This document shows positions 1 through 64,000 of a DNA stretch of 64,000 bases, piece after piece. Positions within the stretch are counted from its first letter, which is position 1. Each line of letters opens with the position of its first letter. A program made the translations under genes and the position numbers. This stretch comes from Erysipelotrichaceae bacterium. GTDB taxonomy: Bacteria > Bacillota_I > Bacilli_A > RFN20 > CAG-826. Location of the stretch: assembly GCA_015058945.1 (NCBI GenBank), contig SVBF01000011.1, positions 12,527 through 76,526 on the forward strand. Reading direction: 5' to 3'. The notes under the pieces are model-generated. The model searched no databases and had not been told where the DNA came from. It worked only from the letters and a program-made list of their open reading frames with translations.

Positions 1-1223
1 TGTACGAGATCCAAATCCGCACCGAGGAGATGGATTCCATCGCCGAGACCGGCGTCGCCGCCCACTGGAAATACAAAGAGGGCAACAACTATAACGCCAA
101 GGCGGAGCAGAAGGAGATCGAACAGAAACTCCATTGGTTCCGCGACTTCATCTCGCTCTCGGGCGAGCATAAGGGCGGCAGCGCCTCCGAATACATGGCC
201 GCGCTGAGCAATGACATCTTCGGCGCGAACGTCTATGTCTTCACCCCTCTAGGAAAAGTCATCGACTTGCCTCTAGGGGCGACAACCCTCGACTTCGCCT
301 ACAAGATCCATACCAAAGTCGGCGATTCGGCGGTGGGGGCCATCGTCAATGGCTCTCTCGTCCCGTTAAACACCGTCTTAAAGACCGGCGACGTCTGCGA
401 GATCCGCACCGCGAAAAACGCGCGCCCGAACGACTCCTGGCTCGAGATCGCCAAGACCACCTCCGCCAAGAACCATATCCGCCACGCCCTCCAACGCCGC
501 GACGCCGAACTCCTCAAAGAGGAGCGGGCCAAAAACGGCAAGCAGTCGCTCGTGGACGCCTTCAAGACGCAGGGCATCGACGAGGCGGAGATGGTCCACA
601 TCCTCGAATCGAGCAACGTCCTCAAGAACGAATACCATTACAACGACCTCGACGACCTCTACGTCATGGTCTATGGCAAGAACCCGGCCCCCGGCGCGAT
701 CCTCGACCTCCTGAAACTTCGTCGCAAACCCTCAGGCCCCGTCATCAAGAGCACGCGCGCGCCTAAAGTCGTCGAGGACAAGAGCCCCGTCGAGGTCGAA
801 GGCGGCATCACCGGACTCGCCATCTCGTTGTCCCAATGCTGCTCGCCGATCCCCGGCGACGACATCGTCGGCTACATCACCCGCGGCAAGGGCATCACCG
901 TCCACCGCAAGGATTGCCCTAACGTCTCTAGCGGCAAGCGCCTCATCGACGTGCACTGGAAGGAGGGGCTCGGCCTCTCGGTCTATCCGGTCGACATCGA
1001 GGTGTTCGCCAACGACCGCGGCAACCTGGTCTCCGACATCCTGCAGACCTTCGCCGCCAAAAACGTGGCCGTGCGCGACCTCCACGCCAAAATCATCCCC
1101 GAAAATGGCAGCGTCATCGTCGAGATGACCGTCGCCGTCAATAGCGCAAAGACCCTCTACGATTGCTTCGCCGACCTCCTCGGCGTCAAAGGCATCTACG
1201 AAGTCACGCGCATCACCCATTAG
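1..1223 (+). CDS. relA: RelA/SpoT-family (p)ppGpp synthetase/hydrolase, C-terminal ~400 aa (5' end outside window)
   Basis: The frame is open from base 3. YEIQIRTEEMDSIAETGVAAHWKYKEG is the conserved synthetase-domain motif, followed by TGS-like and ACT-like C-terminal segments. The gene lies directly upstream of hisS-aspS, as in Bacillus. Confidence 0.9.
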   Translation, partial: YEIQIRTEEMDSIAETGVAAHWKYKEGNNYNAKAEQKEIEQKLHWFRDFISLSGEHKGGSASEYMAALSNDIFGANVYVFTPLGKVIDLPLGATTLDFAYKIHTKVGDSAVGAIVNGSLVPLNTVLKTGDVCEIRTAKNARPNDSWLEIAKTTSAKNHIRHALQRRDAELLKEERAKNGKQSLVDAFKTQGIDEAEMVHILESSNVLKNEYHYNDLDDLYVMVYGKNPAPGAILDLLKLRRKPSGPVIKSTRAPKVVEDKSPVEVEGGITGLAISLSQCCSPIPGDDIVGYITRGKGITVHRKDCPNVSSGKRLIDVHWKEGLGLSVYPVDIEVFANDRGNLVSDILQTFAAKNVAVRDLHAKIIPENGSVIVEMTVAVNSAKTLYDCFADLLGVKGIYEVTRITH

Positions 1224-1246
1224 CAACCATCCCACGGAGAAAACAT

Positions 1247-2536
1247 ATGCCTACCATCAATCCCGTCAAAGGAACCCACGACGTCATCGCCGACGAGGCG
1301 GACGCCTATGCGTTCATCGAAAGCCTCTTCTTTAGCATCGCCGAGAGCTATGGCTACCGCCATATCGTCACCCCGGTCATCGAACACACCGAGGTTTTCG
1401 ACCGCGCCGCCGGCGAAGGAAGCGACGTTGTCCGCAAGGAGATGTACACCTTCCTCGATAAGGGCGACCGCTCCATCACCTTGCGCCCCGAAGGCACCGC
1501 CGGCGTCATGCGCAGCATCGTCACCAACAAGCTCTACGCCACCCCAGACCTGCCACTAAAGTACTATTACTGCGGCACCGCCTACCGTTATGAGCGTCCC
1601 CAGCTTGGCAGGTATCGCGAATTCCGCCAGCTCGGCGTGGAATGCGTCGGGGAGAACAGCGTTTACCTCGACGCCGAGACGATCGCCTTCGCCTACCATT
1701 TCCTCGAAGCCCTCGGCTTTGAATCCATCAAGCTCAAGATCAACACCCTCGGCGACAAAGCCTCCCGCGAAGCGTATAAGACCGCCTTGCGCGCCTATTT
1801 CGCCGACAAGATCGACGGCATGTGCGCCGATTGCCATGAGCGCCTCCGCCTCAATCCGCTGCGCATCCTCGATTGCAAGGTGCCGGAGGACCATGAGCTC
1901 GCCAAAATGGCCCCGAAGATCCAAGATTACCTTAGTCCCGAGTCCAAAGCCCGTTATGAGAAGACGGTCGAATTGCTTCGCCGCTTGGACATCGCTTTCG
2001 AGGAAGATCCCTCGCTCGTGCGCGGACTCGACTATTATGGCGAAGTCGTCTTCGAGGTCCATTGCATTTCCCCCGAAGGCAAAGACTACGGCGCGATTTG
2101 CGGCGGCGGCCATTACGAAGGGATTCTCTCTTCCTTTGGCGGACCGAGCGAAATCGACGTCGGGGTCGGCTTTGGCATGGGCGTGGAGCGCATCTATTCC
2201 CTCATGAAGGAATTTGGCCTCACCGAGCGCCTCGTTTCCCAAACCGACGTCATCTTGATGCCGTTAGGGGATGGCGCGGTGGATACCGCCTATTTCCTCG
2301 CCGACGCGATCCGCGGGCTCGGCTATTCGGTCGAAGCCACCTATCGCAGCGGCAAACTCGGTTCCTTCTTCAAGAGGGCCGAGCGCAAGAAAGCCAAACT
2401 CGCGTTGATCTTCGGCGAGGACGAAATCGCCAAGAACACCGTCCAGGTCAAAGACCTGCAAGCGCAGCAACAGGAAGAGGTCGCTTTAGCGGCCCTAACC
2501 GAATACCTCCGCACCAAACTCGGCGCGGCGGAATGA
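1247..2536 (+). CDS. hisS: Histidine--tRNA ligase
   Basis: ATG at 1247 is preceded by GGAGA. The N-terminus MPTINPVKGTHDV and the motifs RPEGTAGVMR and YRYERPQLGRYREFRQLGVE are class IIa HisRS hallmarks. The longer tracked ORF start (1163) overlaps the relA end. Confidence 0.95.
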   Translation: MPTINPVKGTHDVIADEADAYAFIESLFFSIAESYGYRHIVTPVIEHTEVFDRAAGEGSDVVRKEMYTFLDKGDRSITLRPEGTAGVMRSIVTNKLYATPDLPLKYYYCGTAYRYERPQLGRYREFRQLGVECVGENSVYLDAETIAFAYHFLEALGFESIKLKINTLGDKASREAYKTALRAYFADKIDGMCADCHERLRLNPLRILDCKVPEDHELAKMAPKIQDYLSPESKARYEKTVELLRRLDIAFEEDPSLVRGLDYYGEVVFEVHCISPEGKDYGAICGGGHYEGILSSFGGPSEIDVGVGFGMGVERIYSLMKEFGLTERLVSQTDVILMPLGDGAVDTAYFLADAIRGLGYSVEATYRSGKLGSFFKRAERKKAKLALIFGEDEIAKNTVQVKDLQAQQQEEVALAALTEYLRTKLGAAE

Positions 2537-2562
2537 ATTAGATTATTTAGGAGCGTCGAAAT

Positions 2563-4293
2563 ATGTATCGCAACCACGTTAACGGAACCCTTCGCTTAAG
2601 CGATGTCGGATCCGAAGTCACCCTCGTCGGATGGGTGGCGACCCGCAGGAACCTCGGTTCTTTGCTTTTCATCGATTTAAGGGACACCACCGGCATCGTC
2701 CAGTGCGTCTCCGACCATCCCGACGATTTCCCCGACGTCCGCAACGAATACGTCGTCCAGATCAAGGGCCGCGTCCAAGCCAAGGACGTCCCGAACAAGA
2801 ATCTCCCCACCGGCGAGATCGAAGTCGCCATCGAGGAACTCAACGTGATCAACAAGGCCCAGACGACCCCGTTCATCATCGCCGACAAGACCGACGCCCT
2901 CGAAGACACCCGTCTGCAATACCGTTACCTCGACCTCCGTCGCCCCGTCTTGCAGAACAATTTGCGCATCCGCGCGAAAATCGTCCGCGCCGCCCACGAA
3001 TACTTCGATTCCCATGGCTTCCTCGAGGTCGAGACCCCGATGTTGAACCTCTCTTCCCCCGAAGGCGCGAAGGAATACCTCGTGCCTAGCCGCATCCACC
3101 ATGGCAGCTTCTACGCGCTTCCGCAAAGCCCGCAGCTATGGAAACAGCTTTTGATGATCGGCGGGGTGGAGCGTTATTACCAGATCGCCAAATGCTTCCG
3201 CGACGAAGACCTCCGCGCGGACCGTCAACCCGAATTCACCCAGATCGACTTAGAGACCTCCTTCCTCTCCATGGACGAAGTCCTCGCCCTCAACGAAGGC
3301 TTCCTCCAAAAGGCGTTCAAAGAGGCCGCCGGCATCGACATAGAGTTGCCGCTTCGCCGCATCGCCTATTGGGACGCGATGGACACCTATGGTTCCGATA
3401 AGCCTGATACGCGCTTTGGCTTGCTTTTGCGTGACCTCTCCTTGCTCAAAAAGAGTTCCTTCGAAGGATTCGGCGAAGCCGATTACGTCAAGGGCATCGT
3501 CGTCCCCGGCGTTGCCTCGACCACCAGCCGCAAGAACCTCGACGAATTGAACCTCGAGGCGCGTAAGTTCTCCCTTAAAGGCGTCATCGCGCTCAAGTAC
3601 CTTAACGGCACTCTCGAAGGCTCCTTCGCCAAATTCCTTAGCGAGGAACTTAAGGCCGAGCTCGTCAAATACCTCGACCTCAAGGAAAACGACCTCGTCC
3701 TCTTCGCCTCCAGCGCCTCGCGCCGCCAGATCGATAACGGCCTAGGCGCGTTGCGTCTGCTCTTCGCGAAGAAGCTCGAGCTCATCAAACCCAATACCTA
3801 CGACTTGCTTTGGGTCGTCGACTTCCCGATGTTCACCCCGGTGGAAGGGGAGAACCGCTACGTCGCCGAGCATCATCCCTTCACGCGTCCGCGTGATGAG
3901 GATTTGCCCTTGCTCGACACGCACCCGGAAGAAGTCCTCGCCTATGCCTACGACATCGTCATCAACGGCTACGAGGCCGGCGGTGGCACGTTGCGTATCT
4001 ATGACCACGACACCCAGTGGAAGATCTTCAAGCTCCTCGGTCTAAGCGACGAGGACGTGGCGAAGAAGTTCGGCTGGTTCATCGACGCCTTCAATTACGG
4101 CGCGCCCCCGCATGGCGGACTCGCCTATGGCCTTGACCGTCTCACCATGATCATGGCCGGTACCGAGAACATCCGCGACGTCATCGCCTTCCCGAAGAAT
4201 TTGCAGGCCGTCGACCCGACCTCCAAGGCTCCGCGTGAGGTCACGCCGGACCAACTCGAAATCCTTGGTCTTGAACTCAAAAACGAGAAGTAG
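2563..4293 (+). CDS. aspS: Aspartate--tRNA ligase
   Basis: OB-fold N-terminus (VTLVGWVATRRNLGSLLFIDLRDTTGIVQ) plus class IIb motifs FRDEDLRADRQPEFTQIDLE and GGGTLRI. AGGAG lies upstream. Confidence 0.95.
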   Translation: MYRNHVNGTLRLSDVGSEVTLVGWVATRRNLGSLLFIDLRDTTGIVQCVSDHPDDFPDVRNEYVVQIKGRVQAKDVPNKNLPTGEIEVAIEELNVINKAQTTPFIIADKTDALEDTRLQYRYLDLRRPVLQNNLRIRAKIVRAAHEYFDSHGFLEVETPMLNLSSPEGAKEYLVPSRIHHGSFYALPQSPQLWKQLLMIGGVERYYQIAKCFRDEDLRADRQPEFTQIDLETSFLSMDEVLALNEGFLQKAFKEAAGIDIELPLRRIAYWDAMDTYGSDKPDTRFGLLLRDLSLLKKSSFEGFGEADYVKGIVVPGVASTTSRKNLDELNLEARKFSLKGVIALKYLNGTLEGSFAKFLSEELKAELVKYLDLKENDLVLFASSASRRQIDNGLGALRLLFAKKLELIKPNTYDLLWVVDFPMFTPVEGENRYVAEHHPFTRPRDEDLPLLDTHPEEVLAYAYDIVINGYEAGGGTLRIYDHDTQWKIFKLLGLSDEDVAKKFGWFIDAFNYGAPPHGGLAYGLDRLTMIMAGTENIRDVIAFPKNLQAVDPTSKAPREVTPDQLEILGLELKNEK

Positions 4294-4300
4294 TGTTCAA

Positions 4301-4319
4301 CTATATGCTTTGCATATAG
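4301..4319 (+). terminator. Possible weak terminator hairpin after aspS
   Basis: CTATATGC-TTT-GCATATAG forms a perfect 8-bp inverted repeat 8 nt after the aspS stop. The downstream tract is AT-rich but has no clean T-run. Confidence 0.3.
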
Positions 4320-4372
4320 ATAAAACTTTATATCTACCAAAAAACTACTAAATAATTCAGGAGGAAAAACAC

Positions 4373-6349
4373 ATGGCGAAGAAGGAAAAACTCCAAGAAA
4401 AGTGCATCGGCGCGCTGCGTTCGCTCGTCATCGACATGACCAACACGGCCAATTCCGGCCATCCTGGCATGGCCCTCGACGTCGCCCCGTCGGTCTACGC
4501 CTTGTTCCATGACCACCTCGTCGCTTCGCCTAGCGACCCCGCCTGGATCAACCGCGACCGTTTTGTGCTTTCGAGCGGTCACGTCTCTTCTTTGCTTTAT
4601 GCAAACCTGCACCTATGCGGCTATGACCTCTCGATGGAGGACCTCAAGCAGTTCCGCAAACTCGGTTCCCGCACCCCCGGACACCCCGAATACGGTTGGA
4701 CGGTGGGGGTGGACGCCACCAGCGGCCCTTTGGGCCAAGGCATCGCCCAAGCCGTCGGCATGGCCATCGCCGAGGAATCCATCCGCGCCAGATACCCGCA
4801 TAGCGGAGGTGTCTTCGGTCACTATACGTATTGCCTCTGCGGCGACGGTTGCCTTCAAGAAGGCATTGCCCAGGAAGCGATCTCCCTCGCCGGCCATCAT
4901 CACCTCGGGAAGCTGATCCTCATCTATGACGCCAACGGCGCCACCCTCGACGGTCCGACCGACGACTCGCTCAGCGAAAACATCGAGCATCGTTTCCTCG
5001 CCTGCGAATGGAACGTCCTCCGCGTGGAAGATGGCAATGATTACGCCGCCGTGAGCCGCGCCTTAGCCAAAGCCAAGAAGTCCAAGGACCCGACGCTCAT
5101 CATCGTCAAATCCATCATCGGCTTCGGCTCGAAGAATCAGGGCTCCCATAAGACCCATGGTTCGCCGTTAGGAGCGGAAGACGGGGCCTTCGCTAAAGCG
5201 AATTACGGCTACGACTACCCCGAATTCACCGTTCCCTCGGAAGTCTATGAATCCTATAAACAGAGCTTCGTCGCCCGTGGCGAACAGGCCCACCGCCGGT
5301 TCCTTGAAGCGAAAGATGCCTATCTCCAGAATTATCCTGAGGAGGCCAACGCCTTCTTTGAATGCTTCCGCCGCGACGTCGAATATGGCCGCCCGGCTTA
5401 TCCCGAATTCGAGATCGGCAAAGTGGTGGCGACCCGCGCGAGCTCTGGCAAATGCCTCAAAGCGCTCCATGACGCGTTGCCGTTCACCTTTGGCGGTTCG
5501 GCCGATGTCGCCGGATCGACCGGCACCAACATCGAAGGCGAACCGATGTTTAGCTTTGCTAATCGTGCCGGGCGTGACATGCATTGGGGCATCCGCGAGT
5601 TCGCGATGGCCTCTTGCTGCAACGGCATCGCCCTCCACGGCGGTTTATTGCCTTATGGCGCCTGCTTCCTCGTCTTCGCCGATTACCTTAAGCCGGCCTT
5701 GCGTCTTAGCGCGCTACAAGAATTGCCCGTCTTCTTCCTTTTCACCCACGATTCGATCGCGGTGGGGGAAGACGGCCCGACCCATCAGCCGATCGAGCAA
5801 CTCGCGATGCTCCGTTCCATCCCCGGACTCGAAGTCATCCGCCCCGCCGACGCCCACGAAGTGATCGCCGCCTACGAGACCATCCGCCTCAAAAAGAAAG
5901 GCCCGACGGCGCTCATCTTGACCCGTCAGGGCGTCCCGACCTTGGAAGAGACTTCCGCCGAGGAAGCCCAAAAGGGTGGCTATCTGATCTTCAACCCCAA
6001 GGGAGCCAAATGGCTCTTGCTCGCGACCGGTTCGGAAGTCGCGCCGGCGCTAAGCATCGCTAGGGCGCTCACCGAAGAAGGAAAGCCCGTCGCCGTGGCT
6101 TCTTTGCCGTCCATCTCCCGTTTCCTCGGGCAGGATGAGAAATACATCAAAGATGTACTCTTCTTGCCGCGCGAGAAGCGCATCTCCATCGAAATGGCCT
6201 CGACCTTCGGTTGGGGTGGCCTCGCCGAACATAACATCGGCATCGACCGCTTCGGCGCTTCGGGCAAAGACAAGGCCGTCATCGAAAGCTTTGGGTTCGA
6301 CGAAGCTTCGCTACGCGCTAAAATAGAGGCGATCCTCGGGAGGAAATAA
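4373..6349 (+). CDS. tkt: Transketolase
   Basis: NSGHPGMALD and RDRFVLSSGHVSSLLY are ThDP-binding motifs; length is 658 aa. AGGAGG lies upstream. Confidence 0.95.
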   Translation: MAKKEKLQEKCIGALRSLVIDMTNTANSGHPGMALDVAPSVYALFHDHLVASPSDPAWINRDRFVLSSGHVSSLLYANLHLCGYDLSMEDLKQFRKLGSRTPGHPEYGWTVGVDATSGPLGQGIAQAVGMAIAEESIRARYPHSGGVFGHYTYCLCGDGCLQEGIAQEAISLAGHHHLGKLILIYDANGATLDGPTDDSLSENIEHRFLACEWNVLRVEDGNDYAAVSRALAKAKKSKDPTLIIVKSIIGFGSKNQGSHKTHGSPLGAEDGAFAKANYGYDYPEFTVPSEVYESYKQSFVARGEQAHRRFLEAKDAYLQNYPEEANAFFECFRRDVEYGRPAYPEFEIGKVVATRASSGKCLKALHDALPFTFGGSADVAGSTGTNIEGEPMFSFANRAGRDMHWGIREFAMASCCNGIALHGGLLPYGACFLVFADYLKPALRLSALQELPVFFLFTHDSIAVGEDGPTHQPIEQLAMLRSIPGLEVIRPADAHEVIAAYETIRLKKKGPTALILTRQGVPTLEETSAEEAQKGGYLIFNPKGAKWLLLATGSEVAPALSIARALTEEGKPVAVASLPSISRFLGQDEKYIKDVLFLPREKRISIEMASTFGWGGLAEHNIGIDRFGASGKDKAVIESFGFDEASLRAKIEAILGRK

Positions 6350-6351
6350 CC

Positions 6352-6720
6352 ATGGCCATGAGAGATTACATCGCCATCAACAACCATGCTGGCTTAGGCC
6401 GCATCGGCATTTCCCGTCACGCCATCGCCTCGATCGCCGCGACTTCCTTACGCGAAATCGGCGGCGTCTCCATCTACCATCATGGAAAGAGGAGGGGACG
6501 CGAAGGCACTTTGGGTTCGCTTTTCTCCCTCGCTTCCGGCGTCCGCGTCGTCTTCACCAAAGACGGCAAGGCCTCCATCAAGATGGACGTCTCCTTGGCC
6601 AAAGGCGCCAACGTCCCATCCGTCTGCGAGAAAATCCAGGAGACCGTCGCCACCGCGATCACGCTGATGTGCGACATGGTTCCCTTCGATGTGCAAGTGA
6701 AGGTGATGCGCCTTGGCTGA
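6352..6720 (+). CDS. Asp23/Gls24-family stress protein (YqhY-like)
   Basis: The 122-aa product has the Asp23-like pattern (GRIGISRHAIASIAATSLREIGGV ... VSLAKGANVPSVCEKIQETV). Its position upstream of nusB matches B. subtilis yqhY. Confidence 0.65.
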   Translation: MAMRDYIAINNHAGLGRIGISRHAIASIAATSLREIGGVSIYHHGKRRGREGTLGSLFSLASGVRVVFTKDGKASIKMDVSLAKGANVPSVCEKIQETVATAITLMCDMVPFDVQVKVMRLG

Positions 6721-7192
6721 TAAAGCCACCTTACGTCAACGGTTCGACCGGCTATTATCATCCTACCAACGCGTGGCGCTATTTTTGCTGCTCCCGCCGC
6801 TGATCTCGGCGTTTTCGAGCGTCGTGGCCATGTTCAACACGAACTACAGCTATAACCTCTGCATGAACGTTGTAGTGGGGATCCGTCCGCTTTTGGCGGA
6901 TAACGCCGCGCTGATTCTGCTCTTTGTTTCTCTTGCCGCTCTGATCGCCTTCATCCCGCTTTCACTCTTCGCCGCCAAAGGCAAACTTTGGTGCTTCCTC
7001 GTCGGCGCGGGGCTTTACGCCGCCGACATGGTCTATGGTTTCTTCCTTTATGACCCGAATGAGGCGACCCGCTTCTGGATGTCCATCGCCTTGCACGCCG
7101 TGTTTCTCATCGCCTATGCCATCGGAGTCGTTTTCTATGTCAATGCGGATAAGTTGCTCAAGGCCAATCCCAAGGAGATCATGGGCAAGTAA
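6713..7192 (+). CDS. Hypothetical integral membrane protein
   Basis: Four hydrophobic helices by eye. The tracked start is TTG at 6713, preceded by GAAGGTGA and overlapping the Asp23 stop. The first ATG (6833) would give 119 aa. Confidence 0.5.
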   Translation: MADKATLRQRFDRLLSSYQRVALFLLLPPLISAFSSVVAMFNTNYSYNLCMNVVVGIRPLLADNAALILLFVSLAALIAFIPLSLFAAKGKLWCFLVGAGLYAADMVYGFFLYDPNEATRFWMSIALHAVFLIAYAIGVVFYVNADKLLKANPKEIMGK

Positions 7193-7252
7193 ACCTTGTG
7201 CGCACGCTGGAAGACATGCTAACATTTGCCCGCTTTTAAGGAGCATTGTTCT

Positions 7253-7693
7253 ATGGATGACGAAGAGTTTCAGTTTAACGAAAGCCGCAACGGCATGCAG
7301 AAAGTCGCCTTCGTCGCCATTTACGATGCGTTGACCTATCGCGACATGGGCATGGACATCGACGTCCAGGACATTGTCTCTTCCCTTTTGGATCGCCCCT
7401 ATGAAGAATGCGATTACTTCGTAAAGGCGTCGCTCGTCATGGCGATCAAACACCTCGACGAGGCCATCGCCGCCTTTAACGCGAAGATGCGGGGCTGGAC
7501 CTTCGATCGCCGCAACCGCGTCGAACAGGCGATCCTCTTGCTCGCCTATGTCCATTTCTTTTACGTCGAGCCGGAGGTGGACAAGGCCGTCGTCATCAAT
7601 ATCGCGTTGACCCGTGCCCATGAGTACCTCGCCGACAAGGAATACCGCTTCGTCAACGCCGTATTGGACAACGTGTTGGTCCATGCAGCCTGA
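7253..7693 (+). CDS. nusB: Transcription antitermination factor NusB
   Basis: ATG at 7253 lies 9 nt after AAGGAG. The C-terminal motif YRFVNAVLDNVL is NusB-like. The gene sits between the asp23-like gene and xseA, as in Bacillus. Confidence 0.8.
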   Translation: MDDEEFQFNESRNGMQKVAFVAIYDALTYRDMGMDIDVQDIVSSLLDRPYEECDYFVKASLVMAIKHLDEAIAAFNAKMRGWTFDRRNRVEQAILLLAYVHFFYVEPEVDKAVVINIALTRAHEYLADKEYRFVNAVLDNVLVHAA

Positions 7694-8909
7694 TTCCCAT
7701 CAAGAAACCTTGACCGTCTCGCAACTCAACGCTTACGTCAAGTCGAAGCTTGAGGGGGATTTTTCTTTATCCTCGATCTACCTTCGCGGCGAAGTCTCCA
7801 ACTTTAAGATCTACCCCAGCGGCCATTGCTATTTCACCCTCAAGGACAAGGATTCGATGATCTCCGCCGTCATGTGGGCGAATAGCGCCATGCGATTAAG
7901 CTTCCGCCCCCAAGACGGCGACGAAGTCCTCGTCCACGGCCGCATCGCGGTCTACCCACCCCGGGGAACCTATCAGATTTCCGTCGACCAAATGGACCTT
8001 TTCGGCCAAGGAGCCGAGCTCTTACGCTTAGAGAAGCTCAAAGCAAAGCTTGCCGCCGAAGGCCTCTTTGACCCCGCGAGGAAAAGGCCTTTGCCCCGTT
8101 TCCCGGAGCGCGTCGGCGTCATCGCCGGCAAAGATTCGGCGGGTCTACGCGACATCGTCGTCAACATCTCCAACCGTTGGCCTCTAGTGGAGCTCATCGT
8201 CTTCCCGTCCTTGGTCCAAGGAAAGGACGCGCCCAAGGCTTTGGTCGCCTCATTCCAAAAAGCCCAGGAATCGAATCTCGATACCTTGATCGTCGGCAGG
8301 GGCGGTGGTTCGAGCGAAGACCTCGCCGCCTTTAACGACGAGGAACTCGTCCGCGCCTTGGCGACCTCGCGTTGCCCCATCATCTCCGCCGTCGGCCATG
8401 AAGTGGATTTCAGCCTCACCGATTTGGTTGCGGACGTACGCGTTTCGACGCCCACCGCGGCGGCGATCGCGGCGGTGCCGGACAAAAACGAGGTGTATCA
8501 GACGCTGGACGATGACTTAGAACGGCTTCAGAACGCCATAAAAGGCACGCTAGGCGCCTTAGCGGCCAAAGTCGAATATCTTTCGGGCCGATCCTTCTTC
8601 TTGCGCCCAGAGAGCCTTTATGAGGAAAAACTGGAAAAGCTTGGCCTCATCGCCCGTCGCCTCGAACTCGGGATCGATAGCCAATTACGCGCGCGAAAGA
8701 ACGAGATCGCCGTGGCCAAGGAGAAACTCGAGGCCATGAACCCGGACAAAGTCCTCAATAGGGGCTATTCCATCGTGCTTGGGGAAAAAGGAGAACCGGT
8801 GACTTCTATTAACGCGGTTGCGCGTGGGCAGCGACTAATGACCCGCCTCAAAGATGGTATAATCGAGTCCGAAGTCATCCGGACCGGAAAGGAAACCGAC
8901 CATGAGTGA
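7683..8909 (+). CDS. xseA: Exodeoxyribonuclease VII large subunit
   Basis: TVSQLNAYVKSKLEGDF...GEVSNFKIYPSGHCYFTLKD is the OB-fold N-terminus. ATG at 7683 overlaps the nusB stop. xseB follows. Confidence 0.9.
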   Translation: MQPDSHQETLTVSQLNAYVKSKLEGDFSLSSIYLRGEVSNFKIYPSGHCYFTLKDKDSMISAVMWANSAMRLSFRPQDGDEVLVHGRIAVYPPRGTYQISVDQMDLFGQGAELLRLEKLKAKLAAEGLFDPARKRPLPRFPERVGVIAGKDSAGLRDIVVNISNRWPLVELIVFPSLVQGKDAPKALVASFQKAQESNLDTLIVGRGGGSSEDLAAFNDEELVRALATSRCPIISAVGHEVDFSLTDLVADVRVSTPTAAAIAAVPDKNEVYQTLDDDLERLQNAIKGTLGALAAKVEYLSGRSFFLRPESLYEEKLEKLGLIARRLELGIDSQLRARKNEIAVAKEKLEAMNPDKVLNRGYSIVLGEKGEPVTSINAVARGQRLMTRLKDGIIESEVIRTGKETDHE

Positions 8910-9099
8910 AGAAAAGCTTAGTTTCGAGCAGCGCCTAAAGGCCCTCAACGACATCGTCGCGAAAATCGAGTCCGAAACCCTCCCCTTAGAAGAGGCGATG
9001 AAGTGCTTTGAACAGGGGAAGAAACTCGTCGACTCCCTGCAGAAGGACTTAAAAGAAGCGGAAGAAAAAGTGAAAAAGTCCCTAAAAGGGGATGAGTAA
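8902..9099 (+). CDS. xseB: Exodeoxyribonuclease VII small subunit
   Basis: 65-aa helical protein (SFEQRLKALNDIVAKIESETLPLEEAMKCFEQGKKL) that overlaps the xseA stop. Confidence 0.9.
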   Translation: MSEEKLSFEQRLKALNDIVAKIESETLPLEEAMKCFEQGKKLVDSLQKDLKEAEEKVKKSLKGDE

Positions 9100-9130
9100 A
9101 TTTAGTAGAAACCTAGGATAAATCTAGTTA

Positions 9131-11017
9131 ATGGAAAGCGAAGAAAAGGAACTCGGATTGAAATTCGATAGCCCTGCCTTTTTGAAGTATATGAGCTATC
9201 CCGAGCTTTCTTGTCTTTGCGCGGACATCCGTAAGGAGTTGATCCGCGTCTGCTCCATCTATGGAGGACATTTGTCCTCAAATCTCGGCGACGTCGAACT
9301 CACCGTGGCGCTCCATCGCTGCTTCGACTTCTCCAAGGATAAGCTCATCTTCGATGTGGGCCACCAATGCTATACCCACAAGATCCTCACGGGGCGGTCT
9401 TTGGAACACCTCAACGAGAAAGGCCAGGTCGCCGGCTTCCAGAAACGTGCCGAATCCCCATATGACCCGTGGGAAGCGGGGCATTCGTCGACGTCCATCT
9501 CCGCCGCGGAGGCCTTCGCGATGGCCCGCGACGAAAAGGGTGAAAAGTACGATGTGGTCGCGCTTGTTGGCGATTCCTCCATCGTCAACGGCCTCGCTTT
9601 TGAGGCGCTCAACCACGTCGGCAATAGCCCGAGCAAGATCATCGTCATCCTTAACGACAACGACATGTCCATCGGACGTCCGGTCGGCGCTTTGGCGCGT
9701 ATGTTCAGCAGCATTTCCACCGGTAGGGCGTACACGAAGGCCAAAAGCGGTTATCGCCGCGCGCTGACCAAGACCAGATTCGGTCGCAAGCTCTACGATT
9801 GGTCCCGCGACGTCAAAGACTGGTTCAAGCGCAAGGTCGTACCGACCACGATCTTCGATAACTTGGGATTCACTTACATCAACTCAGTTGATGGTCATAA
9901 CATCGAAGCCATCGAAAAGGCCTTGAAACGGGCCAAACGCGCAACCAAATCGGTCGTCGTCCACGTCTGTACGGTCAAAGGCAAAGGGTATTCCTACGCC
10001 GAGAACGACCGCACCGGCTATTGGCATGGCGTGACGCCTTTTGACATCGAGACCGGCCGTCCCAAGAACTTGCACCCCGGTTTCATTTCCTGGAGCCATT
10101 TCATCGCCGACCTCACCGTGGAGATCATGGGGGAGAAGAAGGAGAGCCACCTCGTCGTCCCGGCGACGGCGAAGGGCAGTGGCTTGGAGAAAGCCTTCGC
10201 TTCCTATCCCGAACGCTGCCACGACGTCGGCATCGCCGAAGAGCACGCGGCCACCCTCTGCGGTGCCCTCGCGGTCAACGGCATCCACCCGATTCTTTCG
10301 ATCTACTCGACCTTTTTGCAGCGTGCCTATGACGAAATCAGCCATGATTGCGCCCGCATGAAAGTCGACATGACCATCCTCATCGACCGCGCCGGATTCG
10401 TCGGCGGCAACGGCGACACCCATCAAGGCATTTATGACGTCGCCTACCTCAAGTCCATCCCCAACGTCGTCATCACCATGCCTTCGACCAAGGCCATCGC
10501 CAGGGCGCTCTATTTCCAATCCTTCGACCATCATGGCGTCTTCGCCATCCGTTTCCCCAGGGAAATGGTCCGCGACTCCGAGGAATCCACCGGGGCCTAC
10601 CTGCCGTATATGCGTTGGCGTTATGAGGAGAATTCCACCTCCAAGCACCTCGCGATCATCGCCGTCGGCCCGCGGGAAAAAGAGATCCTCGAACTCGCCA
10701 AAAAGCGCTTCCTCGATGCAGAAATCATCGATCCCGTCTACCTTTTCCCGCTGCAGAAAGACAACATCATCCCGTTGCTCTCCTATGAGAACATCCTCAT
10801 CTACGATTCCTATGGCACCAAGGAAGGGTTCGCCGATAGTTTGCTCGCCGCTTTGGCGGAATACGGCTATCGGGGCAATGTCCTTTCTCGCGCCATCCCG
10901 AATGTCTTCGTTCAACATGCGAAGAAGGACGAGCAGCTCTCCGAGTTCGGCTTATTGCCGCAACAAGTGATCCACGAGGCGGAGACGATTCTCGCCAAAG
11001 CGAAAAAGAAGAAGTAA
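9131..11017 (+). CDS. dxs: 1-deoxy-D-xylulose-5-phosphate synthase
   Basis: GGHLSSNLGDVELTVALH, DVGHQCYTHKILTGR and GDSSIVNGLAFEALN are DXS motifs; length is 628 aa. Confidence 0.95.
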   Translation: MESEEKELGLKFDSPAFLKYMSYPELSCLCADIRKELIRVCSIYGGHLSSNLGDVELTVALHRCFDFSKDKLIFDVGHQCYTHKILTGRSLEHLNEKGQVAGFQKRAESPYDPWEAGHSSTSISAAEAFAMARDEKGEKYDVVALVGDSSIVNGLAFEALNHVGNSPSKIIVILNDNDMSIGRPVGALARMFSSISTGRAYTKAKSGYRRALTKTRFGRKLYDWSRDVKDWFKRKVVPTTIFDNLGFTYINSVDGHNIEAIEKALKRAKRATKSVVVHVCTVKGKGYSYAENDRTGYWHGVTPFDIETGRPKNLHPGFISWSHFIADLTVEIMGEKKESHLVVPATAKGSGLEKAFASYPERCHDVGIAEEHAATLCGALAVNGIHPILSIYSTFLQRAYDEISHDCARMKVDMTILIDRAGFVGGNGDTHQGIYDVAYLKSIPNVVITMPSTKAIARALYFQSFDHHGVFAIRFPREMVRDSEESTGAYLPYMRWRYEENSTSKHLAIIAVGPREKEILELAKKRFLDAEIIDPVYLFPLQKDNIIPLLSYENILIYDSYGTKEGFADSLLAALAEYGYRGNVLSRAIPNVFVQHAKKDEQLSEFGLLPQQVIHEAETILAKAKKKK

Positions 11018-11029
11018 AACGAAATTTCC

Positions 11030-11053
11030 AGCCCTCGTTTGAGGGCTTTTTTG
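11030..11053 (+). terminator. Rho-independent terminator after dxs
   Basis: GCCCTC-GTTT-GAGGGC followed by TTTTTT. Confidence 0.85.
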
Positions 11054-11087
11054 ATGACGCTTAACATAACGCGCATATAATAAAGCC

Positions 11088-12278
11088 ATGTCCAAGGTCA
11101 TCATGCACATCGATCTCAATGCCTTTTTCGTGACCTGCGAGACGATGCGCGACCCTAGCCTCAAAGGAAAACCGGTCATCGTGGGGCATGCGGGGAGGAG
11201 TGGGATCGTGTCGACTTGCTCCTACGAAGCCCGCGCTTTCGGCGTCCATTCCGGCCAACCGACTTTCCAAGCACTGAAGCTTTGTCCCGATGCAATCATC
11301 GTCGAACCTCATTTTCATGACTACGAAGTCTATTCCCGTTCGTTCTTTTCCTATGTGAGGCGATACACCCAAACCATCGAGGTCGCCTCGATCGACGAGT
11401 GCTATGCGGACATGACCAAGGCCCTAAGCGGGGTGAAAGACGTGGTCGCCTATCTAAGGAAAATGCAGTTCGATCTAAAGAATGAGACCGGGTTATCCTG
11501 CAGCATCGGCATCGCGCCGACCAAGTGGCTCGCCAAGATGGCCAGCGACATGAAAAAACCGATGGGACTCGTCTTTTTGCGGCGACGCGACATCCCGAAG
11601 ATCCTCTATCCGATGCCCATCGAATCCTTTTGGGGCATCGGCAAGAAGACCGCCCCGTATCTCCGTTCCGTCGGCATCGACACCATCGGCGATTTGGCCA
11701 AAGCCACCGAGCGTGACGACCCTTTGCTCCAACGGGAACTCGGCAAGTTTTATTCGACCGTCAAAGATTGGGTCGCGGGCAGGGGATCGGACATCGTAAA
11801 CACCGAGGAGTGGGATCCGAAATCCGTCGGCGTCAGCGAGACGTTGATGTACGACTCCAAAGGCTATGCCGAGATCCAAAAGACCTTGCACGACATCTGC
11901 CTCGAAGTCTCACGTCGGGCCAAAAAGGAAGGCAAAGTGGGACGCGGGGTCACCCTTCACGTCAAAGACACCGCCTTCAAACTCCATAGCAAGGCCTCGA
12001 CCTTCGACGCACCGACCGATGACCCAGAGACCCTCTTTTCGCGCGTCAGCGCCCTTTATAAGGCGAACTACGAGGACATGGAGGTCCGCCTCATCGGGGT
12101 CACGCTGGAAAAACTCGGCGTCTTGGCTCATGAGGAAGTCCAGATGAGCCTATGGAACTACGAGCAATACGAAGAGATGGATAAGACCAAACTATTGATC
12201 GCCGAACTTAACCGCAAACTCGATAAGCCGTCCATCATCCGCGGATCCGAGGCGAAGAAAGGGAAAAAAGATGCGTGA
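11088..12278 (+). CDS. dinB: DNA polymerase IV (Y-family)
   Basis: HIDLNAFFVTCE, SYEARAFGVHSG and SIDECYADMT are Y-family catalytic motifs. Confidence 0.9.
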   Translation: MSKVIMHIDLNAFFVTCETMRDPSLKGKPVIVGHAGRSGIVSTCSYEARAFGVHSGQPTFQALKLCPDAIIVEPHFHDYEVYSRSFFSYVRRYTQTIEVASIDECYADMTKALSGVKDVVAYLRKMQFDLKNETGLSCSIGIAPTKWLAKMASDMKKPMGLVFLRRRDIPKILYPMPIESFWGIGKKTAPYLRSVGIDTIGDLAKATERDDPLLQRELGKFYSTVKDWVAGRGSDIVNTEEWDPKSVGVSETLMYDSKGYAEIQKTLHDICLEVSRRAKKEGKVGRGVTLHVKDTAFKLHSKASTFDAPTDDPETLFSRVSALYKANYEDMEVRLIGVTLEKLGVLAHEEVQMSLWNYEQYEEMDKTKLLIAELNRKLDKPSIIRGSEAKKGKKDA

Positions 12279-13170
12279 ACTCACCTTGACCGACGCGATC
12301 GACGATTATCTCCAATACCTGATGGTGGAACGCGGTTTGACCCGGGTCACCATCGAGGATTACCACAGCGACCTGAAGCTCTTCCTTTCCTATTTCCCCC
12401 AAAAGAAGACGACCGCCGATCTCCTCTCGAGCGACATCTATGACTTCACCCTCAAAGAAGGGGAGAACGAACGCGCCCCCGCGACCGTTGCTCGGCGCAT
12501 CAGCACCCTCTATAACTTCTATTACTTCCTCGCCAGGGAAGGCTATATCGCTTCCCCCGGCGACCATGTCGATCGCCCCAAGCAAGCCAAGCATCTCCCG
12601 ACCGTCCTTTCCGTCACCGAGGTCGAGGAGCTCTTGGACCAGCCCGACGTCAAAACCGAGTCGGGGGCCAGGGACAAAGCGATGCTCGAGACGATGTACG
12701 CTTCCGGATTACGCGTCAGCGAACTATGCGCCCTAAAACTCAAGGACGTCCATTTTCCCGCCCGCACCATCATCGTAAGCCGCGGCAAAGGACAGAAGGC
12801 GCGCGTCGTGCCGGTTTCGCCCTTCGCCCTAGAATGGCTCAAGCATTACGTGGAGAAATACCGCAAGGCCAATCCGGGCAGCAAGAGTCAGTATCTCTTC
12901 CTTAACCTCCAAGGCGCCCCGGTGACGCGGCAATACTTCTTCATGGCGGTCAAGCGTTACGCCCTAGAGGCGGGGCTACGCCAGGCGTCCATGATCTCGC
13001 CGCACACCTTGCGCCATTGCTTTGCCACCCATCTTCTCGAAAGCGGGGCGGAGCTAAGGGCGGTGCAGGAAATGCTTGGCCATGCCCACCTTTCGACCAC
13101 CCAGATCTACACCCATGTTTCCTCCCGGCGCATCTATGAGGCATATCAAGCCTACGCGCGGAGGAAATAA
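12271..13170 (+). CDS. xerD: Tyrosine recombinase XerD (chromosome dimer resolution)
   Basis: The C-terminal catalytic box is HTLRHCFATHLLESGAELRAVQEMLGHAHLSTTQIYTHV. The gene is followed by deoB, as for B. subtilis ripX(xerD)-drm. Confidence 0.8.
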   Translation: MRELTLTDAIDDYLQYLMVERGLTRVTIEDYHSDLKLFLSYFPQKKTTADLLSSDIYDFTLKEGENERAPATVARRISTLYNFYYFLAREGYIASPGDHVDRPKQAKHLPTVLSVTEVEELLDQPDVKTESGARDKAMLETMYASGLRVSELCALKLKDVHFPARTIIVSRGKGQKARVVPVSPFALEWLKHYVEKYRKANPGSKSQYLFLNLQGAPVTRQYFFMAVKRYALEAGLRQASMISPHTLRHCFATHLLESGAELRAVQEMLGHAHLSTTQIYTHVSSRRIYEAYQAYARRK

Positions 13171-13204
13171 TGCGTATAATGTACCGTTACGGAGGTTAAC
13201 CACC

Positions 13205-14413
13205 ATGTCCAAACCCCTCAAATTCAAACGCATCTTCCTGATCGTCGCCGATAGCGCGGGCGTCGGCGAGGAACCAGACGCCGATAAATTCGGCGACGTC
13301 GGTTCCAACACCTTTGCCCACGCGGCTGAATCCGTCGGCGGGCTCAATGTCCCCGTCATGGAATCGATGGGCTTAGGCGAGCTCACCGACATCATGGGCG
13401 TCAAACCCATCCACGACCATCCCCATGCCTTCTCTCTTCGCTTGCGCGAGACCAGCAACGGCAAAGACACCATGACCGGCCACTGGGAGATGATGGGCGT
13501 CAACACCAAGACCCCGTTCCAGACCTTCACCGACACCGGCTTCCCGAAAGAACTCATGGACGAACTCTCCAAGCGGACCGGCCATAAACTAATCGGCAAT
13601 TATTCCGCCTCGGGCACCGAGATCCTCAAGGAACTCGGCGAGGAGCAGATGAGGGACAATTCCTTAATCGTCTATACCTCCGCCGATAGCGTCCTCCAGA
13701 TCGCCGCCCACGAGGAAGTCACGGGCTTACAGGAACTCTATCGCTGCTGCGAGATCGCCCGCGAGCTCTGCATGAAACCCGAATGGAAAGTGGGCCGCGT
13801 CATCGCCCGTCCTTACGTCGGCACCAACAAAGACGACTTCAAACGCATCACCGGCGACCGTCACGACTATGCCCTTAGCCCCTCGGAACCGACCGACATG
13901 GACACGTTAAAGGAAAATGGATACATGGTTTCCTGCGTCGGCAAGATCAGCGACATCTTCAATATGGCCGGTGTCGTCAAGACCGTCCACACCGTCTCCA
14001 ACGAGGATGGCATGGATAAGACCATCGAACAGCTCAAGAACGAGGATTGGGAAGGCCTATGCTTCGTCAACCTCGTCGAATTCGATTCGGAATACGGCCA
14101 TCGCCGCAACCCGGTCGGCTACGCGCGTTGCCTTGAGGCCCTCGATAAGCGCCTCGCCGAGTTCATCCAGAACATGAAAGAGGACGACCTCCTCATGGTC
14201 ACCGCCGACCACGGCAACGACCCGACCTTCAAAGGCACCGACCATACGCGCGAGAAAGTGCCGCTGCTCATGTATTCGCCCTCGATCAAAAACGGCAAAT
14301 ACCTCGAGGAGCGCGCGACCTTCGCCGACATGGGTGCCTCGATCCTCAAGAACTTCAACCTGAAAAAGCGCGAGTCGCTGCTCGGCGAACCGATCGACGA
14401 ACTCTTCGCATGA
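13205..14413 (+). CDS. deoB: Phosphopentomutase
   Basis: ATG at 13205 follows GGAGG. Motifs: IVADSAGVGEEPDADKFGDVGSNTF and TADHGNDPT (metal-binding). The tracked ORF start (13076) overlaps the xerD end. Confidence 0.93.
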   Translation: MSKPLKFKRIFLIVADSAGVGEEPDADKFGDVGSNTFAHAAESVGGLNVPVMESMGLGELTDIMGVKPIHDHPHAFSLRLRETSNGKDTMTGHWEMMGVNTKTPFQTFTDTGFPKELMDELSKRTGHKLIGNYSASGTEILKELGEEQMRDNSLIVYTSADSVLQIAAHEEVTGLQELYRCCEIARELCMKPEWKVGRVIARPYVGTNKDDFKRITGDRHDYALSPSEPTDMDTLKENGYMVSCVGKISDIFNMAGVVKTVHTVSNEDGMDKTIEQLKNEDWEGLCFVNLVEFDSEYGHRRNPVGYARCLEALDKRLAEFIQNMKEDDLLMVTADHGNDPTFKGTDHTREKVPLLMYSPSIKNGKYLEERATFADMGASILKNFNLKKRESLLGEPIDELFA

Positions 14414-14419
14414 CCTAAC

Positions 14420-14442
14420 GCCCTGGTTTCCAGGGCTTTTTC
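14420..14442. terminator. Bidirectional terminator between deoB and the ABC permease gene
   Basis: GCCCTGG-TTTC-CAGGGC followed by TTTTT on the plus strand. It sits between two convergent stop codons. Confidence 0.75.
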
Positions 14443-15205
14443 ATCGCGCGACGCGCAAGGCTTTTTTGGTCCAATAGGCGAGAAGATCGAACAACAACAC
14501 GATGACGATCGCGATAAGGGCGATGGCGAATACGGGGGTGAGGTCGCTCGGATCTAGGTTGCGGTAGACCCGTATCGCACCGCCTAGTCCCGGACTTGTC
14601 ATGCCGGCGACGATCTCCGCCATGATGGAAGTCTTGAAGGAGAGGGCAAAGCTCGAGACGACGCCAAGGACGAAGTAGGGGATGGAAAGCGGGATTTTGA
14701 TGCGGACGAGTCTTTTTAGCCGCGACGCCCCGTCGACTCGTGAGGCGTAGACCAATTGCCGCGGCACGGCGTTATAGCCGGCGACGACGGCCTCGTAAAG
14801 GATGGGGAAGGCCAATAGCCCGACGATCCATATCGGGGCGCGCGAGGTACCGGACAACATCAAGAAAAGGAAGACAAAGGCGGCGGTCGGCGCGCTTTTG
14901 AAGACGAGGATGAGCGGTTTGAAGAAACGTTGAAGGTAGGGAAACTCACCCGCGAAGGAACCAAGCAGCAACGCTAAGGCGAAGGCGATCGCGAACCCTT
15001 CGAGGGTACGAAGCAACGTCATGCCGAGGCATTGGTAGATGTAGGATGACGAGAGTAATTCGCCGGTGACGCGAAAGGTGTCGATGGGCGAAGGGAAAAT
15101 GAGGTTGCCCGGGCCTTGGCTAAGCGAGATGAAAAGCCATAGCAGGAAGACCAGGGCCAAACCGGCGGTGTAGACGAAACTATTACTTGTAATAAATCTC
15201 TTCAT
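14441..15205 (-). CDS. ABC transporter permease (NitT/TauT-like family)
   Basis: Six hydrophobic helices and an EAA-type loop (ASRVDGASRLKRLVRIKIPLSIPY). The start overlaps the upstream binding-protein gene by 23 nt. Confidence 0.85.
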   Translation of the reverse strand: MKRFITSNSFVYTAGLALVFLLWLFISLSQGPGNLIFPSPIDTFRVTGELLSSSYIYQCLGMTLLRTLEGFAIAFALALLLGSFAGEFPYLQRFFKPLILVFKSAPTAAFVFLFLMLSGTSRAPIWIVGLLAFPILYEAVVAGYNAVPRQLVYASRVDGASRLKRLVRIKIPLSIPYFVLGVVSSFALSFKTSIMAEIVAGMTSPGLGGAIRVYRNLDPSDLTPVFAIALIAIVIVLLFDLLAYWTKKALRVAR

Positions 15206-16124
15206 TCAGATCGGTGAGGCCGAAGAGGGCGACGAAGTTCTCGACCGCTTGGCGGATCGAATAGGCGGTCTCATAACCGAGGCCGAGGCGGTTACCGCCT
15301 TTCATCATCTTCTTGACCATCGCTAGAGGGGCGTTGAATTTGGCTTTGACGTCGTCTTCGCTCACGCCTTCAAGGGCGGTGTCGAGGACGTCGGCGTTGT
15401 CACGAAGGCCATTCACGTCATTAGAGACGTTTCCAAGGAAGGCGTTGACCTTTGCCTTATCGGCAGAGTTATTGACGAAGATTGAGGCTTGGGTGATCTT
15501 CATGCCGCCGGATTTCTCGGCGAACACGGTTTGGAGGTTAGCGTATTCCTTAGCGGATGCGTTCTTGCTAAGGGCCGTGGCCAAAGCGGGTTCGGCCATG
15601 AGGACATATTCGACGTCGGCGTTATCGTCATGGATGTTCTTACCCGAGATCAAGGCTTGGGCGGCGTCGCTGGCGGCGTCGACGTAATGGACGTTGGCAA
15701 GCGAGTCGTAGCAATATTTCAGAATACGGTCGGGGACGTTATTTTGCTGGAAAGCGACGACGTAATCGTCGTTATCGAGGGTGTCGTTATCGTCTTTGCC
15801 AGTGGAGGCGAGATAGAAGTTACCAAAGGTAAGGGTGGCCGCGATCTTGAACGGCGCCTTTTTGTTTTTGATGGCGGCGATGCCGGCGTTGGTGGGGGCG
15901 ACGACGATATCTTTGGCACTGCCTTCGCTTAGATAAGCGACGACGTTGGCGGGGTTGGCGTTGATCTCGAGGGCCGCGCCGCCGTCTTTGACATAGTTAT
16001 AGAAGGCGATGGCGGGGGCGCCGGCGGGGCAAGCGACGTTTAGTTCGAGGGTTCTTGGGGAGGAAGAGCCGCAAGAAGCGAGCATCGCGACGGTGGAGAG
16101 GATGAAGAGTGATTTGGATTTCAT
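15183..16124 (-). CDS. ABC transporter substrate-binding lipoprotein
   Basis: ATG at 16124 (AAGGAA upstream) gives MKSKSLFILSTVAMLASCG, with a lipobox LASC. It is co-oriented with and overlaps the permease gene. Substrate is unknown. Confidence 0.75.
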   Translation of the reverse strand: MKSKSLFILSTVAMLASCGSSSPRTLELNVACPAGAPAIAFYNYVKDGGAALEINANPANVVAYLSEGSAKDIVVAPTNAGIAAIKNKKAPFKIAATLTFGNFYLASTGKDDNDTLDNDDYVVAFQQNNVPDRILKYCYDSLANVHYVDAASDAAQALISGKNIHDDNADVEYVLMAEPALATALSKNASAKEYANLQTVFAEKSGGMKITQASIFVNNSADKAKVNAFLGNVSNDVNGLRDNADVLDTALEGVSEDDVKAKFNAPLAMVKKMMKGGNRLGLGYETAYSIRQAVENFVALFGLTDLNEEIYYK

Positions 16125-16182
16125 GGTGATAGGGTTCCTTATTAGTGCATTGCATATCATAGATATACAAGGCAAAATAATG

Positions 16183-16198
16183 CGTGATTCAAATCACA
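16183..16198. promoter_or_regulatory. CRP/FNR-type palindromic operator candidate
   Basis: CGTGA-TTCAAA-TCACA matches the TGTGA-N6-TCACA consensus at 9 of 10 positions. It lies in the divergent region between the ABC operon and the Crp/Fnr gene. Confidence 0.5.
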
Positions 16199-16789
16199 CT
16201 TATGACTTTATTATCCTTATTAAAGAAACAAGAGGGCATAAAGCCCCAAATACTGCCTTTGAGAAAGGGCGACATCCTTTGTCACGAAGGAGAGGTCTGC
16301 CATGGCGTATACCTAGTCCTCAAGGGAGCCGTAAAGATTTCCTCCTATGCGTTAAACGGCGAGGAAATCATCTATAACTACGTCGAGGAAGGCGGAATCT
16401 TCGGGAACAATTTGGTCTTCGCGAGCGATCCGTCGTTCCGCGGGAACGTCATCGCGGCCAAAGTAGGGGAAATCGTCTTCATTTCGAAGGATCAATTGGT
16501 TCATTTATTACAGTCAGACGAGGAATTCCTAAAGGAATATCTCCGCCTTCAATCCGATTTTGGCAAAAACCTGAACGCGAAGCTGAAACTATTGTCGTTT
16601 TCCCTGGCGGAGGATCGCCTTGTCTTTTATTTGCAGCAGCAAGGGAAGTCAGTGGCGTTTGGGCGCGTATCTGCGTTAGCGGAATCTTTGTTCATAAAGC
16701 GTGAGACGCTATCCAGGTTGCTTCATCGCATGGAAGCCGAGGGCAAAATCAAATTGTCCAAAGGCAGGATCGAGTACCTAGGAAACTAA
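16184..16789 (+). CDS. Crp/Fnr-family transcriptional regulator
   Basis: A cNMP-binding-like beta-roll (LRKGDILCHEGEVCHGVYLVLKGAVKI) is followed by a C-terminal HTH (RETLSRLLHRMEAEGKI). The tracked start is GTG at 16184. ATG at 16202 is an alternative that would leave the palindrome outside the CDS. Confidence 0.8.
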   Translation: MIQITLMTLLSLLKKQEGIKPQILPLRKGDILCHEGEVCHGVYLVLKGAVKISSYALNGEEIIYNYVEEGGIFGNNLVFASDPSFRGNVIAAKVGEIVFISKDQLVHLLQSDEEFLKEYLRLQSDFGKNLNAKLKLLSFSLAEDRLVFYLQQQGKSVAFGRVSALAESLFIKRETLSRLLHRMEAEGKIKLSKGRIEYLGN

Positions 16790-16821
16790 GGCAAGCGGTC
16801 CAAAAGAACAAAATCTAAAAT

Positions 16822-16854
16822 CGATTAATTGTTCGGCACCGAACTATTTAATCG
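16822..16854 (+). terminator. Imperfect inverted repeat after the Crp/Fnr gene (possible terminator)
   Basis: CGATTAA..GTTCGG-CA-CCGAAC..TTAATCG forms a two-segment stem. It is followed only by a weak T-run. Confidence 0.3.
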
Positions 16855-16860
16855 TTGGTG

Positions 16861-17013
16861 GGTTCCATATAGATGAGATCCAGGGAAAAGCTCCCGATAG
16901 GATTTCCGGAGCTGCAGAACGCAGCCGGAGGACGGATCAAACTGCGCGGGGATGAGCTGCGGGAACCCGGAGGAGATGGGAGAACCCGCGCGGAAAGACA
17001 ATGGAATAATTGA
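16861..17013 (+). other. GC-rich structured island / 46-codon ORF of unknown nature
   Basis: Two nested stems. The first is TCCGG-AG-CTGC-AGAAC-GCAG-CCGGA (16905-16929). The second is a 9-bp stem, CTGCGCGGG (16942-50) pairing with CCCGCGCGG (16985-93). An ATG at 16873 opens a 46-codon frame ending at TGA 17011-13. The island is flanked by AT-rich DNA. Confidence 0.3.
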
Positions 17014-17512
17014 TGCGATGTGGAATCATTAGTTGACGAAATACATAATGATTTGATTTAAGCGAGACAAAAACATAATCACCGTTGATTGTCCAAACAG
17101 TCGGCGGGATTTTAAGAAAAATAAGCAAAAATATGTTTAGTAGATTTTCAGTAGTTCAAATTTGTGAACAGATTTTCCGCATTTTTGGAGCGCAAATTTT
17201 ATAAACAATAAATATTAATTCATAAAAATACGCATTTTATCGGCTTTTTTACATCTTTTACTTAACATAATGGACATTATGCGAAGTTAAGTATTTCGAG
17301 GCAATTCGTTTGAAATTCAAAACTACTAAAATTCACGTCATTAGAATTCCGTGGCTGCTTCCACCGCTATTGAATGTCTTTTTGATACTCGCGATAGGTT
17401 CGGGATCTGAATAGATTTATTATTGACGTTTTTCTACGGACAGTATTTGTTAGTGGATCACGCTACTTCCCCTACTTTTTCTTCTATTCCGAATATGGAT
17501 AAAGAAAGTTTT

Positions 17513-17638
17513 CCTCCTCGGGGACTAAGGTAGAAAAAGGCCTCAAGCCTCTGACGAGCTTGAGGTCCAAACCACTACCATAATTTAGCATTATGGGCTC
17601 GTCCCTCGCAAGCCGGGCAAGCGAGGGGCTTGCTGGGA
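17513..17638. repeat. Copy 1 of a ~126-nt three-hairpin repeat
   Basis: By eye it is about 90% identical to 17827-17954. It contains GGCCTCAAGC..GCTTGAGGTC, CATAAT-N5-ATTATG and TCCCTCGC..GCGAGGGG hairpins. Confidence 0.85.
17532..17567 (-). terminator. Rho-independent terminator inside repeat copy 1 (minus orientation)
   Basis: The minus strand reads GACCTCAAGC-loop-GCTTGAGGCC followed by TTTTT. Confidence 0.6.
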
Positions 17639-17721
17639 CATATTAGCATATCGAGAAAGTTTTTGAGCAAATTCGCGTTTTCGACGGGTATATGTCGGTG
17701 AAGAGACATAGGAGGATTCTT

Positions 17722-17847
17722 ATGCTCTCTATCCCAAATGGTGGTCTACCCGGCCCGGCCACCGAGGAAAGGAAGACTCATGCTCAAGGCCCTAATCGTG
17801 CTGATGATGCTCATGCTGATCTACCTCCTCCTCGGAGACTAAGGTAG
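17722..17847 (+). CDS. Candidate 41-aa small ORF (hydrophilic, Pro/Arg-rich)
   Basis: ATG lies 6 nt after a consensus AGGAGG. The product is MLSIPNGGLPGPATEERKTHAQGPNRADDAHADLPPPRRLR. The 20-codon hydrophobic ORF is nested in another frame. Confidence 0.3.
   Translation: MLSIPNGGLPGPATEERKTHAQGPNRADDAHADLPPPRRLR
17780..17842 (+). CDS. Candidate 20-aa hydrophobic peptide (type I toxin-like)
   Basis: AGGAAAGGAAG lies 4 nt upstream of the ATG. The product is MLKALIVLMMLMLIYLLLGD. The stop codon abuts the T-tract of the convergent minus-strand terminator of repeat copy 2. Confidence 0.35.
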   Translation: MLKALIVLMMLMLIYLLLGD

Positions 17848-17954
17848 AAAAAGGCCTCAAGCCCCTAGTGAGCTTGAGGTCAAACACCTATCCATAATAT
17901 AGCATTATGGGCTCGTCCCTCGCAAGCCGGGCATAGGCGAGGGACTTGTTGGGA
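17827..17954. repeat. Copy 2 of the ~126-nt three-hairpin repeat (immediately 3' of rsfS)
   Basis: It aligns with 17513-17638. Most of the roughly 12-14 differences by eye fall in loops and linkers, while the stems are preserved. Confidence 0.85.
17846..17881 (-). terminator. Rho-independent terminator of the yqeG-rsfS operon (inside repeat copy 2)
   Basis: The minus strand reads GACCTCAAGC-TCACTAGGG-GCTTGAGGCC followed by TTTTT, about 80 nt after the rsfS stop. Confidence 0.7.
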
Positions 17955-17959
17955 AAAGC

Positions 17960-18298
17960 CTAGCTGGCTTTCTTCGCAATCTTTTCCAAGAGGCTTTCTA
18001 GGTCGACCATTCTTCTGTTGCCGGGCAGCATCAAGTGGACGATGACTTCTTCGCCTTGGACGATGACCCAACCGGAATCGGGCTCCCCTTCCTTGACGGT
18101 GACGGGGACGCCGCCTTTCTCTAACGCGTCTTCGAGATGCCCCTGAATCGCCCCGAGCATTCTGGGGTTGCCGCAGGTACCGATGATTACATAACTTGCG
18201 AAGGGCGATGTCTCATGAACATCGATGGAGGTCACGTCCTCCACTTTGTGTTCTCCTAATGCGTCGAGGATGAGCTTGAGTTCGTTCTTGGCGTCCAT
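17960..18298 (-). CDS. rsfS: Ribosome silencing factor RsfS (iojap family)
   Basis: 112 aa. Motifs: KVEDVTSIDVHETSPFASYVIIGTCGNPRMLGAI and the GWVIVQGEEVIVHLM pattern. It is the last gene of the yqe operon, as in Bacillus. Confidence 0.9.
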   Translation of the reverse strand: MDAKNELKLILDALGEHKVEDVTSIDVHETSPFASYVIIGTCGNPRMLGAIQGHLEDALEKGGVPVTVKEGEPDSGWVIVQGEEVIVHLMLPGNRRMVDLESLLEKIAKKAS

Positions 18299-18300
18299 TC

Positions 18301-19404
18301 TTATTCGTCTTCTCCTAAATATAAGTCAAAGCATTGCTTGGTCGATTCGTTGTCGACGGTGTAACCACGGGAAAACAGATATTCCTTATTGGCTTTGAGC
18401 ACGGCCATGAAGCCGACGTAGTAATTCCGGTAGCAGGCGTTCATCAAGCGTCTGGAATCAAACCCGCGCGTGGGTTCGATTTTATCGGAGGCATAGATGA
18501 TCTTGGATAGCGGCGCCATATGGGCCCTGCCGGTCGCGTGGAAGCAAATCGCGTCGAGGATGGCGGAATCCTTGATCCCGAAGATCGTCTCGGCGAGGAA
18601 GGCGCCGACGAATTGGTGATAGGTCCATTTGGGATAGGAGACGTATTCGGGGAAGCGATCCTTCATGATCTTCATCGTGGTCTCTTCGTCCATCTCCTTG
18701 CCACAATCGTGGAGCAAACCGGCGATATATGCTTTGCGGTAATCCTCCACTTTGTTCTTCGCGGCGATGGCGAAGGCCAGGTTCGCCACGGAAACGCTAT
18801 GAAGGAGGCGGCGCTCCGAAACAAGGGAGCGGAGCTTGGACATGTAATAGATGCCGTTGCTCTCGATATAGTCGCGCACCGCCAAAGGCACATCCACGTC
18901 CTGGAGGTTGCGCACCTTGGTCGAGCTGACCGGACCGGAGCCTTCGTAAGGGAGGCGCATCATGTTGAAGGATTGAAGAACCTTATCGTCGATCTCGACG
19001 TCGGGTCGAGACACATATAAAGGCGTCGCGAGCTGGCAGATCTTCTCGGGATCTTTCCAATTGGGGAAGGAATTGACCTGATCGGCGCCGATGAGGAGAT
19101 ATAGCTTGGTGTTCTTATGGGTCAAAGCCATATGGCGGACCAAGTCGATGGTGTAATTGGTGTCCGCCTTGCCCTTCATCTCGAACAAATCGATGGAGAA
19201 GGCGGGAGAGCCATCGCGCTTCAAGGCGAGCTGGAGCATTTCGAGGCGTTGCTTCGGCGTGGCTTCCGGGGTCTTCCACCTCGGTGTCTTCGACGGCACG
19301 AAAACGACGTCCGCATTCAAAATCATGCTCGCCGCACGGGCGATGCGAAGATGGCCGTTATGGATGGGATCGAACGATCCGCCGTAGATGACGATGGACT
19401 CCAT
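18301..19404 (-). CDS. nadD: Fusion protein: nicotinate-nucleotide adenylyltransferase NadD + HD-domain YqeK
   Basis: The N-terminal half has YGGSFDPIHNGH and SSTKVR (NadD). The C-terminal half has HSVSVANLA and LLHDCGK (YqeK-type HD hydrolase). It is a single 367-codon frame. Confidence 0.85.
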   Translation of the reverse strand: MESIVIYGGSFDPIHNGHLRIARAASMILNADVVFVPSKTPRWKTPEATPKQRLEMLQLALKRDGSPAFSIDLFEMKGKADTNYTIDLVRHMALTHKNTKLYLLIGADQVNSFPNWKDPEKICQLATPLYVSRPDVEIDDKVLQSFNMMRLPYEGSGPVSSTKVRNLQDVDVPLAVRDYIESNGIYYMSKLRSLVSERRLLHSVSVANLAFAIAAKNKVEDYRKAYIAGLLHDCGKEMDEETTMKIMKDRFPEYVSYPKWTYHQFVGAFLAETIFGIKDSAILDAICFHATGRAHMAPLSKIIYASDKIEPTRGFDSRRLMNACYRNYYVGFMAVLKANKEYLFSRGYTVDNESTKQCFDLYLGEDE

Positions 19405-19412
19405 GCGCTTCC

Positions 19413-19721
19413 TCAGATTTCGATTTTCGGATCTTTGACGCTGCGGCGATAAAGGACGATGACGCGTCCGATTATCTGCACGGTCTGGGCGCCGAGACGG
19501 CTTTCGAGCACGCCGGCGATTTCCTTAGGCGTGGCGGCGCAGGATTGGAGCAGCCCCACTTTGATGAGCTCTTTGGCTTCCAAAGCCTTATCGACGGTCA
19601 CCAAAAAATTCTCGTCGAGATCCGCTTTGCCTAATAGGTAGCGTTGAGAGATGCCGTTGGCGAGGCCTTTCAGTTTGGCTTTTTGCTTTGGGGTAAGGGT
19701 TTTGACGTAGGAGTTGATCAT
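19413..19721 (-). CDS. yhbY: RNA-binding protein YhbY/YqeI (CRM domain)
   Basis: ATG at 19721 forms an ATGA overlap with the yqeH stop. Motifs: LTPKQKAKLKGLANGISQRYLLGK and IIGRVIVLYR. Confidence 0.85.
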   Translation of the reverse strand: MINSYVKTLTPKQKAKLKGLANGISQRYLLGKADLDENFLVTVDKALEAKELIKVGLLQSCAATPKEIAGVLESRLGAQTVQIIGRVIVLYRRSVKDPKIEI

Positions 19722-20854
19722 TTGATCTTGGCCCTCGTGGTGTAAATGGAGACGTTCTTGGGAATGAAGATACGCCAGGTTTGCTTCGCGCCCTCGAAAC
19801 AAATCCAGCCTAAGCCGGCCACGCCGATGTCGCGCGGTCCTTCTTCCTCGACGGACAAATCGTAGGCGTCGAGGTCGCTTGGGCTCGTTACCTCGCGCGA
19901 AACGGGAACGGAGGCGCCCACCTGCGCTTTGCGGAAGAAAGTTTCCTCCGCCTTGGCGCTGCGAACCTTGACCACGGTGACGTCTTTGGCGAAATAGGCT
20001 TTGATCTCTTGCCGTTCGCCCTCGCGTAACTCAAAGCGCGCGACGCCGCCGACGAGGAGGCAATCGCCTTTCTCCATGACGAAGACGCGTGCCTTCACCG
20101 GGCAATCGGGCGTGACGGCGCGAATGCCATCCATATCGAGTTTGGAACCGATGGTGTTGTCGAGCGAGATACCGGGGGTCTCGTAGATGAAGGTCGAGGT
20201 ATCGAGCGGTATTTGCATGATGCGCAGGTTGGTGCCCGGGTAGTTCGCGCTGGTGATGACGCGATTGCTCTGGTTCCGATAAGAATGGAGGAACGAGGAA
20301 ATCAGCTGGGTCTTTCCACTGCCGGTCGCGCCGATGATATAGACGTCGTGACGTTTCCTACGCGATTCGATCTCATCGATGATCTGGGCGGAATCGCCTA
20401 AGGACGTAAGTGAGGTCAAGATGACGTCGTCGCGGGTGCATTTCAAACGGGCGTTGCGGCAACGGTGCGCCACATACTCGCGCAAGAGGTCGTCCGAGAA
20501 CGACTTCGGGAGAAGGTCGCGCTTGTTCGCGATGATGAGAAGGTTCAGCCCCTCGATGATCTCAGTGACCTCGGGGACGAAGGAATTCTCAAAAGAGAAT
20601 AGGTCGATGACGTAGACGATTAAGGCGTCGCTAGCCTCGGCATCTTGCATCATCGAGAGGAATTCCTCCGAAACCTTCGGGGTACGGGGGACGAAGTTGT
20701 AACGGGATTCGTCAAAGCACTTGTTGCAGAACAAAACGCGGGCGGAGGTCATCTCCAAGACGGATGGGTCGATGTATCCTGGGGCGAATTTGTCGTCTCC
20801 CTGGAGGATGACGCCGCAGTTATGGCAGCGTCGAACGATGTTAAGCTTGCTCAT
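19718..20854 (-). CDS. yqeH: Ribosome biogenesis GTPase YqeH
   Basis: N-terminal zinc-ribbon CHNCGVILQ..CNKCF, with a circularly permuted GTPase (ANKRDLLP before GATGSGKT). Confidence 0.9.
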   Translation of the reverse strand: MSKLNIVRRCHNCGVILQGDDKFAPGYIDPSVLEMTSARVLFCNKCFDESRYNFVPRTPKVSEEFLSMMQDAEASDALIVYVIDLFSFENSFVPEVTEIIEGLNLLIIANKRDLLPKSFSDDLLREYVAHRCRNARLKCTRDDVILTSLTSLGDSAQIIDEIESRRKRHDVYIIGATGSGKTQLISSFLHSYRNQSNRVITSANYPGTNLRIMQIPLDTSTFIYETPGISLDNTIGSKLDMDGIRAVTPDCPVKARVFVMEKGDCLLVGGVARFELREGERQEIKAYFAKDVTVVKVRSAKAEETFFRKAQVGASVPVSREVTSPSDLDAYDLSVEEEGPRDIGVAGLGWICFEGAKQTWRIFIPKNVSIYTTRAKIK

Positions 20855-21377
20855 TGAGGATCTCCTTCCAATGTGGCGCTAATTTGCGTTTGAATATCTT
20901 CTCTCGTTTCGGTTTATCAAAGATACGGTTGAATTTGGTCCATGGCGGCTCTTGGGGGTCGAGCGGCTCGGTCAGGATCACGCGGATACCCGCGCCGTTA
21001 GCGGCTTTGACGTCGGTTTGGATTTGATCCCCGATGAGCACGACTTCGTTTTTCTCGAGTTTCTCTTCGGCGAGGAACTTCTTTAACGGCCCGGAAAAGG
21101 GTTTGCGCATGAAGCAACGGCACTCGACGCCGAGCTTTTCCGCGTAGCGGCGCACGCGCTTGCCGGAATTGTTGGACAGGATGACGATGCGAAGGCCCAA
21201 GGCGATGAGGCTTTCTTTCCATTCGATCGTGCGTTTGGTGGGATCGCTGACCGTATAGGGATCGAGGGTGTTATCCAAGTCCACCAGGACGGTCGTGATG
21301 CCGAGGGAAGGATAAAAAGAAGGCTCGATTTCAAAGATCGAGTTTGCGAGTGCAAACGGCCTGTTCCGATGTCTCAT
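20841..21377 (-). CDS. yqeG: HAD-family phosphatase YqeG
   Basis: VLVDLDNTLDPY (DxDxT motif) and LIGDQIQTDV. It is the first gene of the yqe operon. Confidence 0.85.
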   Translation of the reverse strand: MRHRNRPFALANSIFEIEPSFYPSLGITTVLVDLDNTLDPYTVSDPTKRTIEWKESLIALGLRIVILSNNSGKRVRRYAEKLGVECRCFMRKPFSGPLKKFLAEEKLEKNEVVLIGDQIQTDVKAANGAGIRVILTEPLDPQEPPWTKFNRIFDKPKREKIFKRKLAPHWKEILNEQA

Positions 21378-21622
21378 AGCCTAATCATACGCGCTTTGAC
21401 GCGCACATGCCCATAAAAAATGGCGTGGGCACGAACATTTCTTCGAATTTGCCGGCACACCGCCCCGCTTATTTCGCCATCGGCAAGAGAACTCATAACG
21501 GGAAAATCAGATTACTTTGAGCGAGGTTTCATTGAGGCATGAAAAAGAAGATAATAAAAAACTGACAAAAGACCAAAAAACTACTAATCCAATATAATCT
21601 ATTACAAAGTAATAGGAATTAA

Positions 21623-24253
21623 CTAGAAATCATCGTCTCCAAAGATGGAGATTTGTTCGAATTTTTCGGCGGGCTGATCATCCTCGCGCTTGAGGATTTC
21701 GACGGGTTCTTCGCTAGAAGCCTTCTCTTCGACGGCCTCGGCTGCTTCCACGACCGGCGGAGCGAAGGCTTCGATGCTGGAATCGATGTAATCGTTATCC
21801 GCGCGGAAGATGGTCGCGATATTGTCTTTCTTCGGCCATTTGTCGTCCTTCTTCGCGTAACGTTCCATCGGGGTGAGGTTGAGGTCACCAAAGGTGACTT
21901 CCTTGTTTTGACCTGAAGCGAGGACACTGATGAAGGTGATCGGAGCCTCCTTATCCCCCGCTTTCGCGACATAGATGAGACGATGCGGCTCAGACTTGAA
22001 GGTACGGAAAATGACGGTCGTGCGCGCCATGCGCTCGCTCACGTCGATATTGGTGGAAGAGAATACGCGCGTATGACCGAGGTTGGTGATCATTAAGATT
22101 TTGGCCTTCTCCTCGGGATTGATGGAGACAAGGCCCGCGATCGGCGCGCCGTGGAAATTGCCGGCTTTGACGCCGCTAGAAGAGGTCGAGGACAGGGCGA
22201 TGCCGTTTTCGTTATAACGGACGGCTAGTCCATTCTCGCTGAAGACGATGATGTCGCTATTGCCCGAAGTGAGCTCCGCGTCCACCACTTCGTCGTCCGA
22301 AAGCAATTTCATCGCGCGGATCGGGCGATTGAAACGGGTGACGGGGTAGACGGAAAGCTGAGATCTCTTGATCTGACCCTTCTTAGAGACGAGGACCATG
22401 TTGAGGTCGCTACGGAAATCATGGACCGCGTAGCCGCGGATGATTTTCTCTTCGGGATCGAGGGAAATGGCATAGTTGACATGCATGCCTTCCTCGAGCC
22501 ATTTGTTGGCTTTAAGGAGGTGGACGGGCACATAGAGATAGTTGCCTTTGGAGGTGAACATCAGCATGTGGTCGACCGAATCGGCTTGACCGTTATAGAT
22601 GAGAGTATCCCCTGCTTTTAGTCCCGGCAAAGCGCCGTTTTGTCCACCAGACCCCTTCCAGGACGCGAGGGAGGAACGCTTGACGTAGCCATCGCGGGAG
22701 ACGGAGACCATGACGGTTTCCTTCGCGACGAGTTCACGGGCGTCGAAGGCCTTGTTCGCGTCGTCGGCGTCCTCGATGGAGGTACGGCGGTCGTCGCCAT
22801 AGGTCTTCGCGATGGCGCGAAGGTCGGCGATGATGACGTCGTCGAGCGCTTCGGCGGAAGACAAAATATGGCGTAGGTTGGCGATTTCCTTGGTCAAGGT
22901 GTCGCGTTCTTGCTCGATGACCGAGACGTCGAAATGGGACAACTTATAAAGCGGCATCATGACGATGGCTTCGGCTTGTTCGGGAGTAAAACCAAAGCGA
23001 TTCTGAAGGTTGACCTTGGAATCGGCTTTGTCCTTCGAGGCACGAATGATATGGATGACCTCATCGATGATGGAGGAGGCTTTGATCAAACCCTCGACGA
23101 TGCTCAAACGGGCGAGGTCTTTCTCCAAATCGAATTTGGACCTACGGGTGATGACGTCGACCTGGTGGGCGATGTAGGTGTCGCAATAGGAAAGCAGGTT
23201 CAACGTCTGAGGGCGACCGTCGACGATCGCGACCATGTTCGCGGAGTAAGAACTCGTTAACGCGGTCTTTTGGTTGAGATAGGCTAAGATCGGTTCCGGC
23301 TTATAGCCAGACTTGATGTCGATGGCGATGCGCAAACCGGTTTTGTCGGTCTCATCGCGGACTTCCTCGATGCCGGGTAACGTCTTGTCGTGACGAAGCT
23401 TGTCGATGGAATAGACGAGGGCGGATTTGTTCACGCCATAAGGGATTTCGGTGACGATGATCTGTTGACCGCCGTCCTCACGGGTGACGATTTCGGTGCG
23501 GGAGGCGATCTCGATGCGACCCCTGCCCGTCAAATAGATGTCGGATAATCCTTGGGAACGGTAAAGGATGCCGCCGGTCGGGAAATCCGGTCCGGGGACG
23601 AAGCGCATCAACGTCTCGATCGGGCAAGAGGGATGCTGGATACGATAGATGACGGCTTGGATCACCTCGCGCAGGTTATGCGGTGGGATCTCAGTCGCCA
23701 TACCGACGGCGATGCCGGACGCGCCGTTGACGAGCATGTTCGGGAAACGGGAAGTCAAAACAGTCGGTTCGAACGAATTGTCGTCGAAGGTCAAAGCCAT
23801 GTCGACCGTGTCTTTGTCCAAATCGCGGACCAATTCTTGGCTCACGGCCGCCAAGCGGGCTTCGGTATAACGGTAGGCCGCGGGGCCATCGCCATCCATG
23901 GAGCCGTTGTTTCCTTGGAAGTTGACCAAGGGCAAGCGAACGCGCCAAGTCTGGGACATACGGACGAGGGCTTCGTAGATCGAAGAGTCGCCGTGCGGGT
24001 GGTAATTACCCATGACCTCACCGACGATATGGGCACATTTTTTGGTGGGCTTATCGATGGTGTTGCCCGTTTTGTACATCGCATAGATGATGCGGCGCTG
24101 TACCGGCTTCATGCCATCGCGGGCATCGGGGATGGCGCGGTCTTGGATGACGTCTTTGGCGTAGATGTCAAAGCGGTCGCCCATGAGTTCGTCGAGCGTC
24201 GCGGGGTTGATCGTTTCGGGGATTTCCTCGACAATGGGTTTTTTCTTAGCCAT
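21623..24253 (-). CDS. parC: DNA topoisomerase IV subunit A
   Basis: VGEVMGNYHPHGDSSIYEALVRMSQ and AAYRYTEARL form the Gram-positive ParC/GrlA-type QRDR, rather than the SAVYDT pattern of GyrA. The gene follows parE, and the pair faces plsY as in B. subtilis. It has an acidic C-terminal tail. Confidence 0.85.
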   Translation of the reverse strand: MAKKKPIVEEIPETINPATLDELMGDRFDIYAKDVIQDRAIPDARDGMKPVQRRIIYAMYKTGNTIDKPTKKCAHIVGEVMGNYHPHGDSSIYEALVRMSQTWRVRLPLVNFQGNNGSMDGDGPAAYRYTEARLAAVSQELVRDLDKDTVDMALTFDDNSFEPTVLTSRFPNMLVNGASGIAVGMATEIPPHNLREVIQAVIYRIQHPSCPIETLMRFVPGPDFPTGGILYRSQGLSDIYLTGRGRIEIASRTEIVTREDGGQQIIVTEIPYGVNKSALVYSIDKLRHDKTLPGIEEVRDETDKTGLRIAIDIKSGYKPEPILAYLNQKTALTSSYSANMVAIVDGRPQTLNLLSYCDTYIAHQVDVITRRSKFDLEKDLARLSIVEGLIKASSIIDEVIHIIRASKDKADSKVNLQNRFGFTPEQAEAIVMMPLYKLSHFDVSVIEQERDTLTKEIANLRHILSSAEALDDVIIADLRAIAKTYGDDRRTSIEDADDANKAFDARELVAKETVMVSVSRDGYVKRSSLASWKGSGGQNGALPGLKAGDTLIYNGQADSVDHMLMFTSKGNYLYVPVHLLKANKWLEEGMHVNYAISLDPEEKIIRGYAVHDFRSDLNMVLVSKKGQIKRSQLSVYPVTRFNRPIRAMKLLSDDEVVDAELTSGNSDIIVFSENGLAVRYNENGIALSSTSSSGVKAGNFHGAPIAGLVSINPEEKAKILMITNLGHTRVFSSTNIDVSERMARTTVIFRTFKSEPHRLIYVAKAGDKEAPITFISVLASGQNKEVTFGDLNLTPMERYAKKDDKWPKKDNIATIFRADNDYIDSSIEAFAPPVVEAAEAVEEKASSEEPVEILKREDDQPAEKFEQISIFGDDDF

Positions 24254-26201
24254 TCTTCGAGACCTCCTTTATGAAGCGATCGAGTTCATTGAACTTGATG
24301 TTTTGTTCGATCCATTCGCGGCGTTGGGAGGCGTCGTTGCCCATGAGGACGGAGATGCGCTTCTCCACGACCAAAGGATCCTCGATGCGGACCTGGAGCA
24401 ACTGCCTGGTGGCTTTGTTCATGGTGGTCGCCGCGAGCTGATCGGCGTTCATTTCGCCTAAGCCTTTATAACGGTTGATGCCGTAGCCCGGGCCGATTTT
24501 CTTCTTGGCTTCTTCCAAGGAAGCGTCGTCCCAAGCGTAGATGAATTTATGCGAAGGATCGGACTTTTTGTAAACGCGGTAAAGCGGCGGACAAGCGATA
24601 TAGACCATACCGTTGGTGATGAGGGGCTTCATGTAGTTATAGAAGAACGTCAAAAGCAGGATCTGGATGTGGGCGCCGTCGGTATCGGCGTCGGTCATGA
24701 TGATGATCTTGCCGTAATGGGAATCCTCGACGTCAAAGTTGGCGCCTACCCCTGCCCCGATGGTTTGGATGATGGTCGCGAACTCGGTGTTTTGGAGCAT
24801 GCGTTCCATGGTGACGTTATCGGTGTTGAGCGGTTTTCCACGAAGCGGAAGAATCGCCTGATGCAGTCGATCGCGCCCCGTTTTGGCGGAGCCGCCTGCC
24901 GAATCGCCCTCGACGATGAAGAGCTCGTTGTTCTTATAGTCTTTGGATTGGGCTGAGGCGAGTTTGTCCGAGATGATCGCGTCGACTTTCTTCTGTTTGC
25001 CGGTACGCGCGGCTTCCTTGGCTTTGCGGGCGGCTTCGCGGGCTTGCTTCGAAGCCTGGCATTTGCGAATCAAATCGACCGCGAACTCCTTATGCTCCGA
25101 CATATAGTGGAGCAAATTCGTATAAACGAATTCGGTGATGAGCGGCAAAAGCTCGGGCGAAGTGAGCTTTTGCTTCGTCTGGGATTCGTATAGGGCGAGT
25201 TTTTCAGGGACTTTGACGGAGACGACGGAGGTCAAACCTTCGCGGATGTCATTGCCGTCGAGCTTCTGGTTCTCGCGGATCACTTCGTTTTGGATGGCCC
25301 AGTCGTTGACGGCCTTGGTGATGCCGGTGCGCAGACCGGTTTCGTGGGTGCCGCCATCGTGGGTGCGGACCGCGTTCGCGTAAGAATAGACGTTCTCGTT
25401 GTAATCCTTGGAGCACCACTGCATCGCGACCTCCATCTTCACGGACGAGGATTCGTCGATGAAATGGACGATTTCGCCGATGGGTTCTTTGTTTTGGTTG
25501 AGGATGCCCACATATTCGGCTAGCCCGGATTCGTAATGGAACTCCTCGGTCTTCTTGATGCGTTCGTCGATGAGGACGAAAGTGACGTTTTTAAGAAGGA
25601 ACGCCTCCTCCTGCAAGTGACTCGCGACCGTGTCCCACTTGAAGTCGGTGGTCGAGAAAAGCGAGGCGTCGGGTAGGAAACGGACCAAAGTGCCGCGCTT
25701 CCTGGTGGGACCGAGTTTCTCTAAGGGAACGGCCAAGTGACCGCCGTTTTCAAAACGGATGTGGCTGATCTCCCCATCGCGGAAGACGGTGATATCGACC
25801 CATGAGGAAAGGGCGTTGACGACCGTGGCGCCGACGCCATGGAGGCCGGCGCTGGTTTGGTAGGCCTTATCGGAGAATTTGCCACCGGAATGGAGCTTGG
25901 TGTAGATGATTTGGATGGCGGGCAAACCGGTTTGTTTATGAATGTCGACCGGGATGCCGCGGCCATCGTCTTCGACGGAACAGGATCCGTCTTTATGCAG
26001 CGTGACGGTGATTTTCGAGCCATAGCCGTTCGCGGCTTCGTCGACGCCGTTGTCGACGATCTCCCAAATGAGATGGTGAAGACCGCCACTGTTTGTGGCG
26101 CCGATATACATGCCGGGACGCTTACGAATACCTTCGAGTTCAGGCAAAAGTTCGATGTTGTCCGCGGTGTAATTGGACTCGCGAATGGTGTTTTCTGGCA
26201 T
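24246..26201 (-). CDS. parE: DNA topoisomerase IV subunit B
   Basis: GHKL ATPase motifs GLHHLIWEIVDNGVDEA and GLHGVGATVVNA, plus Toprim EGDSAGGSAK and PLRGK. It overlaps the parC start. Confidence 0.88.
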   Translation of the reverse strand: MPENTIRESNYTADNIELLPELEGIRKRPGMYIGATNSGGLHHLIWEIVDNGVDEAANGYGSKITVTLHKDGSCSVEDDGRGIPVDIHKQTGLPAIQIIYTKLHSGGKFSDKAYQTSAGLHGVGATVVNALSSWVDITVFRDGEISHIRFENGGHLAVPLEKLGPTRKRGTLVRFLPDASLFSTTDFKWDTVASHLQEEAFLLKNVTFVLIDERIKKTEEFHYESGLAEYVGILNQNKEPIGEIVHFIDESSSVKMEVAMQWCSKDYNENVYSYANAVRTHDGGTHETGLRTGITKAVNDWAIQNEVIRENQKLDGNDIREGLTSVVSVKVPEKLALYESQTKQKLTSPELLPLITEFVYTNLLHYMSEHKEFAVDLIRKCQASKQAREAARKAKEAARTGKQKKVDAIISDKLASAQSKDYKNNELFIVEGDSAGGSAKTGRDRLHQAILPLRGKPLNTDNVTMERMLQNTEFATIIQTIGAGVGANFDVEDSHYGKIIIMTDADTDGAHIQILLLTFFYNYMKPLITNGMVYIACPPLYRVYKKSDPSHKFIYAWDDASLEEAKKKIGPGYGINRYKGLGEMNADQLAATTMNKATRQLLQVRIEDPLVVEKRISVLMGNDASQRREWIEQNIKFNELDRFIKEVSKNG

Positions 26202-26352
26202 ATAGTTCGTCAGTCTAAAGACTGCGAGTATTATAGAACAACAAATAAAGCAAAATCACGCACCAATCGCAAATTTTCCGCCAACTGACTGACTATTTAC
26301 TTTGTAAATAATGGTTGTGACGATTCCTTTGTTTCGCTAGGCGAATATAAGG

Positions 26353-26381
26353 TTGGCATTCGCCTTTATTCCCCTTACAAT
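26353..26381 (+). promoter_or_regulatory. Sigma-A-type promoter for plsY
   Basis: TTGGCA-N17-TACAAT, 24 nt upstream of the plsY ATG. Confidence 0.55.
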
Positions 26382-26405
26382 ATCCTCGTTGCCAGAGGAC
26401 ATGCT

Positions 26406-27155
26406 ATGAATATTTACTTAGTAAATATATTGGTCGCGGTGATCGTCGCCGTCGTCTCTTTCTTTTTCGGGTCGATCCCCACTGCCGTCATCATCGGCAA
26501 AGTTTTTTTCCATAAAGACCCCCGCGATTACGGCTCCAAAAACGCCGGCGGCACCAATTCCGCCCGTGTGTTCGGCAAAAAGATCGGCGTGCTCGTCATC
26601 GTCCTCGACATGATCAAGACCATCATCCCCTTCTACGTCACCTGGGCGGTCCTCACTTATTCGGGCTTAAACGGTTACATGCATTGGGACAACGGATATG
26701 ACGCCAGCGCCCTCTATTATTGGGGAGCGCCACTTTTCTGCGCCTTTGGCCATTGCTATAGTCCCTTCCTCCGCTTCAAAGGCGGCAAAGCCGTGGCTTG
26801 CTTCATGGGCATCAACGTCCTGACTTCGTGGATTGAGTTCTGCCTTTGCGGCTTCACCTACCTCGGCGTCGCCAAGAAATCCAAATACATCTCCCTCTCT
26901 TCCATCGTTGGGGCGATCGTCGGCAGCCTCGTCGCTTGGGTCGTTGCCATCATCGCCGTGACGGTTCCTTGGAATCCACACATCTTGACTTGGCTCATCA
27001 CCATCGACGAAGCCCCCTTCCTCGGCATCGAGTTCGCAATCGTCAATACAATCATGGGTATCCTGCTGATTGTCCGCCACCGAAGCAACATCCAAAGACT
27101 TCGCGCGGGCACGGAAGGAATCAATCCATTCTCCAAGGAATATTCTAGTAAATAA
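26406..27155 (+). CDS. plsY: Glycerol-3-phosphate acyltransferase PlsY
   Basis: FGSIPTAVIIGK and GSKNAGGTNSARVFGKK. It is a multi-pass membrane protein. Confidence 0.9.
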   Translation: MNIYLVNILVAVIVAVVSFFFGSIPTAVIIGKVFFHKDPRDYGSKNAGGTNSARVFGKKIGVLVIVLDMIKTIIPFYVTWAVLTYSGLNGYMHWDNGYDASALYYWGAPLFCAFGHCYSPFLRFKGGKAVACFMGINVLTSWIEFCLCGFTYLGVAKKSKYISLSSIVGAIVGSLVAWVVAIIAVTVPWNPHILTWLITIDEAPFLGIEFAIVNTIMGILLIVRHRSNIQRLRAGTEGINPFSKEYSSK

Positions 27156-27181
27156 TTAGTAGATTTTCCCCGTTGTTGAAA

Positions 27182-27214
27182 GTCCTGCGAAATCCGCGGG
27201 ACTTTTCATTTTCT
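27182..27214 (+). terminator. Rho-independent terminator after plsY
   Basis: GTCCTGCG-AAAT-CCGCGGGAC (with one G-U pair) followed by TTTTCATTTT. Confidence 0.75.
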
Positions 27215-27403
27215 TTCGATTGTGCCTTTGTTTATTATTGACAAAAATTTTGACATGTTGTTTTTGCCTCTATTTATCCGCAAAAAGAACTGAGCGGATT
27301 TTTATAAGGTCTATAGACCCCTACTTCTTGCGATTTCCGTCGCTTTAGCCATCGGTGTTCATGTCGACGTGAATTCAGGTGCTTACATGTTTGAAATTTC
27401 GTC

Positions 27404-27440
27404 AATAAAAAAGCCTTGGCTGGCTTTGCCAAGGCTTTGG
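27404..27440 (-). terminator. Terminator after the DAK2 gene (usable in both directions)
   Basis: AGCCTTGG..CCAAGGCT forms an 8-bp stem. It is flanked by AAAAAA on one side and TTTGGGTTTTG on the other. Confidence 0.75.
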
Positions 27441-27452
27441 GTTTTGTTTGCC

Positions 27453-29099
27453 TTACTCGACGGCGAGGACGAAGGGATAGATGGTCTGATGCCCTTCCAC
27501 TTCGATGAAGTCCATCAAGGGGTATTCCTCTTGGACGGCCTTGCGTAACGCGGCGCGATCCTCGTCTTTCGCGTCTTCGCCATAGAAGACGGTGATGATG
27601 GAACGTCCGTCGATGTCCTCGATTGAGCGCAGGAGCTTCATCGTGCAGCCAAGAAGCGTCTTGTCGACCGAACACATCTTGCCCTTGGAGATGCCGATAT
27701 AATCGCCCTGCTCCACCTTGAGGCCGTTATTGACCGAATCGCGGACAGCGATGCTTACCTCGGCTGAAACGGTGCCCTCGATCTGCTCTTTGATGAGCTC
27801 GAGGTTGCGTTCCAAGGTCTGATTCTCCAAATCGACCATGCCGAGGGCACTATAGCACTCGATGACCGACTTGGTCTCGATGACGATGACATTGACGCCA
27901 GCGACCATCTCCGCGGCTTGTTTGGCCGTGAGGATGACGTTGCCGTTATTGGGGAAGACGATGACGTTCTCCGCGTTGCAATTCTCGATGGCGTGGACGA
28001 AATCCTCCGCCGAGGGGTTCATCGTCTGACCGCCTTTGACGATCTGGTTGACGCCCATTTCGAGGAAGAGCTCCGCCAAAGGGGCGCTGGAGGCCACGGC
28101 GACCATGGCCAAGGGCTTCTTCGTCTGTTCCTCCTCAAGTTCTTTGAGAAGGACTTCCTGATGCTGGATGGACATGTTCTCCATCTTGAAGGTGACGAAC
28201 TCGCCATAACGCTGGGCGTATTCGATGACTTTGCCCGGCGTCTTGGTGTGGACGTGGACTTTGACGATGCCGTTGTTCTCGACGGCGACGATGGAATCGC
28301 CAAGGGTCGAATAATAATCGATCATGTCCTGAAGAACAAAGTTCTTGGGACCTTCGCGATCGTTGAGCAACTGCATGATGAACTCGGTGCAATAGCCGTA
28401 TTCGAGAACGCTGTCGGCGTTAAAAAGGATGTCCGCGTCGCCCGAGATGGCGTTGGAGGGTCCGTCGAAGAAGGAATCCTCGAGCTCTTCGCCCGTGAGG
28501 TGTTTATACATGCCCTCCATGATGGCGACGAGCCCCGCGCCGCCGCTATCGACGACGCCGGCTTCCTTAAGGACCGGCAAAAGATCGGGGGTCTTCTTCA
28601 AGGATGCGCGCATCTTGCGAAGCAAGGTGTGGAACAACTCCTCGAGGGAATGAAGCTCCTCGATGTGGTCGAGCGCGTAGGTGCAGCCTTCGCGCGCCAC
28701 GGTGAGGATCGTGCCTTCGACCGGCTTGATGACGGCTTTGTAGGCTTTGTTGACGCCAGAGCGGAGGGCGGAGGCGACCTGGGTGAGGTTCGCACTCTCA
28801 AGCCCGGCGAATCCATCCGCCACCCCAGCGAAGAATTGGCTGAGGATGACGCCGGAATTGCCACGGGCGCCAAGAAGCATGCCAGAGGCAAGCTTGCTCG
28901 CGACGTCGCTTAAATCGTCCATGTTGGCTTTTTCCATCGCCTTGATGCCGCCGTTCATGGTGGCGGTCATGTTGGTTCCGGTGTCGCCGTCAGGGACGGG
29001 GAAAACGTTGAGATCGTTGATACTGACGTATTGTAGTTTGATGGCTTTGTATCCGTTTTGGACCATCGCCGCGAAAGAATTACCGCGTAAAGTCTCCAT
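27453..29099 (-). CDS. yloV: DAK2-domain fusion protein (YloV family)
   Basis: ATG at 29099 (METLRGNSF) follows AGAAAGGA. FPVPDGDTGTNM is the DAK2 motif. The tracked start 29126 is a TTG. Confidence 0.88.
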   Translation of the reverse strand: METLRGNSFAAMVQNGYKAIKLQYVSINDLNVFPVPDGDTGTNMTATMNGGIKAMEKANMDDLSDVASKLASGMLLGARGNSGVILSQFFAGVADGFAGLESANLTQVASALRSGVNKAYKAVIKPVEGTILTVAREGCTYALDHIEELHSLEELFHTLLRKMRASLKKTPDLLPVLKEAGVVDSGGAGLVAIMEGMYKHLTGEELEDSFFDGPSNAISGDADILFNADSVLEYGYCTEFIMQLLNDREGPKNFVLQDMIDYYSTLGDSIVAVENNGIVKVHVHTKTPGKVIEYAQRYGEFVTFKMENMSIQHQEVLLKELEEEQTKKPLAMVAVASSAPLAELFLEMGVNQIVKGGQTMNPSAEDFVHAIENCNAENVIVFPNNGNVILTAKQAAEMVAGVNVIVIETKSVIECYSALGMVDLENQTLERNLELIKEQIEGTVSAEVSIAVRDSVNNGLKVEQGDYIGISKGKMCSVDKTLLGCTMKLLRSIEDIDGRSIITVFYGEDAKDEDRAALRKAVQEEYPLMDFIEVEGHQTIYPFVLAVE

Positions 29100-29141
29100 T
29101 GGATGGGTCCTTTCTGTTCCCGTCAACGACGGAGTTTATGG

Positions 29142-30032
29142 TTATTGGTTATTGGCGGCGACTTCTTTGCCGAAGACATAGACGCCGATGGTGCCCGGGC
29201 CGGTGGACGCGCCGACGATCGGACCGATGGGCCCGATGTAGATATTGACCCCGGGGGCGAGCTTTAGGATCTCGTCACGGACGAATTCGGCAGCTTTGAT
29301 GGCGTCGGCATGGCCGATGAAGATGGTCTTTCCCGTGAGGTCTTCGCCCGCTTCGACGGCGGCCTTGGCGAGATAAAGAAGGGATTGCTTGGTGCCCTTG
29401 ATCTTCTCGATGGCCAAGTTCTGTCCGAGGCGGTCGGAGATGAGGATCGGCTTCACGCCGAAGATGTTGCCAAAGAAGGCGCTGGTGGCGCTCACCCTGC
29501 CGGCGCGCTTGAGATAGAGCAAAGAATCGACGGTGGCGAACTGGTTGAACTTGAAGATGTTCAGGCTGAGCCAAGCCTCGATTTCGTCGAGGGTTTTGCC
29601 CTCTTTGCGCATCTTGGAGGCGATGATGGCCATCTCGCCTTGACCATAGCAAGAGATCTTGGAGTCGAAGACGACGATGCGGTTATTGGGGAATTCCTTG
29701 CGCAAGCCTAGCGCGACTTTCTCGCCCGCGAGGACGGAGGCGCTAAGTTTGCTGGAGCAGCCGATGTAAAGGATGTCGAAACCGTCCTTTAGCGCCGCAG
29801 TGAACTTCTCGACGAAGACATGGTCGGGAACCTGCGAGGTGAAGATGCGACGGCCTTCCCTCATGACGTCGTAGAACTGTTTGAGGGTGTAGCCTTGGTC
29901 ATAATCGAGTGAGGCGATGACTTCCTTATCGTCGACGGTGACGACCATCGGGCAATAGTCGATGTCGTATTTGTCACGGAGATCTTTGGGAAGATCGCCG
30001 GTGGAATCGATGAAAATCTTGATTTTGTTCAT
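29142..30032 (-). CDS. degV: DegV-family fatty-acid-binding protein
   Basis: The N-terminus KIFIDSTGDLPKDL is typical of DegV, and the length is 296 aa. Confidence 0.85.
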   Translation of the reverse strand: MNKIKIFIDSTGDLPKDLRDKYDIDYCPMVVTVDDKEVIASLDYDQGYTLKQFYDVMREGRRIFTSQVPDHVFVEKFTAALKDGFDILYIGCSSKLSASVLAGEKVALGLRKEFPNNRIVVFDSKISCYGQGEMAIIASKMRKEGKTLDEIEAWLSLNIFKFNQFATVDSLLYLKRAGRVSATSAFFGNIFGVKPILISDRLGQNLAIEKIKGTKQSLLYLAKAAVEAGEDLTGKTIFIGHADAIKAAEFVRDEILKLAPGVNIYIGPIGPIVGASTGPGTIGVYVFGKEVAANNQ

Positions 30033-30047
30033 TGTTGCTTTCCTGAA

Positions 30048-30284
30048 TTAAAGGTTATTGCTGTTCTTCATGTTCTTCATGACGGCACGGATCTGCGCCT
30101 CAGAAGGCTTGCGACCCATGGACATGAACATGGCGCGGATCATCTTCTCGTTGATCGGCGGGTTCTTCTCGAGTTCGCGCTTGATGAGCTTGCGCGCACC
30201 GAAGAAACCGGCGACCGCTCCGAGGATAAGGGCGCCGATGACGAGGCCAAACCAGCCGCCGTCCCAGCTCATGAGGACCATCAT
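30048..30284 (-). CDS. yneF: UPF0154 small membrane protein (YneF family)
   Basis: One TM helix, then NPPINEKMIRAMFMSMGRKPSEAQIRAVM. The start overlaps the efp stop (TAATG). Confidence 0.8.
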   Translation of the reverse strand: MMVLMSWDGGWFGLVIGALILGAVAGFFGARKLIKRELEKNPPINEKMIRAMFMSMGRKPSEAQIRAVMKNMKNSNNL

Positions 30285-30844
30285 TAGGCCCTCCCGTCGT
30301 ACTTACCGGTCGCGGTGTCGACGGAGATCTTGTCGCCCTGGTTGATGAAGAGGGGGACGCGGAGCTTCATGCCGGACTCGAGGGTCGCGTCTTTGGAGCC
30401 ACCGTTGGAAACGGTGTCGCCACGGACGCCCGGCTCGCATTCGATGACGGTCAGGACGACCTTCGCGGGAAGGGTGACGTCGAGGATTTCGCCCTCATAG
30501 GACATGATGGTGACTTCGGCGTTGGGGGCGAGGAAGGGAATGATGTCCTCATAGGTGGCCTTGGAAAGCTCGACCTGTTCGTAGGTGTTGCCGTCCATGA
30601 AGACGAGGGTCTCGCCGGAGTCATAGAGGTACTGCATGGTGGCCTTGTCGACGCGGATGTCTTCCACGCCATAGCCGGAGTTGCGGGCGAGCTCGGTGAT
30701 CGCGCCGGTGCGAAGGTTCTTGACCTTGACCTTGGCGACCATCTTACGCATGGCGGTCTTGTTGAGCAGGATGTCGATGACGCGATAGAGGTTGTTCTCA
30801 TCGATGAAGTAGTTTCCCGGACGGAGTTCGGTAACGTTGATCAT
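30284..30844 (-). CDS. efp: Elongation factor P
   Basis: MINVTELRPGNYFIDENNLYRVID with 186 aa. AAGGAGAAAAAA lies upstream. Confidence 0.95.
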   Translation of the reverse strand: MINVTELRPGNYFIDENNLYRVIDILLNKTAMRKMVAKVKVKNLRTGAITELARNSGYGVEDIRVDKATMQYLYDSGETLVFMDGNTYEQVELSKATYEDIIPFLAPNAEVTIMSYEGEILDVTLPAKVVLTVIECEPGVRGDTVSNGGSKDATLESGMKLRVPLFINQGDKISVDTATGKYDGRA

Positions 30845-30923
30845 AAGTTTTTTCTCCTTAAGTGAATTTACGCTTATTGCGCGTTGGCATTATACACCCT
30901 TACGCCCACGCGCGAAAGACAGA

Positions 30924-30951
30924 TAAAAAAGCGCCGCGGCTAAGGCGGCGC
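30924..30951 (-). terminator. Rho-independent terminator upstream of the efp promoter region
   Basis: The minus strand reads GCGCCGC-CTTAGCC-GCGGCGC followed by TTTTTT. Confidence 0.8.
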
Positions 30952-30966
30952 ATGGGTGGTTTTGGA

Positions 30967-31356
30967 TCAGACCAAGAGGAAGCCGATGAAGTAGGCGATC
31001 GGCAAGGCGAAGCCACCGAGGAAGTCCCAGAAGAGCTGCCAGCTGAAGGGCGTGCCGGATTGGATGACGCCGACGAGGGCGATGACGACCGGGATGATGA
31101 GAATGATCGCCGAGAGGGCGAGCTTGAACGATTTCCTGCCCGCGATGCAGCCGATGAGGGCCGATAAGGCGGCGATGAGGAACAAAATCGCCCCGATGAA
31201 GGTCATCAACAGGTTGAGCGAGGGATCGTTCATGGCCCAGGTGATGGTCCAATGGATGCCGTTAAGGGAATTGATCGACTGAATGAGGTTCGGGATGCCG
31301 CGGACGGCCATGAGGACGCCCGTGATACCTAAGATGATGCGCCCGATGAGTTTCAT
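30967..31356 (-). CDS. Hypothetical integral membrane protein
   Basis: 129 aa with four hydrophobic segments. I recognise no family motif. Confidence 0.55.
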   Translation of the reverse strand: MKLIGRIILGITGVLMAVRGIPNLIQSINSLNGIHWTITWAMNDPSLNLLMTFIGAILFLIAALSALIGCIAGRKSFKLALSAIILIIPVVIALVGVIQSGTPFSWQLFWDFLGGFALPIAYFIGFLLV

Positions 31357-31362
31357 GTTTTT

Positions 31363-32229
31363 TTACTCTTGGATATAGGCTTTGTAGGAAGTGACGCCGG
31401 TGAGGACCTCACCATCGATTTGGAGGCCGCAAGGACGGTCGAAGGAGACTTCGATGACCTTGCCCTGCTCGAGGTAGACGGACTTTTTCTTCTTCACGTG
31501 GGTGCCCTTGAAGAGCTTCGGGAAGAGGAGAAGGGTGCCGAGTTTGCCACGGCCATGAATGCAGGCGAGGGTGAGTTTTCCGCTATTGCGGACTTGTCCC
31601 GGGGCGATCATCATGCCACCGCCATAGAAGCGGCCGTTCATCGCCGAGGCGAGGTAGGCTTTCTTCATGACGATCGGCTCTTTGCCATCGATGACGATGG
31701 TCGCGGTCGGTGGGACATAGGGTCCCATGAGCAAGCCGATGGTGATGTTGCCGTAGTTGATGTTCTTTTCGCCCGCGGCCTTCATTTCCTCGGCCTTGAC
31801 GCAGCATTCGCCGTCGATGCCGAAGCCGATGCCGTTGACGAAGCGGTACTTCTTGCCCTGGACCTCGACGATCGGGAGGTTGGAGACGAAGGAATTGATG
31901 CGGTAGATCCCGAGGTTTTGGTCTTTGGATTCCTCGGGGAGGTCGCGCTGGAAGTCGTTGCCGGTGCCGGTGGGATAGAGGTAGAGCGGGCAAGAGATCT
32001 TCTCGTCGCCGATGTTGTTGACGAAATGGTTGAGGGTGCCATCGCCGCCGAAGATGACGACGTTGTCCTTCTCCTCGCACTTAGCGAAGAATTCCTTGGT
32101 GTCGAGTCCGATGAGGGATATCATCTCCCCCACTTCGAACCCTTTGCCCTTAAGTTCTTCCGCGACGCGGTTTGCGTTGGCGGCGCCTTCGCCGGCGTCG
32201 GCCAACTCATTGAAAAGCAAATAATTCAT
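31363..32229 (-). CDS. Diacylglycerol/lipid kinase family protein (DagK/YegS-like)
   Basis: VVIFGGDGTLNHFVN is the DAGK catalytic-domain motif; length is 288 aa. Confidence 0.8.
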   Translation of the reverse strand: MNYLLFNELADAGEGAANANRVAEELKGKGFEVGEMISLIGLDTKEFFAKCEEKDNVVIFGGDGTLNHFVNNIGDEKISCPLYLYPTGTGNDFQRDLPEESKDQNLGIYRINSFVSNLPIVEVQGKKYRFVNGIGFGIDGECCVKAEEMKAAGEKNINYGNITIGLLMGPYVPPTATIVIDGKEPIVMKKAYLASAMNGRFYGGGMMIAPGQVRNSGKLTLACIHGRGKLGTLLLFPKLFKGTHVKKKKSVYLEQGKVIEVSFDRPCGLQIDGEVLTGVTSYKAYIQE

Positions 32230-32256
32230 AGATTTTCCCCTATAGTCGTACGCTGA

Positions 32257-32946
32257 TTATCTTATCAAAGTAAGATACGGATTAAAATGTTTCTCTTGAC
32301 CGATCGTCGTGGTCGGCCCATGGCCCGGGTAGACCTTGGTGTCTTCGGGCAAGGCGAGGATTTTGCGGAGGGAGGCCTCAAAGAGTTTTGGCTTAGCGCC
32401 GGGCAGATCCATCCGCCCCACGCCGAGATGAAAGAGGGTGTCGCCGCTAAAGAGGGCTTTTTCCTCCGCGACGTAATAGCAGCAGGATCCGGCGGTATGA
32501 AAGGGCGTGTGGATCACCTTGACGAGATGGCCACCCAGGACTTTTTCCTGCCCATCCGGTCCCTTGAGACGTCTCGCGGCGAGCAGGATCTCGTCCTCGT
32601 CCTCGCAGAGATATAACGGAAGCTCCTGATTTAAGACGAAGGGTTTCCCGAATAACGAAGACGAGGCGTTTAGCTTTGGATCGCGGAGACAAGGTTCGTC
32701 CTCTTGGTGGATGACGACTTTGGTGCCCTCCTTCACCCGCAGCTCATTGAGCCCGCCGATATGGTCGACGTGGCCGTGGGTGATGAAGATGCCGGCGATG
32801 AAGGGATGGTGGCGGGAACAATATTCCTCGACGCGGTGGTTTTGGTCGTCGCCGAAATCGAAAACGATCGCGGGCTCCCCCTCGTCTCCGAGGACATAGG
32901 TATTGCCTTCGTTTCCGCCGTAATGAAGCTTGATGATGCGTGCCAT
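32257..32946 (-). CDS. MBL-fold metallo-hydrolase
   Basis: ATG at 32946 gives MARIIKLHYGGNEGNTYVL. THGHVDHIGG is the HxHxDH motif. The upstream extension of the tracked ORF lies over rpmG in another frame. Confidence 0.8.
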   Translation of the reverse strand: MARIIKLHYGGNEGNTYVLGDEGEPAIVFDFGDDQNHRVEEYCSRHHPFIAGIFITHGHVDHIGGLNELRVKEGTKVVIHQEDEPCLRDPKLNASSSLFGKPFVLNQELPLYLCEDEDEILLAARRLKGPDGQEKVLGGHLVKVIHTPFHTAGSCCYYVAEEKALFSGDTLFHLGVGRMDLPGAKPKLFEASLRKILALPEDTKVYPGHGPTTTIGQEKHFNPYLTLIR

Positions 32947-32949
32947 GAT

Positions 32950-32972
32950 AAACGAAAAGGCCCTTGCGGGCC
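32950..32972 (-). terminator. Hairpin/terminator between rpmG and the MBL hydrolase gene
   Basis: The minus strand reads GGCCC-GCAA-GGGCC followed by TTTTCGTTT, ending 4 nt before the MBL ATG. Confidence 0.5.
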
Positions 32973-32989
32973 GTAAAGGTGATAAAACC

Positions 32990-33148
32990 TTACTTCTTTT
33001 CCTTGTGGAGGGTCTTCTTCCTGCAATGCGGGCAGTATTTGAGGATCTCCATCTTCGCGGGATGGGTCTTTTTGTTACGGGTGGTGAAATAATTTTCGTT
33101 GCCGCATTCACTGCATTTGAGGATCGCTTGATCACGTTTTCCAGCCAT
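32990..33148 (-). CDS. rpmG: 50S ribosomal protein L33 (zinc-binding form)
   Basis: This ORF is not in the ORF track (52 aa). My own translation is [52 protein letters not shown], which has the CxxC...CxxC and HKE signature. Confidence 0.9.
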
Positions 33149-33245
33149 AGTTTTGTCTCACTTCCTTTTGTAGCGCGGAAATCTTAGCACACGCCTAAAC
33201 ATATTTCCACAAGGAAAAAGTCGGCTTACGCGCTAAAATCTAGGT

Positions 33246-34295
33246 ATGCCAAATCGTCAGTCCACCCGTCCCGTCCATCTCGGCGACCTACAACTCGGAG
33301 GCCAAAAGGACGTCATCATCCAAAGCATGTGCTCCATCAAGACGAGCCGCGTCGCGGAAGTGTCCGCCCAAATCAACCGCTGCGCCGCCCTCGGCGCGAA
33401 AATCATGCGCCTCTCTTGCCTCGACATGGACGACGCCAAAGCCTTCGCCGAAATCAAGAAAAGGGTATCCATCCCCTTGGTCGCGGACATCCACTTCGAC
33501 CACCGCCTGGCCCTCACCGCCATCGCTAGCGGCGTCGATGCCGTCCGCATCAACCCGGGCAACATCGGCGACGAATCCAAGATCGCCGAAGTCGTCGATG
33601 CCTGCAAGGCCCATAAAGTCCCCATCCGCATCGGCGTCAATTCGGGTTCGCTCGACAAAGACTTCGTCGTCGGCAAGGAAATCGTCCGTTCCGAGGCCCT
33701 CGTCGCCTCCGCCAAGAAACATGTGGATATCCTCGAGCGCATGGGCTTTCATGACATCGTCATCTCCCTCAAAGGTTCCAGCGTCCTCGAGACCATCGAG
33801 GCCTATCGCCTCGCCGCGAAGACCTTTCCCTACCCCCTCCACCTCGGCGTGACCGAGGCCGGCGTCAAGGAAGTCGGTTTGCTCCGCTCCAGCGCCGCAC
33901 TTTCCCCGCTTCTTCTCGAAGGCATCGGCGACACCATCCGCATCTCCCTCACCGAGGATCCCGAAGAGGAAGTCAAGGCCTGCTGCCGCTTGCTCCATGA
34001 CCTCGGCCTAAAAGAGGATTATCCCACCTTCATCTCCTGCCCGACCTGCGGACGCACCGCGGTAGACCTGATTCCCCTCGCTCACCGCGTCCAGGAATAC
34101 CTTGAGGAACATCATATCGTCAAAACCGTCGCCGTCATGGGCTGCGTCGTCAATGGCCCCGGCGAAGCGCGCCACGCCGACTTCGGCCTAGCCGGAGGCA
34201 AAGGGTCCTGGGTGCTCTTCCGCAAGGGTGAGGTCCTCAAGACCGTGGACGAAAAAGACGCCTTCGACGAACTTATCGCCCTGCTCCAAGAATAA
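33246..34295 (+). CDS. ispG: 4-hydroxy-3-methylbut-2-enyl diphosphate synthase
   Basis: IIQSMCSIKT, LVADIHFDHRLAL and CPTCGRT (Fe-S ligands). Confidence 0.93.
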   Translation: MPNRQSTRPVHLGDLQLGGQKDVIIQSMCSIKTSRVAEVSAQINRCAALGAKIMRLSCLDMDDAKAFAEIKKRVSIPLVADIHFDHRLALTAIASGVDAVRINPGNIGDESKIAEVVDACKAHKVPIRIGVNSGSLDKDFVVGKEIVRSEALVASAKKHVDILERMGFHDIVISLKGSSVLETIEAYRLAAKTFPYPLHLGVTEAGVKEVGLLRSSAALSPLLLEGIGDTIRISLTEDPEEEVKACCRLLHDLGLKEDYPTFISCPTCGRTAVDLIPLAHRVQEYLEEHHIVKTVAVMGCVVNGPGEARHADFGLAGGKGSWVLFRKGEVLKTVDEKDAFDELIALLQE

Positions 34296-34321
34296 AGAGG
34301 CCAGCCCGGCCTCTCTTTTTA
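34296..34321. terminator. Bidirectional terminator between ispG and nfo
   Basis: AGAGGCC-AGCCC-GGCCTCT followed by CTTTTT. It lies between convergent genes. Confidence 0.75.
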
Positions 34322-35176
34322 TCCGATCATCTCGCCTTTTCGTAGCGCGGCGATTTCCTCTTTATAAGGTGGCTTGCCGTCGATCCAAGGCGTCTCCAAG
34401 ATGATGGGGATCTCGTCCAAGCGACTTAGATGGGCGAAGCGGTATAGTTTCTCAAACCCGATCTCGCCCTTGCCAAGGTTCGCATGTCTGTCTTTATGCG
34501 CCCCGCGGACGTTTTTGGAATCGTTGAGGTGGACGACCTTGAGGCGGTCTAAGCCGATGAGGCGGTCGAATTCGTCGAGTAGCCCCTCAGGGTCGCTTAG
34601 GTCATAGCCCGCGTCATGGACGTGGCAGGTATCCAGACATACCCCGACCCGGTGCTTAAGGGGGAAACGTTCGAAGAAATCACGAAAGAACTCGAAGGTC
34701 CTGCCGATTTCGCTGCCTTTGCCCGCCATGGTCTCGAGGGCGATGGTCACGTCGGTGCCGTCTTCGTTCAAGACTTCGGTCAGGCCTTCGATTAGCGCGG
34801 AAAGCCCCTCTTCGTCCCCTTGGCCCACGTGGGCGCCGGGATGGAGGACGAGCCACTTGGCCCCAAAGGCGGCGGAACGGCATAGTTCCTCCTTGAGGAA
34901 ATCCTTCGCGAAGGCAAAGGCCTCCGGCTTGGTGCGGTTGGCCAGGTTGATGATATAGGGCGCGTGGATGACGACGTGATCGAGGGAGTTACCGGCAGAG
35001 AGCCATTTGGCCTTACCCTCCTCGATGCGTAGCTCGGCGATATCTTTGCGGAGCGTGTTTTGCGGCGCGCCGGTATAGAGCATGAGGGCGGTGGCACCAT
35101 AGGAAAGCGCCTCGTTCACCGAGCCGAGGAAATAGTCCGGGGAGGATAAGCCGACGTGGGAGCCGAGGTATTTCAT
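34319..35176 (-). CDS. nfo: Endonuclease IV
   Basis: HAPYIINLAN, VLHPGAHVG and LETMAGKGSE are TIM-barrel AP-endonuclease motifs. Confidence 0.92.
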   Translation of the reverse strand: MKYLGSHVGLSSPDYFLGSVNEALSYGATALMLYTGAPQNTLRKDIAELRIEEGKAKWLSAGNSLDHVVIHAPYIINLANRTKPEAFAFAKDFLKEELCRSAAFGAKWLVLHPGAHVGQGDEEGLSALIEGLTEVLNEDGTDVTIALETMAGKGSEIGRTFEFFRDFFERFPLKHRVGVCLDTCHVHDAGYDLSDPEGLLDEFDRLIGLDRLKVVHLNDSKNVRGAHKDRHANLGKGEIGFEKLYRFAHLSRLDEIPIILETPWIDGKPPYKEEIAALRKGEMIG

Positions 35177-36555
35177 TTCTTCTTCGCCTTGGCGGCGTAG
35201 ACCTTATTGGTCTGCTCGCGCACTTTTTCCTTAATGGCCTTGCGGCGGTATTTGCCCGCGACTTTCTCGAGCGCTTTGCGTCGCTTTGCCTTATAGCCCG
35301 GCTTGACCTTATCGGTCGCGGTCTTGGCCTTGGCGATGGAGATGTCGCGCTTCTGGTCTTCGGAGATCTCGTGCTTGAAGCGGATCTCGCGTTTCTTGAG
35401 AAAAGAGCCATCGGTCGGGACGAGGGAATCGGACTTCAACGTGTAATAGTCGAATTCGGTGCCTTGGGCGAGCAAGGCTTTGGCCCTTCTTAGCTCATCG
35501 GCGTTATAGAAGATCCAGGAATCGCCCGTTTTGCCAAACCGCCCGGTCCTGCCGGCGCGGTGGTAATAATAGGAAAGGTCGCTCGGGAGGTCCAAGGAGA
35601 TGACGTCGCTGACGTCGTCGATGTCGATGCCCCTTGCGAGAAGGTCGGAGGCTACGACGACCGGGTACTCGTTCGATTTGATCTTGCGCAGGGCCTGTTT
35701 CCTTTCCCTGGCGTCCAGATCGCCGGAAAAAGCCACCGCTTCCACCCCGAGTTCCCTGAGATGGGCATAGGCGGCGTTCACGTCCTCTTTCTTTGAGGCG
35801 AACACCAGCGCGAGATAGGGACGGCGGATACGCAGGAAGCGGTCGAGGGCCTCGAGTTTACCGATGTGCTTGACGTCGACGAAATGGTGGGCGACGCCGC
35901 TTGCGGTCTTATGGTCCTCGCCTTCATAAAGGAAGCGCGCGTCGACATAGCGTTCCAAGTTGGCCTTAAGCTCTTGGTTTAGCGTCGCGGAGAAGACCAT
36001 GGTCTGGGTCCCTTCCTTTAATTCGGAGAAGATCGCGTCGATGTCATCGAAATAGCCGAGCTCCATGAGCATGTCGGCCTCATCGATGACCAAGGTTTTG
36101 ACGCCTTGGAGCGGCAAGGCGCGGTTATCGACGAGGATGTCCTTGGCGCGCCCTGGGGTGGCGACAATGAGGTGGGGCGCCGCGTCGTTACTACGGCCGC
36201 TTACGCCCTCGAGGTTTTGGGTCTTCTCGGTTTCGCTAGTGAAAAGACGCACCTTGAATTTGGGGAAGAATTTGGTGAAGGCAAAGGCGAATTCGTAGAC
36301 CTGACGGGCCAATTCGCGGGAAGGACAAAGGACGATCGCCTGGGTGCGGGGCAGATTCAAATCCGTCTTGGCCAAAATGGGGACCAAATAGGAATGGGTC
36401 TTGCCCGAGCCGGTCTCGCTTTGGCAGACTAGTGACGCGCCCGTAAGTGCCTTCGGGATGACGCGGAGCTGGACGGGCGAAGGGTTATCGTAGCCAAGCT
36501 TATGCAAGGCGGACACGAGTTCGGGACTTAGGTTTAACGAGGCGAAGGTTGTCAT
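35173..36555 (-). CDS. cshB: DEAD-box ATP-dependent RNA helicase (CshB/YqfR-like)
   Basis: The Q-motif region, QSETGSGKTHSYL (motif I), VIDEADMLM (DEAD) and SAT, plus a basic C-terminal tail. It is adjacent to nfo, as for B. subtilis yqfR. Confidence 0.85.
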   Translation of the reverse strand: MTTFASLNLSPELVSALHKLGYDNPSPVQLRVIPKALTGASLVCQSETGSGKTHSYLVPILAKTDLNLPRTQAIVLCPSRELARQVYEFAFAFTKFFPKFKVRLFTSETEKTQNLEGVSGRSNDAAPHLIVATPGRAKDILVDNRALPLQGVKTLVIDEADMLMELGYFDDIDAIFSELKEGTQTMVFSATLNQELKANLERYVDARFLYEGEDHKTASGVAHHFVDVKHIGKLEALDRFLRIRRPYLALVFASKKEDVNAAYAHLRELGVEAVAFSGDLDARERKQALRKIKSNEYPVVVASDLLARGIDIDDVSDVISLDLPSDLSYYYHRAGRTGRFGKTGDSWIFYNADELRRAKALLAQGTEFDYYTLKSDSLVPTDGSFLKKREIRFKHEISEDQKRDISIAKAKTATDKVKPGYKAKRRKALEKVAGKYRRKAIKEKVREQTNKVYAAKAKKK

Positions 36556-36607
36556 AGGCTAATATTAGGGAAGTTTCTTCCCTTTTGCCACCGAATAAGG
36601 CAAATTA

Positions 36608-37480
36608 ATGGGGATGAAAGTTCGTACCCTCGTCCCCCACGGTTATTGCCTCGGCGTCAATTCGGCCCTCACCCTCGCCCTTAAGGCCAAGAAGGACCAC
36701 CCGGATCAAGACGTCTATCTTTTGGGTTTGCTCGTCCATAACGAGGAGGCGATGGATTTCCTCGTCTCTCATGGTCTGATTCCCATCGATGAGCGCAAGA
36801 CGCCTTTGCTCGACGCGATCTTAGGCATGAAACGCGGCGACGTCGTCGTCTTCTCCGCCCATGGCCACCCCGAGGCCTATGACGATCTGGCCAAAGAAAA
36901 AGGACTCGTCGTCTATGACGCGACCTGCCGCTACGTCAAAGAGAACCTCGAATGCGGGCTAGTTGCCCCCACCCCGGTCCTCTATATCGGCGTGGAGGGG
37001 CACCTCGAATCGGAGGCCTTCCTCGCCAATTGCCCCGAGGCCACCTTCTACGACGTAAAGTCGCGGCGAAGCGATTTGATCGGGCTACGCGGCAAGACGC
37101 CCACCCCCACCATCATCACCCAGACCACCTTGTCCTCCCTTGAGGTCGAGGACGCCCTAGACGAAATCCGGGCGATCTTCCCTCACGCCGTCCTCACCAA
37201 GGAACGTTGCCATAGCACCTCGCTCCGCCAAAAGGCGATCCAAGATCTCCCTAGCGGGGTCGACGCGCTGATCGTCCTTGGCTCTTCCCGCAGCAACAAT
37301 TCGGTCAAACTCGCCGAACTAGGCAAAGCCAAAGGCATCGACACCTATCTTTGCCTCGGCCTTGAGGACGTGATGAAACTGAACCTCGAAAACAAAAAGG
37401 AGGTCGCTCTTTCTAGCGGCGCCTCCACTTCCGAAGCGACCTATCAGGCCGTCCTCACTTATCTTTGTTCTCAAGCCTAA
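36608..37480 (+). CDS. ispH: 4-hydroxy-3-methylbut-2-enyl diphosphate reductase
   Basis: PHGYCLGVNSAL, LLVHNEE and VFSAHGH are IspH/LytB motifs. Confidence 0.9.
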   Translation: MGMKVRTLVPHGYCLGVNSALTLALKAKKDHPDQDVYLLGLLVHNEEAMDFLVSHGLIPIDERKTPLLDAILGMKRGDVVVFSAHGHPEAYDDLAKEKGLVVYDATCRYVKENLECGLVAPTPVLYIGVEGHLESEAFLANCPEATFYDVKSRRSDLIGLRGKTPTPTIITQTTLSSLEVEDALDEIRAIFPHAVLTKERCHSTSLRQKAIQDLPSGVDALIVLGSSRSNNSVKLAELGKAKGIDTYLCLGLEDVMKLNLENKKEVALSSGASTSEATYQAVLTYLCSQA

Positions 37481-38153
37481 GCTGAATCTGACCCGCGATG
37501 GCGCGATAGGCCGCCAAATAGGCGTCGCGCCTTTCTTTTGGCAGATTCGGTGCGTTAAGCAATTTGGACACTTTGTTCTTTTGGACCGATAGCCATTCGT
37601 CGAAGATCGCCTCGCCGTGCTTCAAAAGATAAGGTCCGAAGGCGAGCTCGTTGTTCGTGTAGGGACGTTCGGGGAAGCCGCGGACGAACTTGATGATCGT
37701 GTAATAGACCTTATCCTCATAGACCATCGCCTCCTCCTCGATATGGAAGCCGAGTTCGGAGACCCTTTTCCTCACGGCGATCAAATCGCGATGGGGATCC
37801 ATGATGATCGTCGAGACGTTGACGAGCTTCTCCGGATGGGATTCGAGGATCTCGCAGCTAAGCAAACCGCCCATGCCGCAGACGGCGAGGGTGTCGACGC
37901 CTTGGGAAAGGAGGGTGATGCCGTCGCTTAGGGAACAGAGGATATGGTTGGCCGCGCCGGACTTCGCCACGTTCTCCTTCATGCGCATGAAAGGACCGAC
38001 TTTGTTATCGATCGCTTGGGCCCACTCGATCTTACCGGTTTCTACCAGGTGGATCGGGAGCCATGCGTGGTCGCTGCCCACATCCGCCAAATAGGCGCCC
38101 TTAGGCACGAAGGAGGCGATGGTGAGCAAGCGCTTGGAGAGACGTTTTGGCAT
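37455..38153 (-). CDS. trmK: tRNA (adenine22-N1)-methyltransferase TrmK
   Basis: LADVGSDHAWLPIHL and VCGMGG. It lies downstream of sigA, as for B. subtilis yqfN. Confidence 0.85.
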   Translation of the reverse strand: MPKRLSKRLLTIASFVPKGAYLADVGSDHAWLPIHLVETGKIEWAQAIDNKVGPFMRMKENVAKSGAANHILCSLSDGITLLSQGVDTLAVCGMGGLLSCEILESHPEKLVNVSTIIMDPHRDLIAVRKRVSELGFHIEEEAMVYEDKVYYTIIKFVRGFPERPYTNNELAFGPYLLKHGEAIFDEWLSVQKNKVSKLLNAPNLPKERRDAYLAAYRAIAGQIQLRLENKDK

Positions 38154-38207
38154 TGGCGTGTCCTGCTATGACGAAAACCCCGCCGGGGCGAGGTTTCCTA
38201 GTCGATC

Positions 38208-39524
38208 TTATCTGCGTCCCCTGCCATCGCCGGGAAGGATGCCGTCGCGATAGTCGCCGAGCTTCTTGGCGCGGGTTGGATGGCGGAGCTTGCGGATGGC
38301 CTTGGCCTCGATTTGACGGATACGCTCACGGGTGACGCCGAATTCGCGGCCGACTTCCTCGAGGGTTCTCGGGCGGTTGTCGTCGAGGCCGTAACGGAGG
38401 CGCAAGACGCGCTCCTCGCGGTCGGTGAGGTCTTTCATGATCTCGTAGAGCTCTTCTTTGAGGAGGCTCTTGGTGGTGTATTCCTCGGGGGATTGGGCGT
38501 CGGCGTCGGCGATGAAGTCGCCAAGGCGGGAATCGTCCTCCTCGCCGATCGGAGTCTCCAAGGAAACCGGTTCGAGGGCGATGCGCTGGATCTCGCGGAT
38601 GCGTTCCGGGGACAAAGCGCCTTCCATCTTCTCGGAGATTTCCTCCGCGGTCGGTTCGCGGCCGAGTTCCTGAACCAGCTGACGCTGGACGCGGGTCATC
38701 TTGTTGATGGTCTCGACCATGTGGACCGGGATGCGGACGGTGCGGGCTTGGTCGGCGATCGCGCGGGTGATGGCCTGACGGATCCACCAGGTCGCGTAGG
38801 TGGAGAATTTGAAGCCTTTGGTATAGTCGAATTTTTCGACGGCTTTGATTAGTCCGAGGTTACCTTCCTGAATGAGGTCGAGGAAGTGCATGCCCCTACC
38901 GACGTAATGCTTGGCGATGGAGATGACGAGGCGGAGGTTGGCGTTGATGAGCTGATCCTTGGCCTCTTTGCCGTCCTCGATCTGTTCCGGGGTGGCGTCG
39001 GGGGCGTTGCCGGCGACGATGCGCTTCGCGAGTTCGGTCTCTTCGGCGGCGGTCAATAAGTCGACCTTGCCGATTTCCTTGAGGTACATCTTGACGGAGT
39101 CGTTGACCTTGACCTCGCCCATGGTGATGCGGGAGAAATCGGTGATGGCGGCGACTTCCTTTTCCTCGTCGGAGAGGCCTTCGCCGTCTTCGTCGGCGTC
39201 GATTTCGTCCTCCTCCATCTCCTTTTCGGCGTCCTCAAAGGATTCGGGGACGTCCATTTCCATGGCGAGTTCCTCGTCGCCTTGGGGTTCGTCGGATTCG
39301 ATCTCGACGCCGTTTTTGCGGAAGAAGTCGATAAGGTTTTCGAAATCCTCGTCGCTCAGATCGAGGTGCGCGGTGGCTTCCATGATGTCGTCGGTGTTGA
39401 CGTAGCCCTGCTCTTTCCCTTTTTTAAGGAAATTCTTCTTGATGGTCTCGAGGGAGACGATTTCCTCATCGGGTTCGATGATCGGCGCGTCCTCGAGATT
39501 CAATTCTTCTTTCTTTTTCGCCAT
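38208..39524 (-). CDS. sigA: RNA polymerase primary sigma factor
   Basis: An acidic region 1 is followed by [30 protein letters not shown] (region 2.4/3) and [27 protein letters not shown] (region 4.2). Confidence 0.97.
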
Positions 39525-39529
39525 GGTGT

Positions 39530-41353
39530 TTATCCTTTCTTGGGCCTACGAGCCCATTTTTCCCTTACTTTGGCGGCGAACTCCTTGTTCGCCTGCGCCC
39601 CGGATTCGATGCTGCCTTGATCGATGGCGCGCTTGGTCTGCAGCCGTTCCCCCATCAGCTTGGACTCCTCCGCGATGACGGTCGCGCAGTCGGAGAGGGC
39701 TTTGTCGTTGAAGGGCGGCAAGGTGGTGTCGGTCGCTATAAGCGACACTTGGTCGGAGAGTTTGTCGGCGTCGTCGATCCCGCTCCCCTCGATCGAGGCG
39801 ATGAGGAGGCTTAGGTCCGGGTCGCCCTCATGGTTTTCCCGAAACTCCAGGAGGAATTCGGAGATCGTGCGGTAGAGCGAGGCGCTGGAGAAGGTCTCGA
39901 CGTGCTTTTCGAAGTAATCGATCGCCTCGCGGCTTAGCAGCATGTAATGGAGCAAGGCGCGTTCGGCGTTTTCGAGGCGGCTTAGCATTCGCGCTAGGCC
40001 TGGGCCGGAAGTCTGGTCGACCCTAGGTATCTCGAGCGTTACGCCGTCATCGATCAATTCGGTCTTGGGGTTTTGCCGGACCAATTCGCGGATGGCCTCG
40101 GCTTGGTAGCCGGTGGCGTCGGCGATTTTGACCAGCATGTCCTCGAACTCGATGCCCGCGGGACGTTCCCGTAAATATGGGAGGAAGGCCATGAGGACCT
40201 TCTTCCGCTCCTCGGCGGTCTCGAGTTTTCGGCTATGGGTGTAATAGGCGAGCTGGAAGTCGATCGGCTCGATGAGCCGTTCCATCTTGGCTTTGAGCGC
40301 CTCCGCACCGTCTTGGCGGAGGATGTCGTCAGGGTCGCGCAGGTCGCCTTGGTAGTCGACGAAGCGGCATCGGACGCCGCTTTTCGCTAAAAGCGACGCG
40401 GCTTTCATCATCGCGGCCTGTCCCGGGCCGTCGCCGTCGAGGCACATGCGTATCTCGCATCGTAACCTCTTTAGCATCTGCACCTGTTGGGGCGTTAACG
40501 CGGTCCCCATCAAGGCGACGGCGTTCGGGATGCCCGCCTTATCGAGGGCCATGACGTCCATGAACCCCTCGAGGACGTAGCAATATCCGTCGCGTCGTGC
40601 GCTATCGACCACATTATGGTAGTTATAGAGCACGTTTCCTTTATGGAAGAGCTGCGTTTCGGGCGAGTTGACGTACTTGGACGTCCCGTCGTCTTTGATG
40701 CGCCGGGCCGAGAAGCCGACCACCTGCCCTTTCGCGTCCCTTAACGGGAAGATGACGCGTCCGGCGTTATGGTCGCTCGTGGTTTCGCCATGAGCCAAGG
40801 CGATGCCGATGTCGTCGATGGATTTGAGGGAATGGCCTTTGGCCTGAAGGAACTTGACCGTGAGTTGGCCGTCCTTAGGCGCGTAGCCGATGCCATATTT
40901 CTCTTGCGTCGCGGCGTCGAGGTCGCGTCCGAGCAGGTATTGCCGCGCCTCTTCCCCTTCGGGGATGCTTAAGGCGTAACGGTAATAGTTCTGCAGGTCG
41001 TTGATACAATCGTAGAGCTTCGTCAGCGCGGGGTTTACGGGTGCCTTTGGGGCGTCCTCGACAAGTCGAGGGTCGTCGTAGTTGCAGATCTTCGCCACTT
41101 TGCGCAAGGCGGCGGCGAAGGGGATCTTCTCGTACTTCTCCACGAAGCTGATGGCGTTACCGCCGGTGCCGCAGACGAAGCATTTGAAGATCTGCTTCTC
41201 GGTGGAGATTTGCATCGACGGGTTTTTGTCGTCGTGGAAGGGACAGAGCGCGACGTAGTTTCGTCCTTTCTTCTCCACCGGGATATAAGCGGAGATCACC
41301 TGTACGATATCCGCATGTTTCAAAACGGCTTCGACCAAATCTTGGTTGTACAT
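39530..41353 (-). CDS. dnaG: DNA primase
   Basis: Zinc finger [25 protein letters not shown] and the Toprim motif EGFMDVMAL. Confidence 0.95.
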
Positions 41354-41417
41354 AGGACCTCCTTTCTTATACTTTGTATAATATCTACTAAGTTTTAACT
41401 AGGTTTTTCCTAGCAAA

Positions 41418-42803
41418 TCACATGAAGCATTTATCTTCGAGATAGCCGAGGACTTCCTCGATCTTCATGCGGGTCTGTTCCATCGAATCGCGGTCGCGGA
41501 TGGTGACGGTGCCATCTTCCACGGTTTGGAAGTCGATGGTGACGCAGTATGGGGTGCCGATCTCGTCCTGGCGGCGATAACGCTTGCCGATGGAGCCGGT
41601 CTCGTCATAGGTGACGGTGAGGCGCTTATTGAGCAAAGCGAGCACTTCCTCCGCTTTGTCCGAGAGTTTCTTGGACAAGGGAAGGACGGCCGCCTTATAA
41701 GGCGCAAGCGCGGGAATCAAATGGAGCACCACCCTGCTATCGTCCTCTTTGAGCTGCTCGACGTCATAGGCGTCGACGAGGGTCATGAGCATCAAGCGGT
41801 CCAAACCCATCGAAGGTTCGATGCAATACGGGACGTAACGCTCATTGGTCTCGGGGTCGAAATAGGTCAGGTCTGCTTTGGAGTAGTCCTGATGGCGCTT
41901 CAAGTCGTAATCGGTGCGGTCGGCGATGCCGAGGATTTCGCCCCACCCTAAGGTCGGGAAGTCGTATTCGACGTCGGTGGTCGCCTTGGAATAGAAGGCG
42001 AGTTCGGCCTGCTCATGGTCGCGGTAACGGAGGTTTTCGGCCTTCACGCCGAGCGACTCAACAAAGTTGAGGCAGTACTGCTTCCAATAGGAGAACCATT
42101 CGAGGTCGGTGTCCGGCTTGCAGAAGAATTCCATCTCGAGCTGTTCGAATTCCCTGGTGCGGAAGGTGAAGTTCCCCGGGGTGATCTCGTTGCGGAAGCT
42201 CTTGCCGGCGTTGCAGATGCCGAACGGGAGCTTCTTACGCGTGACGCGCTGGACGTTACGGAAGTTCACGAAGACGCCCTGGGCGGTCTCGGGACGGAGA
42301 TATACCGTCGAAGACGGGGTGTCGTCCTCAAAGACGCCGAGATGGGTCTTGAACATCATGTTGAACTTGCGGATCGGGGTGAAGTCGCTCTTGCCGCAAT
42401 TGGGGCAGACCATCTTATGCTCGGCCATGAACTTGTCCATTTCGGCGTAATCCATGCCCTCGACGTCGACTTCGGGGTATTCGCTGTGGATGAGGTTATC
42501 CGCGCGATGGCGCGCTTTGCACGCCTTGCAGTCCACCATCGGGTCGTTGAAGGTCGAGACGTGGCCGGTGGCTTCCCAGACGCGGGAATTCATCAAGATG
42601 GCCGAGTCGATGCCGACGTTGGTGGGCGACTCCTGGACGAACTTCTTCCACCAGAGGTCCTTGATGTTGCGCTTTAGTTCCGCGCCCAAGGGACCATAGT
42701 CCCAAGTGTTGGAAAGTCCGCCGTAGATCGCCGATCCTTGGAAGACGTAGCCGGTGTTTTGCAGGTGCTGCGTGACCGTTTCAAAATCAAATCTATTCGC
42801 CAT
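41418..42803 (-). CDS. glyQS: Glycine--tRNA ligase (alpha2 type)
   Basis: ATG at 42803 lies 9 nt after AGGAGG. Motifs: [19 protein letters not shown] and [25 protein letters not shown]. Confidence 0.93.
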
Positions 42804-42858
42804 GTCGCGAATCCTCCTGATGTAAAGAAATTTCTTAGGGGCCAAAAGAGGCTGCGCA

Positions 42859-42888
42859 ATTATGCTCCCCTATATATAAGTGAGTCAA
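42859..42888 (-). promoter_or_regulatory. Sigma-A-type promoter for glyQS
   Basis: The minus strand reads TTGACT-N18-CATAAT, about 55 nt upstream of the ATG. Confidence 0.45.
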
Positions 42889-42914
42889 CCCTTTTTTCGT
42901 GAATTGAATGTCTA

Positions 42915-43649
42915 TCAATACTTAAGTATTGCTTCAAATGACCTCAGTCGAATATTTAGTGCATCGTGCACAAAGTGAAGCAATTCGATGAGGATCGGCC
43001 GCCGGGAATTTTCGGGATATTCGACGCGCTTCAAATCCTCCAAGGGGCAGCGGAACGCGTGACGGTAGACCTTGAGTTCGTCGGCATTGCGGGGAGATGC
43101 CCCCACACTAGGCAAACAATCCGCGCAGAGGAAACCGCCCTGGGTGAAGTCGAAGCCGACGATGTCGCTTCTCTTGCCGCAGACGACGCAATGGTCCACT
43201 TCTAATCCATAGCCCGAGAGGCGGAGCATCTGGGCGAGGAACATGATGGATACCGAAAATGGCTCATGGCCCTCGCTAAGGCTCTCTAAGGCGCCGCGAA
43301 GGACGAAATAGCCCCTAGGAGCGTCTTCTTCGGGAAGGCAGCGTAAACAGTACTCCAGGCACATGGACGCGCTTAGAAGGGCTTCCAGACCGCTTTTTGG
43401 GGCGAATAGATCGACCATCTTCCCCTCCCGTAACGTTAGTGAGCCGGAAGAGGAGACGACGAGGTTATATTTTCCCAAAGTGAGCTCTTGGGTAGCGAAA
43501 GAGGTCGCGCCCCCTATTTTTAATGCGCCGCGGGCGTAAAAGGTGAAGAAACCCTTCTCCCCCAGGGCGCGGATCATGGCGTCATGTTCCTTTTGGGGGA
43601 TGCGGGAGAGGACGATGCCGGAATATTCCTCGATCTTAGCGGTCGCCAT
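42915..43649 (-). CDS. recO: DNA repair protein RecO
   Basis: 244 aa with an OB-fold N-terminus and a C-terminal CVVCG...LCADC zinc motif. It follows era. Confidence 0.88.
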   Translation of the reverse strand: MATAKIEEYSGIVLSRIPQKEHDAMIRALGEKGFFTFYARGALKIGGATSFATQELTLGKYNLVVSSSGSLTLREGKMVDLFAPKSGLEALLSASMCLEYCLRCLPEEDAPRGYFVLRGALESLSEGHEPFSVSIMFLAQMLRLSGYGLEVDHCVVCGKRSDIVGFDFTQGGFLCADCLPSVGASPRNADELKVYRHAFRCPLEDLKRVEYPENSRRPILIELLHFVHDALNIRLRSFEAILKY

Positions 43650-44517
43650 AGCCGATGTCTTGGAGGGCTTTGGGCGAATCGCGCCAGCCCGGGATCACGT
43701 CGACTTGCAATTCGAGCGAGGCGATGTGGCGCTTCCACATGCGCTCGAGTTCTTGCCTCGCGGCGAAAGAAAGCTTCTTGATCATCGACCCGCCTTTGCC
43801 GATCACGATGCCCTTATGGTTCTCCTTATCTAGGATAAGGGTCGCGCGGAGGAGGATGCCCTCCTGCTTTTCTTTGATGGAATCGATCTTCACCGCAGAG
43901 CTATGCGGGATCTCGTCGCGGAGGAAATGGAGCATCTTCTCGCGGATGACTTCCTTCGCCTGATAGGACATGTCCTTGTCGGTGATCATGTCATGGGGAT
44001 AAAACGGCATGTCGGAGGAAAGTAGCGGAATGACCGCTTCCTTGATCTCCTTAAGGCCGAAGTTCTCTTTGAGGGAGGCCTCGATGATCGGACATTCGGG
44101 GAAACGCTCCTGGATGGCCTCGATCTTTTCCTTCCCCTCCTCGGGGCGGATCAAGTCGATCTTGTTGAGGACGAAGATGCGCGGGGCATCGGAGGAAATG
44201 CTTGAGACGATGCGGAAATCCTCCTCGAGGTCCTTTTTGGAGGCGTCGAGGAGATAAAGGATGGCGTCGACGTCGCGGCTAGAGGAAAAAGCGCTGCGGC
44301 GCATATGGGAATCGAGCTTACGCTCACCGGTATGGATGCCCGGAGTGTCGACGAAGACGATCTGGATCCCCTTCTCCTCGTAGATACCCGAAATCGCGTC
44401 GCGGGTCGTCTGGGCTTTGGGCGAGACGATCGAGACTTTCTTGCTGAGCATCGCGTTGAGCAAGGTGCTCTTGCCGACGTTGGGTCGGCCTAAGATGGCG
44501 ACGAATCCGGCTTTCAT
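43636..44517 (-). CDS. era: GTPase Era
   Basis: GRPNVGKSTLLN (G1), DTPG and NKID, plus a C-terminal KH domain (VIGKGGSMIKK). Confidence 0.95.
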   Translation of the reverse strand: MKAGFVAILGRPNVGKSTLLNAMLSKKVSIVSPKAQTTRDAISGIYEEKGIQIVFVDTPGIHTGERKLDSHMRRSAFSSSRDVDAILYLLDASKKDLEEDFRIVSSISSDAPRIFVLNKIDLIRPEEGKEKIEAIQERFPECPIIEASLKENFGLKEIKEAVIPLLSSDMPFYPHDMITDKDMSYQAKEVIREKMLHFLRDEIPHSSAVKIDSIKEKQEGILLRATLILDKENHKGIVIGKGGSMIKKLSFAARQELERMWKRHIASLELQVDVIPGWRDSPKALQDIGYGDR

Positions 44518-44915
44518 AGGTCGCGTCCGTCGAAGGCTAAGGGCAACAGCTCGTCGGCGTTGGTGGTGAGACGCGCGGTACCGAGGTTAGCGAGATAAAT
44601 CGGGGCGTCATGGGGAAAGAGCTCATGGATGACCTGACGGCAGGCGCCACAAGGAGAGCAAGGGCCCTCGGTGTCGGCGACGATCGCCAAGGCGACCATG
44701 TCGTCGGCGGTCTTGCCGTCCATCATGGCACAGTAGATGGCGTTGCGCTCCGCGCACATGCATAACGGATAGGAGGCGTTTTCGACGTTCGCGCCGATAT
44801 AGACGCTGCCATCGCGACAGGCGAGCGCCGCCCCCACCGCGAATTTGGAATAAGGCGAATAGCTGCGGGATCTCGCGTCTTTCGCGATCTGGATCAATTC
44901 TTCTTTGCCGATCAT
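44514..44915 (-). CDS. cdd: Cytidine deaminase
   Basis: CAERNAIYCAM and PCGACRQV are the zinc ligands; length is 133 aa. Confidence 0.92.
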   Translation of the reverse strand: MIGKEELIQIAKDARSRSYSPYSKFAVGAALACRDGSVYIGANVENASYPLCMCAERNAIYCAMMDGKTADDMVALAIVADTEGPCSPCGACRQVIHELFPHDAPIYLANLGTARLTTNADELLPLAFDGRDL

Positions 44916-45379
44916 CGTTTGGCCTCCTTATAGGCGTCAAGTATCTTGTCTTGAAGCGGGAACATGACGTCCTCGTCCTCTTTTTTCATGTGGTCGTAAC
45001 CGAGCAAGTGGAGCAACCCGTGGACGAAGAGGAAGCTTAGCTCCCTCTCGGGGGTGTTGCCGATCTCCTTGGCCTGTTCCAAGGCGCGGGGGACGCAGAT
45101 GAAGATCTCCCCGAGCATGCGGGGGACGTCATCCCCATTGATCATGCCGAGGGCGCTATCGTCGTCCTCGAAGGCGAAGCTGATGACGTCGGTCACCCGG
45201 TCCACCTTGCGGTATTCGCGGTTGATGCGATGGATCTCTTCCTCATCCACGAGGGAGACGTCGACTTCGTAGTTCTTCTTCACGCCGAGCAACGAAAAGG
45301 TCAGCGACATCAGTTCTTCGTAGACGGTTTCAAGGGCATCATAGGCCTCGTCGAGGCGGTTATCGAAACTGAATTCCAT
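44912..45379 (-). CDS. ybeY: Endoribonuclease YbeY (rRNA maturation)
   Basis: HGLLHLLGYDH is the metal motif. ATG at 45379 is chosen as the start. The tracked start 45397 is a GTG inside the AGGTGG, so the start is uncertain by 6 codons. Confidence 0.88.
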   Translation of the reverse strand: MEFSFDNRLDEAYDALETVYEELMSLTFSLLGVKKNYEVDVSLVDEEEIHRINREYRKVDRVTDVISFAFEDDDSALGMINGDDVPRMLGEIFICVPRALEQAKEIGNTPERELSFLFVHGLLHLLGYDHMKKEDEDVMFPLQDKILDAYKEAKR

Positions 45380-45412
45380 GTGGCAACATATTACCACCTA
45401 AAGCAAAGCCCC

Positions 45413-46651
45413 TCAATGCGCGAGGGTGCTCGCGTTTTCTTGCCCTTCCAGCGTTTCGTAGTCGCGCAGGATGTTATGGAGAAAATATGGCGTCTCCCTG
45501 CGCTTTTGTTCGAAGAGTTCCCCGTCGGTGAATAATTTCTCGCTCTCCATGCCGACATAAAGCGCCGAGAGGAGATAAAGGATCAATGTCTTTGAGGATA
45601 ATGGCCCTGAGGTGAGGGCGAAAAGCATCGCTAGGATAAAGGCGGCGGAGAGGAAGAGAAATTCCTTCACGGCGAGGAAAGAGGCGCACTTCTTGTTGCA
45701 CCGCCTTAAGGCGAGGCGCGTCTCTTCGCGCCGCTCGGCGTTCAGGCAGGAATGGAAATAGGTCGCCTCTAGCCCCACCGCTTTCTTTTGGATTTGCTCC
45801 AGATGGGGATAAAAGAGCAGATGGCAGACGAGGCAGACCAAGGCCATGGCGGAGCACGCCGCGGCCAAATAGAGGTCGTGGAGGAAAAAGAAGACGAGGG
45901 CCGCCACGAAAGACCCAAGATGGCTAAGGACGGAGGGAAAGGAAAGGAAGGCGGCCCTCTTATACGCATGGTAATGGACGAAGAGATCTCTCCTGCGCGA
46001 AAGGTTCTCTGCGTCGATCCCATCCATATAACGCGAATCGAAACGCTCCATGTTCAGGGAAAGCAGGCGCTTTTGCCCTAACGAGGCCATCATCGCCCCG
46101 GCGAACAAGGCGAGGGAGAGCATGGGCATGGAGACGACGTCCAGGAGCAAGAACCCCAGGACGAGCAACAAAAAGGGAAGAAGGGCGAAGACCAAGGAAG
46201 GAACAGGGAAATGGGAAAGGAATCGCGGAGGCCTTGGTGGTTCGCCCTTCTTTTCGTATCCCTCCACGCGGAGGAACACGCCGGTAAAGGAGCACGCGAG
46301 TTCCCTCCCCTCGACCCACCGCTTACCTCGGTCTGGGTCGAGAAGAAGAAAACGCTTGCCCCTGCGCTTGGCGAGGTAGGACATGTGCAGCCGTCCTTCC
46401 TCGCGTAGGGTGATGAGCAAAGGGAACTCCGGGCGAAGGACGATCTCTTCCGGATCGAGCGTCTCATAGGCGCGGAGGTGAAGCCCCCATTTCTCGGCAT
46501 AGGAAAGAAGATCGCTTAGGTCGGGCGAGGTTTCGACGTGGGGTTCGGGTAGGAAGGCGAACCTCTTGTCTTTGCTTGCGTCGACGAGGGCCATCTTCAC
46601 GGTCGCGAAGCCGCATCCTTTTTGCTGAGCTTGGTAAACGAGGGTTTTCAC
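45413..46651 (-). CDS. C39-peptidase domain + six-helix ABC-exporter-like membrane domain protein lacking an ATPase domain
   Basis: The N-terminus aligns by eye to ComA-type C39 domains. YQAQQKGCGFATVKMAL carries the oxyanion Gln and the catalytic Cys. RLHMSYL carries the His, and LLLDPDRGKRW matches the DP-D-G box. About six hydrophobic helices follow. The ORF ends 34 nt before ybeY without any Walker motifs. The start is GTG. Confidence 0.7.
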   Translation of the reverse strand: MKTLVYQAQQKGCGFATVKMALVDASKDKRFAFLPEPHVETSPDLSDLLSYAEKWGLHLRAYETLDPEEIVLRPEFPLLITLREEGRLHMSYLAKRRGKRFLLLDPDRGKRWVEGRELACSFTGVFLRVEGYEKKGEPPRPPRFLSHFPVPSLVFALLPFLLLVLGFLLLDVVSMPMLSLALFAGAMMASLGQKRLLSLNMERFDSRYMDGIDAENLSRRRDLFVHYHAYKRAAFLSFPSVLSHLGSFVAALVFFFLHDLYLAAACSAMALVCLVCHLLFYPHLEQIQKKAVGLEATYFHSCLNAERREETRLALRRCNKKCASFLAVKEFLFLSAAFILAMLFALTSGPLSSKTLILYLLSALYVGMESEKLFTDGELFEQKRRETPYFLHNILRDYETLEGQENASTLAH

Positions 46652-46705
46652 ACCTACCTATACCCAGCGAAAAACGGTTTTTGCTCAAAAACTTTTCAAG
46701 AAATT

Positions 46706-46740
46706 CAAAAAACCTCGATGCCATCGAACATCGAGTTTTG
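46706..46740. terminator. Second hairpin downstream of rpsU (bidirectional)
   Basis: CTCGATG-CCATCGAA-CATCGAG is flanked by AAAAAA and TTTT. Confidence 0.55.
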
Positions 46741-46744
46741 CATC

Positions 46745-46777
46745 GACAAAAGAAAACCGCGTCATTTTGGCGCGGTT
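46745..46777 (-). terminator. Rho-independent terminator after rpsU
   Basis: The minus strand reads AACCGCG-CCAAAATGA-CGCGGTT followed by TTCTTTTG. Confidence 0.75.
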
Positions 46778-46784
46778 ACGGCTC

Positions 46785-46961
46785 TTACCATTTCTTGCGA
46801 CGGGCAAGTTTGGATTTCATTTTGCGCTTCAAGCCAGGTTTGAGGTAGGCTTCGCGCTTGCGGGTTTCGAGGAGGATGCCGGACTTGTTCACGCCACGTT
46901 TGAAACGACGGAGCGCGTCATCACAGGTTTCGCCTTCGCGGACGACGACTTTGACTGCCAT
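46785..46961 (-). CDS. rpsU: 30S ribosomal protein S21
   Basis: Not in the ORF track on this strand. My translation is [68 protein letters not shown] lies upstream. Confidence 0.92.
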
Positions 46962-47063
46962 TAGAGTTCACCTCCTCCCTTTCGGACAAGGCAAAAGATA
47001 CTCTTTTTTGGGGTGATGCGCAACGATTTTCTAATAGAAGGATAACTCGGACTATATACCCGC

Positions 47064-47097
47064 ATAAAAGAAAGGCCTAGGCGCGGTTACCTAGGCC
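47064..47097 (-). terminator. Rho-independent terminator after the S41-like lipoprotein gene
   Basis: The minus strand reads GGCCTAGG-TAACCGCG-CCTAGGCC followed by TTTCTTTTAT. Confidence 0.8.
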
Positions 47098-47116
47098 AAA
47101 TGACTGATGATGTCGG

Positions 47117-49321
47117 TTATTTGAGGGTTTGGATGAACTCGTGGACCTTGACCGGGTTATACCAGTCGGCGCTCGGCTCCCATTCCTTGTCCAGGGGGAC
47201 GCCGTCGTCGTTGTTGATCCATTTGTCGCCCTCATAGCGCTGCATCTCGTAGATGGAGGAGAGGTTATAGATCGAGCCACAGGCGTCGCTATAGGTCGCG
47301 ACGGAGGAGGAGCCGCCACCGCTGCGCTTGCCGATGATCTTGGCGCCGGAATGCTTAGCAAGGGCCGGCAAGGCGTTGCCGCAGGAGAAGGAACATTCGC
47401 TAGTGAGGACATAGAAGTTGTATTTGCCTTTGAAGGTGTCGCCCACGTCGCCGTATTTGCCGTCGTTATTGAGGTCGACTTTGTAATGGAACTCCTTCAC
47501 GATGTCCTTGGTGTCGTCGTTGACGACATACATCGGGTCGTCACTCATGTAGGCCATGATCCACGGCATGGTCATGATCATGCCACCGCCGTTGTTGGTG
47601 AGGTCGATGACGACGTCCTTGACCTCCGGCTTGGCCTCGAGCTTCTTGAAGGAGACCATGAAGGTCATCATGGTGTCGCTATTGGCGTAGGAGAACGGCT
47701 CGGAGGTGAACTCGAGCGGCTGCCCCACTTCACCGATGCGGGCGAGGTAGTTGGTCTTGCCCGGGTAGGTGAACTGGTCGAAGCGGATGATCGCGGTGGA
47801 CTCGTGGGTGAAGAGGCCTTTCTGCAGCGGCTTACCCGCATAGATATCGAAGTATTTGTTGGTTTCTTCCGGGGTTCCAAGCGACTTGAAATATTCGTCG
47901 CGGAGTCCGTCGTAACGCCTGAGGTCCTCGAGGAGCTTGCGATAACGCGGACCCATGGTTTCGCGGGCCAAGTCGATGGCGTTATGGTCGATGCCCGAGA
48001 AGATGGAGGTGCCGTTATATAAGGTGTGTCCGTCATCGCAGCCGGCCATGAGGAGTTTGGCGAGGGCGCGATCGTATTCGAGACTGTTGGCGGATTTTAA
48101 TCCGGCAGTGACGCCGAGGGTGTCGAAATACTTTTCGGCGTCGCCGATCTTCTTGACGTTGCGTAGGCCATAGTCCCGGTCGATCTGATAACGGAGCAGG
48201 CCATAGTTGAAGTCGATGATCGCACTAGGCCTGGTTTTGGCGTTGAACCAGCCTTTGCCGAGGTTGATGCGGAAAACGGCGTCGGACTTGCGCTGGGGCC
48301 CCATCTCGTCGTTTTGGATGATATAGCGGACGACGTCGAGGGCCTCGGGCGCCTTCTTCCATTCATAGGCGATGGAATAGCCCATGGGTCCGGGCATGAC
48401 GTCGTCGACCTCATCCTCGGGGTTTCCGGACATGGAGAAGGTGCGGATGCCGGTGCCGTCCTCAAAGAGGGTCATGAAGACATAGCCCTGACTTCTGGCT
48501 TGCGGGTTTGGATCGAGGTTCACGCCAACACAGACGAAACGATAGGCTTCTTTCTTACCATCGGGGCGCGAGGCGCGGACTTTGACCTTTTTATAGATCG
48601 TTTGTTTGCTGTCGATGCCGTCGTTGAGGGTGAAGGAGCCGTCGGCGCTAAGGAATGAGGCCATGTTGCCGGGGCTTGCGTTGATGGTGTTGGTCATGTA
48701 GTAGTCGCGCCCGTTATAGGCGAAGTCGGTGCCGATGCCGCGGGTCACGACGTTGAGGAATAACGGCGAAGGCATGTAAAGCTCGTTGTCTTTTTCAAAG
48801 AGGGTGATGCCATAGTCGCTCAGTTTGACCACGTCGGCTTTGGCTTCGCCGATGATGCGGGTCTTTTCGGAGGTATGCACGAGCGATTCGACGCGGTCGA
48901 CGGGCGCGCCGTAATCGGGGCCGATGCCACGGTTGTCGATGAGGCTCGCGCCAAAGGCGATATAGGTTTCGCCAAAAGTGAGGGTGTTGCTCGCGACGTC
49001 GGCTTTGAAGACAAAGCGGGTGGCGTTGGAGGTATCCGCCAAGGTATAGATGCCCTTGTCGTCGCGGGTAAGGGCGAGTTTGCCCATGCCGGCGTTAGCG
49101 AGGGTCGTCGCGCTTTCGCTCACTTTGGCGTAAGGGAGTTCTGGCAAGGTGGATAGACCATAGGTCGGCATTTTGAAATGACCGGCATCTTCCCAGGTCA
49201 TGACGAGTTCGGAATCCGCGTTGATGACCTTGAGTTCGGGCTTTTGCTCACCACAGCCGGTCAGGGCGCCCATGCCGAGCAACACGGTCGGCATCAAGAC
49301 GAGTAATTTGTTGGCTTTCAC
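47117..49321 (-). CDS. Large surface lipoprotein with C-terminal S41 (tail-specific protease)-like domain
   Basis: GTG start lies 4 nt after AAGGAGA. The signal peptide MKANKLLVLMPTVLLGMGALTGC has a lipobox LTGC. The C-terminal region has VVIDLTNNGGG and FYVLTSECSFSCGNALPALAKHSGAKIIGKRSGGG, resembling the S41 DLRxNxGG and SASA..GxxTxGKG boxes. Confidence 0.65.
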   Translation of the reverse strand: MKANKLLVLMPTVLLGMGALTGCGEQKPELKVINADSELVMTWEDAGHFKMPTYGLSTLPELPYAKVSESATTLANAGMGKLALTRDDKGIYTLADTSNATRFVFKADVASNTLTFGETYIAFGASLIDNRGIGPDYGAPVDRVESLVHTSEKTRIIGEAKADVVKLSDYGITLFEKDNELYMPSPLFLNVVTRGIGTDFAYNGRDYYMTNTINASPGNMASFLSADGSFTLNDGIDSKQTIYKKVKVRASRPDGKKEAYRFVCVGVNLDPNPQARSQGYVFMTLFEDGTGIRTFSMSGNPEDEVDDVMPGPMGYSIAYEWKKAPEALDVVRYIIQNDEMGPQRKSDAVFRINLGKGWFNAKTRPSAIIDFNYGLLRYQIDRDYGLRNVKKIGDAEKYFDTLGVTAGLKSANSLEYDRALAKLLMAGCDDGHTLYNGTSIFSGIDHNAIDLARETMGPRYRKLLEDLRRYDGLRDEYFKSLGTPEETNKYFDIYAGKPLQKGLFTHESTAIIRFDQFTYPGKTNYLARIGEVGQPLEFTSEPFSYANSDTMMTFMVSFKKLEAKPEVKDVVIDLTNNGGGMIMTMPWIMAYMSDDPMYVVNDDTKDIVKEFHYKVDLNNDGKYGDVGDTFKGKYNFYVLTSECSFSCGNALPALAKHSGAKIIGKRSGGGSSSVATYSDACGSIYNLSSIYEMQRYEGDKWINNDDGVPLDKEWEPSADWYNPVKVHEFIQTLK

Positions 49322-49346
49322 GTGTTTCTCCTTTTATAAGCAAAGC

Positions 49347-49991
49347 TTATTTTTCTTCCATGATGGCGACGGAAGCGCTGGCTCCGATGCGGGAGGCGCC
49401 GGCTTCGATCATCGCGAGGGCTTCGGCTTTGTTATGGATACCGCCGCTAGCCTTGACGCCAAGGCGATCGCCGACGGTCTTACGCATCAAGGCGACGTGA
49501 TGCGGGGTGGCGCCGCCTTTGCTAAATCCGGTCGAGGTCTTCACATAATCGGCTCCGGCCCGTTCTGCGGCCTTGCAGGATTCGACGACTTCCTCATCGG
49601 TGAGCAGGCAGGTTTCGAGGATGACTTTGAGCAAGATGTCCCCCACCGCTTCCTTGATGAGACGGATCTCGTTTTCGACGTAGGCATAGTCGCCGTCCTT
49701 CACTTTGGAGACGTTGAGGACCATGTCGACCTCGGTCGCGCCGTCTAAGACCGCGCGTTTGGCTTCGAGCGCCTTGATCTCAGGAACGTTCGCGCCTAAA
49801 GGGAAGCCGATGACGGTGCAGACGTTGACGTCGGTGCCCTTAAGGGCCTCGGAGCAATGCTTGACAAAGTCAGGGTTCACGCAGACGGAGGCGAAATGGT
49901 AACGCTTCGCCTCGTCGACGAGTTTGTCGATGCCCGCCAAGGTGGCGTCGGGCTTGAGTAAGGTGTGGTCGAAATACTTGTTTAGTTCCAT
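49347..49991 (-). CDS. deoC: Deoxyribose-phosphate aldolase
   Basis: [19 protein letters not shown] and YVKTSTGF (Schiff-base Lys region). Confidence 0.93.
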
Positions 49992-50035
49992 ATGTGTAAC
50001 CTCGTGGCTTTATTATGCGCTTACGCGGGTGCTAG

Positions 50036-50063
50036 ATAAAGAAAAACCGCGGAGGGCCGCGGT
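50036..50063 (-). terminator. Rho-independent terminator after rpmF
   Basis: The minus strand reads ACCGCGG-CCCT-CCGCGGT followed by TTTTTCTTT. Confidence 0.85.
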
Positions 50064-50078
50064 ATTCTTAGACGTGGA

Positions 50079-50267
50079 TTACTTCTCGTCCTTCTCGACG
50101 TGAAGGACTTCCTTGCCGCCATAATAGCCACACTTGGGGCAAACGCGGTGCGAACGGATCATCGCGCCGCAATGGGGGCAAGCGACGAGGCCGGTCACTT
50201 CGAGCTTGAAGTGGCTGCGGCGAAGTCTCTTACGGGTCTTGGAAATGCGTCTCTGGGGTACTGCCAT
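50079..50267 (-). CDS. rpmF: 50S ribosomal protein L32
   Basis: [19 protein letters not shown] with CPHCG..CPKCG. AGGAGG lies upstream. Confidence 0.95.
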
Positions 50268-50360
50268 TTGTCGTTCCTCCTACTTGCAACGGGGGAATTA
50301 AACGCGCTTTGGCCCGAGCCGTCAACGAATATTTTTAGAAGATGTCAAAAAAATTCCGAA

Positions 50361-51653
50361 TTAATCCGATGCCACCGAAGAATCGTAGGTAACGAATCCA
50401 AAGGTGCCCCGCTGCGATTCCTCACCCTTAACGCGTACGAGCAAGTAATTGGGCGTGTGCCCTTGGATCGTATGACTCTTGGGGTCATATTCCTCAAAGA
50501 GGACCTCGAGCTCCCGTCCATAGAACTTCTCCTCGTATTCTTTGCGGAGCTTCTTCGACAAGGCGAGGAGCCGATGCACGCGTTCTTTTTTGACATCGCC
50601 GGGCAAATCCTTGAGCGTCGCGGCGTAAGTGTTGGGACGGGCGGAGAAGGGAAAGACGTGGATTTCCGCAAAGCGGGCCTTCTCGCAGAACGCCAAAGTG
50701 TTTTGGAACTCCTCTTCGGTCTCCGTGGGAAAGCCAACGATCACGTCGGTGGTGATCGCGATTTCCGGACGGATTTCCCGCACCTGGTCTAACTTGGCGA
50801 GGAAAGCCTCCGTGTCGTAACGTCGGCGCATGTCCTTAAGGACTTTGTCGCTGCCCGACTGCAATGGCATATGCAGATGGTCGACGATGACTTTCTGAGT
50901 TCGAAGCAAATCCAAAAAAGCCCCGTCCACTTCATTTTCTTCTAAAGAAGAGATGCGGATTCTCTTTAAGGATGGGCATTTGGCGATGATGCCGGAAAGA
51001 AGGTCGCTTAGGGTATATTCGCCCGGCAAATCCTTTCCATACATCCCCGTATGGATGCCCGTGATGACGATTTCATGGTATCCGCGCTCCACCAAGGATT
51101 TCGCTTCCTCGATGACCGCCCGCGGCTCACGGGAGCGGGAGTTGCCGCGTAGCGTGGGGATATAGCAATAGGAACAGAAGGCGTCGCAGCCATCCTGTAC
51201 CTTAAGGTACGCCCTCGCGTTTTCGCAATAGGCCGACTCCTCAAGTTCCTCATAGCCTTCCTTGCGGACGCTCGGTTTCACATCCACGATCGGAGTATGG
51301 TTTTCTAGGAAAGCCTCGATATAGGAAATGGCCTTGGACCGGTTCGCGGTCCCAAGGACGATATCCGCCCCCGCTTTCGAACAGTCCGCGGCATAGGCTT
51401 GGCTATAGCAACCCATGACGAGCAAAACCGCGTCCCCATTCCTTTTCCTTAACGAGGAGACGTGCTGTCTGGACTTTTGTCCGGCACGGGAGGTAACGGA
51501 GCATGTATTGACGATGATGATATCAGCGTTTTCCGCGATATCCGCCTCACGATACCTCTTTGCTTTAAGGGCTGAGACCAAAGCGGACGTCTCGTAGGCG
51601 TTCACCTTGCATCCCAAAGTGCATGCATAAAGGGTCAAAGGGGTGGAATTCAT
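50361..51653 (-). CDS. mtaB: tRNA (N6-threonylcarbamoyladenosine37) methylthiotransferase MtaB (YqeV)
   Basis: UPF0004 N-domain TLGCKVNAYE..NTCSVT, the radical-SAM motif CDAFCSYCYIP and a TRAM C-terminus. It neighbours rsmE, as in Bacillus. Confidence 0.88.
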   Translation of the reverse strand: MNSTPLTLYACTLGCKVNAYETSALVSALKAKRYREADIAENADIIIVNTCSVTSRAGQKSRQHVSSLRKRNGDAVLLVMGCYSQAYAADCSKAGADIVLGTANRSKAISYIEAFLENHTPIVDVKPSVRKEGYEELEESAYCENARAYLKVQDGCDAFCSYCYIPTLRGNSRSREPRAVIEEAKSLVERGYHEIVITGIHTGMYGKDLPGEYTLSDLLSGIIAKCPSLKRIRISSLEENEVDGAFLDLLRTQKVIVDHLHMPLQSGSDKVLKDMRRRYDTEAFLAKLDQVREIRPEIAITTDVIVGFPTETEEEFQNTLAFCEKARFAEIHVFPFSARPNTYAATLKDLPGDVKKERVHRLLALSKKLRKEYEEKFYGRELEVLFEEYDPKSHTIQGHTPNYLLVRVKGEESQRGTFGFVTYDSSVASD

Positions 51654-52462
51654 ACCTCGTAATGGCGGTCCACTTTGGAATAATGTTTCTTCTCGTCGGT
51701 GGAAATCTTATAGATTAATCTACTAGAAATTAACTGATTTTGTACTAGGGTATGCATGAGTCCCTCACGGTCGTCCCGGAAGTATGCGTCGACCACGGGA
51801 ACGATGCGTTCCATCATATGGTTGGTGTTCCTTTTTCCGATATAACGGTCGAACAAGGAGATTTTCACGTCTAGCCTCCCCTGCTCGTTCACAAAATAAA
51901 TTGACAGGGAATCGTAATCGAATAAGGCCGCCACTCCTTTATGCTTTCGGACCAAAATCAGATTGGTGAAATAGGAGTCGAAAAGCGCGCTGCCATAGGT
52001 GTCAAAGGGATCGACCGCCATGACGTCGAAACCGTTCCCGAGCAAGAATTTGAATTGCTTATCCTCAAGGCGAAGGATCTCTTTGTCATAGATATGATTA
52101 AAGCTGCGCGGCAAGATGGGGACATAGATTCTGTCCTCGCCAAGAGCGAGATAAGGTAAGCCCTTCTTGGCTTCTTCCACCGCTAAGACGATCGCCTTCT
52201 TATCCTCTTCGGTCAAACCGTCCGCATGATGATGCTGATGATAGGCCTCCTTATAGGCCTCATCGATGGTTTTCTTGTTTTCCAACGCGCGGATGACGAT
52301 ATTCGCGCGGATGATGTCAAAAGGCTTTTGGGCGCGGCTTAAGGCCTTCCAGGAACTGCGGTTGGTCAAAATCCGGCCACGGGCCAAAAAGAAACGGTTC
52401 TCCGCGCCGGCGTTGAAGAAAGTGAACTTCTGTTTTCTCTCTAACGTGGCGAAAAGATCCAT
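51650..52462 (-). CDS. Hypothetical protein (270 aa), operonic with rsmE and mtaB
   Basis: The long ORF is tightly packed: a 1-nt gap after rsmE and a 4-nt overlap between its stop and the mtaB start. I recognise no family motif. Confidence 0.6.
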   Translation of the reverse strand: MDLFATLERKQKFTFFNAGAENRFFLARGRILTNRSSWKALSRAQKPFDIIRANIVIRALENKKTIDEAYKEAYHQHHHADGLTEEDKKAIVLAVEEAKKGLPYLALGEDRIYVPILPRSFNHIYDKEILRLEDKQFKFLLGNGFDVMAVDPFDTYGSALFDSYFTNLILVRKHKGVAALFDYDSLSIYFVNEQGRLDVKISLFDRYIGKRNTNHMMERIVPVVDAYFRDDREGLMHTLVQNQLISSRLIYKISTDEKKHYSKVDRHYEV

Positions 52463-52463
52463 G

Positions 52464-53174
52464 TTAGTTCACCTCCGAATATGCGCCAAGTATCGTCGCG
52501 CAATATAAGGCGGCCGTTTCGGCGCGCAATATCCTTCGTCCGAGGCCTACGAAGGTGAAATCGTAATCGAGGGCTAAACGGGCCTCTTCGTGGCTAAAAC
52601 CGCCTTCAGGCCCAACGAGGACGAGCACGCGGGAACGTTTCTCGACGTCTTTGGCGACGCTAATGAGGTCTTCGCCGCCTGCCATCGATTCGTAGGCGAA
52701 GAAGCGATAATCGTATGGGAGGGCCAAAACGTCCTCTAGTTTCATGTAATCGGTGACTTCCGGGACAATATCCCTACGGCACTGGTTCGCGCCTTCCTCG
52801 GCCTTTTTACGAAGGCGTAGGAGCCTTTTGTCGTTGCTCTCGGGGATCACGACGGTGCGCGAGGACGTGAACGGGATGAATTTGCCGACGCCAAGTTCGG
52901 TGCCTTTGAGGACGATCAAATCGTTATGGTCGCCCTTAAGGACGCCAAAAGCGATGGTCAAATCGATGTCGAGCTCGCGCTTTTGCTCCACTTTGGACAA
53001 AACGACGATGCTTAAGGGATTGAGGGACTCGACCTGGCATAGATACGCTTCCGTGCCATCGCTCACCTCAATCTTCTCTCCGATGCGCGTACGACGGACG
53101 TCGACGAGATGATGGAGCTGTTTGCCGTCGATGATCGCGTGGGAATCCGCTATGGTGCCGAAATAGTGTTGCAT
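52464..53174 (-). CDS. rsmE: 16S rRNA (uracil1498-N3)-methyltransferase RsmE
   Basis: The N-terminal PUA-like region (HHLVDVRRTRIGEKIEV) is followed by a SPOUT C-terminus (LVGPEGGFSHEE..LGRRILRAETA). Confidence 0.9.
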   Translation of the reverse strand: MQHYFGTIADSHAIIDGKQLHHLVDVRRTRIGEKIEVSDGTEAYLCQVESLNPLSIVVLSKVEQKRELDIDLTIAFGVLKGDHNDLIVLKGTELGVGKFIPFTSSRTVVIPESNDKRLLRLRKKAEEGANQCRRDIVPEVTDYMKLEDVLALPYDYRFFAYESMAGGEDLISVAKDVEKRSRVLVLVGPEGGFSHEEARLALDYDFTFVGLGRRILRAETAALYCATILGAYSEVN

Positions 53175-53608
53175 TAGCGAAGGAAGTCTCCTTTACCGTC
53201 TTTGGGCGATTCGATCTTCAGGTAATAGACGCCTAAGGCGATATGGGCCGCCCAGACGACGAAGAACGGGATGAGGAAGGCCATCGCGTTAGGCAACGCG
53301 CCGCCGAAGAATAGGCCAAAGCCGACGCCTAAGACCAGCACGAGGGTGATCAAAAGGTCGATGACGCCGCGTTTTGGGCGATAGATATAGAAATTATGGA
53401 CCCCGAAATAGCCGAGAGTCATCGCTAAGATCGCGAAGGTCCGCTGGCTCTTGGTCTTGGGCATCTCCTTGCCTTCGAGCGTGCCGAAAGTACGGGTGAC
53501 GTCGAGCGTCTTATACCCGGACGAAATCGGATTCTTCTCCCCGCAATAAGGGCAGATGTCGGTATCGAATTTCGAGATCTGTTGATGGCAGCTACGGCAG
53601 TACGGCAT
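53174..53608 (-). CDS. Zinc-ribbon + TM2-domain membrane protein
   Basis: The N-terminus has MPYCRSCHQ..CPYCG. The TM2 signature is LGYFGVHNFYIYRPKRG, followed by further helices. The tracked start 53641 is a TTG, so the start is uncertain. Confidence 0.65.
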   Translation of the reverse strand: MPYCRSCHQQISKFDTDICPYCGEKNPISSGYKTLDVTRTFGTLEGKEMPKTKSQRTFAILAMTLGYFGVHNFYIYRPKRGVIDLLITLVLVLGVGFGLFFGGALPNAMAFLIPFFVVWAAHIALGVYYLKIESPKDGKGDFLR

Positions 53609-53739
53609 AAGTTCTAAATAAGTATAGCCTCCCACCGCCAATCTTGAACTCAGGTAAACGCTTTCTTTTTGTTAAACGTTTCGTGGCTTTGCTTTGTGCG
53701 ACATCCTGCTATTTCGGCTCACGACGGGCCGAATCTTGG

Positions 53740-54003
53740 TTATTGCTTGTCGATCACGGGTCTACTGGTTCTGATATCTATGTCGGACTGGAGGCTAAGA
53801 AAGAATCTATCGCTGACGCCGAAATAACGTCCAAGTCGAATCGAAGTGTCCGCCGTGATTTTGCGACGATCGTGAAGAATGTCCTGAATCCGGGAAACGG
53901 GAACGTCGATATCCTTGGCGAGGCGATACGCCGAAACACCGAGAGGTTCCATGAATTCCTCTTTCAGGATCTCACTCATTTTTGGTGTTTCGATTTGGGC
54001 CAT
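53740..54003 (-). CDS. higA: HigA-family antitoxin / XRE-type HTH protein
   Basis: MSEILKEEFMEPLGVSAYRLAKDIDVPVSRIQDILHDRRKITADTSIRLGRYFGVSDRFFLSLQSDIDI closely matches the HigA/VapI consensus (PGEiLkeEFLeP.g.s...LA..lgV...ri..i..g.r.iTadtAlrL...fG.s..fWl.LQ..yDl). Confidence 0.8.
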   Translation of the reverse strand: MAQIETPKMSEILKEEFMEPLGVSAYRLAKDIDVPVSRIQDILHDRRKITADTSIRLGRYFGVSDRFFLSLQSDIDIRTSRPVIDKQ

Positions 54004-54132
54004 AGGTTTTCTCCATTTATCATAGCCGACGATCTCGGCGTTTTCCTTATGCCCATTTCACATGTACATGCGGTACGGGTATGTCCTTGGTATCGCAAAA
54101 ATAGTACTTGGGCTTTGCTTTTGTCGTCCGTA

Positions 54133-54159
54133 AATGAAAAGCCCGGGTTTCCCCAGGCT
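54133..54159 (-). terminator. Rho-independent terminator after the deaminase gene (end of dnaK operon)
   Basis: The minus strand reads AGCCTGGG-GAAA-CCCGGGCT (with one G-U pair) followed by TTTTCATTT. Confidence 0.75.
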
Positions 54160-54165
54160 TAGGAA

Positions 54166-54618
54166 TCAGTAATTGACGTTTCCTTCCAAGGAAGTGTATT
54201 CCTCGTAGAGTTTCAGGCATTCCTCGCGGTCCATGACCTCGCAGAAGTCCTGCCTTGAGGAGAACCGTTTGTAGAAGTTCTCGTCGCGGAAGCCGATCTT
54301 ATCGGTGTCGAGGGTGTTGCAACCGTAATAGACCTTGCCGATATTGGCCCACAGGATCGCTCCAAGGCACATAGGGCAAGGCTCTCCGGTCGTGTAGATC
54401 TCCGCCCCGGAAAGGTCGAAGGTGCCGAGGTTTTTGCAGGCGTCGCGGATCGCGCTGATCTCGCCATGGCAAGTCGGGTCATGGTCGACGACGACGCGGT
54501 TATGCCCGCGTCCGATCACTTGGCCATCCTTGACCACCACCGCCCCAAAGGGACCGCCGTGGCCGTCATGGATGCCTTTCCTCGCCTCTTCGATGGCGAG
54601 CTTCATGTATTGGTTCAT
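54166..54618 (-). CDS. CMP/dCMP-type zinc deaminase, guanine deaminase (GuaD)-like
   Basis: [20 protein letters not shown] and [13 protein letters not shown] at 54618 shares an ATGA with the dnaJ stop. The GGPFGAV pattern favours a GuaD-like enzyme over TadA. Confidence 0.75.
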
Positions 54619-55751
54619 TTCGTGAATGCTTTCTTCCACCTCGCGAAGATGGAGTCGGATTTATCGCTTTGGGCGGAGAATTCCTCAAGGAGTTTCCGCT
54701 GCGACTTGGTGAGGTTGGTGGGCGTCTTGACCTTAATGTGGACGTATTGGCTGCCCGGACGGCCGGTATGGAGGTCCTTGACGCCGCGATCCTTAATCTT
54801 AAGGATCTGTTCGGGCTGGGTGCCTTCGGGGATCTTGACCTCGACTTCCCCATAGACCGTCGGGACGACGATCGAGGTGCCGAGGGCGCAATCGACGAAG
54901 CTTAGGGGCACGTCGACGTGGATGTCGTTGCCGTCGCGCCGGAACTGCGGATGGTCGGCCACGAGCACTTCGACGTAAAGGTCGCCATTTGGCCCCCCGT
55001 TGATTCCCCTGCCGCCTTTGCCGGCGACGCGGATCTGCTGGCCGTTATTGATGCCCGCGGGGACGTTGACGGTGAGGTCTTTGCGGACCCGGTTATATCC
55101 CTTGCCGCCGCAAGCGTGGCATTTGTTGCGGATGATTTTGCCCGTGCCGCCGCAATGGGAGCAAGTTTGGGCGCTTTCCATCACGCCGAAGATCGTGCGC
55201 TGCTGCACCTTGACCTGGCCTACGCCACCGCAATGGGGGCAGGTGCCGATGTCGGAGGGGCTTTCCGCGCCCGAGCCATGGCAATGGTCGCAAGGCTCGT
55301 CGTATTGGACGGGGATGGTGACTTTGGTGCCGTTGACCGCGTCCATGAAGGAGATGCGGATGCGGGTGAGGGTATTGTCGCCCTTTTGGGGGCCGGAGGC
55401 ACGGCGTTGGCGTGGTCCCCCGCCGAAGAACGACGAGAAGATGTCGCCGAGGTCGATGTCGCCGAATCCCGCCGAGGAGAATCCGCCGCCGAAGGGGTTT
55501 CCTCCCCCGCCGGTCGACCCGCCCTGCTCAAACGCGGCAAAGCCGAATTGGTCGTAGGCGGCGCGCTTCTGGTCGTCGAAGAGGATGTCATAGGCCTCTT
55601 GGACTTCCTTGAATTTATCGGCCGCGTCGGGCTCATGGTTGAGGTCGGGATGGTATTTCTTCGCGAGGCGGCGATAGGCGGACTTGATTTCATCCTTGGT
55701 CGCGGACTTCGAAAGTCCGAGCACTTCGTATAAATCTCGTTTCTGCGCCAT
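54615..55751 (-). CDS. dnaJ: Molecular chaperone DnaJ
   Basis: J-domain [29 protein letters not shown], a G-rich linker and four CxxCxGxG repeats. Confidence 0.97.
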
Positions 55752-55776
55752 GGATATGCCTCCTTTCTTTCTCTAG

Positions 55777-55811
55777 ACGCGAGCACGCCACCCCTCTCGG
55801 GGCGGCGCGTC
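55777..55811 (-). other. GC-rich intercistronic stem-loop between dnaK and dnaJ
   Basis: CGCCGCCCC-GAGA-GGGGTGGCG on the minus strand forms 9 bp including one G-U pair. It is extended by GACG/CGTC. No T-run follows. Confidence 0.4.
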
Positions 55812-55830
55812 GAAATGGTTGTTGTTACGC

Positions 55831-57675
55831 TTATTTGGCGTCGGTGAAGTCGGCGTCGACCACGTCATCGGCGGTCTCGCTGCCTTCGGGCTTGGCGTCG
55901 CCGTTACCGGCTTGGCCCTGCTGGAAGGGATTGCCCCCGCCGGCTTGCTGTTGCTGGGCGGCCATGTTGGCGGCGTCTTCGAGGCGACCGACGATCTCGC
56001 GGAGCTTGTCCATGTCGTCGTTTTGGATGGCGGCCTGGGCTTCGTCGCGGATCTTGGTGAGCTGCTCTTTCTGGGCGGCGTCCATGGATTCGCCTTTCTC
56101 GTTGAGTTCGCGGGTGATCTCGTCGACGTAGGTCTGGGCTTTGTTCTTGACCTCGACGTCGCCTTTGCGCTTTTCGTCCGCGGCCTTGTTCTCTTCAGCC
56201 TCGCGGACCATGCGGTCGATGTCCTCTTTGGAAAGACCGTTGGAGCCGGAGATGGTGATGTCGGCCATCTGCTGGGTGTCGAGGTCCTTGGCGGAAACCT
56301 TGACGATGCCGTTGACGTCGATGGAGAAGGTGACTTCGATCCTCGGCTGCCCCCTACGGGCGGGTTTGATGCCGCCGAGGTTGAAGTGGCCGAGAAGCTT
56401 GTTGTCGTGGGCCATCGGACGTTCGCCCTGATAGACGACGATGTCGACGGCGGGCTGGTTGTCTTCCGCGGTGGAGAAGATCTGCGACTTGGTGGTCGGG
56501 ATCGTGGTGTTTCTGGGGATGAGCGGGGTCATGACGCCGCCGAGGGTCTCGATGCCGAGAGTGAGCGGGGTGACGTCGAGAAGGACGATGTCCTTCACGT
56601 CGCCGGCGATGACGGCGCCTTGGATGGCGGCGCCAAGGGAGACGGCCTCATCCGGGTTGATGGAGAGGTTGAGTTCCTTGCCGGAGATCTTCTTGACGAA
56701 CTCCTGGACGGCCGGCATACGGGTGGAACCGCCGACCATGAGGATAGAGCTGATGTCGTTGTAGCTGAGGCCAGAGTCCTTCATGGCTTTCTCCATCGGG
56801 GCGCGGCAGCGCTCGAGGAGGGCGCGGGTCAAATCCTGGAATTTGGCGCGGGTGAGGGTGGTCTCGAAGTTGATCGGGCCGGCGGAGGACATGCCGATGA
56901 AGGGGAGGGAGATCGTGGTCTCGAGGTTGCTGGAGAGCTCGATCTTTGCCTTTTCGGCCGCGTCGACGAAGCGCTGACGGGCCATCTTGTCGGTGAGGTT
57001 CGCGCCGGTTTGGGTGCGGATCTCGGCCTGGATCCAGTCGGCGATGAGGTTATCCCAGTCGTCGCCGCCGAGGTTGGTGTCGCCGGAGGTCGCAAGGACC
57101 TGGAAGGTGCCTTCGCCGATGTCGAGGATGGAGACGTCGAGCGTGCCGCCACCAAGGTCGAAGACGAGGACGTTCTCGCTCTTGTTGGTGTCTAAGCCAT
57201 AGGCCAAGCAGGCGGCCGTCGGCTCGTTGGTGATACGGACGACTTCGAGTCCGGCGATGGTGCCGGCGTCCTTGGTGGCCTGACGCTGCGCGTCATTGAA
57301 GTAAGCCGGGACGGTGATGACGGCCTTCTTGACTTCCTGGCCGAGGTTCTTTTCCGCGTAGGCCTTCATGTAGGCGAGGACCTTGGAGGAGATCTCCTGC
57401 GGGGTGAAGTCCTTGTTGAGGCAGCCGATGTGGAACTTGTCCGCGCTGCCGATTTTGCGCTTAGCGGAGCTCACGGTGTCGGGGTTGGTGATCGCCTGAC
57501 GCTTGGCGGCGTTGCCGACGATCTCCTCGCCCGAGGCCTTGAAGCCCACGATGGATGGGGTGGTGTTGGTGCCTTCGGGGTTAGGGATGACCTTAACCTT
57601 GCCGTCGGCTTGCATATAGCTGATGACGGAGTTGGTGGTACCGAGGTCGATACCGACGATAATTTCTTTTGCCAT
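55831..57675 (-). CDS. dnaK: Molecular chaperone DnaK (Hsp70)
   Basis: [20 protein letters not shown] and VGGSTRMP; length is 614 aa. Confidence 0.98.
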
Positions 57676-57702
57676 GGTTCATTTCTCCTTTCGGGATTCG
57701 TT

Positions 57703-58353
57703 TTATGCTTCAGCCGGGGCTTTTTCTTCCTCGGCGGGAGTCTCTTTGGTGGGTTCCTTCGCCTCTTCTTCTTTAGGTTCCTGAGGCTTGGGTTTCTTCG
57801 CGACGGTGACCATCGCGGCGCGGATCAGACGGTCGTGGAGCTTGTATCCTTTGGAATGGACCTTGAGGACGTGGTTGTTCTCCACTTCCTCGCTCTCCAC
57901 CGCCTCGATCGCGTTCATGTAATCGCTGTCGAAGGGGTCACCGACCTTGGGGGTCAATTCGCTGAGCCCTTCCGCGCTTAACGCCTGGATCAATTGGTTA
58001 TAGATGTAGGTGAAGCCGATTTGGTAATTAGCCGCCTCCTTGGTCGGGGCTGGGGCGTCTAACGCCATATGGAAGGCGTCCAGAGCCGGGAGCAACCCGT
58101 CCAGGAACCCTTCGGCGCGGTAACGGTACATGGTCCGTTGCTCCGCCTCGAGGGAACGGCGCAGGTTTTGGGTGTCGGCGTAGGCTTTGTAGTATTCGTT
58201 CTTCCAATGCGCCGCGTCGGCTTTGGCCTTTTCGAGTTCTTCGAGGGCCGCTTTGTATTTTTTTCCGGAGACTTTCTTGCCGATCTCCTCTTCGGGGTCT
58301 AACTCGGCTTCTTCTTGTCGTTCCCCTTCGTTTCGTTCGATGTCGTCGGCCAT
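57703..58353 (-). CDS. grpE: Nucleotide exchange factor GrpE
   Basis: An acidic N-terminus and coiled coil are followed by the GrpE C-terminal beta domain (VLKVHSKGYKLHDRLIRAAMV). GGAAGGAGG lies upstream. Confidence 0.93.
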   Translation of the reverse strand: MADDIERNEGERQEEAELDPEEEIGKKVSGKKYKAALEELEKAKADAAHWKNEYYKAYADTQNLRRSLEAEQRTMYRYRAEGFLDGLLPALDAFHMALDAPAPTKEAANYQIGFTYIYNQLIQALSAEGLSELTPKVGDPFDSDYMNAIEAVESEEVENNHVLKVHSKGYKLHDRLIRAAMVTVAKKPKPQEPKEEEAKEPTKETPAEEEKAPAEA

Positions 58354-59369
58354 TCGCCATTACCTCCTTCCAGATTGTTGAAGTATTCCCCGAGCGTCTC
58401 CGCCACGTAGCGGAGCATGCTCACCGCGGAATCGTAGTCCATGCGGGTCGGGCCCACCAACGAGATCGAGGTGGTCTGTCCGCCGGGGACGTTGACTTTC
58501 GCGGAGACGATGGCGAGGTCGTCGCCTTCGCCGGGGATATGGAGCTCCACGGGCTGCGATTCACCGGTATCGGCGAGGGCTTCGCGTAACGCCTTAGGAT
58601 CGTCGAGGAGGCCGAGCACCTTGCGGAGCTTCTTGGCGTCCTCAGCGAATTCGGGCTGCTCGAAGAGTTTGTCCTTGCCATAGAGGTTGAGGCGTTCCCC
58701 CGCGAAACGGAGGAAGGCTTCCATCAAGGCCTGATAGACCACGTCCTGCCCCACCACATAGTCGGTCACGGCCGGACGCATCGCCTCCATCTTGTTGACG
58801 AGGTCGACGATCGGCGTGCCTTTTAGGCGGTCGTTAAGCAAGGTGACGGTCTTTTGGACTTCCTCAGTGGAGGTGCCTTGCTCCAATACGAAGGTCTTGT
58901 TCTCGACGTAGCCTTGGTCGGTGACGAACACCGCCGTGGCCGTGGTGGCCGAGAGGGGGATGACCTGGACGGAGACGAGTTTCTCCTCGCTCACCTTCGG
59001 TCCTAAGACGACCGAGGCGAGGTTGGTCATGGAGGAGAGGATCTTGCAGGATTGCTCGATGACTTCCTCCACCGACTGCGTGCGCTTCTCCAAGACGGAG
59101 GCGAGGGCGTACTTGACGCGGTTATCGACGCGGTCGTCGCGCAGATGCTCGACGTAGTATCGATATCCATCGGAGCTCGGCACGCGGCCGGAGGACGTAT
59201 GGGTCTTCTCGAGGTAGCCTTCCTTCTCCAAGGCGTTCATCTCGTTACGGATGGTCGCCGAGGAACAATCGAGCTTGTATTCGTCCAGAAGCGTTTGGCT
59301 TCCGACGGGTTGGGCCGTCTTGATGAAATGCTCCACGATGAGCTTCAGAATCGTTTCTCTACGGGTCAT
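58299..59369 (-). CDS. hrcA: Heat-inducible transcription repressor HrcA
   Basis: N-terminal wHTH region ILKLIVEHFIKTAQPVGSQTLL..SSATIRNEMNALEKEGYL. It is the first gene of the hrcA-grpE-dnaK-dnaJ operon, with CIRCE elements upstream. Confidence 0.95.
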   Translation of the reverse strand: MTRRETILKLIVEHFIKTAQPVGSQTLLDEYKLDCSSATIRNEMNALEKEGYLEKTHTSSGRVPSSDGYRYYVEHLRDDRVDNRVKYALASVLEKRTQSVEEVIEQSCKILSSMTNLASVVLGPKVSEEKLVSVQVIPLSATTATAVFVTDQGYVENKTFVLEQGTSTEEVQKTVTLLNDRLKGTPIVDLVNKMEAMRPAVTDYVVGQDVVYQALMEAFLRFAGERLNLYGKDKLFEQPEFAEDAKKLRKVLGLLDDPKALREALADTGESQPVELHIPGEGDDLAIVSAKVNVPGGQTTSISLVGPTRMDYDSAVSMLRYVAETLGEYFNNLEGGNGEWPTTSNETKGNDKKKPS

Positions 59370-59382
59370 GTCGCACTCCTTT

Positions 59383-59409
59383 CTAGCAGTCGTATTCTTC
59401 GAGTGCCAA
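59383..59409. promoter_or_regulatory. CIRCE operator 1 (HrcA binding site)
   Basis: The minus strand reads TTGGCACTC-N9-GACTGCTAG, against the consensus TTAGCACTC-N9-GAGTGCTAA. It lies between the -10 box and the RBS. Confidence 0.8.
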
Positions 59410-59413
59410 CATC

Positions 59414-59441
59414 ATTATAGGGAGGTCGTTAGCACTGTCAA
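59414..59441 (-). promoter_or_regulatory. Sigma-A promoter of the hrcA operon
   Basis: The minus strand reads TTGACA-N16-TATAAT, with both hexamers at consensus. Confidence 0.8.
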
Positions 59442-59455
59442 GCGTTTGCTGCTAA
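59429..59455. promoter_or_regulatory. CIRCE operator 2 (overlaps the -35 box)
   Basis: The minus strand reads TTAGCAGCA-N9-CAGTGCTAA. The right arm matches 8 of 9 positions and the left arm 6 of 9. Confidence 0.6.
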
Positions 59456-59483
59456 AAACCTTAATATTTGTGCGCGCGCATAT

Positions 59484-59510
59484 GAAAAGCCGCGATTCCC
59501 GTCGCGGCTC
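59484..59510 (-). terminator. Rho-independent terminator after the serpin gene
   Basis: The minus strand reads GCCGCGA-CGGGAA-TCGCGGC followed by TTTTC. Confidence 0.7.
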
Positions 59511-59564
59511 TCCATTGGTTTAAATTGCGATATCACATCGCGCTTTTCGCGTTGTTGGACGCCT

Positions 59565-60947
59565 TTAGACGCGATTGACGCTGCCGAGGAATAACGGCGT
59601 CTCGAATTCGTCGATCAGGGCAAAATGGAACGGGCGGTCGCAAACGATACTGAGCCGTTGGACCGGCGCGGCGGCACCGGGACCGACGGCGACGTTGGTG
59701 TAGGCGGCGGCTTCGATTCCTTTTTCGTTCACGTCGAATTTGGCCTGATGCGTCGCGGCGGAGATATAGGTGGTGAAAGGTAGGTCCGGGAAAGCGTAGG
59801 AGAAATCCCCTTCCGCGATCGAGACCGATTTCTTCAGGATCCCCGCTTTCTGGAAAAGGTCGACCAAATCGAAGCGCCCCTCCGCGGTATATTTGGGGAA
59901 GCGCACCTTTAGATCGTATCCCTTCCGCTGCCCGATCTTTGCTTCGGGGAAAAGCAATGCCTCGTAATAATCCCGCGCCGTCTTTGGTTTGTTCTCGCCC
60001 TCGGGATTATCGACGATGACGCGGTATTTTAGGCCACCTAGTAACGGGACGTCGGAGAGGAGATAATCCTCCGAAACATAGGCCCCGCCTTCGTAGGTGT
60101 GCGTCAAGAAGAGGGTCTTCACATCTCCGGTAGCCGCATGGAAAACATCATCCGCGGTATCGGGGTATTTGCCCCAATTGGCTTTGCAATAGACCGTATT
60201 CACGAGCCAGAGCAAACCATCGAGGTCTTTGAAGTCATCCTTGCGTAAGTTAAAGAGACGGTTGGTCTTTTCGTTGATCCAAGAGGCGAGAAAATCGTGC
60301 ATCTGCTCGGAATCGAGTTTCCCTTGATAGGCGTCTGCGTAATAGGAATCGGTGAGGGTTTTGATGAACGCCGGATTGATGGCGTTTTGATAGTCCTCAT
60401 CGACGAAGAAGGCGTCGGCGAGGCTAAGCTTCGCGCTGTTACCCGAAGGAAATTTGGCGTCGAAATTGGCGTTACGGAAGACATATTCCATCTCCTGCGC
60501 GGGCTCGAAAGTGCCGTCATAACCGAGCATTTCGGCCAATTCTTTTTTGCTCTCCCCCGCGGCGGCTTCATAGGCCATCGAGAAGGCGGAGGCGATGGAA
60601 ACGGGCGAAAAAACGCCGTTTTTGTCCTTATCCTCCGTCAGGGTTCCTAGCGTCGAGGCGAAGGAGCGCAAGGAATCGAGATAGGCATCGCTTGGCCGAT
60701 GGTGGAGGGCGTTATGGGGAGACTTCGGGGCATTTAAGGAACGATAAGGCAAATCGGCCTCGTTCCTCCGGGTGGTAAAAGTGACGGTAAGCGCGACGAT
60801 AAGGGCCGAAGCGAGGACCGCCGAGACCGGGATGATCCACCGCTTCTTATTCGGCCTTGCCGAAATGGTTATCGCTTCTTCGATCGCCTTGGAAGGCTCT
60901 ATCGAAAGCGAATCGAGTTTCTTTCTGAAAAGGGAATGAAACATCAT
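59565..60947 (-). CDS. Membrane-anchored serpin (short cytoplasmic tail + single TM + serpin domain)
   Basis: WIIPVSAVLASALIVALTVTF is the TM helix after about 35 residues. The serpin motifs are GVFSPVSIASAFSMAYEAAAGESKKEL, LVNTVYCKANW, the hinge NEKGIEAAAYT, and CDRPFHFALIDEFETPLFLGSV. The start ATGATG overlaps the sigma gene's TGA. Confidence 0.85.
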   Translation of the reverse strand: MMFHSLFRKKLDSLSIEPSKAIEEAITISARPNKKRWIIPVSAVLASALIVALTVTFTTRRNEADLPYRSLNAPKSPHNALHHRPSDAYLDSLRSFASTLGTLTEDKDKNGVFSPVSIASAFSMAYEAAAGESKKELAEMLGYDGTFEPAQEMEYVFRNANFDAKFPSGNSAKLSLADAFFVDEDYQNAINPAFIKTLTDSYYADAYQGKLDSEQMHDFLASWINEKTNRLFNLRKDDFKDLDGLLWLVNTVYCKANWGKYPDTADDVFHAATGDVKTLFLTHTYEGGAYVSEDYLLSDVPLLGGLKYRVIVDNPEGENKPKTARDYYEALLFPEAKIGQRKGYDLKVRFPKYTAEGRFDLVDLFQKAGILKKSVSIAEGDFSYAFPDLPFTTYISAATHQAKFDVNEKGIEAAAYTNVAVGPGAAAPVQRLSIVCDRPFHFALIDEFETPLFLGSVNRV

Positions 60948-61447
60948 TTTACCTCCAATTTGTGACGCACTTTCTTCTTGATGCGGGCGATCCTTTGACG
61001 GACGGCCACGCCAGAAAGGGCGTATTTTTGGGCGAGTTCGGCGCTCGAACGCTCATAGACGACATAATCCATAAGTAAAGCGAACTCCTCCTCGCTCAGG
61101 AGGGCTTTCAGTTCCTCGACGAACCCGCGCATGGGGTCGAAGCTCGGGACTTCCTCTTCCAAAGAAGAAGGAAGCCGTTTCCTTAAGGCGTCGGCGCATT
61201 TGTTCTCTAAGGTCTTTAATAGGAACGCCCTGATCGAAACGATCTCCGTTTTCTTTGGGTAGGCGAAAAAAGATAGGAACGTCTCCTCCACCGCGTCTTC
61301 CCTCTCTTCCTTGGTCAGCGCGTAATTCGCGGAGACGAAATGAAGGAGTCCGCGATAGGAAAGGTAGATCTGTCCATAGGCGGGCTTGATCTTGGCTTCG
61401 TTATGCGAACCGATTGCGGCGCATAGGATCTTCTCTTCTTTTTTCAT
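60944..61447 (-). CDS. Sigma-70 family (ECF-like) RNA polymerase sigma factor
   Basis: Region 2-like EREDAVEETFLSFF and the region 4 HTH SAELAQKYALSGVAVRQRIARIKKKV. ATG at 61447 follows GGGAGAG. The tracked start 61459 is a GTG. Confidence 0.75.
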   Translation of the reverse strand: MKKEEKILCAAIGSHNEAKIKPAYGQIYLSYRGLLHFVSANYALTKEEREDAVEETFLSFFAYPKKTEIVSIRAFLLKTLENKCADALRKRLPSSLEEEVPSFDPMRGFVEELKALLSEEEFALLMDYVVYERSSAELAQKYALSGVAVRQRIARIKKKVRHKLEVK

Positions 61448-61492
61448 TTGCTCTCCCACTTACTTAGACGGAGAAGAGACGAATTTGTGACA

Positions 61493-62608
61493 TCAATCGT
61501 ATAAATTCAAAAGGACCATGTCGAGGAAGTTCATGCCCTGATGGGTGGTGCGGACATAGCCGTCCACACATTCGAGCATGCCATCCTCGGAAATCTCCTT
61601 GAAGGTCTGCCCATAATCGTCCATGAAGTCCGTCCCAAAGCGGCGATGATACTCCTCTAAGGCAAAGCCTTCCACCAGACGGAGGTTGGTCAGGAAGAAG
61701 ACCTCCTTATGATCCTCGAGGTCGAGTTCCTCGATCTCGCCGTCATAATGGCCTTCGAGGTATTCCTTGAGGCTAAGGGTGTTTTTGTAACGGATATCCC
61801 CTACCGATCCCGCCGCGCCTAAGCCAACGCCAAGATAATCGAGATCTTTCCAATAAGCCTTATTGTGTTCGCATTGATATCCGGGCAAGGAGAAATTGCT
61901 CACCTCATAACGGACATAACCCGCCTTATCCAAAGCGTCCATAATCAATTCAAACATCTCTTGCTGCGTATCATCGTCAAGAGGTTCGACCTTGCGCGAA
62001 GCGAAAGCCGTCCCTTCCTCGAGGATCAAGGAATAGGCGGAAAGATGCGGCACGCCTAAGGACAAGAAGGCATCGATGTCCTTTTGGACCATCTCAAAGG
62101 TCTCTTCGGGATAGCCGTACATCCAATCGACGTTGATGTTCTCGATGCCGGCTTTCCTTAACAAAGAAATCGCGACCTTCGCGTCCTCGAAACTATGCTT
62201 ACGGCCGAGGATCTTTAGTCCTTCCGGCGTGGAGGTTTGCACCCCGATCGAGACGCGGTTCGCGCCATATTTGGCGAATAAGGCGATCTTTTCGGCGGTG
62301 AGCGATTCGGGATTGGCCTCGACGCTGAACTCACATTCGGGTTCCCTTAGGGCGCTTAAAAAAGAAAGCAGATCCTCAAGCTCGGCCAAAGACAAGCAAG
62401 AGGGCGTGCCCCCACCGACGTAAATCGTGCGGTATTTGGTTCCTTTGCCGCGCGAAAGCGCCTCTTCCTTGAGGCGTTTCAGATAGGCTTCGGCCCAGTC
62501 TTCCTTATAAAAGACCTTGGGGAAATCGCAATACGGGCAGATATGGGAACAAAACGGGATATGGACGTAAAGCGAGCCCACCGAATCAGGCTTGCTTGTC
62601 GTCGGCAT
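61493..62608 (-). CDS. hemW: Radical SAM heme chaperone HemW (HemN-like)
   Basis: LYVHIPFCSHICPYCDF (CxxxCxxC) and the GGGTPS-like motif YVGGGTPS. ATG at 62608 is chosen as the start. The tracked start 62644 is a TTG. Confidence 0.9.
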   Translation of the reverse strand: MPTTSKPDSVGSLYVHIPFCSHICPYCDFPKVFYKEDWAEAYLKRLKEEALSRGKGTKYRTIYVGGGTPSCLSLAELEDLLSFLSALREPECEFSVEANPESLTAEKIALFAKYGANRVSIGVQTSTPEGLKILGRKHSFEDAKVAISLLRKAGIENINVDWMYGYPEETFEMVQKDIDAFLSLGVPHLSAYSLILEEGTAFASRKVEPLDDDTQQEMFELIMDALDKAGYVRYEVSNFSLPGYQCEHNKAYWKDLDYLGVGLGAAGSVGDIRYKNTLSLKEYLEGHYDGEIEELDLEDHKEVFFLTNLRLVEGFALEEYHRRFGTDFMDDYGQTFKEISEDGMLECVDGYVRTTHQGMNFLDMVLLNLYD

Positions 62609-62846
62609 CTTTGTTCTCTTCGCCTTCTTCTTTGACCGGCTCAAGTTCCTCGACTGGCTCGAGCAAGCGGTCGAGCTCCTCGGCGGCGATCTCTTTGTCG
62701 GATTTGGGCTTTTCGTCGTTTTTGAAGATCTTCACGTGCTTCTTGAGCAAGATGACGACCACGACGATGACGCCGAAGAAAAGGACGAGGAAAACGGGGA
62801 TGAGAATGGCGGGTAGGTTGTCCGCTAAGACGACGGTTGGGTTCAT
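62586..62846 (-). CDS. Small single-pass membrane protein with acidic C-terminal tail
   Basis: ATG at 62846 lies 5 nt after AAGGAG. The TM helix is LPAILIPVFLVLFFGVIVVVVILL, followed by a Glu/Asp/Lys-rich tail. Its 3' end overlaps the hemW start by 23 nt. Confidence 0.55.
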   Translation of the reverse strand: MNPTVVLADNLPAILIPVFLVLFFGVIVVVVILLKKHVKIFKNDEKPKSDKEIAAEELDRLLEPVEELEPVKEEGEENKDADDKQA

Positions 62847-62848
62847 GG

Positions 62849-64000
62849 TCACTCCTTCTCTCCGGCTTTGCGGAGGGTATATACGTATTTGTTCTTGATG
62901 CGAAGCTTGGTGTAGAGCTTGGCGATGGCGAGGCGGTCCATCGAAGTGCGCGCCGTCTCATAGGCGACCTTCATGGTGCGTTTGTAGTCTTGGATCGTGT
63001 AATAACGCCCGGCGGTGCAATGGCTCGCGAAGAAGAGGGCTTGCTGCTTATTGATGTCGGGATGGGTCTCCACGATGTATCTGGCGGCCATCTTGACCTC
63101 TTTGTCGCTAAGCGACACGCGCGGGGCGAACATGTTGCGCGCCCCTTCCGGGAAGGCCTCGAGGACGGGCACATCCTCCATCGGGGCTTTCTTCTTCGGC
63201 TCGTCTGCGTCCTTGGTCTCTTGGATCACCGTGGCTTCTTGCCGCGGCTGTACGGGCACTTCCGTCAAGGGTTTCTCCCTTTCTTTGACCTCCACGGTCG
63301 CGATAGGTTCCGGTTCCTTGGATTCTACGGGTTGAGGCTCGATGGCTTCGGGCACTTCCTCTTCGTGGGGTGCGCCGCGGAACTCGCGCCGCAAGGCGTC
63401 CGTATGGATCTTGGTGAGTTCGTCGCGCAGGGTTTCAAGCGCATTGCCCACCAAATCGATCATGGAGAGGAAGGCATAGGTGAAGTCGCCCGTCTTGGAG
63501 GTTTCGAGGAAGAGCGAGGCGGCTTTGTTGTCCTTAAGGAGCGCCTTCTCTAACGGTAAGAGATAGGCGAAGTCGCCTAAGGAGGTGCGGCTAAGCATTT
63601 TCTTGCATAAGGCGACCGCCATTAAGGGATTATGCCCGGCGAAAGGCTCGACGTAATCGACGAAATACATGGCGAGGAACGCCTTCGGGAAAGCGGAAAG
63701 CGGATCGGAGAAGACGAATTCCTCGAGGTTATCCACCAAAGATTCGATATCCCCAAAACGCGCATATTCCCCCGCGCGCCCCTGACCGACGGTCGCGTCG
63801 TTGACGCGGTAAAAGGACACGAGTTCCTCGGTGCCGGAGATGGCACTATAAACATCGGCGAAGAACGTGGAGCAATCCTTGAAGTTCTTCCCGACTTTGA
63901 GGGTCAGCAAATCGCGGTAACCGGCGATGACGGTCTGTTCCGGGCCGCCGCCGCGATAAAGGTCGGTGAGCATCGCCCGCAAGGTCGGTTCGGAGAGTTT
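62849..64000 (-). CDS. Fic-like protein with degenerate active-site motif, low-complexity linker and C-terminal wHTH-like domain (5' end outside window)
   Basis: The frame is open to the window edge. YFVDYVEPFAGHNPLMAVALCKKML lies where Fic proteins carry HPFxxGNGRxxR. A Pro/Glu-rich linker (EEEVPEAIEPQPVESKEPEPI...) is followed by a C-terminal ...YETARTSMDRLAIAKLYTKLRIKNKYVYTL. Confidence 0.45.
   Translation of the reverse strand, partial: KLSEPTLRAMLTDLYRGGGPEQTVIAGYRDLLTLKVGKNFKDCSTFFADVYSAISGTEELVSFYRVNDATVGQGRAGEYARFGDIESLVDNLEEFVFSDPLSAFPKAFLAMYFVDYVEPFAGHNPLMAVALCKKMLSRTSLGDFAYLLPLEKALLKDNKAASLFLETSKTGDFTYAFLSMIDLVGNALETLRDELTKIHTDALRREFRGAPHEEEVPEAIEPQPVESKEPEPIATVEVKEREKPLTEVPVQPRQEATVIQETKDADEPKKKAPMEDVPVLEAFPEGARNMFAPRVSLSDKEVKMAARYIVETHPDINKQQALFFASHCTAGRYYTIQDYKRTMKVAYETARTSMDRLAIAKLYTKLRIKNKYVYTLRKAGEKE

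What the first reader, a model, noticed from the sequence alone, without database searches (positions are those of the whole stretch)
17513..17954. Duplicated ~126-nt three-hairpin element, one copy forming the 3' end of the rsfS operon
Seen in the sequence: 17513-17638 and 17827-17954 align over their whole length, with roughly 12-14 differences by eye. Most differences fall in loops and linkers, while three stems are preserved. The stems are GGCCTCAAGC/GCTTGAGGTC, CATAAT/ATTATG and TCCCTCGC/GCGAGGG(A/G). On the minus strand the first stem is followed by TTTTT, so each copy ends in a minus-oriented intrinsic terminator. Copy 2 starts right after the rsfS stop and would be the operon's 3' UTR. 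Copy 1 is free-standing and is preceded on the minus strand by TGCTAATAT, an extended -10-like box at about 17640-17648. Inference: this is a small structured RNA family present both as a 3'-UTR-derived copy and as an independently transcribed copy of about 105 nt. Conservation of stems over loops argues for an RNA-level function.
Basis: partly seen in the sequence, partly recalled or inferred. Interest (0 to 1): 0.7.

Follow-up and report, generated by a model that had tools for sequence, protein, structure and literature searches.

The report
Duplicated rsfS terminator module near dif
The repeat is real, but it is a hairpin-rich transcription-stop region found in a single uncultured gut bacterial species; some strains carry a second copy, and the two copies bracket a tiny conserved membrane-peptide gene next to the chromosome's dif site, so it is not a widespread RNA family.

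Summary
The repeat exists: 17513-17640 and 17827-17956 are 88% identical, and each has three hairpins, the last a minus-strand intrinsic terminator. It matches no Rfam family. There is no further copy in the 64-kb window. It is absent downstream of rsfS in about 20 related species, which have a plain terminator there. Exact-core scans of the species-representative genomes and of part of the JGI metagenomes gave nothing, and similarity searches of phages and plasmids gave nothing either. Among strains of this species the rsfS-adjacent copy is always present. The distal copy and a 163-nt cassette between the copies are variably present. Stems H1 and H2 are almost invariant (2 of 38 columns vary, against 20 of 43 unpaired columns), while the terminator stem changes with compensation. 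The distal copy evolves faster, and its "-10 box" is not conserved in a second lineage. New context: the cassette holds a 20-aa hydrophobic ORF on the opposite strand, with 68 of 68 nt identical between lineages whose coding DNA is 92% identical. The chromosomal dif site lies about 250 nt away. The likeliest reading is a species-specific 3'-end and terminator module of the rsfS operon that was locally duplicated around a convergent small gene. A trans-acting sRNA or a type I toxin-antitoxin-like role remains possible and untested.

The parts
17848..17956 (-). Element copy 2 (E2), the 3' UTR and terminator of the rsfS operon. H1 is 17915-17945, H2 is 17892-17910, H3 is 17853-17881 and the T-run is 17848-17852.
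   Evidence: It is present in every strain contig that reaches this point.
17534..17640 (-). Element copy 1 (E1), the distal copy. H1 is 17601-17629, H2 is 17578-17596, H3 is 17539-17567 and the T-run is 17534-17538.
   Evidence: It is present only in allele C contigs (window, L002, L004, L060/L061, L065, L066) and absent in L001, L007 and L009. It carries copy-specific pair-weakening changes.
17827..17847 (.). The 'tail' shared by both window copies (the second instance is at 17513-17533): CCTCCTCGGRGACTAAGGTAG on the + strand. At E2 it comprises the last codons and the stop of the small ORF.
   Evidence: In the second lineage the E1 tail is diverged (8/21) while the E2 tail is invariant. The tail therefore belongs to the ORF cassette and not to the element.
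17780..17842 (+). A 20-aa hydrophobic ORF, MLKALIVLMMLMLIYLLLGD, preceded by GGAAAGGAAG. Gene callers extend it to 34 aa from 17738.
   Evidence: ORF plus tail is 68/68 nt identical between lineages whose coding DNA is 91.9% identical. The changes just upstream fall in the spacer between the SD and the ATG. No homologue was found.
17664..17826 (.). Unique cassette between the two copies. It is absent in single-copy allele A contigs.
17654..17663 (.). A 10-nt direct repeat, AGAAAGTTTT, with a second instance at 17503-17512. The pair bounds the 151-nt segment that is present in allele C and absent in allele B.
   Evidence: alignment; for the sequence.
17641..17649 (-). TGCTAATAT, an extended -10-like box upstream of E1.
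   Evidence: The promoter scan did not call it, because there is no -35. It is identical in L060/L061 but replaced by GTGCGCATATCT or CGTGCATATCT in L065/L066.
17960..18298 (-). rsfS, the last gene of the yqeG-yqeH-yhbY-nadD/yqeK-rsfS operon.
   Evidence: PF02410.
17260..17287 (.). Chromosomal dif site. In the rsfS sense it reads ACTTCGCATAA-TGTCCA-TTATGTTAAGT.
   Evidence: It is conserved and single-copy in 13 species-representative genomes and in other related loci, always just 3' of rsfS. It matches E. coli dif at 22/28 positions (E. coli sequence as in PMC3025954). A XerD-like gene lies at 12271-13170, and the GC skew changes sign here.

Best explanation
The unit is the structured 3' end of the rsfS operon in one uncultured gut/rumen Bacilli species. 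It consists of two sequence-constrained hairpins (H1, H2) followed by a Rho-independent terminator (H3). The terminator stops minus-strand transcription a few hundred bases before the chromosome's dif site. The unit is part of a species-specific insertion of about 460 bp, arranged as E2, then a cassette with a convergent 20-aa hydrophobic ORF, then E1. The second copy arose by local duplication. It is less constrained and is lost in many strains, either through deletion between 10-nt repeats or through recombination between the two copies. Proposed mechanism, all inferred: E2 terminates the operon, and H1 and H2 shape or stabilise its 3' end. E1 terminates any minus-strand transcription that crosses the cassette antisense to the small ORF. 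Because the small ORF converges on E2, the two transcripts would have complementary 3' regions. The unit is not a dispersed or phylogenetically conserved RNA family.
For: The position and the terminator are shown. The terminator stem is maintained through change: 4 pairs carry double changes, and two variants have wholly remodelled stems that keep the U-run. H1 and H2 stems are almost invariant while loops and the linker vary. Related species have only a plain terminator after rsfS, and two covariance models find nothing in about 20 related loci. No third copy exists in 64 kb with filters off. Three structural alleles are seen among strains. Copy 1 accumulates pair-weakening changes. The small ORF occurs only at this locus, in 20 contigs, and is extremely conserved.
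Against: There are no expression data, so termination, 3'-end stability and the existence of any E-derived RNA are all unshown. A terminator role alone does not explain the strong constraint on H1 and H2. Only about 64 kb of the genome, together with strain copies of parts of that same region, could be searched, so further copies elsewhere in this species are not excluded. The single-copy allele A contigs could be assembly paths through the 33-47-nt exact repeat core. No sigma-70-like promoter was found for the small ORF on either strand.
Confidence: 0.45

Rival explanations
1. E is a trans-acting small RNA, released from the rsfS 3' UTR (E2) and also transcribed independently from its own promoter (E1).
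For: H1 and H2 stems and the single-stranded CCCAACAAG and ACGAGCCC segments are conserved in both copies. E1 keeps a functional-looking terminator even where its stem has been rewritten. An extended -10-like TGCTAATAT lies upstream of E1 in the window lineage and in L060/L061. G.U pairs in H2 and H3 fit the minus-sense strand.
Against: The -10 box is not conserved in the second lineage, and there is no -35. E1 is absent in many strains and is the faster-decaying copy: in L065, H1 has two mismatches. There is no conservation outside the species and no Rfam hit. No target or seed evidence exists. The H1 variants (C.A on the minus sense) would be G.U on the plus strand.
Confidence: 0.2
2. This is a type I toxin-antitoxin-like module. 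The 20-aa hydrophobic peptide is a membrane toxin. Its mRNA 3' region runs through E2 and pairs with the fully complementary rsfS 3' UTR, and in trans with E1 RNA, which represses or destabilises it.
For: The ORF is tiny, strongly hydrophobic and convergent with the E2 terminator, 5 nt from its T-run. The ORF has nucleotide-level invariance with no synonymous change (68/68). The predicted plus-strand fold sequesters its SD and start codon against its own 3' end. All observed alleles keep at least one E whenever the ORF is present. The ORF is similar in size and composition to the Ibs peptides (19 aa; this comparison is from my own knowledge).
Against: There is no homology to any toxin family or to any other protein. 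No promoter was found for the ORF, and the only plus-strand terminator-like site downstream of it (17948-17964) is weak and its stem is not kept in the second lineage. The rsfS terminator ends just short of the ORF, so overlap depends on an unshown plus-strand 3' UTR. E exists without the ORF in allele A. Toxicity is untested.
Confidence: 0.15
3. E is a member of a dispersed extragenic repeat or miniature mobile element family (REP/BIME-, BOX- or MITE-like), with more copies elsewhere in this genome.
For: The unit is hairpin-rich and lies at a gene 3' end. In the window lineage the 151-nt segment that carries E1 is bounded by 10-nt direct repeats resembling a target-site duplication.
Against: There are only two copies in 64 kb, both at one locus, even with a covariance model and filters off. 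There are no terminal inverted repeats (by eye). There are no matches in the species-representative genomes, in part of the JGI metagenomes, or in viral, phage or plasmid collections. The E1 boundaries differ between lineages.
Confidence: 0.1
4. E acts at the DNA level. H2 (CATAA-N7-TTATG) is a dif-like Xer-binding core, and the two E copies are recombination sites that flank an excisable cassette beside dif, in the manner of an IMEX or dif module.
For: CATAAN{6,7}TTATG occurs only three times in 64 kb, against 0.02 expected. The three are dif itself and the two H2 hairpins, all within 650 nt. The arms are invariant while the centre varies. The cassette is present or absent among strains. Two contigs of another lineage show foreign DNA joined at the dif central region, so Xer-exploiting integration probably happens in this species.
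Against: The central region is 7 nt rather than 6, and the outer arms match dif at chance level (13/22 overall; my own count on the sequences). About 230 nt of sequence shared with the nearer related species lies between E1 and dif, so E is not a hybrid att site made at dif. Crossover points in the single-copy alleles differ, which fits homologous recombination. L065 E1 has CGTAA.
Confidence: 0.05

Closest known systems
Rho-independent terminators with upstream stabiliser hairpins (3'-end stem-loops, REP-type mRNA stabilisers)
   Same: A GC-rich stem followed by a U-run at the end of an operon. The stem is kept through compensatory change. Extra stable hairpins lie just upstream.
   Different: H1 and H2 are conserved in sequence far more strongly than a generic stabiliser needs. 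The unit is duplicated locally and is confined to one species.
3'UTR-derived sRNAs, both processed (CpxQ, SroC) and with their own promoter (DapZ, MicL); named from my own knowledge
   Same: E2 shares the terminator of the upstream mRNA. E1 looks like a free-standing version with a -10-like box.
   Different: No transcript, seed or target is known. The element is not conserved beyond one species. The promoter-like box is lineage-specific, and the free-standing copy is dispensable and decaying.
Type I toxin-antitoxin loci with convergent, 3'-overlapping RNAs (txpA/RatA, bsrG/SR4, fst RNAI/RNAII) and the tiny Ibs/Sib peptides; named from my own knowledge
   Same: A very small hydrophobic ORF faces a structured RNA on the other strand. 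The DNA around it is repeated, and the ORF shows nucleotide-level constraint.
   Different: There is no sequence relationship to any known toxin. The putative antitoxin would be an operon 3' UTR. No promoters or overlap have been demonstrated.
dif/Xer sites and elements that exploit them (IMEX, pdif modules)
   Same: The inner palindrome of H2 equals that of the genome's own dif, which lies 300-600 nt away. Direct repeats flank a variable cassette.
   Different: The spacer is 7 nt and the outer arms are unrelated. The element is not positioned as an att hybrid at dif.

Membership tests
Any Rfam 15 family | Score at or above the family's gathering threshold | tested here: not met
   There were no hits in the whole window at gathering thresholds. 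In 17300-18100 at E<=10 there were only two chance-level hits, ROSE at 16.6 bits against a threshold of 45 and a CRISPR-DR model.
Intrinsic (Rho-independent) terminator | GC-rich hairpin immediately followed by a U-run, on the transcribed strand, at the end of a transcription unit | tested here: met
   One search gives both copies on the minus strand. rsfS ends at 17960. The hairpin and U-run are retained through 4 covarying pairs and through two rewritten stems.
Intrinsic (Rho-independent) terminator | Transcript 3' ends map to the U-run | not testable with these tools
   No transcript data are available. One lead only: contig L010 ends 8 nt past the U-run, but the nature of that sample is unknown.
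3'UTR-derived or stand-alone trans-acting sRNA | A discrete stable RNA species is produced | not testable with these tools
   This needs RNA-seq or a Northern blot.
3'UTR-derived or stand-alone trans-acting sRNA | Own promoter for the free-standing copy | tested here: inconclusive
   TGCTAATAT lies at 17641-17649 without a -35. It is kept in L060/L061 but not in L065/L066.
3'UTR-derived or stand-alone trans-acting sRNA | Conservation of structure with covariation across homologues | tested here: not met
   No homologues exist outside the species. Within the species H1 and H2 are invariant, with one double change in one degenerate copy.
Dispersed extragenic repeat / MITE (REP, BOX, RUP-like) | Many copies dispersed over the genome | tested here: not met
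   In the 64-kb window, the only stretch of this genome in hand (the strain loci cover parts of the same region), the only copies are the two at this locus. The rest of the genome could not be searched.
Dispersed extragenic repeat / MITE (REP, BOX, RUP-like) | Terminal inverted repeats and a target-site duplication | tested here: inconclusive
   10-nt direct repeats bound the E1 segment in one lineage. No terminal inverted repeats were seen, and the boundaries differ in the other lineage.
Type I toxin-antitoxin system | Small hydrophobic toxin ORF of fewer than 60 aa | tested here: met
   The 20-aa ORF at 17780-17842 is conserved 68/68 nt.
Type I toxin-antitoxin system | Antisense RNA overlapping or complementary to the toxin mRNA | tested here: inconclusive
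   The geometry is convergent and the E2 terminator run ends 5 nt from the stop codon. Overlap requires an unverified plus-strand 3' UTR.
Type I toxin-antitoxin system | Homology to a known toxin family, or demonstrated toxicity | tested here: not met
   There is no Pfam or NCBIfam hit. Only a self-hit was found among 1.84 billion representative proteins. Toxicity is not testable here.
dif / Xer recombination site (for hairpin H2) | Two 11-nt Xer-binding arms around a 6-nt central region that match the host dif | tested here: not met
   Only the inner 5+5 nt match, the centre is 7 nt, and 13/22 arm positions match (my own count).

The most novel reading that the evidence does not exclude
The E RNA carried on the 3' UTR of the ribosome-silencing-factor (rsfS) operon, together with its duplicated free-standing copy, is the antisense antitoxin of a previously unknown 20-aa membrane toxin encoded convergently between the two copies. 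Expression of the translation-shutdown operon would then be coupled to control of a toxin, and the locus would be caught in the act of turning a 3' UTR into an independent sRNA gene.
Probability: 0.12. Interest if true: 0.6.

Novelty: new member of a known kind. Interest (0 to 1): 0.33.

Why it matters
If the ordinary reading holds, this is a well-documented case of a lineage-specific terminator and 3'-UTR module that duplicates and is lost within a population. That is useful as a caution against calling RNA families from a single two-copy repeat. If the module really pairs a new 20-aa hydrophobic peptide with an antisense RNA borne on the rsfS 3' UTR, it would add a new type I TA-like system in a poorly known, genome-reduced gut lineage. 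It would also be an example of sRNA birth from a 3' UTR. The by-product, a perfectly conserved dif site just 3' of rsfS across this clade with signs of integration at it, helps to locate the replication terminus in these uncultured genomes.

Tried and rejected
1. Rfam, at gathering thresholds and at permissive E-values: nothing.
2. tRNA and tmRNA scan: nothing.
3. Exact-core DNA scans. A 20-mer in the 185k species-representative genomes gave 0 hits. A 19-mer in JGI metagenomes gave 2 chance hits. That collection evidently lacks the JGI contigs known to carry the element, so the negative result is weak. A 15-mer in viral contigs gave 21 chance hits, none matching the model.
4. blastn against plasmids and phages: nothing.
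5. Covariance models R1 and R2 on the window and on about 35 loci: only the known copies.
7. IMEX att-hybrid idea: rejected, because sequence shared with the nearer related species lies between E1 and dif.
8. MITE idea: rejected for lack of terminal inverted repeats and lineage-dependent boundaries.
9. Alternative reading frames. The 41-aa plus-strand ORF behind AGGAGG takes only radical nonsynonymous changes. The 21-aa minus-strand ORF is truncated to 12 aa in the other lineage. Both were rejected as coding.
10. A YhbY-based look-up for more strain variants gave nothing new.
11. A taxonomy look-up for 'Candidatus Enteromonas' found no entry.

Full report
**1. Observation**

The repeat is real. 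Window 17513-17640 (copy 1, E1) and 17827-17956 (copy 2, E2) align at 88% identity, with 18 differing columns out of 129. On the minus strand each copy folds into three hairpins:
- H1: GUCCCUCGC...GCGAGGGAC
- H2: CCAUAAU...AUUAUGG
- H3: a GC-rich stem followed by U5

The consensus scan calls both H3 hairpins as minus-strand intrinsic terminators. rsfS is 17960-18298 on the minus strand and is the last gene of a yqeG-yqeH-yhbY-nadD/yqeK-rsfS operon, so E2 begins a few bases after its stop codon. TGCTAATAT lies at 17641-17649 on the minus strand. The window holds no third copy, by repeat finder or by two covariance models, one run with filters off. It has no tRNA or tmRNA gene and no Rfam match.

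**2. Distribution**

Contigs that encode the identical RsfS, its two near-identical variants or the small ORF give the same locus from many metagenomes. RsfS homologues at 34-78% identity give about 20 related species. Of these, 10 loci come. Another 13 are species-representative MAGs titled Bacilli bacterium, Candidatus Enteromonas sp., uncultured Mollicutes and similar, found. In all of them rsfS is followed by a simple terminator and not by this element, and the covariance models find nothing.

Exact-core scans gave no true hit in the species-representative genomes, the JGI metagenome set or viral contigs. blastn against plasmids and phages also gave none. The species itself is not in the genome collection, and the metagenome set evidently lacks the JGI contigs known to carry it. 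These negatives therefore speak about other taxa, not about the rest of this genome.

**3. Population structure**

The rsfS-to-crp intergenic region comes in three forms:
- **Allele C:** E2, cassette, E1. Seen in the window, L002, L004, L060/L061, L065 and L066.
- **Allele B:** E2 and cassette only. Seen in L001, L007 and L009.
- **Allele A:** one E only. Seen in L003, L008 and L067.

C and B differ by 151 nt bounded by a 10-nt direct repeat (AGAAAGTTTT at 17503-17512 and 17654-17663). The allele A copies are mosaics of E2-like and E1-like segments with different switch points. That fits recombination between the copies. As a caveat, allele A could also be an assembly path through the 33-47-nt exact core. 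Allele B has no such repeat at its junction. The distal copy is therefore dispensable.

**4. Constraint**

Among eight complete E variants from the window lineage and its close relatives:
- H1 and H2 stem columns vary in 2 of 38 cases, against 20 of 43 unpaired body columns (Fisher P=2e-5). The events are not independent. My rough event-based estimate is P of about 0.02.
- H3 varies in 13 of 24 stem columns but always remains a hairpin with a U-run. Four pairs show double changes, and two variants (L060 E1, L065 E2) carry a rewritten stem, GCCCCCUGAGUCC-AAAA-GGACUUGGGGGC.
- H1 and H2 give essentially no covariation. There is one C-G to U-A change, in L065 E1, which also has two broken H1 pairs.
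- Pair-weakening changes occur almost only in E1 copies, and the E1 body is 76% identical between lineages against 87% for E2.
- The -10-like box upstream of E1 is replaced by other sequence in the second lineage.

Together this shows a functional terminator in both copies and real constraint on H1 and H2. It gives weaker support for E1 as an independent gene.

**5. The cassette**

Between the copies, on the plus strand, lies ATG (17780)...TAA (17842), encoding MLKALIVLMMLMLIYLLLGD and preceded by GGAAAGGAAG. Gene callers annotate a 34-aa version starting at 17738.

Between lineages whose coding DNA is 91.9% identical, the ORF plus the 'tail' is 68/68 identical (67/68 in L066, an I-to-F change). 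The rest of the cassette is 89% identical. The two substitutions nearest the ORF fall in the spacer between the SD and the ATG.

The other candidate frames do not behave as coding sequence. The 34-aa extension and the 41-aa frame behind AGGAGG take only nonsynonymous, mostly radical changes. The antisense 21-aa frame is truncated in the second lineage.

The 21-nt 'tail' that the window's two copies share after the U-run is the end of this ORF. In the other lineage the E1 tail has diverged (8/21), so it is not part of the element proper.

The peptide has no Pfam or NCBIfam match and no homologue among 1.84 billion representative proteins. It is found only at this locus. The predicted plus-strand fold pairs its SD and start codon with its own 3' end. 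No sigma-70-type promoter is evident for it.

**6. Genomic setting**

About 250 nt beyond E1 lies ACTTCGCATAA-TGTCCA-TTATGTTAAGT (17260-17287). It is single-copy and perfectly conserved just 3' of rsfS in all related genomes. It matches E. coli dif, GGTGCGCATAATGTATATTATGTTAAAT (sequence as in PMC3025954), at 22 of 28 positions. A XerD-like recombinase gene lies at 12271-13170. Genes converge on this point, and the GC skew changes sign here. This is the chromosomal dif site.

H2 shares the inner palindrome of dif. CATAAN{6,7}TTATG occurs three times in 64 kb against 0.02 expected, and all three lie here. However, the spacer is 7 nt, the outer arms do not match, and sequence shared with the nearer related species separates E1 from dif. 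I therefore treat a Xer-related role as a long shot.

**7. Interpretation**

The best-supported reading (confidence about 0.45) is a species-specific 3'-end module of the rsfS operon: constrained hairpins plus a terminator. It was duplicated locally around a convergent, conserved small gene, and the distal copy acts at most as a second minus-strand terminator.

The rivals are:
- a trans-acting sRNA born from the 3' UTR (0.2)
- a type I TA-like pair in which E RNA is antisense to the 3' region of the small-ORF mRNA (0.15)
- a dispersed repeat with unseen copies (0.1)
- a Xer/dif-like DNA site (0.05)

All mechanistic steps beyond the sequence features are inferred, because no transcript data were available.

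**8. Verdict**

The element matches no described family and shows no evidence of a family beyond one locus of one species. Interest is modest (0.33). It rests mainly on the conserved 20-aa ORF bracketed by the two copies and on the clear purifying selection acting on H1 and H2.

Noticed in passing
window 17260-17287 (and 12271-13170): A chromosomal dif site (ACTTCGCATAA-TGTCCA-TTATGTTAAGT in the rsfS sense). It is perfectly conserved and single-copy just 3' of rsfS in about 20 related uncultured Bacilli genomes. A XerD-like recombinase gene lies 4 kb away. Genes converge on this point and the GC skew changes sign here.
   Followed up: yes
L065 about 3480-3597; L067 about 1440-1542: In two contigs of another lineage of the same species, the dif XerC arm and central region are followed by unrelated sequence (ATGTGAAGAAGCGG...) in place of the XerD arm. 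This suggests an element integrated at dif (IMEX-like). Both contigs end about 100 nt later.
   Followed up: partly
window 17137-17144 (-) and 17322-17329 (+); related loci L011-L035: WCTACTAA occurs 7 times in the window against 0.73 expected. One copy lies on each side of dif, in inverted orientation. The arrangement is conserved across species, with a tandem pair on the crp side. These could be protein-binding sites such as a fork trap or Ter-like sites, or a regulator's operators. A TTATNCACA-like box (window 17163-17171) and a TTGACG box (17423-17428) are also conserved.
   Followed up: partly
window 1-64000: The GC skew runs from negative to positive across the dif region while the genes converge on it. 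The coding (presumably leading) strand here is therefore C>G and A>T, the opposite of the usual G-rich leading strand.
   Followed up: no
window 17762-17836 (+): The small-ORF region is a long imperfect inverted repeat. CCGAGGAAAGGAAG...(start codon) pairs with ...CUACCUCCUCCUCGG at the ORF's 3' end, which would sequester the ribosome-binding site in the plus-strand RNA.
   Followed up: partly
L010 2127-2242; L005/L064, L061, L069 contig ends: Several metagenome contigs stop inside or just after the element, and L010 stops 8 nt past the terminator U-run. This may reflect assembly breaks at the repeat. If any of these samples is a metatranscriptome, it may instead reflect real transcript ends. 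The sample types are unknown.
   Followed up: no

Follow-up and report, generated by a model that had tools for sequence, protein, structure and literature searches.

The rsfS–crp intergenic region of the window (the whole 64,000-nt stretch of DNA that was analysed) carries a small cassette that occurs in three structural alleles, and its 185-nt spacer holds no substitution against a synonymous divergence of 12–15% in the neighbouring genes. This population pattern is the more solid, the best-supported and the least expected result of the analysis, and it is worth explaining whatever the hydrophobic 20-codon open reading frame inside the spacer (ORF20) does. The spacer lies between two copies, R1 and R2, of a repeat R that proved to be the 3'UTR and terminator of rsfS together with one duplicate. 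Judged from its sequence, the cassette could plausibly be an orphan module akin to type I toxin systems, with ORF20 as the candidate toxin. We put this forward tentatively as the best of the readings considered; serious rivals are a rearrangement scar and a non-toxic element, be it a small peptide or an antisense promoter. The features are collected in Table 1.

Table 1. Features of the rsfS–crp intergenic region, in window coordinates.
Feature	Position	Strand	Remarks
rsfS	17960..18298	-	last gene of the yqeG-yqeH-yhbY-nadD/yqeK-rsfS string; Pfam families and ORF listing
Repeat copy R2	17826..17955	-	rsfS 3'UTR; repeat alignment, fold, terminator scan, consensus structure
R2 hairpin H1	17915-17945	-	
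R2 hairpin H2	17892-17910	-	
R2 terminator hairpin	17853-17882	-	scan match 17879-17855
R2 U-tract	17848-17852	-	A-run on the plus strand
R2 conserved tail	17826-17847	-	ends in GAGGAGGA
Antisense ORF22	17746..17814	-	MSIISTIRALSMSLPFLGGRAG; 22 codons, opposite ORF20; ATG 17814
ORF22 SD	17824-17831	-	GGAGGAGG, perfect; forms the end of R2, 9 nt before ATG 17814
Spacer (cassette)	17641..17825	+	185 nt between R1 and R2; motif and small ORFs; missing from allele C
ORF41	17722..17847	+	41 codons; SD AGGAGG 17710-17715, 6 nt to ATG; TAG 17845-17847
ORF20	17780..17842	+	MLKALIVLMMLMLIYLLLGD; 20 codons; SD-like GAGGAAAGGAAG 17764-17775; TAA 17840-17842
Operator/promoter-like motif	17654..17701	+	46 nt; AGAAAGTTTTTGAGCAAATTCGCGTTTTCGACGGGTATATGTCGGTG, near-palindrome, GGGTATAT
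Extended -10-like sequence	17640..17648	-	TGCTAATAT; ~7 nt upstream of the R1 start; by eye
Repeat copy R1	17512..17640	-	missing from allele-B strains
R1 hairpin H1	17601-17629	-	
R1 hairpin H2	17578-17596	-	
R1 terminator hairpin	17539-17568	-	scan match 17565-17541
R1 U-tract	17534-17538	-	
10-nt direct repeat	17503..17512 and 17654-17663		AGAAAGTTTT; brackets the 151-nt R1 indel of allele B

Structural alleles and the invariant spacer

The window comes from an uncultured ruminant-gut Bacilli species. On one side of the cassette the rsfS stop codon, a TAG, lies 5 nt from the start of R2; the other neighbour, ~0.9 kb off, is a Crp/Fnr-type regulator (cNMP_binding and HTH_Crp_2 domains). The synteny from rsfS to crp is kept in two sister species, whose RsfS proteins are 75–78% identical. 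To define the alleles, contigs coding for an identical RsfS protein were compared by alignment of their intergenic regions.

Allele A, found in the window and in L082, L091 and L092, has the order R2, 185-nt spacer, R1. In allele B (L081, L085, L090 and a contig of metagenome X6) 151 nt including R1 are missing and the ORFs are intact; the joint connects 17502 to 17654, with 10 letters that fit either side. Allele C (L083, L084) keeps one R and lacks 314 nt (17512 to 17825), hence also the small ORFs. An apparent single-copy joint in X7 was discarded as an alignment artefact, the contig ending inside the repeat. Most simply, alleles B and C are deletions from A by way of the 10-nt microhomology or R–R recombination, the reverse order being possible. 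As strains with alleles B and C exist, neither R1 nor the whole cassette is strictly required. The exact 34-aa product of the longer form of ORF20 was found on 20 contigs, always at this locus, and it has no paralogues.

Sequence divergence at the locus is sharply uneven. Compared with the window, L091/L092 and L093 show pS values of 0.12 and 0.15 in rsfS and nadD, whose protein sequences hardly change; their R1 and R2 copies differ by 8–17% and other intergenic DNA by 6–20%. The spacer is identical at 185 of 185 and 140 of 140 positions in the same strains, where neutrality predicts about 20 differences (probability of none, ~1e-9). Four further haplotypes, from sheep, goat and fermentation metagenomes, are unchanged over 17702–17864. 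Across all strains compared, spacer variants are confined to the promoter-like motif: allele B has 17684 A>C plus a T>A at 17660 or, equally, at 17509 (in the 10-nt junction repeat), and X15 has 17685 C>T. The spacer therefore either is very young and was spread by recombination across diverged backgrounds, or is constrained at almost every base. Since known type I loci differ readily between close strains (PMC6562991), recent spread is favoured over toxin-specific selection. Such a spread would mean that a tiny element, absent from annotations, has very recently swept or been driven through strains of different host animals.

The same data bear on a rival explanation, in which a duplication or insertion at the rsfS terminator left behind a cassette without function, with a captured promoter fragment and fortuitous ORFs; the remnant of an integrated element, with R as its duplicated attachment region, would be one example. 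Such a scar, which would be of local interest, fits the absence of the cassette from the sister species and from allele C, the flanking direct repeats, and the ease with which 10-nt microhomology and ~130-nt homology make alleles B and C simple deletions. Spacer invariance, however, argues against old junk under the young and the constrained reading alike, as old junk should hold ~20 substitutions and holds none, while young junk is unlikely to occur in most sampled cattle, sheep and goat strains without selection or drive. The part of the spacer after the motif also has no source copy of at least 90% identity elsewhere in the same metagenomes. Smith–Waterman comparison of the spacer with intergenic regions of the sister species found nothing beyond a borderline match of 30 nt to a conserved block. 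Overall we regard the scar as somewhat unlikely.

The repeat as 3'UTR and terminator of rsfS

An earlier, sequence-only reading of this DNA had described two repeat copies of ~130 nt with minus-strand terminators, and every one of those positions was borne out. R1 and R2 are 88% identical and are the only two copies within the 64-kb window. When eight distinct R copies from the strains were aligned, three hairpins emerged, H1, H2 and the terminator; the stems of H1 and H2 are invariant and their loops variable, and three pairs of the terminator stem are preserved although both partners have changed. The R1 terminator hairpin of L091/L092 is swapped for an unrelated GC stem with the T-run (T5) retained. 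Because of the covarying stem and of the replaced hairpin that keeps its T-run, the 3' part of R is a genuine intrinsic (Rho-independent) terminator, and R is a structured 3'UTR. In DNA metagenomes the R core (34–36 nt) has ~2–3x the depth of its flanks, which implies about two R copies per genome.

The idea that the repeat belongs to a family of antitoxin sRNA genes did not survive this result, as R is the rsfS 3'UTR and terminator plus one duplicate. A dispersed intergenic repeat or sRNA family was rejected: the window has two copies, and R is always located downstream of rsfS. Database searches were equally empty: R had no match in the genome, metagenome, viral, phage or plasmid collections. 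Exact-pattern scanning of genome_contigs and metagenome_contigs yielded 0 matches to the R core, a weak result because the metagenome collection misses the JGI contigs with R. R, spacer and motif gave 0 matches each in viral_contigs, the motif 0 in metagenome_contigs, and blastn at the 'distant' setting nothing among phages and plasmids. No Rfam family reached its gathering score for R over the window, and none matched R or the spacer at E<=10 within 17000–18100; ARAGORN found neither tRNA nor tmRNA. Outside R and the spacer, the Rfam matches at E<=10 were a partial JA03 at an unrelated hairpin (17260–17287) and CRISPR-DR57 and sR33 (E>5).

Among relatives, R is not present in the two sister species, where rsfS ends with a plain hairpin, nor in the next genome relative (L001, NadD-YqeK 58% identical), which likewise has a plain hairpin. 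In 80 loci of NadD-YqeK relatives, blastn detected no significant match to either R or the spacer. Other identities for R were considered and set aside. It is not an integron attC site, since it does not consist of one imperfect hairpin and R'/R'' cores are missing, and it is not a MITE, having no terminal inverted repeats and just two copies. Similarity to a second rsfS 3'-end remnant upstream of R1 was unconvincing.

Each R unit runs 22 nt past its terminator and ends in a Shine–Dalgarno sequence (SD) in every copy. R could thus be imagined as the 5' leader (structured element, attenuator hairpin and SD GAGGAGG) of a minus-strand gene, either the antisense ORF22 starting at 17814 or a TAG-broken gene of 79 codons from 17814 to 17575. 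The perfect SD in front of ORF22 fits this, as does the shared frame of ORF22 and a 44-codon minus-strand ORF at 17575–17709. R1 and the single R of allele C, however, carry the same SD with neither a start codon nor an ORF behind it. ORF22 itself has neutral codon usage (LLR -0.06) and no family match or homologue; its search against Pfam and NCBIfam returned only a meaningless 7-residue PSMdelta match (E 0.64). R also follows the rsfS stop immediately and behaves as the rsfS terminator, and the minus-strand scheme therefore appears highly improbable. Its read-through version was rejected because TAG is a real stop, being the one with which rsfS itself ends.

Small open reading frames, promoter-like motif and transcripts

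Sequence reading and ORF listing confirmed the nested plus-strand ORF20 and ORF41 reported earlier, with their positions and ribosome-binding sites. Like the promoter-like motif, both ORFs face rsfS. Both stops lie early in R2, as had been claimed: they fall within its first 22 nt and 1–6 nt from the A-run that forms the U-tract of the minus-strand terminator. ORF20 can be extended upstream to ATG 17738, giving a 34-aa form (ORF34) that gene callers annotate, and ORF41 to ATG 17692 (51 aa, ORF51).

The two frames are very different in character. With a GRAVY of 2.2 (best 18-residue window, 2.66), ORF20 exceeds every other free-standing small ORF of the 64-kb window in hydrophobicity, and an 18-residue stretch as hydrophobic did not arise in any of 20 block shuffles. 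Its predicted product is, as type I toxins are, a hydrophobic peptide of <60 aa with a predicted transmembrane helix. Its codon usage is gene-like, at an LLR of 0.65 bits per codon against an average of 0.52 for in-frame gene windows, a level attained by just 4.6% of stop-free windows read off frame. The product of ORF41 is hydrophilic and Pro/Gly-rich, and its LLR is -0.50, a value as low as that of only 0.3% of in-frame windows; as a protein it looks non-coding despite its perfect AGGAGG. Non-coding-like codon usage also marks the N-terminal extension of ORF34. Given the codon usage and hydrophobicity of ORF20 against the non-coding-like ORF41 and ORF34 extension, these properties point to ATG 17780 as the meaningful start, with ORF41 as a possible ribosome-loading frame; ORF41 may thus be a leader or coupling ORF.

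The window holds 14 sites of the form AGGAGG-N4-9-ATG, and since 8 of the 14 start ORFs of at least 80 codons, the site of ORF41 is of the kind used by real genes. The scar explanation would instead derive the hydrophobic run of ORF20 from a CTN/ATG-rich stretch, and it can point to about three AGGAGG-ATG sites expected per window by chance, on a rough base-frequency estimate, and to the minus-strand site being simply part of R. What it leaves unaccounted for is that ORF20 is an outlier in both codon usage and hydrophobicity.

No homologue of the small ORFs emerged. ORF20 and ORF34 had no match in Pfam or NCBIfam at E up to 10, and so none to a toxin family, and a scan of all five small ORFs against the same profiles was empty apart from the ORF22 match given above. 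A phmmer search of ORF34 against 1.84 billion representatives returned only itself, and a homologue search with the ORF51 form gave no candidate. Membership of ORF20 in known type I toxin families (Hok, Fst, Ldr, Ibs, TisB, ShoB, TxpA/BsrG) was rejected for want of profile or sequence similarity. ORF20 was also considered as a short hydrophobic pheromone of the Rgg/SHP type and set aside, as no Rgg-like gene adjoins it; the neighbours are rsfS and the Crp/Fnr-type regulator, and no Rgg/RRNPP-type regulator lies beside it. The lack of any ORF homologue and the restriction to one locus speak for the scar.

No comparable hydrophobic small ORF was found in allele C or in the sister species. Absence of the ORFs next to repeat copies in related genomes had been named beforehand as evidence against a toxin–antitoxin module, and neither R1 nor the single R of allele C has such an ORF beside it, while the sister species have neither repeat nor ORF; in part, this counts against the type I reading.

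The promoter-like motif comprises the near-palindrome GTTTTTG-AG-CAAATTC, whose palindromic form is GTTTTTG-AG-CAAAAAC, and GGGTATA. Two further loci of these genomes match the motif by at least 92%, and a plausible gene start comes after each of them, in one case GGAGG-N9-ATG and in the other ATGTCGGTG. A relative within the window (GAAAAGTTTTTGAGCAAAAACCGTTTTTCGCTGGGTATAGGTAGGTGTG, 46695–46650 on the minus strand) abuts the GTG start of a membrane protein with a C39-peptidase domain, which heads a ybeY-cdd-era-recO-glyS-dnaG gene string. Since the motif does not fit sigma-70 -35/-10 spacing, its putative role as operator and promoter for the small ORFs is read from genomic context only.

The occurrence of the motif at a housekeeping operon (ybeY-era-recO), which suggests co-regulation, raises the alternative that the cassette is functional and is not a toxin–antitoxin module. 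It could encode a harmless small membrane peptide, or the convergent promoter itself could be the payload, its antisense RNA into R2 and rsfS tuning the rsfS-nadD operon by transcriptional interference or RNase III cleavage, with the ORFs incidental. Such a function agrees with the placing of all spacer variation in the motif, with the tolerated loss of R1 or the cassette, and with the absence of a good plus-strand terminator before rsfS, where only a weak hairpin (17948–17964) was found. An antisense promoter would nevertheless leave unexplained both the coding-like codons and extreme hydrophobicity of ORF20 and the lack of any change in the 124 nt that follow the motif, and conserved small membrane proteins are normally common to sister species, which ORF20 is not. 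We therefore consider a function of this kind rather unlikely.

In the predicted plus-strand fold, the SD and AUG of ORF41 lie inside a local hairpin, and those of ORF20 are paired with CCUCCUCCUCGG at the 3' end of ORF20 itself. The fold of the ORF region alone is not significant (z-score -1.5), a point in favour of the scar. On the opposite strand, the promoter scan revealed no dedicated antitoxin promoter above chance; the promoter-like site inside R is no more than chance predicts (3 found against 2.5 expected). The extended -10-like TGCTAATAT might independently start an R1 RNA of ~100 nt; the sigma-70 scan did not report it, and it has no good -35.

Transcript data came from assembled metatranscriptome contigs, which are unstranded and of depth 2–5. 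Metatranscriptome X11 contained the rsfS operon and a 151-nt contig across the R2 terminator (17790–17940, depth 2) that extends ~60 nt beyond the U-tract; the 900 nt beyond R1 had no coverage. This contig fits either rsfS read-through or a plus-strand RNA entering R2. Three raw metatranscriptome runs of 2026 (X40-X42) gave 0 reads, and the other metatranscriptome runs added nothing decisive.

The type I reading and known systems

Support for the type I reading comes from a layout in which the frame for a tiny, transmembrane-like peptide converges on an RNA that is structured and terminated, from a promoter/operator-like motif that is correctly oriented and common to other gene starts, from the predicted pairing of the SD and AUG of ORF20 with its 3' end, and from a cassette that is accessory between strains and of extreme sequence invariance. 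Of the type I candidate proposed earlier, the layout, the motif and the codon usage of ORF20 thus speak for the proposal; the repeat as an sRNA family, a promoter above chance and a homologue did not materialise. The full complementarity claimed with it holds for a plus-strand RNA that runs on into R2, whereas the terminated minus-strand RNA stops at the stop codons and leaves the coding sequence uncovered.

As a type I module, the cassette would be transcribed from the motif, starting near 17700, and ORF20 would be the real product, a single-helix membrane peptide of the type I toxin kind. The part of ORF41 would be limited to loading ribosomes or coupling translation, in the way that mok acts for hok, and pairing with CCUCCUCCUCGG at the 3' end of ORF20 would hide the SD and AUG of that frame. 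Lacking a good terminator before rsfS, the mRNA would have to run antisense through R2; over ~110–130 nt it would then be perfectly complementary to the rsfS operon 3'UTR, and it would be ~88% complementary to any R1 RNA. Decay set off by the resulting duplex would silence the peptide, on the model of txpA/RatA and bsrG/SR4. If real, ORF20 would stand for an orphan family of type I toxins from an uncultured ruminant-gut lineage of Bacilli, and the cassette would be among the smallest self-contained modules of the type I kind. A housekeeping mRNA 3'UTR, duplicated around the cassette, would act as the antisense partner instead of a dedicated sRNA.

A more ambitious version, which we consider improbable, is that of a minimal selfish cassette of ~190–310 nt (operator-promoter, coupling ORF and 20-aa membrane toxin) held between direct copies of a host terminator and spreading within a species of gut bacteria by homologous recombination, with the 3'UTR of an essential operon (rsfS-nadD) as antitoxin. 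If this were true, toxin repression would be tied to the expression of a ribosome-silencing factor.

Like 3'UTR- or terminator-derived RNAs and duplicated terminator repeats, R directly follows the stop codon of a gene and has two invariant hairpins and a covarying intrinsic terminator. Unlike the known ones, it has no Rfam family and its duplication brackets a promoter–ORF cassette.

The Ibs toxins of Escherichia coli are hydrophobic peptides of 18–19 aa, and ORF20 resembles them in size and in its almost purely hydrophobic composition. Sib RNAs are antisense across the whole ibs ORF, whereas the terminated antisense RNA at this locus reaches no farther than the stop codon. Ibs/Sib pairs also form multi-copy paralogous repeats, as opposed to the one locus here, and the Pfam scan gave no Ibs match.

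In hok/mok/sok, a leader ORF overlaps hok and is coupled to it (PMC6562991). ORF41, with its strong ribosome-binding site and in another frame, overlaps the whole of ORF20 and ends 5 nt after it, and a mok-like coupling role, which we infer purely by analogy with mok (PMC6562991), would fit its unselected-looking sequence. Sok pairs with the 5' leader, whereas the complementarity here is at the 3' end, and ORF20 has no homology to Hok.

Close parallels are also the 3'-overlapping systems of Bacillus subtilis, txpA/RatA, bsrG/SR4, bsrE/SR5 and yonT/SR6. ORF20 is, at just 20 aa, unrelated in sequence to their toxins and has no charged C-terminal tail, and the cassette lies outside a prophage and is known from sequence alone. 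Their antitoxins are dedicated sRNAs with a demonstrated promoter, whereas the would-be partner here is the 3'UTR of the rsfS operon or its duplicate R1. Type I toxins are hydrophobic peptides of <60 aa (PMC6562991), and a transmembrane-type peptide of this length with a convergent RNA partner is common to these systems and the cassette. [quoted passage not shown] The SD of bsrG is masked in its mRNA, as is that of ORF20 in the predicted fold, and an accessory, strain-variable location is likewise shared by the B. subtilis systems and the cassette.

Recombination and variability downstream of rsfS

Across the strains, the haplotypes of the linkers and terminator loops trade places between R1 and R2, the two minus-strand repeat copies formed by the three-hairpin 3'UTR and terminator of rsfS. 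For example, the R2 linker of the window was found in R1 of strain contig L091, which carries both copies, and its R1 linker in R2 of L081, which lacks R1; this swapping of sequence haplotypes indicates gene conversion between the copies. The rsfS-crp intergenic region also contains a second hypervariable patch. In strain contigs L083, L084 and L092, this segment is exchanged for barely alignable sequence, the flanking genes being 93-96% identical, and in a contig assembled from data set X7, 273 nt (16854-17126) are swapped for 275 different nucleotides.

Coordinates of the features analyzed
Feature	Position	Strand	Description
R1 linker; terminator loop	17566-17577; 17551-17554		haplotypes compared across strains
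R2 linker; terminator loop	17880-17891; 17865-17868		haplotypes compared across strains
Hypervariable segment	~16800-17130, including GC-rich 16860-17000		strain comparison
Perfect palindrome GTTCAAATTTGTGAAC	17154-17169		GTTCA-N6-TGAAC, in conserved intergenic block
Two-part palindrome/hairpin ACTTAACATAATGGACATTATGCGAAGTTAAGT	17260-17292, within block ~17140-17330		sequence conservation 3' of rsfS
Counterparts of ACTTAACATAATGGACATTATGCGAAGTTAAGT	5008-5045 of L001 (further genome relative); L094 and L095, between rsfS and crp (loci listed with sister species)
~46-nt operator/promoter-like motif	46650-46695	-	palindrome GTTTTTG-AG-CAAAAAC, then GGGTATA
58-codon ORF, unannotated-looking	46961	-	perfect AGGAGG-N9-ATG
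NadD-YqeK fusion gene	18301-19404	-	one 367-aa protein

Conserved elements of the rsfS-crp intergenic region

The ACTTAACATAATGGACATTATGCGAAGTTAAGT hairpin is conserved at nearly 100% 3' of rsfS in sister species, in which RsfS is 75-78% identical, and a slightly changed version is kept in a genus-level relative, although the rest of the intergenic DNA around it cannot be aligned. It is flanked on both sides by conserved inverted boxes, TTTAGTAG...CTACTAAA, and its sole database match is partial (Rfam JA03, E 0.64). The hairpin may represent an unannotated sRNA or an operator. The GTTCAAATTTGTGAAC palindrome is a candidate site for binding of the Crp/Fnr-type regulator, whose gene (16184-16789) lies ~370 nt upstream; in the sister species the TTCACAA half of the palindrome alone is kept.

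Operator/promoter-like motif at other gene starts and the NadD-YqeK fusion

The ~46-nt motif found in the R1-R2 spacer recurs in the window before a C39-peptidase-ybeY-cdd-era-recO-glyS-dnaG gene string, and lies ahead of at least two other genes, two loci being outside the window and visible as contig ends. In one metatranscriptome (X6), the depth of other motif loci reached 905 and 1534, versus 286 for the rsfS contig. Because the start codon follows GGGTATA within ~10-25 nt, leaders behind the motif would be very short or absent. The 58-codon ORF has the S41 peptidase gene on one side and the motif on the other, and is preceded by a terminator hairpin and GGGTATATAG at 47061.

The GTDB-based collection contained no genome of a close species. 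The fusion protein joins NadD (nicotinate-nucleotide adenylyltransferase) to a YqeK HD-domain phosphohydrolase, an arrangement common to Bacilli and Erysipelotrichaceae-like MAG relatives, with identity of up to 58%.

What the first reader, a model, noticed from the sequence alone, without database searches (positions are those of the whole stretch)
59565..61447. Sigma factor translationally coupled to a membrane-anchored serpin, wedged between hemW and hrcA
Seen in the sequence: ORF 60944-61447 has sigma-70 region-2-like (EREDAVEETFLSFF) and region-4 HTH (SAELAQKYALSGVAVRQRIARIKKKV) segments. Its TGA overlaps the ATGATG start of ORF 59565-60947. That 460-aa product is a tail of about 35 aa, then one hydrophobic helix (WIIPVSAVLASALIVALTVTF), then a complete serpin fold. 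The fold has an inhibitory-looking hinge (EKGIEAAAYT) and the DRPFHFALID..PLFLGSV C-terminus. Established knowledge: ECF-type sigma genes are typically followed by a co-translated single-pass anti-sigma whose outer domain is the sensor. Serpins are metastable suicide inhibitors that rearrange when a protease cuts the reactive-centre loop. hemW and hrcA are normally adjacent in Bacillota, so this is a two-gene insertion in a conserved locus. Inference: the serpin occupies exactly the position and topology of an anti-sigma sensor domain. This could therefore be a protease-sensing sigma/anti-sigma switch, or a sigma-controlled, surface-tethered protease inhibitor. I know of no characterised anti-sigma factor with a serpin ectodomain.
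Basis: partly seen in the sequence, partly recalled or inferred. Interest (0 to 1): 0.8.

Follow-up and report, generated by a model that had tools for sequence, protein, structure and literature searches.

The report
Serpin-tipped anti-sigma factor with its sigma
A small alternative sigma factor is always paired with a membrane-anchored protease inhibitor (serpin) placed where its anti-sigma partner should be, which suggests that many gut and rumen Bacillota sense attacking proteases with a suicide inhibitor wired to transcription.

Summary
Window 60944-61447(-) encodes a divergent ECF-type sigma. Window 59565-60947(-) encodes a 36-aa tail, one TM helix and a complete serpin with an inhibitory-looking hinge. 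The two genes overlap (ATGA) and sit between hemW and hrcA.

New evidence:
- This sigma clade is tiny. Every member whose downstream DNA was read (8 of 9 clusters) is followed, at an overlap or a 0-4 nt gap, by a serpin with the same tail motif (MF+xxFxxxLN) plus a TM helix. That covers at least 6 lineages in at least 4 genomic contexts.
- Sister serpins with lipoprotein signals have no tail and no sigma nearby.
- An ECF-type promoter (TGTCAC-N16/17-CGTCTA) lies about 20 nt upstream of each sigma. It occurs nowhere else in the window or in the sigma-less loci.
- A hairpin ends the operon before hrcA.
- About 56 of the 150 closest serpin clusters have a long, basic-ended tail plus TM. Two other tail classes that were checked are also sigma-coupled. 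A third retains a sigma region-4 remnant.
- No paper found links serpins to sigma factors.

Best reading (about 0.6): an autoregulated ECF sigma whose anti-sigma factor has a serpin ectodomain, working as a protease-sensing, consumption-coupled switch. Sigma-tail binding and protease triggering are untested.

It is a new variant of a known kind. Interest 0.75.

The parts
61465..61492 (-). ECF-type promoter of the operon: TGTCAC (-35), 16 nt, CGTCTA (-10). It starts directly after the hemW stop codon.
   Evidence: A motif TGT[CAT]AC-N17/18-GTCT[AT] is found once in each sigma-bearing locus, always about 20 nt upstream of the sigma start. L007 has a one-base variant. It occurs 0 further times in the 64-kb window (0.09 expected) and 0 times in the sigma-less serpin loci. 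The resemblance to B. subtilis sigmaX/M/V/W promoters rests on my own knowledge.
60944..61447 (-). ECF-type sigma factor, 167 aa, with sigma2 and sigma4 domains only. RBS GGGAG lies 5 nt upstream.
   Evidence: Sigma70_r2 28.4 bits (above cutoff); r4 18.1 and TIGR02937 40.4 bits (just below cutoff). AF2 pLDDT 88 with two helical bundles and a disordered linker around residues 91-104. Top Foldseek hits are SigE, AlgU, SigL, CnrH, sigmaE, SigK and SigW.
60944..60947 (-). ATGA stop/start overlap (translational coupling) between the sigma and the serpin gene.
   Evidence: Read from the sequence. Junctions in relatives are overlaps or gaps of 0-4 nt.
60840..60947 (-). Cytoplasmic tail, residues 1-36: two short amphipathic helices (3-13 and 18-26) with the conserved stripe F3-F7-L11 and I22-I26, ending in the basic stretch NKKR. 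Proposed sigma-binding module.
   Evidence: The motif MF+xxFxxxLNxKxxxxFxSIxxxI is conserved across at least 6 lineages. Helices appear in the AF2 model at low confidence. No Pfam or NCBIfam match. The tail is present only in sigma-linked serpins.
60777..60839 (-). Single transmembrane helix, residues 37-57 (WIIPVSAVLASALIVALTVTF). Type II (N-in) signal anchor.
   Evidence: Kyte-Doolittle maximum 2.45 over 19 residues. Positive-inside pattern: 4 K/R in the 15 residues before the helix in the 91%-identical P0002, and 3-8 before versus 0-3 after across about 56 homologous architectures.
60690..60776 (-). Juxtamembrane segment, residues 58-86, carrying the conserved YRSLNAPKxPxN motif. Residues 68-72 are modelled as a beta-strand, which may dock on the serpin body.
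   Evidence: AF2 pLDDT 78-95 for residues 61-90 and DSSP strand 68-72. The LNxPxK motif is conserved in both TM-type and lipoprotein-type sisters. The analogy with the tengpin N-terminal clamp (PMC1905895) is inference.
59568..60689 (-). Extracytoplasmic serpin domain, residues 87-460.
   Evidence: Pfam Serpin E=2.2e-40. PDB sequence hits to conserpin, tengpin, antithrombin and alpha1-antitrypsin. AF2 plus Foldseek gives TM about 0.8 to native tengpin.
59664..59726 (-). Hinge and reactive-centre loop, residues 408-428: E408(P17)-K-G(P15)-I(P14)-E-A-A-A-Y-T(P8)-N-V-A-V-G-P-G424(P1)|A-A-A-P.
   Evidence: Alignment to conserpin and the canonical 17-residue count from the hinge. Residues 416-426 have pLDDT below 50, i.e. 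an exposed flexible loop. The hinge GIEAAAYT is conserved while P7-P4' varies between lineages. The P1 assignment is inferred.
59482..59515 (-). Terminator-like hairpin (14-bp stem, GC-rich core GCCGCGA/UCGCGGC, then U-rich) 50 nt after the serpin stop. It closes a bicistronic operon.
   Evidence: RNA fold of 59470-59570(-): hairpin present in both MFE and centroid structures, z = -2.7. It was not flagged by the simple terminator scan.
59414..59455 (-). hrcA's own sigmaA-type promoter (TTGACA-16-TATAAT, 12/12) overlapping a CIRCE-like inverted repeat. This boundary shows that the heat-shock operon is a separate unit.
   Evidence: pattern unique in the window; 0 expected by chance.

Best explanation
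The two genes form a self-contained, positively autoregulated ECF sigma / anti-sigma operon. The anti-sigma factor is a type II membrane protein whose extracytoplasmic sensor domain is an inhibitory-type serpin.

Proposed mechanism:
1. At rest, the 36-residue cytoplasmic tail (two amphipathic helices) holds the sigma at the membrane.
2. The serpin, in its metastable native state, faces outward with its reactive-centre loop as bait.
3. An exogenous serine protease (host, dietary or competitor) attacks the loop, and the serpin traps it by loop insertion.
4. That conformational change and/or the tethered protease exposes the juxtamembrane segment to site-1 cleavage. Intramembrane (site-2) proteolysis and degradation of the tail follow, as for RsiV, RsiW and RseA.
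5. The freed sigma transcribes its own promoter (TGTCAC-N16-CGTCTA) and so makes more sigma and more serpin.

Because a serpin is consumed one-for-one by its target, this wiring would match inhibitor synthesis to inhibitor consumption.

Shown here: domain identities, topology heuristics, obligate gene coupling, the conserved promoter, operon boundaries and phyletic spread.
Inferred: sigma-tail binding, inhibitory activity, the proteolytic cascade and the nature of the trigger.
For: 1. Obligate pairing. A profile search of 5.8 billion proteins finds only a tight clade of 9 sigma clusters plus one weak outlier. Every member whose downstream DNA could be read (8 of the 9 clusters; P0031 was not looked up) is followed, at an overlap or a 0-4 nt gap, by a TM-serpin with the same N-terminal motif. 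Genomic contexts differ: hemW/hrcA; BioY; a two-component system; rSAM/SPASM.
2. Dichotomy. Sister serpins of the same clade with lipoprotein-type signals (L013-L020) lack the tail and have no ECF sigma within up to 5 kb of flank. The HMM used was sensitive enough to detect the distant L030 and L031 sigmas.
3. Autoregulation. An ECF-type promoter lies at a fixed distance upstream of each sigma, once per locus (one-base variant in L007), and nowhere else in about 250 kb examined.
4. Insulation. The operon is bicistronic: a hairpin follows the serpin and hrcA has its own promoter with a CIRCE element. No other gene is available to act as anti-sigma.
5. Topology. Long tail, positive-inside charge pattern, a 21-residue helix, and no alternative start.
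6. Generality. About 56 of the 150 nearest serpin clusters have a long tail plus TM. Class B (L030) and class D (L031) are each preceded by bona fide ECF sigmas. L032 keeps a 37-aa region-4 remnant with the same ATGA junction.
7. Serpin competence. Complete fold, conserved hinge with small inward-facing P14/P12/P10/P8 residues, an exposed variable RCL, and a modelled beta-strand in the juxtamembrane segment that may link the anchor to the serpin body.
8. Sigma fold. The closest structures are ECF sigmas, many solved with their anti-sigma, including CnrH, whose partner CnrY is, from my own knowledge, a short anti-sigma.
9. Precedent. RsiV is an anti-sigma that acts as receptor for the enzyme it defends against (PMC4183432, PMC5014341, PMC6066255).
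Against: - No physical or predicted sigma-tail interaction could be obtained.
- The tail matches no known anti-sigma domain. At 36 aa it is shorter than class I anti-sigma domains.
- The tail and TM are modelled at low confidence.
- Synonymous/non-synonymous counts in the tail were too few to show purifying selection.
- The window's sigma scores below the curated cutoffs for region 4 and TIGR02937.
- No second promoter copy, and therefore no further regulon member, was found in the window.
- The promoter motif was derived from the same loci in which it was then counted.
- Context for classes B and D rests on one locus each.
- All evidence is comparative and comes from uncultured MAGs and metagenomes. 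Inhibitory activity, the P1 residue (Gly424 by counting) and the trigger are unverified.
- How loop insertion would be transmitted to a site-1 cleavage is speculative.
Confidence: 0.6

Rival explanations
1. Sigma-controlled, membrane-tethered protease inhibitor without anti-sigma function. The sigma drives expression of a surface serpin. The tail and TM only anchor or sort the protein, and sigma activity is governed elsewhere, for example by transcription, a two-component system or an unlinked anti-sigma.
For: The tail has no detectable similarity to known anti-sigma domains. One lineage (L011) has a LytTR-type two-component system directly upstream. The only promoter copy found drives the operon itself, so the serpin is at least the main output. 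From my own knowledge, some ECF groups lack anti-sigma factors.
Against: A simple anchor would not need a conserved 28-68-aa cytoplasmic tail with a conserved amphipathic pattern. Sister serpins achieve anchoring with a lipobox and have no sigma. A positively autoregulated sigma with no inhibitor would run away. The two-component neighbour is absent from the near-identical L009, L010, L022 and L029 loci. Tight stop/start coupling is conserved in every lineage. Three different tail classes each pair with a different ECF sigma clade.
Confidence: 0.22
2. Anti-sigma factor whose serpin-fold ectodomain is not an inhibitor. It would be either a pure bait cleaved by proteases (substrate behaviour) or a ligand-binding module, as in the non-inhibitory serpins CBG and TBG.
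For: P14 is Ile and P9 is Tyr rather than the usual Thr/Ser and Ala. P1 by counting is Gly, which is unusual. The RCL is about 4 residues longer than in conserpin. No activity data exist.
Against: The hinge P17-P8 (E-K-G-I-E-A-A-A-Y-T) keeps Gly at P15 and small residues at the inward-facing P12, P10 and P8 positions. It is conserved across lineages while the distal RCL varies, the pattern expected of inhibitory serpins. The closest solved relatives are inhibitory. Related gut Bacillota serpins are reported as elastase and proteinase 3 inhibitors (PMC5127057).
Confidence: 0.12
3. Ordinary secreted serpin. The hydrophobic segment is a cleaved signal peptide, and the adjacency to a sigma gene is incidental or a gene-calling artefact.
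For: Most prokaryotic serpins carry N-terminal export signals (PMC8233489). No SignalP or TMHMM-type predictor was available here.
Against: The n-region is 36 aa with a conserved motif, against a few residues in typical Sec signals. The h-region is 21 residues. There is no in-frame start between codons 2 and 66. Adjacency is conserved in every lineage and in independent tail classes. A conserved promoter precedes the pair.
Confidence: 0.04

Closest known systems
SigV/RsiV of Bacillus subtilis, Enterococcus and C. difficile (ECF sigma with a single-pass anti-sigma that is a receptor for lysozyme)
   Same: A co-transcribed, autoregulated ECF sigma plus a type II membrane anti-sigma. The ectodomain binds the hostile host enzyme itself. 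Binding licenses site-1 cleavage and then intramembrane proteolysis (PMC4183432, PMC5014341, PMC6066255). The logic proposed here is the same, with proteases in place of lysozyme.
   Different: The RsiV ectodomain is not a serpin and binds non-covalently. Its cytoplasmic domain is longer. Here the sensor is a suicide inhibitor that undergoes an irreversible conformational change and is also the apparent output of the circuit. No sequence similarity to RsiV was detected.
Class II short anti-sigma factors (CnrY with CnrH) and NepR-type peptides
   Same: Very short cytoplasmic sigma-binding segments made of two helices. CnrH is the best sequence hit in the PDB (E = 0.015) and has the highest TM-score among the top structural hits to the window's sigma. 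The tail here is predicted to form two short amphipathic helices.
   Different: There is no detectable homology between the tail and CnrY or NepR. CnrY has only a short periplasmic part and works with CnrX. Binding is not shown here.
RsgI/SigI of Clostridium thermocellum (modular anti-sigma factors with varied extracellular sensor domains)
   Same: Bacillota anti-sigma factors built as an N-terminal sigma-binding module, one TM helix and an interchangeable extracellular domain (CBM, PA14, GH). This is a precedent for domain swapping on the outside. The comparison rests on my own knowledge; the cellulosome papers surfaced.
   Different: The RsgI_N domain is absent here (no Pfam hit). SigI is not an ECF-type sigma. 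The sensed ligands are polysaccharides, not proteases. C. thermocellum serpins are dockerin-borne cellulosome components, not anti-sigmas.
Characterised gut and thermophile bacterial serpins (B. longum BL0108, siropins, tengpin, miropin)
   Same: The same fold and probably the same inhibitory mechanism. Elastase-type specificity is plausible for an Ala/Val/Gly/Pro-rich RCL. Tengpin has an N-terminal extension that traps the metastable native state (PMC1905895), which may parallel the modelled juxtamembrane strand seen here.
   Different: None of these is described as sigma-coupled or as having a cytoplasmic tail. Bifidobacterial serpin expression is reported to be under a two-component system (Alvarez-Martin 2012, cited in PMC8201313; not read here). 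The solution proposed here would be a sigma/anti-sigma one.

Membership tests
Serpin superfamily (PF00079) | Full-length match to the serpin profile | tested here: met
   E=2.2e-40, 139.5 bits against a cutoff of 27, profile positions 13-368 of 370.
Serpin superfamily (PF00079) | Serpin three-dimensional fold | tested here: met
   AF2 pLDDT 86, pTM 0.83. 415 PDB serpin chains at E<1e-3. TM (target-normalised) 0.80 to native tengpin.
Inhibitory serpins | Hinge consensus P17-P8 (E-[EKR]-G-[TS]-E-A-[AGS]x3-T) with small inward-facing residues, and an exposed RCL | tested here: met
   E408-K-G-I-E-A-A-A-Y-T417. It deviates at P14 (Ile) and P9 (Tyr) but is conserved across lineages. RCL residues 416-426 are flexible in the model.
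Inhibitory serpins | Covalent, SDS-stable complex with a target protease; stressed-to-relaxed transition | not testable with these tools
   Requires biochemistry.
ECF (group 4) sigma factors | Sigma70 region 2 and region 4 profile matches above curated cutoffs | tested here: inconclusive
   Region 2: 28.4 bits against 24 (met). Region 4: 18.1 against 24.1. r4_2: 14.9 against 25.7. TIGR02937: 40.4 against 42.9 (just below). The class B and D partner sigmas pass all cutoffs.
ECF (group 4) sigma factors | Two-domain architecture (sigma2 and sigma4 only, about 170-200 aa) | tested here: met
   167 aa. AF2 shows two helical bundles joined by a disordered linker. All top Foldseek hits are ECF sigmas aligned over about 160-178 columns.
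ECF (group 4) sigma factors | Own promoter of ECF type (AAC-like -35, CGT-like -10); autoregulation | tested here: met
   TGT[CAT]AC-N16/17-CGTCT[AT] is conserved upstream of the sigma in every lineage and is unique per locus. Actual use by this sigma was not tested.
Single-pass anti-sigma factors of ECF sigmas | Gene adjacent to and co-transcribed or translationally coupled with the sigma gene, conserved across relatives | tested here: met
   Overlap or 0-4 nt gap in all lineages of class A. 11-nt overlap in L030 and 2-nt gap in L031.
Single-pass anti-sigma factors of ECF sigmas | N-in / C-out topology with one TM helix | tested here: met
   Hydropathy and the positive-inside rule over about 56 homologous architectures; no alternative start. 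This is a heuristic only; no dedicated predictor was available.
Single-pass anti-sigma factors of ECF sigmas | Recognisable anti-sigma domain (class I ASD / zf-HC2, RsgI_N, etc.) in the cytoplasmic part | tested here: not met
   No Pfam or NCBIfam hit for tails of classes A, B or D, even at E<=10. It is therefore not filed under any known anti-sigma family; only 'works like' is claimed.
Single-pass anti-sigma factors of ECF sigmas | Physical binding and inhibition of the cognate sigma | not testable with these tools
Regulated intramembrane proteolysis (RIP) systems | Site-1 and site-2 (RasP/RseP) cleavage of the anti-sigma on signal | not tested
   No S2P gene was sought in the 64-kb window. 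Needs the whole genome and experiments.

The most novel reading that the evidence does not exclude
The serpin is sensor, anti-sigma factor and effector at once. Suicide inhibition of an attacking protease drives the stressed-to-relaxed transition. This releases the docked juxtamembrane strand, opens a site-1 cleavage site and triggers intramembrane proteolysis. The ECF sigma is released and the consumed inhibitor is re-synthesised in proportion to protease load. Such serpin-tipped anti-sigma factors, in at least three tail classes and sometimes two per sigma with different reactive loops, would be a widespread and so far unrecognised protease-sensing pathway of gut and rumen Bacillota.
Probability: 0.35. 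Interest if true: 0.88.

Novelty: new variant of a known kind. Interest (0 to 1): 0.75.

Why it matters
ECF sigma/anti-sigma pairs are the main route by which bacteria sense the cell exterior, yet the signal is unknown for most of them. Here the sensor domain names the likely signal, a serine protease, and its mechanism is known at atomic level. That makes the hypothesis directly testable with reporter assays, RCL or hinge mutants and purified proteases.

If true:
- It would be the first case of a metastable suicide inhibitor used as a transmembrane signalling device in bacteria.
- It would explain how gut and rumen Bacillota match inhibitor supply to host or competitor protease load.
- It would give bacterial serpins, currently studied as IBD-relevant elastase inhibitors, a regulatory context.
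- It would provide a compact, modular protease biosensor (promoter, sigma, and a serpin with a swappable RCL) for synthetic biology.

The spread is considerable: about 56 of the 150 nearest serpin clusters share the architecture, so this is not a one-off.

Tried and rejected
- Known anti-sigma domains in the tails of classes A, B and D: no Pfam or NCBIfam match. Only sub-threshold hints appeared (CU044_5270 family E about 0.005; an 'anti-sigma factor' model E 0.12).
- Synonymous versus non-synonymous counts in the tail among close relatives: too few substitutions, inconclusive.
- Extra regulon members via the promoter motif: none in the window or in the fetched flanks.
- The DNA search with a degenerate motif: rejected on syntax and replaced by a script.
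- Metagenome scan with sigma patterns: only 2 confirmed loci, both of a lineage already seen.
- The simple terminator scan did not flag the hairpin after the serpin. RNA folding did.
- Composition: the pair (52-54% GC) does not stand out from its neighbours, so there is no compositional sign of recent transfer.
- P0003 and P0004 loci start at contig ends. P0003 still showed the sigma C-terminus in the 82 nt available. What lies upstream of P0004 remains unknown.
- 'Cleaved signal peptide' and 'gene-call artefact' were considered and rejected on tail length, tail conservation and the lack of an alternative start.
- The Alvarez-Martin 2012 paper on the Bifidobacterium serpin two-component system was not held. 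It is cited only through PMC8201313.
Full report
OBSERVATION. On the minus strand the window carries hemW (61493-62644), a 167-aa sigma-like ORF (60944-61447), a 460-aa ORF (59565-60947), then hrcA-grpE-dnaK-dnaJ. HemW and HrcA are equivalog-level hits (TIGR00539, 294 bits; TIGR00331, 300 bits). The 460-aa protein is a full-length serpin: Pfam E=2.2e-40 with profile positions 13-368 of 370. Its best solved relatives are conserpin, tengpin, antithrombin and alpha1-antitrypsin.

The sigma passes the Pfam region-2 cutoff (28.4 vs 24). It falls just short for region 4 (18.1 vs 24.1) and for TIGR02937 (40.4 vs 42.9). A structure check was therefore made. The AF2 model (pLDDT 88, pTM 0.81) has two helical bundles joined by a disordered linker. 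All its top PDB neighbours are ECF sigmas aligned over the full length: M. tuberculosis SigE, SigL and SigH, AlgU, CnrH, E. coli sigmaE, SigK and SigW.

The sigma stop codon overlaps the ATGATG start of the serpin gene. [quoted passage not shown] The same backbone is seen around the 96%-identical copy in L007. The pair is thus a two-gene insertion between hemW and hrcA. Every factual element of the finding is confirmed.

IS THE PAIRING CONSERVED?
- Close relatives (96% and 91% identity) have the same hemW-sigma-serpin-hrcA locus.
- A 38%-identical serpin (P0003) lies at a contig end, yet the 82 nt upstream encode '...RGLKPDAVRQRVKRIKAKVRSIMEV*', the C-terminus of the same sigma family.
- A 43%-identical sigma (P0025) is followed, with an overlapping start, by a TM-serpin. 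There the upstream genes are BioY and DUF4143, not hemW.
- A scan of one genome per GTDB species gave 13 related serpin loci, mostly rumen and gut 'Bacilli bacterium' or Erysipelotrichaceae MAGs.

These loci split cleanly. Serpins starting with MF[RK]xxFxxxLN, followed by a basic stretch and a hydrophobic helix, always have the sigma directly upstream. Sister serpins of the same clade starting with lipoprotein-type signals (…LLILTSC, …LMVFSAC) have neither the tail nor any ECF-like ORF in up to 5 kb of flank. The HMM used for that check was sensitive enough to detect very distant ECF sigmas.

In the other direction, a profile search with the sigma family in 5.8 billion proteins returned only 9 clusters of one tight clade plus one weak outlier. 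Every member whose context could be read (8 of the 9 clusters; P0031 was not looked up) is followed by a tail+TM serpin at a gap of 0-4 nt. That makes at least six lineages, with sigma identity 37-59% and serpin identity 32-47%, in at least four genomic neighbourhoods. The sigma and the tail-bearing serpin travel as an obligate unit.

PROMOTER AND OPERON BOUNDARIES. Aligning the 200 nt upstream of each sigma start showed a shared motif about 20 nt before the start codon, in flanks that are otherwise unrelated: TGT(C/A/T)AC, 16-17 nt, CGTCT(A/T). In the window it is TGTCAC-N16-CGTCTA at 61492-61465, starting right after the hemW stop codon.

A regular-expression scan finds it exactly once in each sigma-bearing locus, always at that position; L007 has a one-base variant. 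It is absent from the rest of the 64-kb window (0.09 expected per window) and from all sigma-less serpin loci. From my own knowledge, this is the architecture of Bacillus ECF promoters (sigmaX TGTAAC-N17-CGAC, sigmaM/V …AAC-N16/17-CGTC), which implies positive autoregulation. One caveat is that the motif was derived from the same sequences in which it was then counted. Its exclusivity and fixed position are the independent part of the evidence.

Downstream, a 14-bp hairpin with a GC-rich core and a U-rich 3' side sits 50 nt after the serpin stop. hrcA has its own perfect sigmaA-type promoter overlapping a CIRCE-like repeat. The unit is therefore a self-contained bicistronic operon, and it has no room for another anti-sigma gene.

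ANATOMY OF THE SERPIN PROTEIN.
- Residues 1-36 are hydrophilic and end in NKKR. AF2 predicts two short helices (3-13 and 18-26), at low confidence. The conserved residues F3, F7, L11 and I22, I26 fall at i/i+4 spacing, forming amphipathic stripes.
- Residues 37-57 form a 21-residue hydrophobic helix.
- There is no in-frame ATG, GTG or TTG between codons 2 and 66, so the tail cannot be bypassed to make a normal signal peptide.
- Across about 56 homologous architectures, the 15 residues before the helix hold 3-8 Lys/Arg against 0-3 after it. This indicates N-in, serpin-out topology.
- Residues 61-90 are modelled with high confidence, and residues 68-72 (YRSLN, part of the clade-wide LNxPxK motif) form a beta-strand. 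Whether it pairs with the serpin body could not be checked, because no coordinates were available. The membrane anchor therefore may not be joined to the serpin by a purely floppy linker. From memory, this recalls tengpin, whose N-terminal extension traps the metastable native state (PMC1905895). Equivalence is not shown.
- The hinge is E408(P17)-K-G-I-E-A-A-A-Y-T(P8). Counting gives P1 = Gly424 within VAVGPG|AAAP. The loop 416-426 is flexible in the model.
- The hinge is conserved across lineages while P7-P4' varies, as expected for inhibitory serpins with different targets.

BREADTH. An exhaustive HMMER search of 1.84 billion cluster representatives found 27,645 serpins. Among the 150 closest, about 56 have a 28-68-aa tail (median 35) followed by a TM helix, 32 look like lipoproteins, and 25 have short signals.

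Besides the window's 'class A' tail there is a common 'class B' tail (MKxEKLxxALxxISDxHIxEAAxxKKK…) and others. Three contexts were read:
- Class B, P0089: [TM-serpin]-[ECF sigma]-[TM-serpin], with an 11-nt overlap.
- Class D, P0102: ECF sigma, then the TM-serpin after a 2-nt gap.
- P0072: no intact sigma. The 183-nt spacer holds a 37-aa ORF (…WKEIREETGIPESTSKLLYNRAKEKLRKELL*) that resembles sigma region 4.2 (r4_2 E=0.007) and ends in the same ATGA junction. It appears to be a decayed sigma.

The class B and D sigmas pass all curated cutoffs. They are only distantly related to the window's sigma (24 and 42 bits against its clade HMM). Different tails therefore go with different sigma clades, while the serpin domains remain similar.

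LITERATURE. Full-text searches combined 'serpin' with 'anti-sigma', 'ECF sigma', 'extracytoplasmic function' and 'sigma factor'. No paper connects the two. The serpin phylogeny paper only notes 'membrane anchored (prokaryotic serpins only)' (PMC8233489). The siropin, gut-serpinome and BMG-1 papers do not mention sigma factors or transmembrane tails. The only public name found for a family member is 'hypothetical protein [Bacilli bacterium]'. Absence from this library is not proof of absence.

INTERPRETATION. The best-supported reading is an autoregulated ECF sigma whose anti-sigma factor carries a serpin ectodomain. The arguments are:
- obligate, translationally coupled pairing;
- perfect co-occurrence of the sigma with the cytoplasmic tail, while lipid-anchored sisters have neither;
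- an autoregulatory promoter that would need a brake;
- no other candidate brake in the operon;
- correct topology;
- recurrence of the arrangement with different tails and sigma clades.

The closest mechanistic precedent is RsiV. It binds lysozyme, the enzyme that the SigV regulon defends against, and binding licenses site-1 cleavage and regulated intramembrane proteolysis (PMC4183432, PMC5014341, PMC6066255).

By analogy I propose that protease attack on the RCL converts the serpin. Through loop insertion, release of the docked juxtamembrane strand and/or the tethered protease, this makes the juxtamembrane region cleavable. The sigma is freed and the pair is re-expressed. Because serpins are consumed stoichiometrically, such a circuit would replenish the inhibitor in proportion to its consumption.

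These steps are inferred. Binding of the tail to the sigma could not be modelled. The tail matches no known anti-sigma domain. Selection analysis on the tail was uninformative.

The main rival, a sigma-driven tethered inhibitor with no anti-sigma role, is not excluded. It does not explain the conserved tail or the tail/sigma co-occurrence. A non-inhibitory bait or ligand sensor, and a simple secreted serpin, are less likely still.

VERDICT. The system works like a single-pass ECF anti-sigma switch of the RsiV type, but it is not a member of any described anti-sigma family (that membership test was not met). I rate it a new variant of a known kind, with interest 0.75. Confidence in the anti-sigma reading is about 0.6. 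Confidence in the full consumption-coupled protease-sensing mechanism is about 0.35.

Noticed in passing
L030:2077-5506: One ECF sigma is flanked by two TM-serpins with nearly identical class-B tails but different reactive-centre loops (…LPGAGAGMPPEE… versus …VDVPANAAPWED…). These may be two protease sensors feeding one sigma.
   Followed up: partly
L032:1485-1670: A 37-aa ORF resembling only sigma region 4.2 (r4_2 E=0.007) ends in an ATGA overlap with a TM-serpin start. It appears to be a decayed sigma gene. A 493-aa protein with no Pfam match lies upstream.
   Followed up: partly
L008:3412-3942: In the 91%-identical relative the sigma stop codon is displaced, so the sigma ORF runs 32 nt into the serpin gene and gains a 9-10-aa C-terminal extension.
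   Followed up: no
window 59414-59455 (-): A perfect sigmaA-type promoter (TTGACA-16-TATAAT) overlaps a CIRCE-like inverted repeat (TTAGCAGCA-N9-CAGTGCTAA) upstream of hrcA. The pattern is unique in the window.
   Followed up: yes
window 62586-63982 (-) and beyond the window end: Two further genes lie between lepA and hemW relative to the B. subtilis block: a protein of about 499 aa with no Pfam or NCBIfam match (truncated by the window end) and an 86-88-aa single-TM, acidic-tailed protein. Both are conserved in L007 and L008.
   Followed up: no
P0039, P0055, P0067-P0070, P0079, P0083, P0093, P0096, P0106, P0119, P0161: Many of the closest serpin representatives are 750-1375 aa long with 2-7 separate serpin-matching stretches, i.e. 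tandem multi-serpin proteins. P0093 has a highly repetitive N-terminus (…VTVTAVYRYF…).
   Followed up: no
L011:2288-4347: A LytTR-type response regulator and a membrane histidine-kinase-like gene lie directly upstream of the sigma-serpin pair in one rumen MAG. They are absent from the near-identical loci L009, L010, L022 and L029.
   Followed up: partly
L031:560-644: Upstream of the class-D sigma there is a related candidate promoter, TGAAAA-N16-GTCTAT. It shares the GTCTA -10 element with the class-A promoters but has a different -35.
   Followed up: no
L001:2323-6726, L009:6767-9940, L010:2989-6951: In the rumen 'Bacilli' lineage a very large secreted protein (1057-1467 aa, with a Flg_new-domain protein next to it in L001) follows the sigma-serpin pair. 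No copy of the ECF promoter motif was found in front of it.
   Followed up: partly
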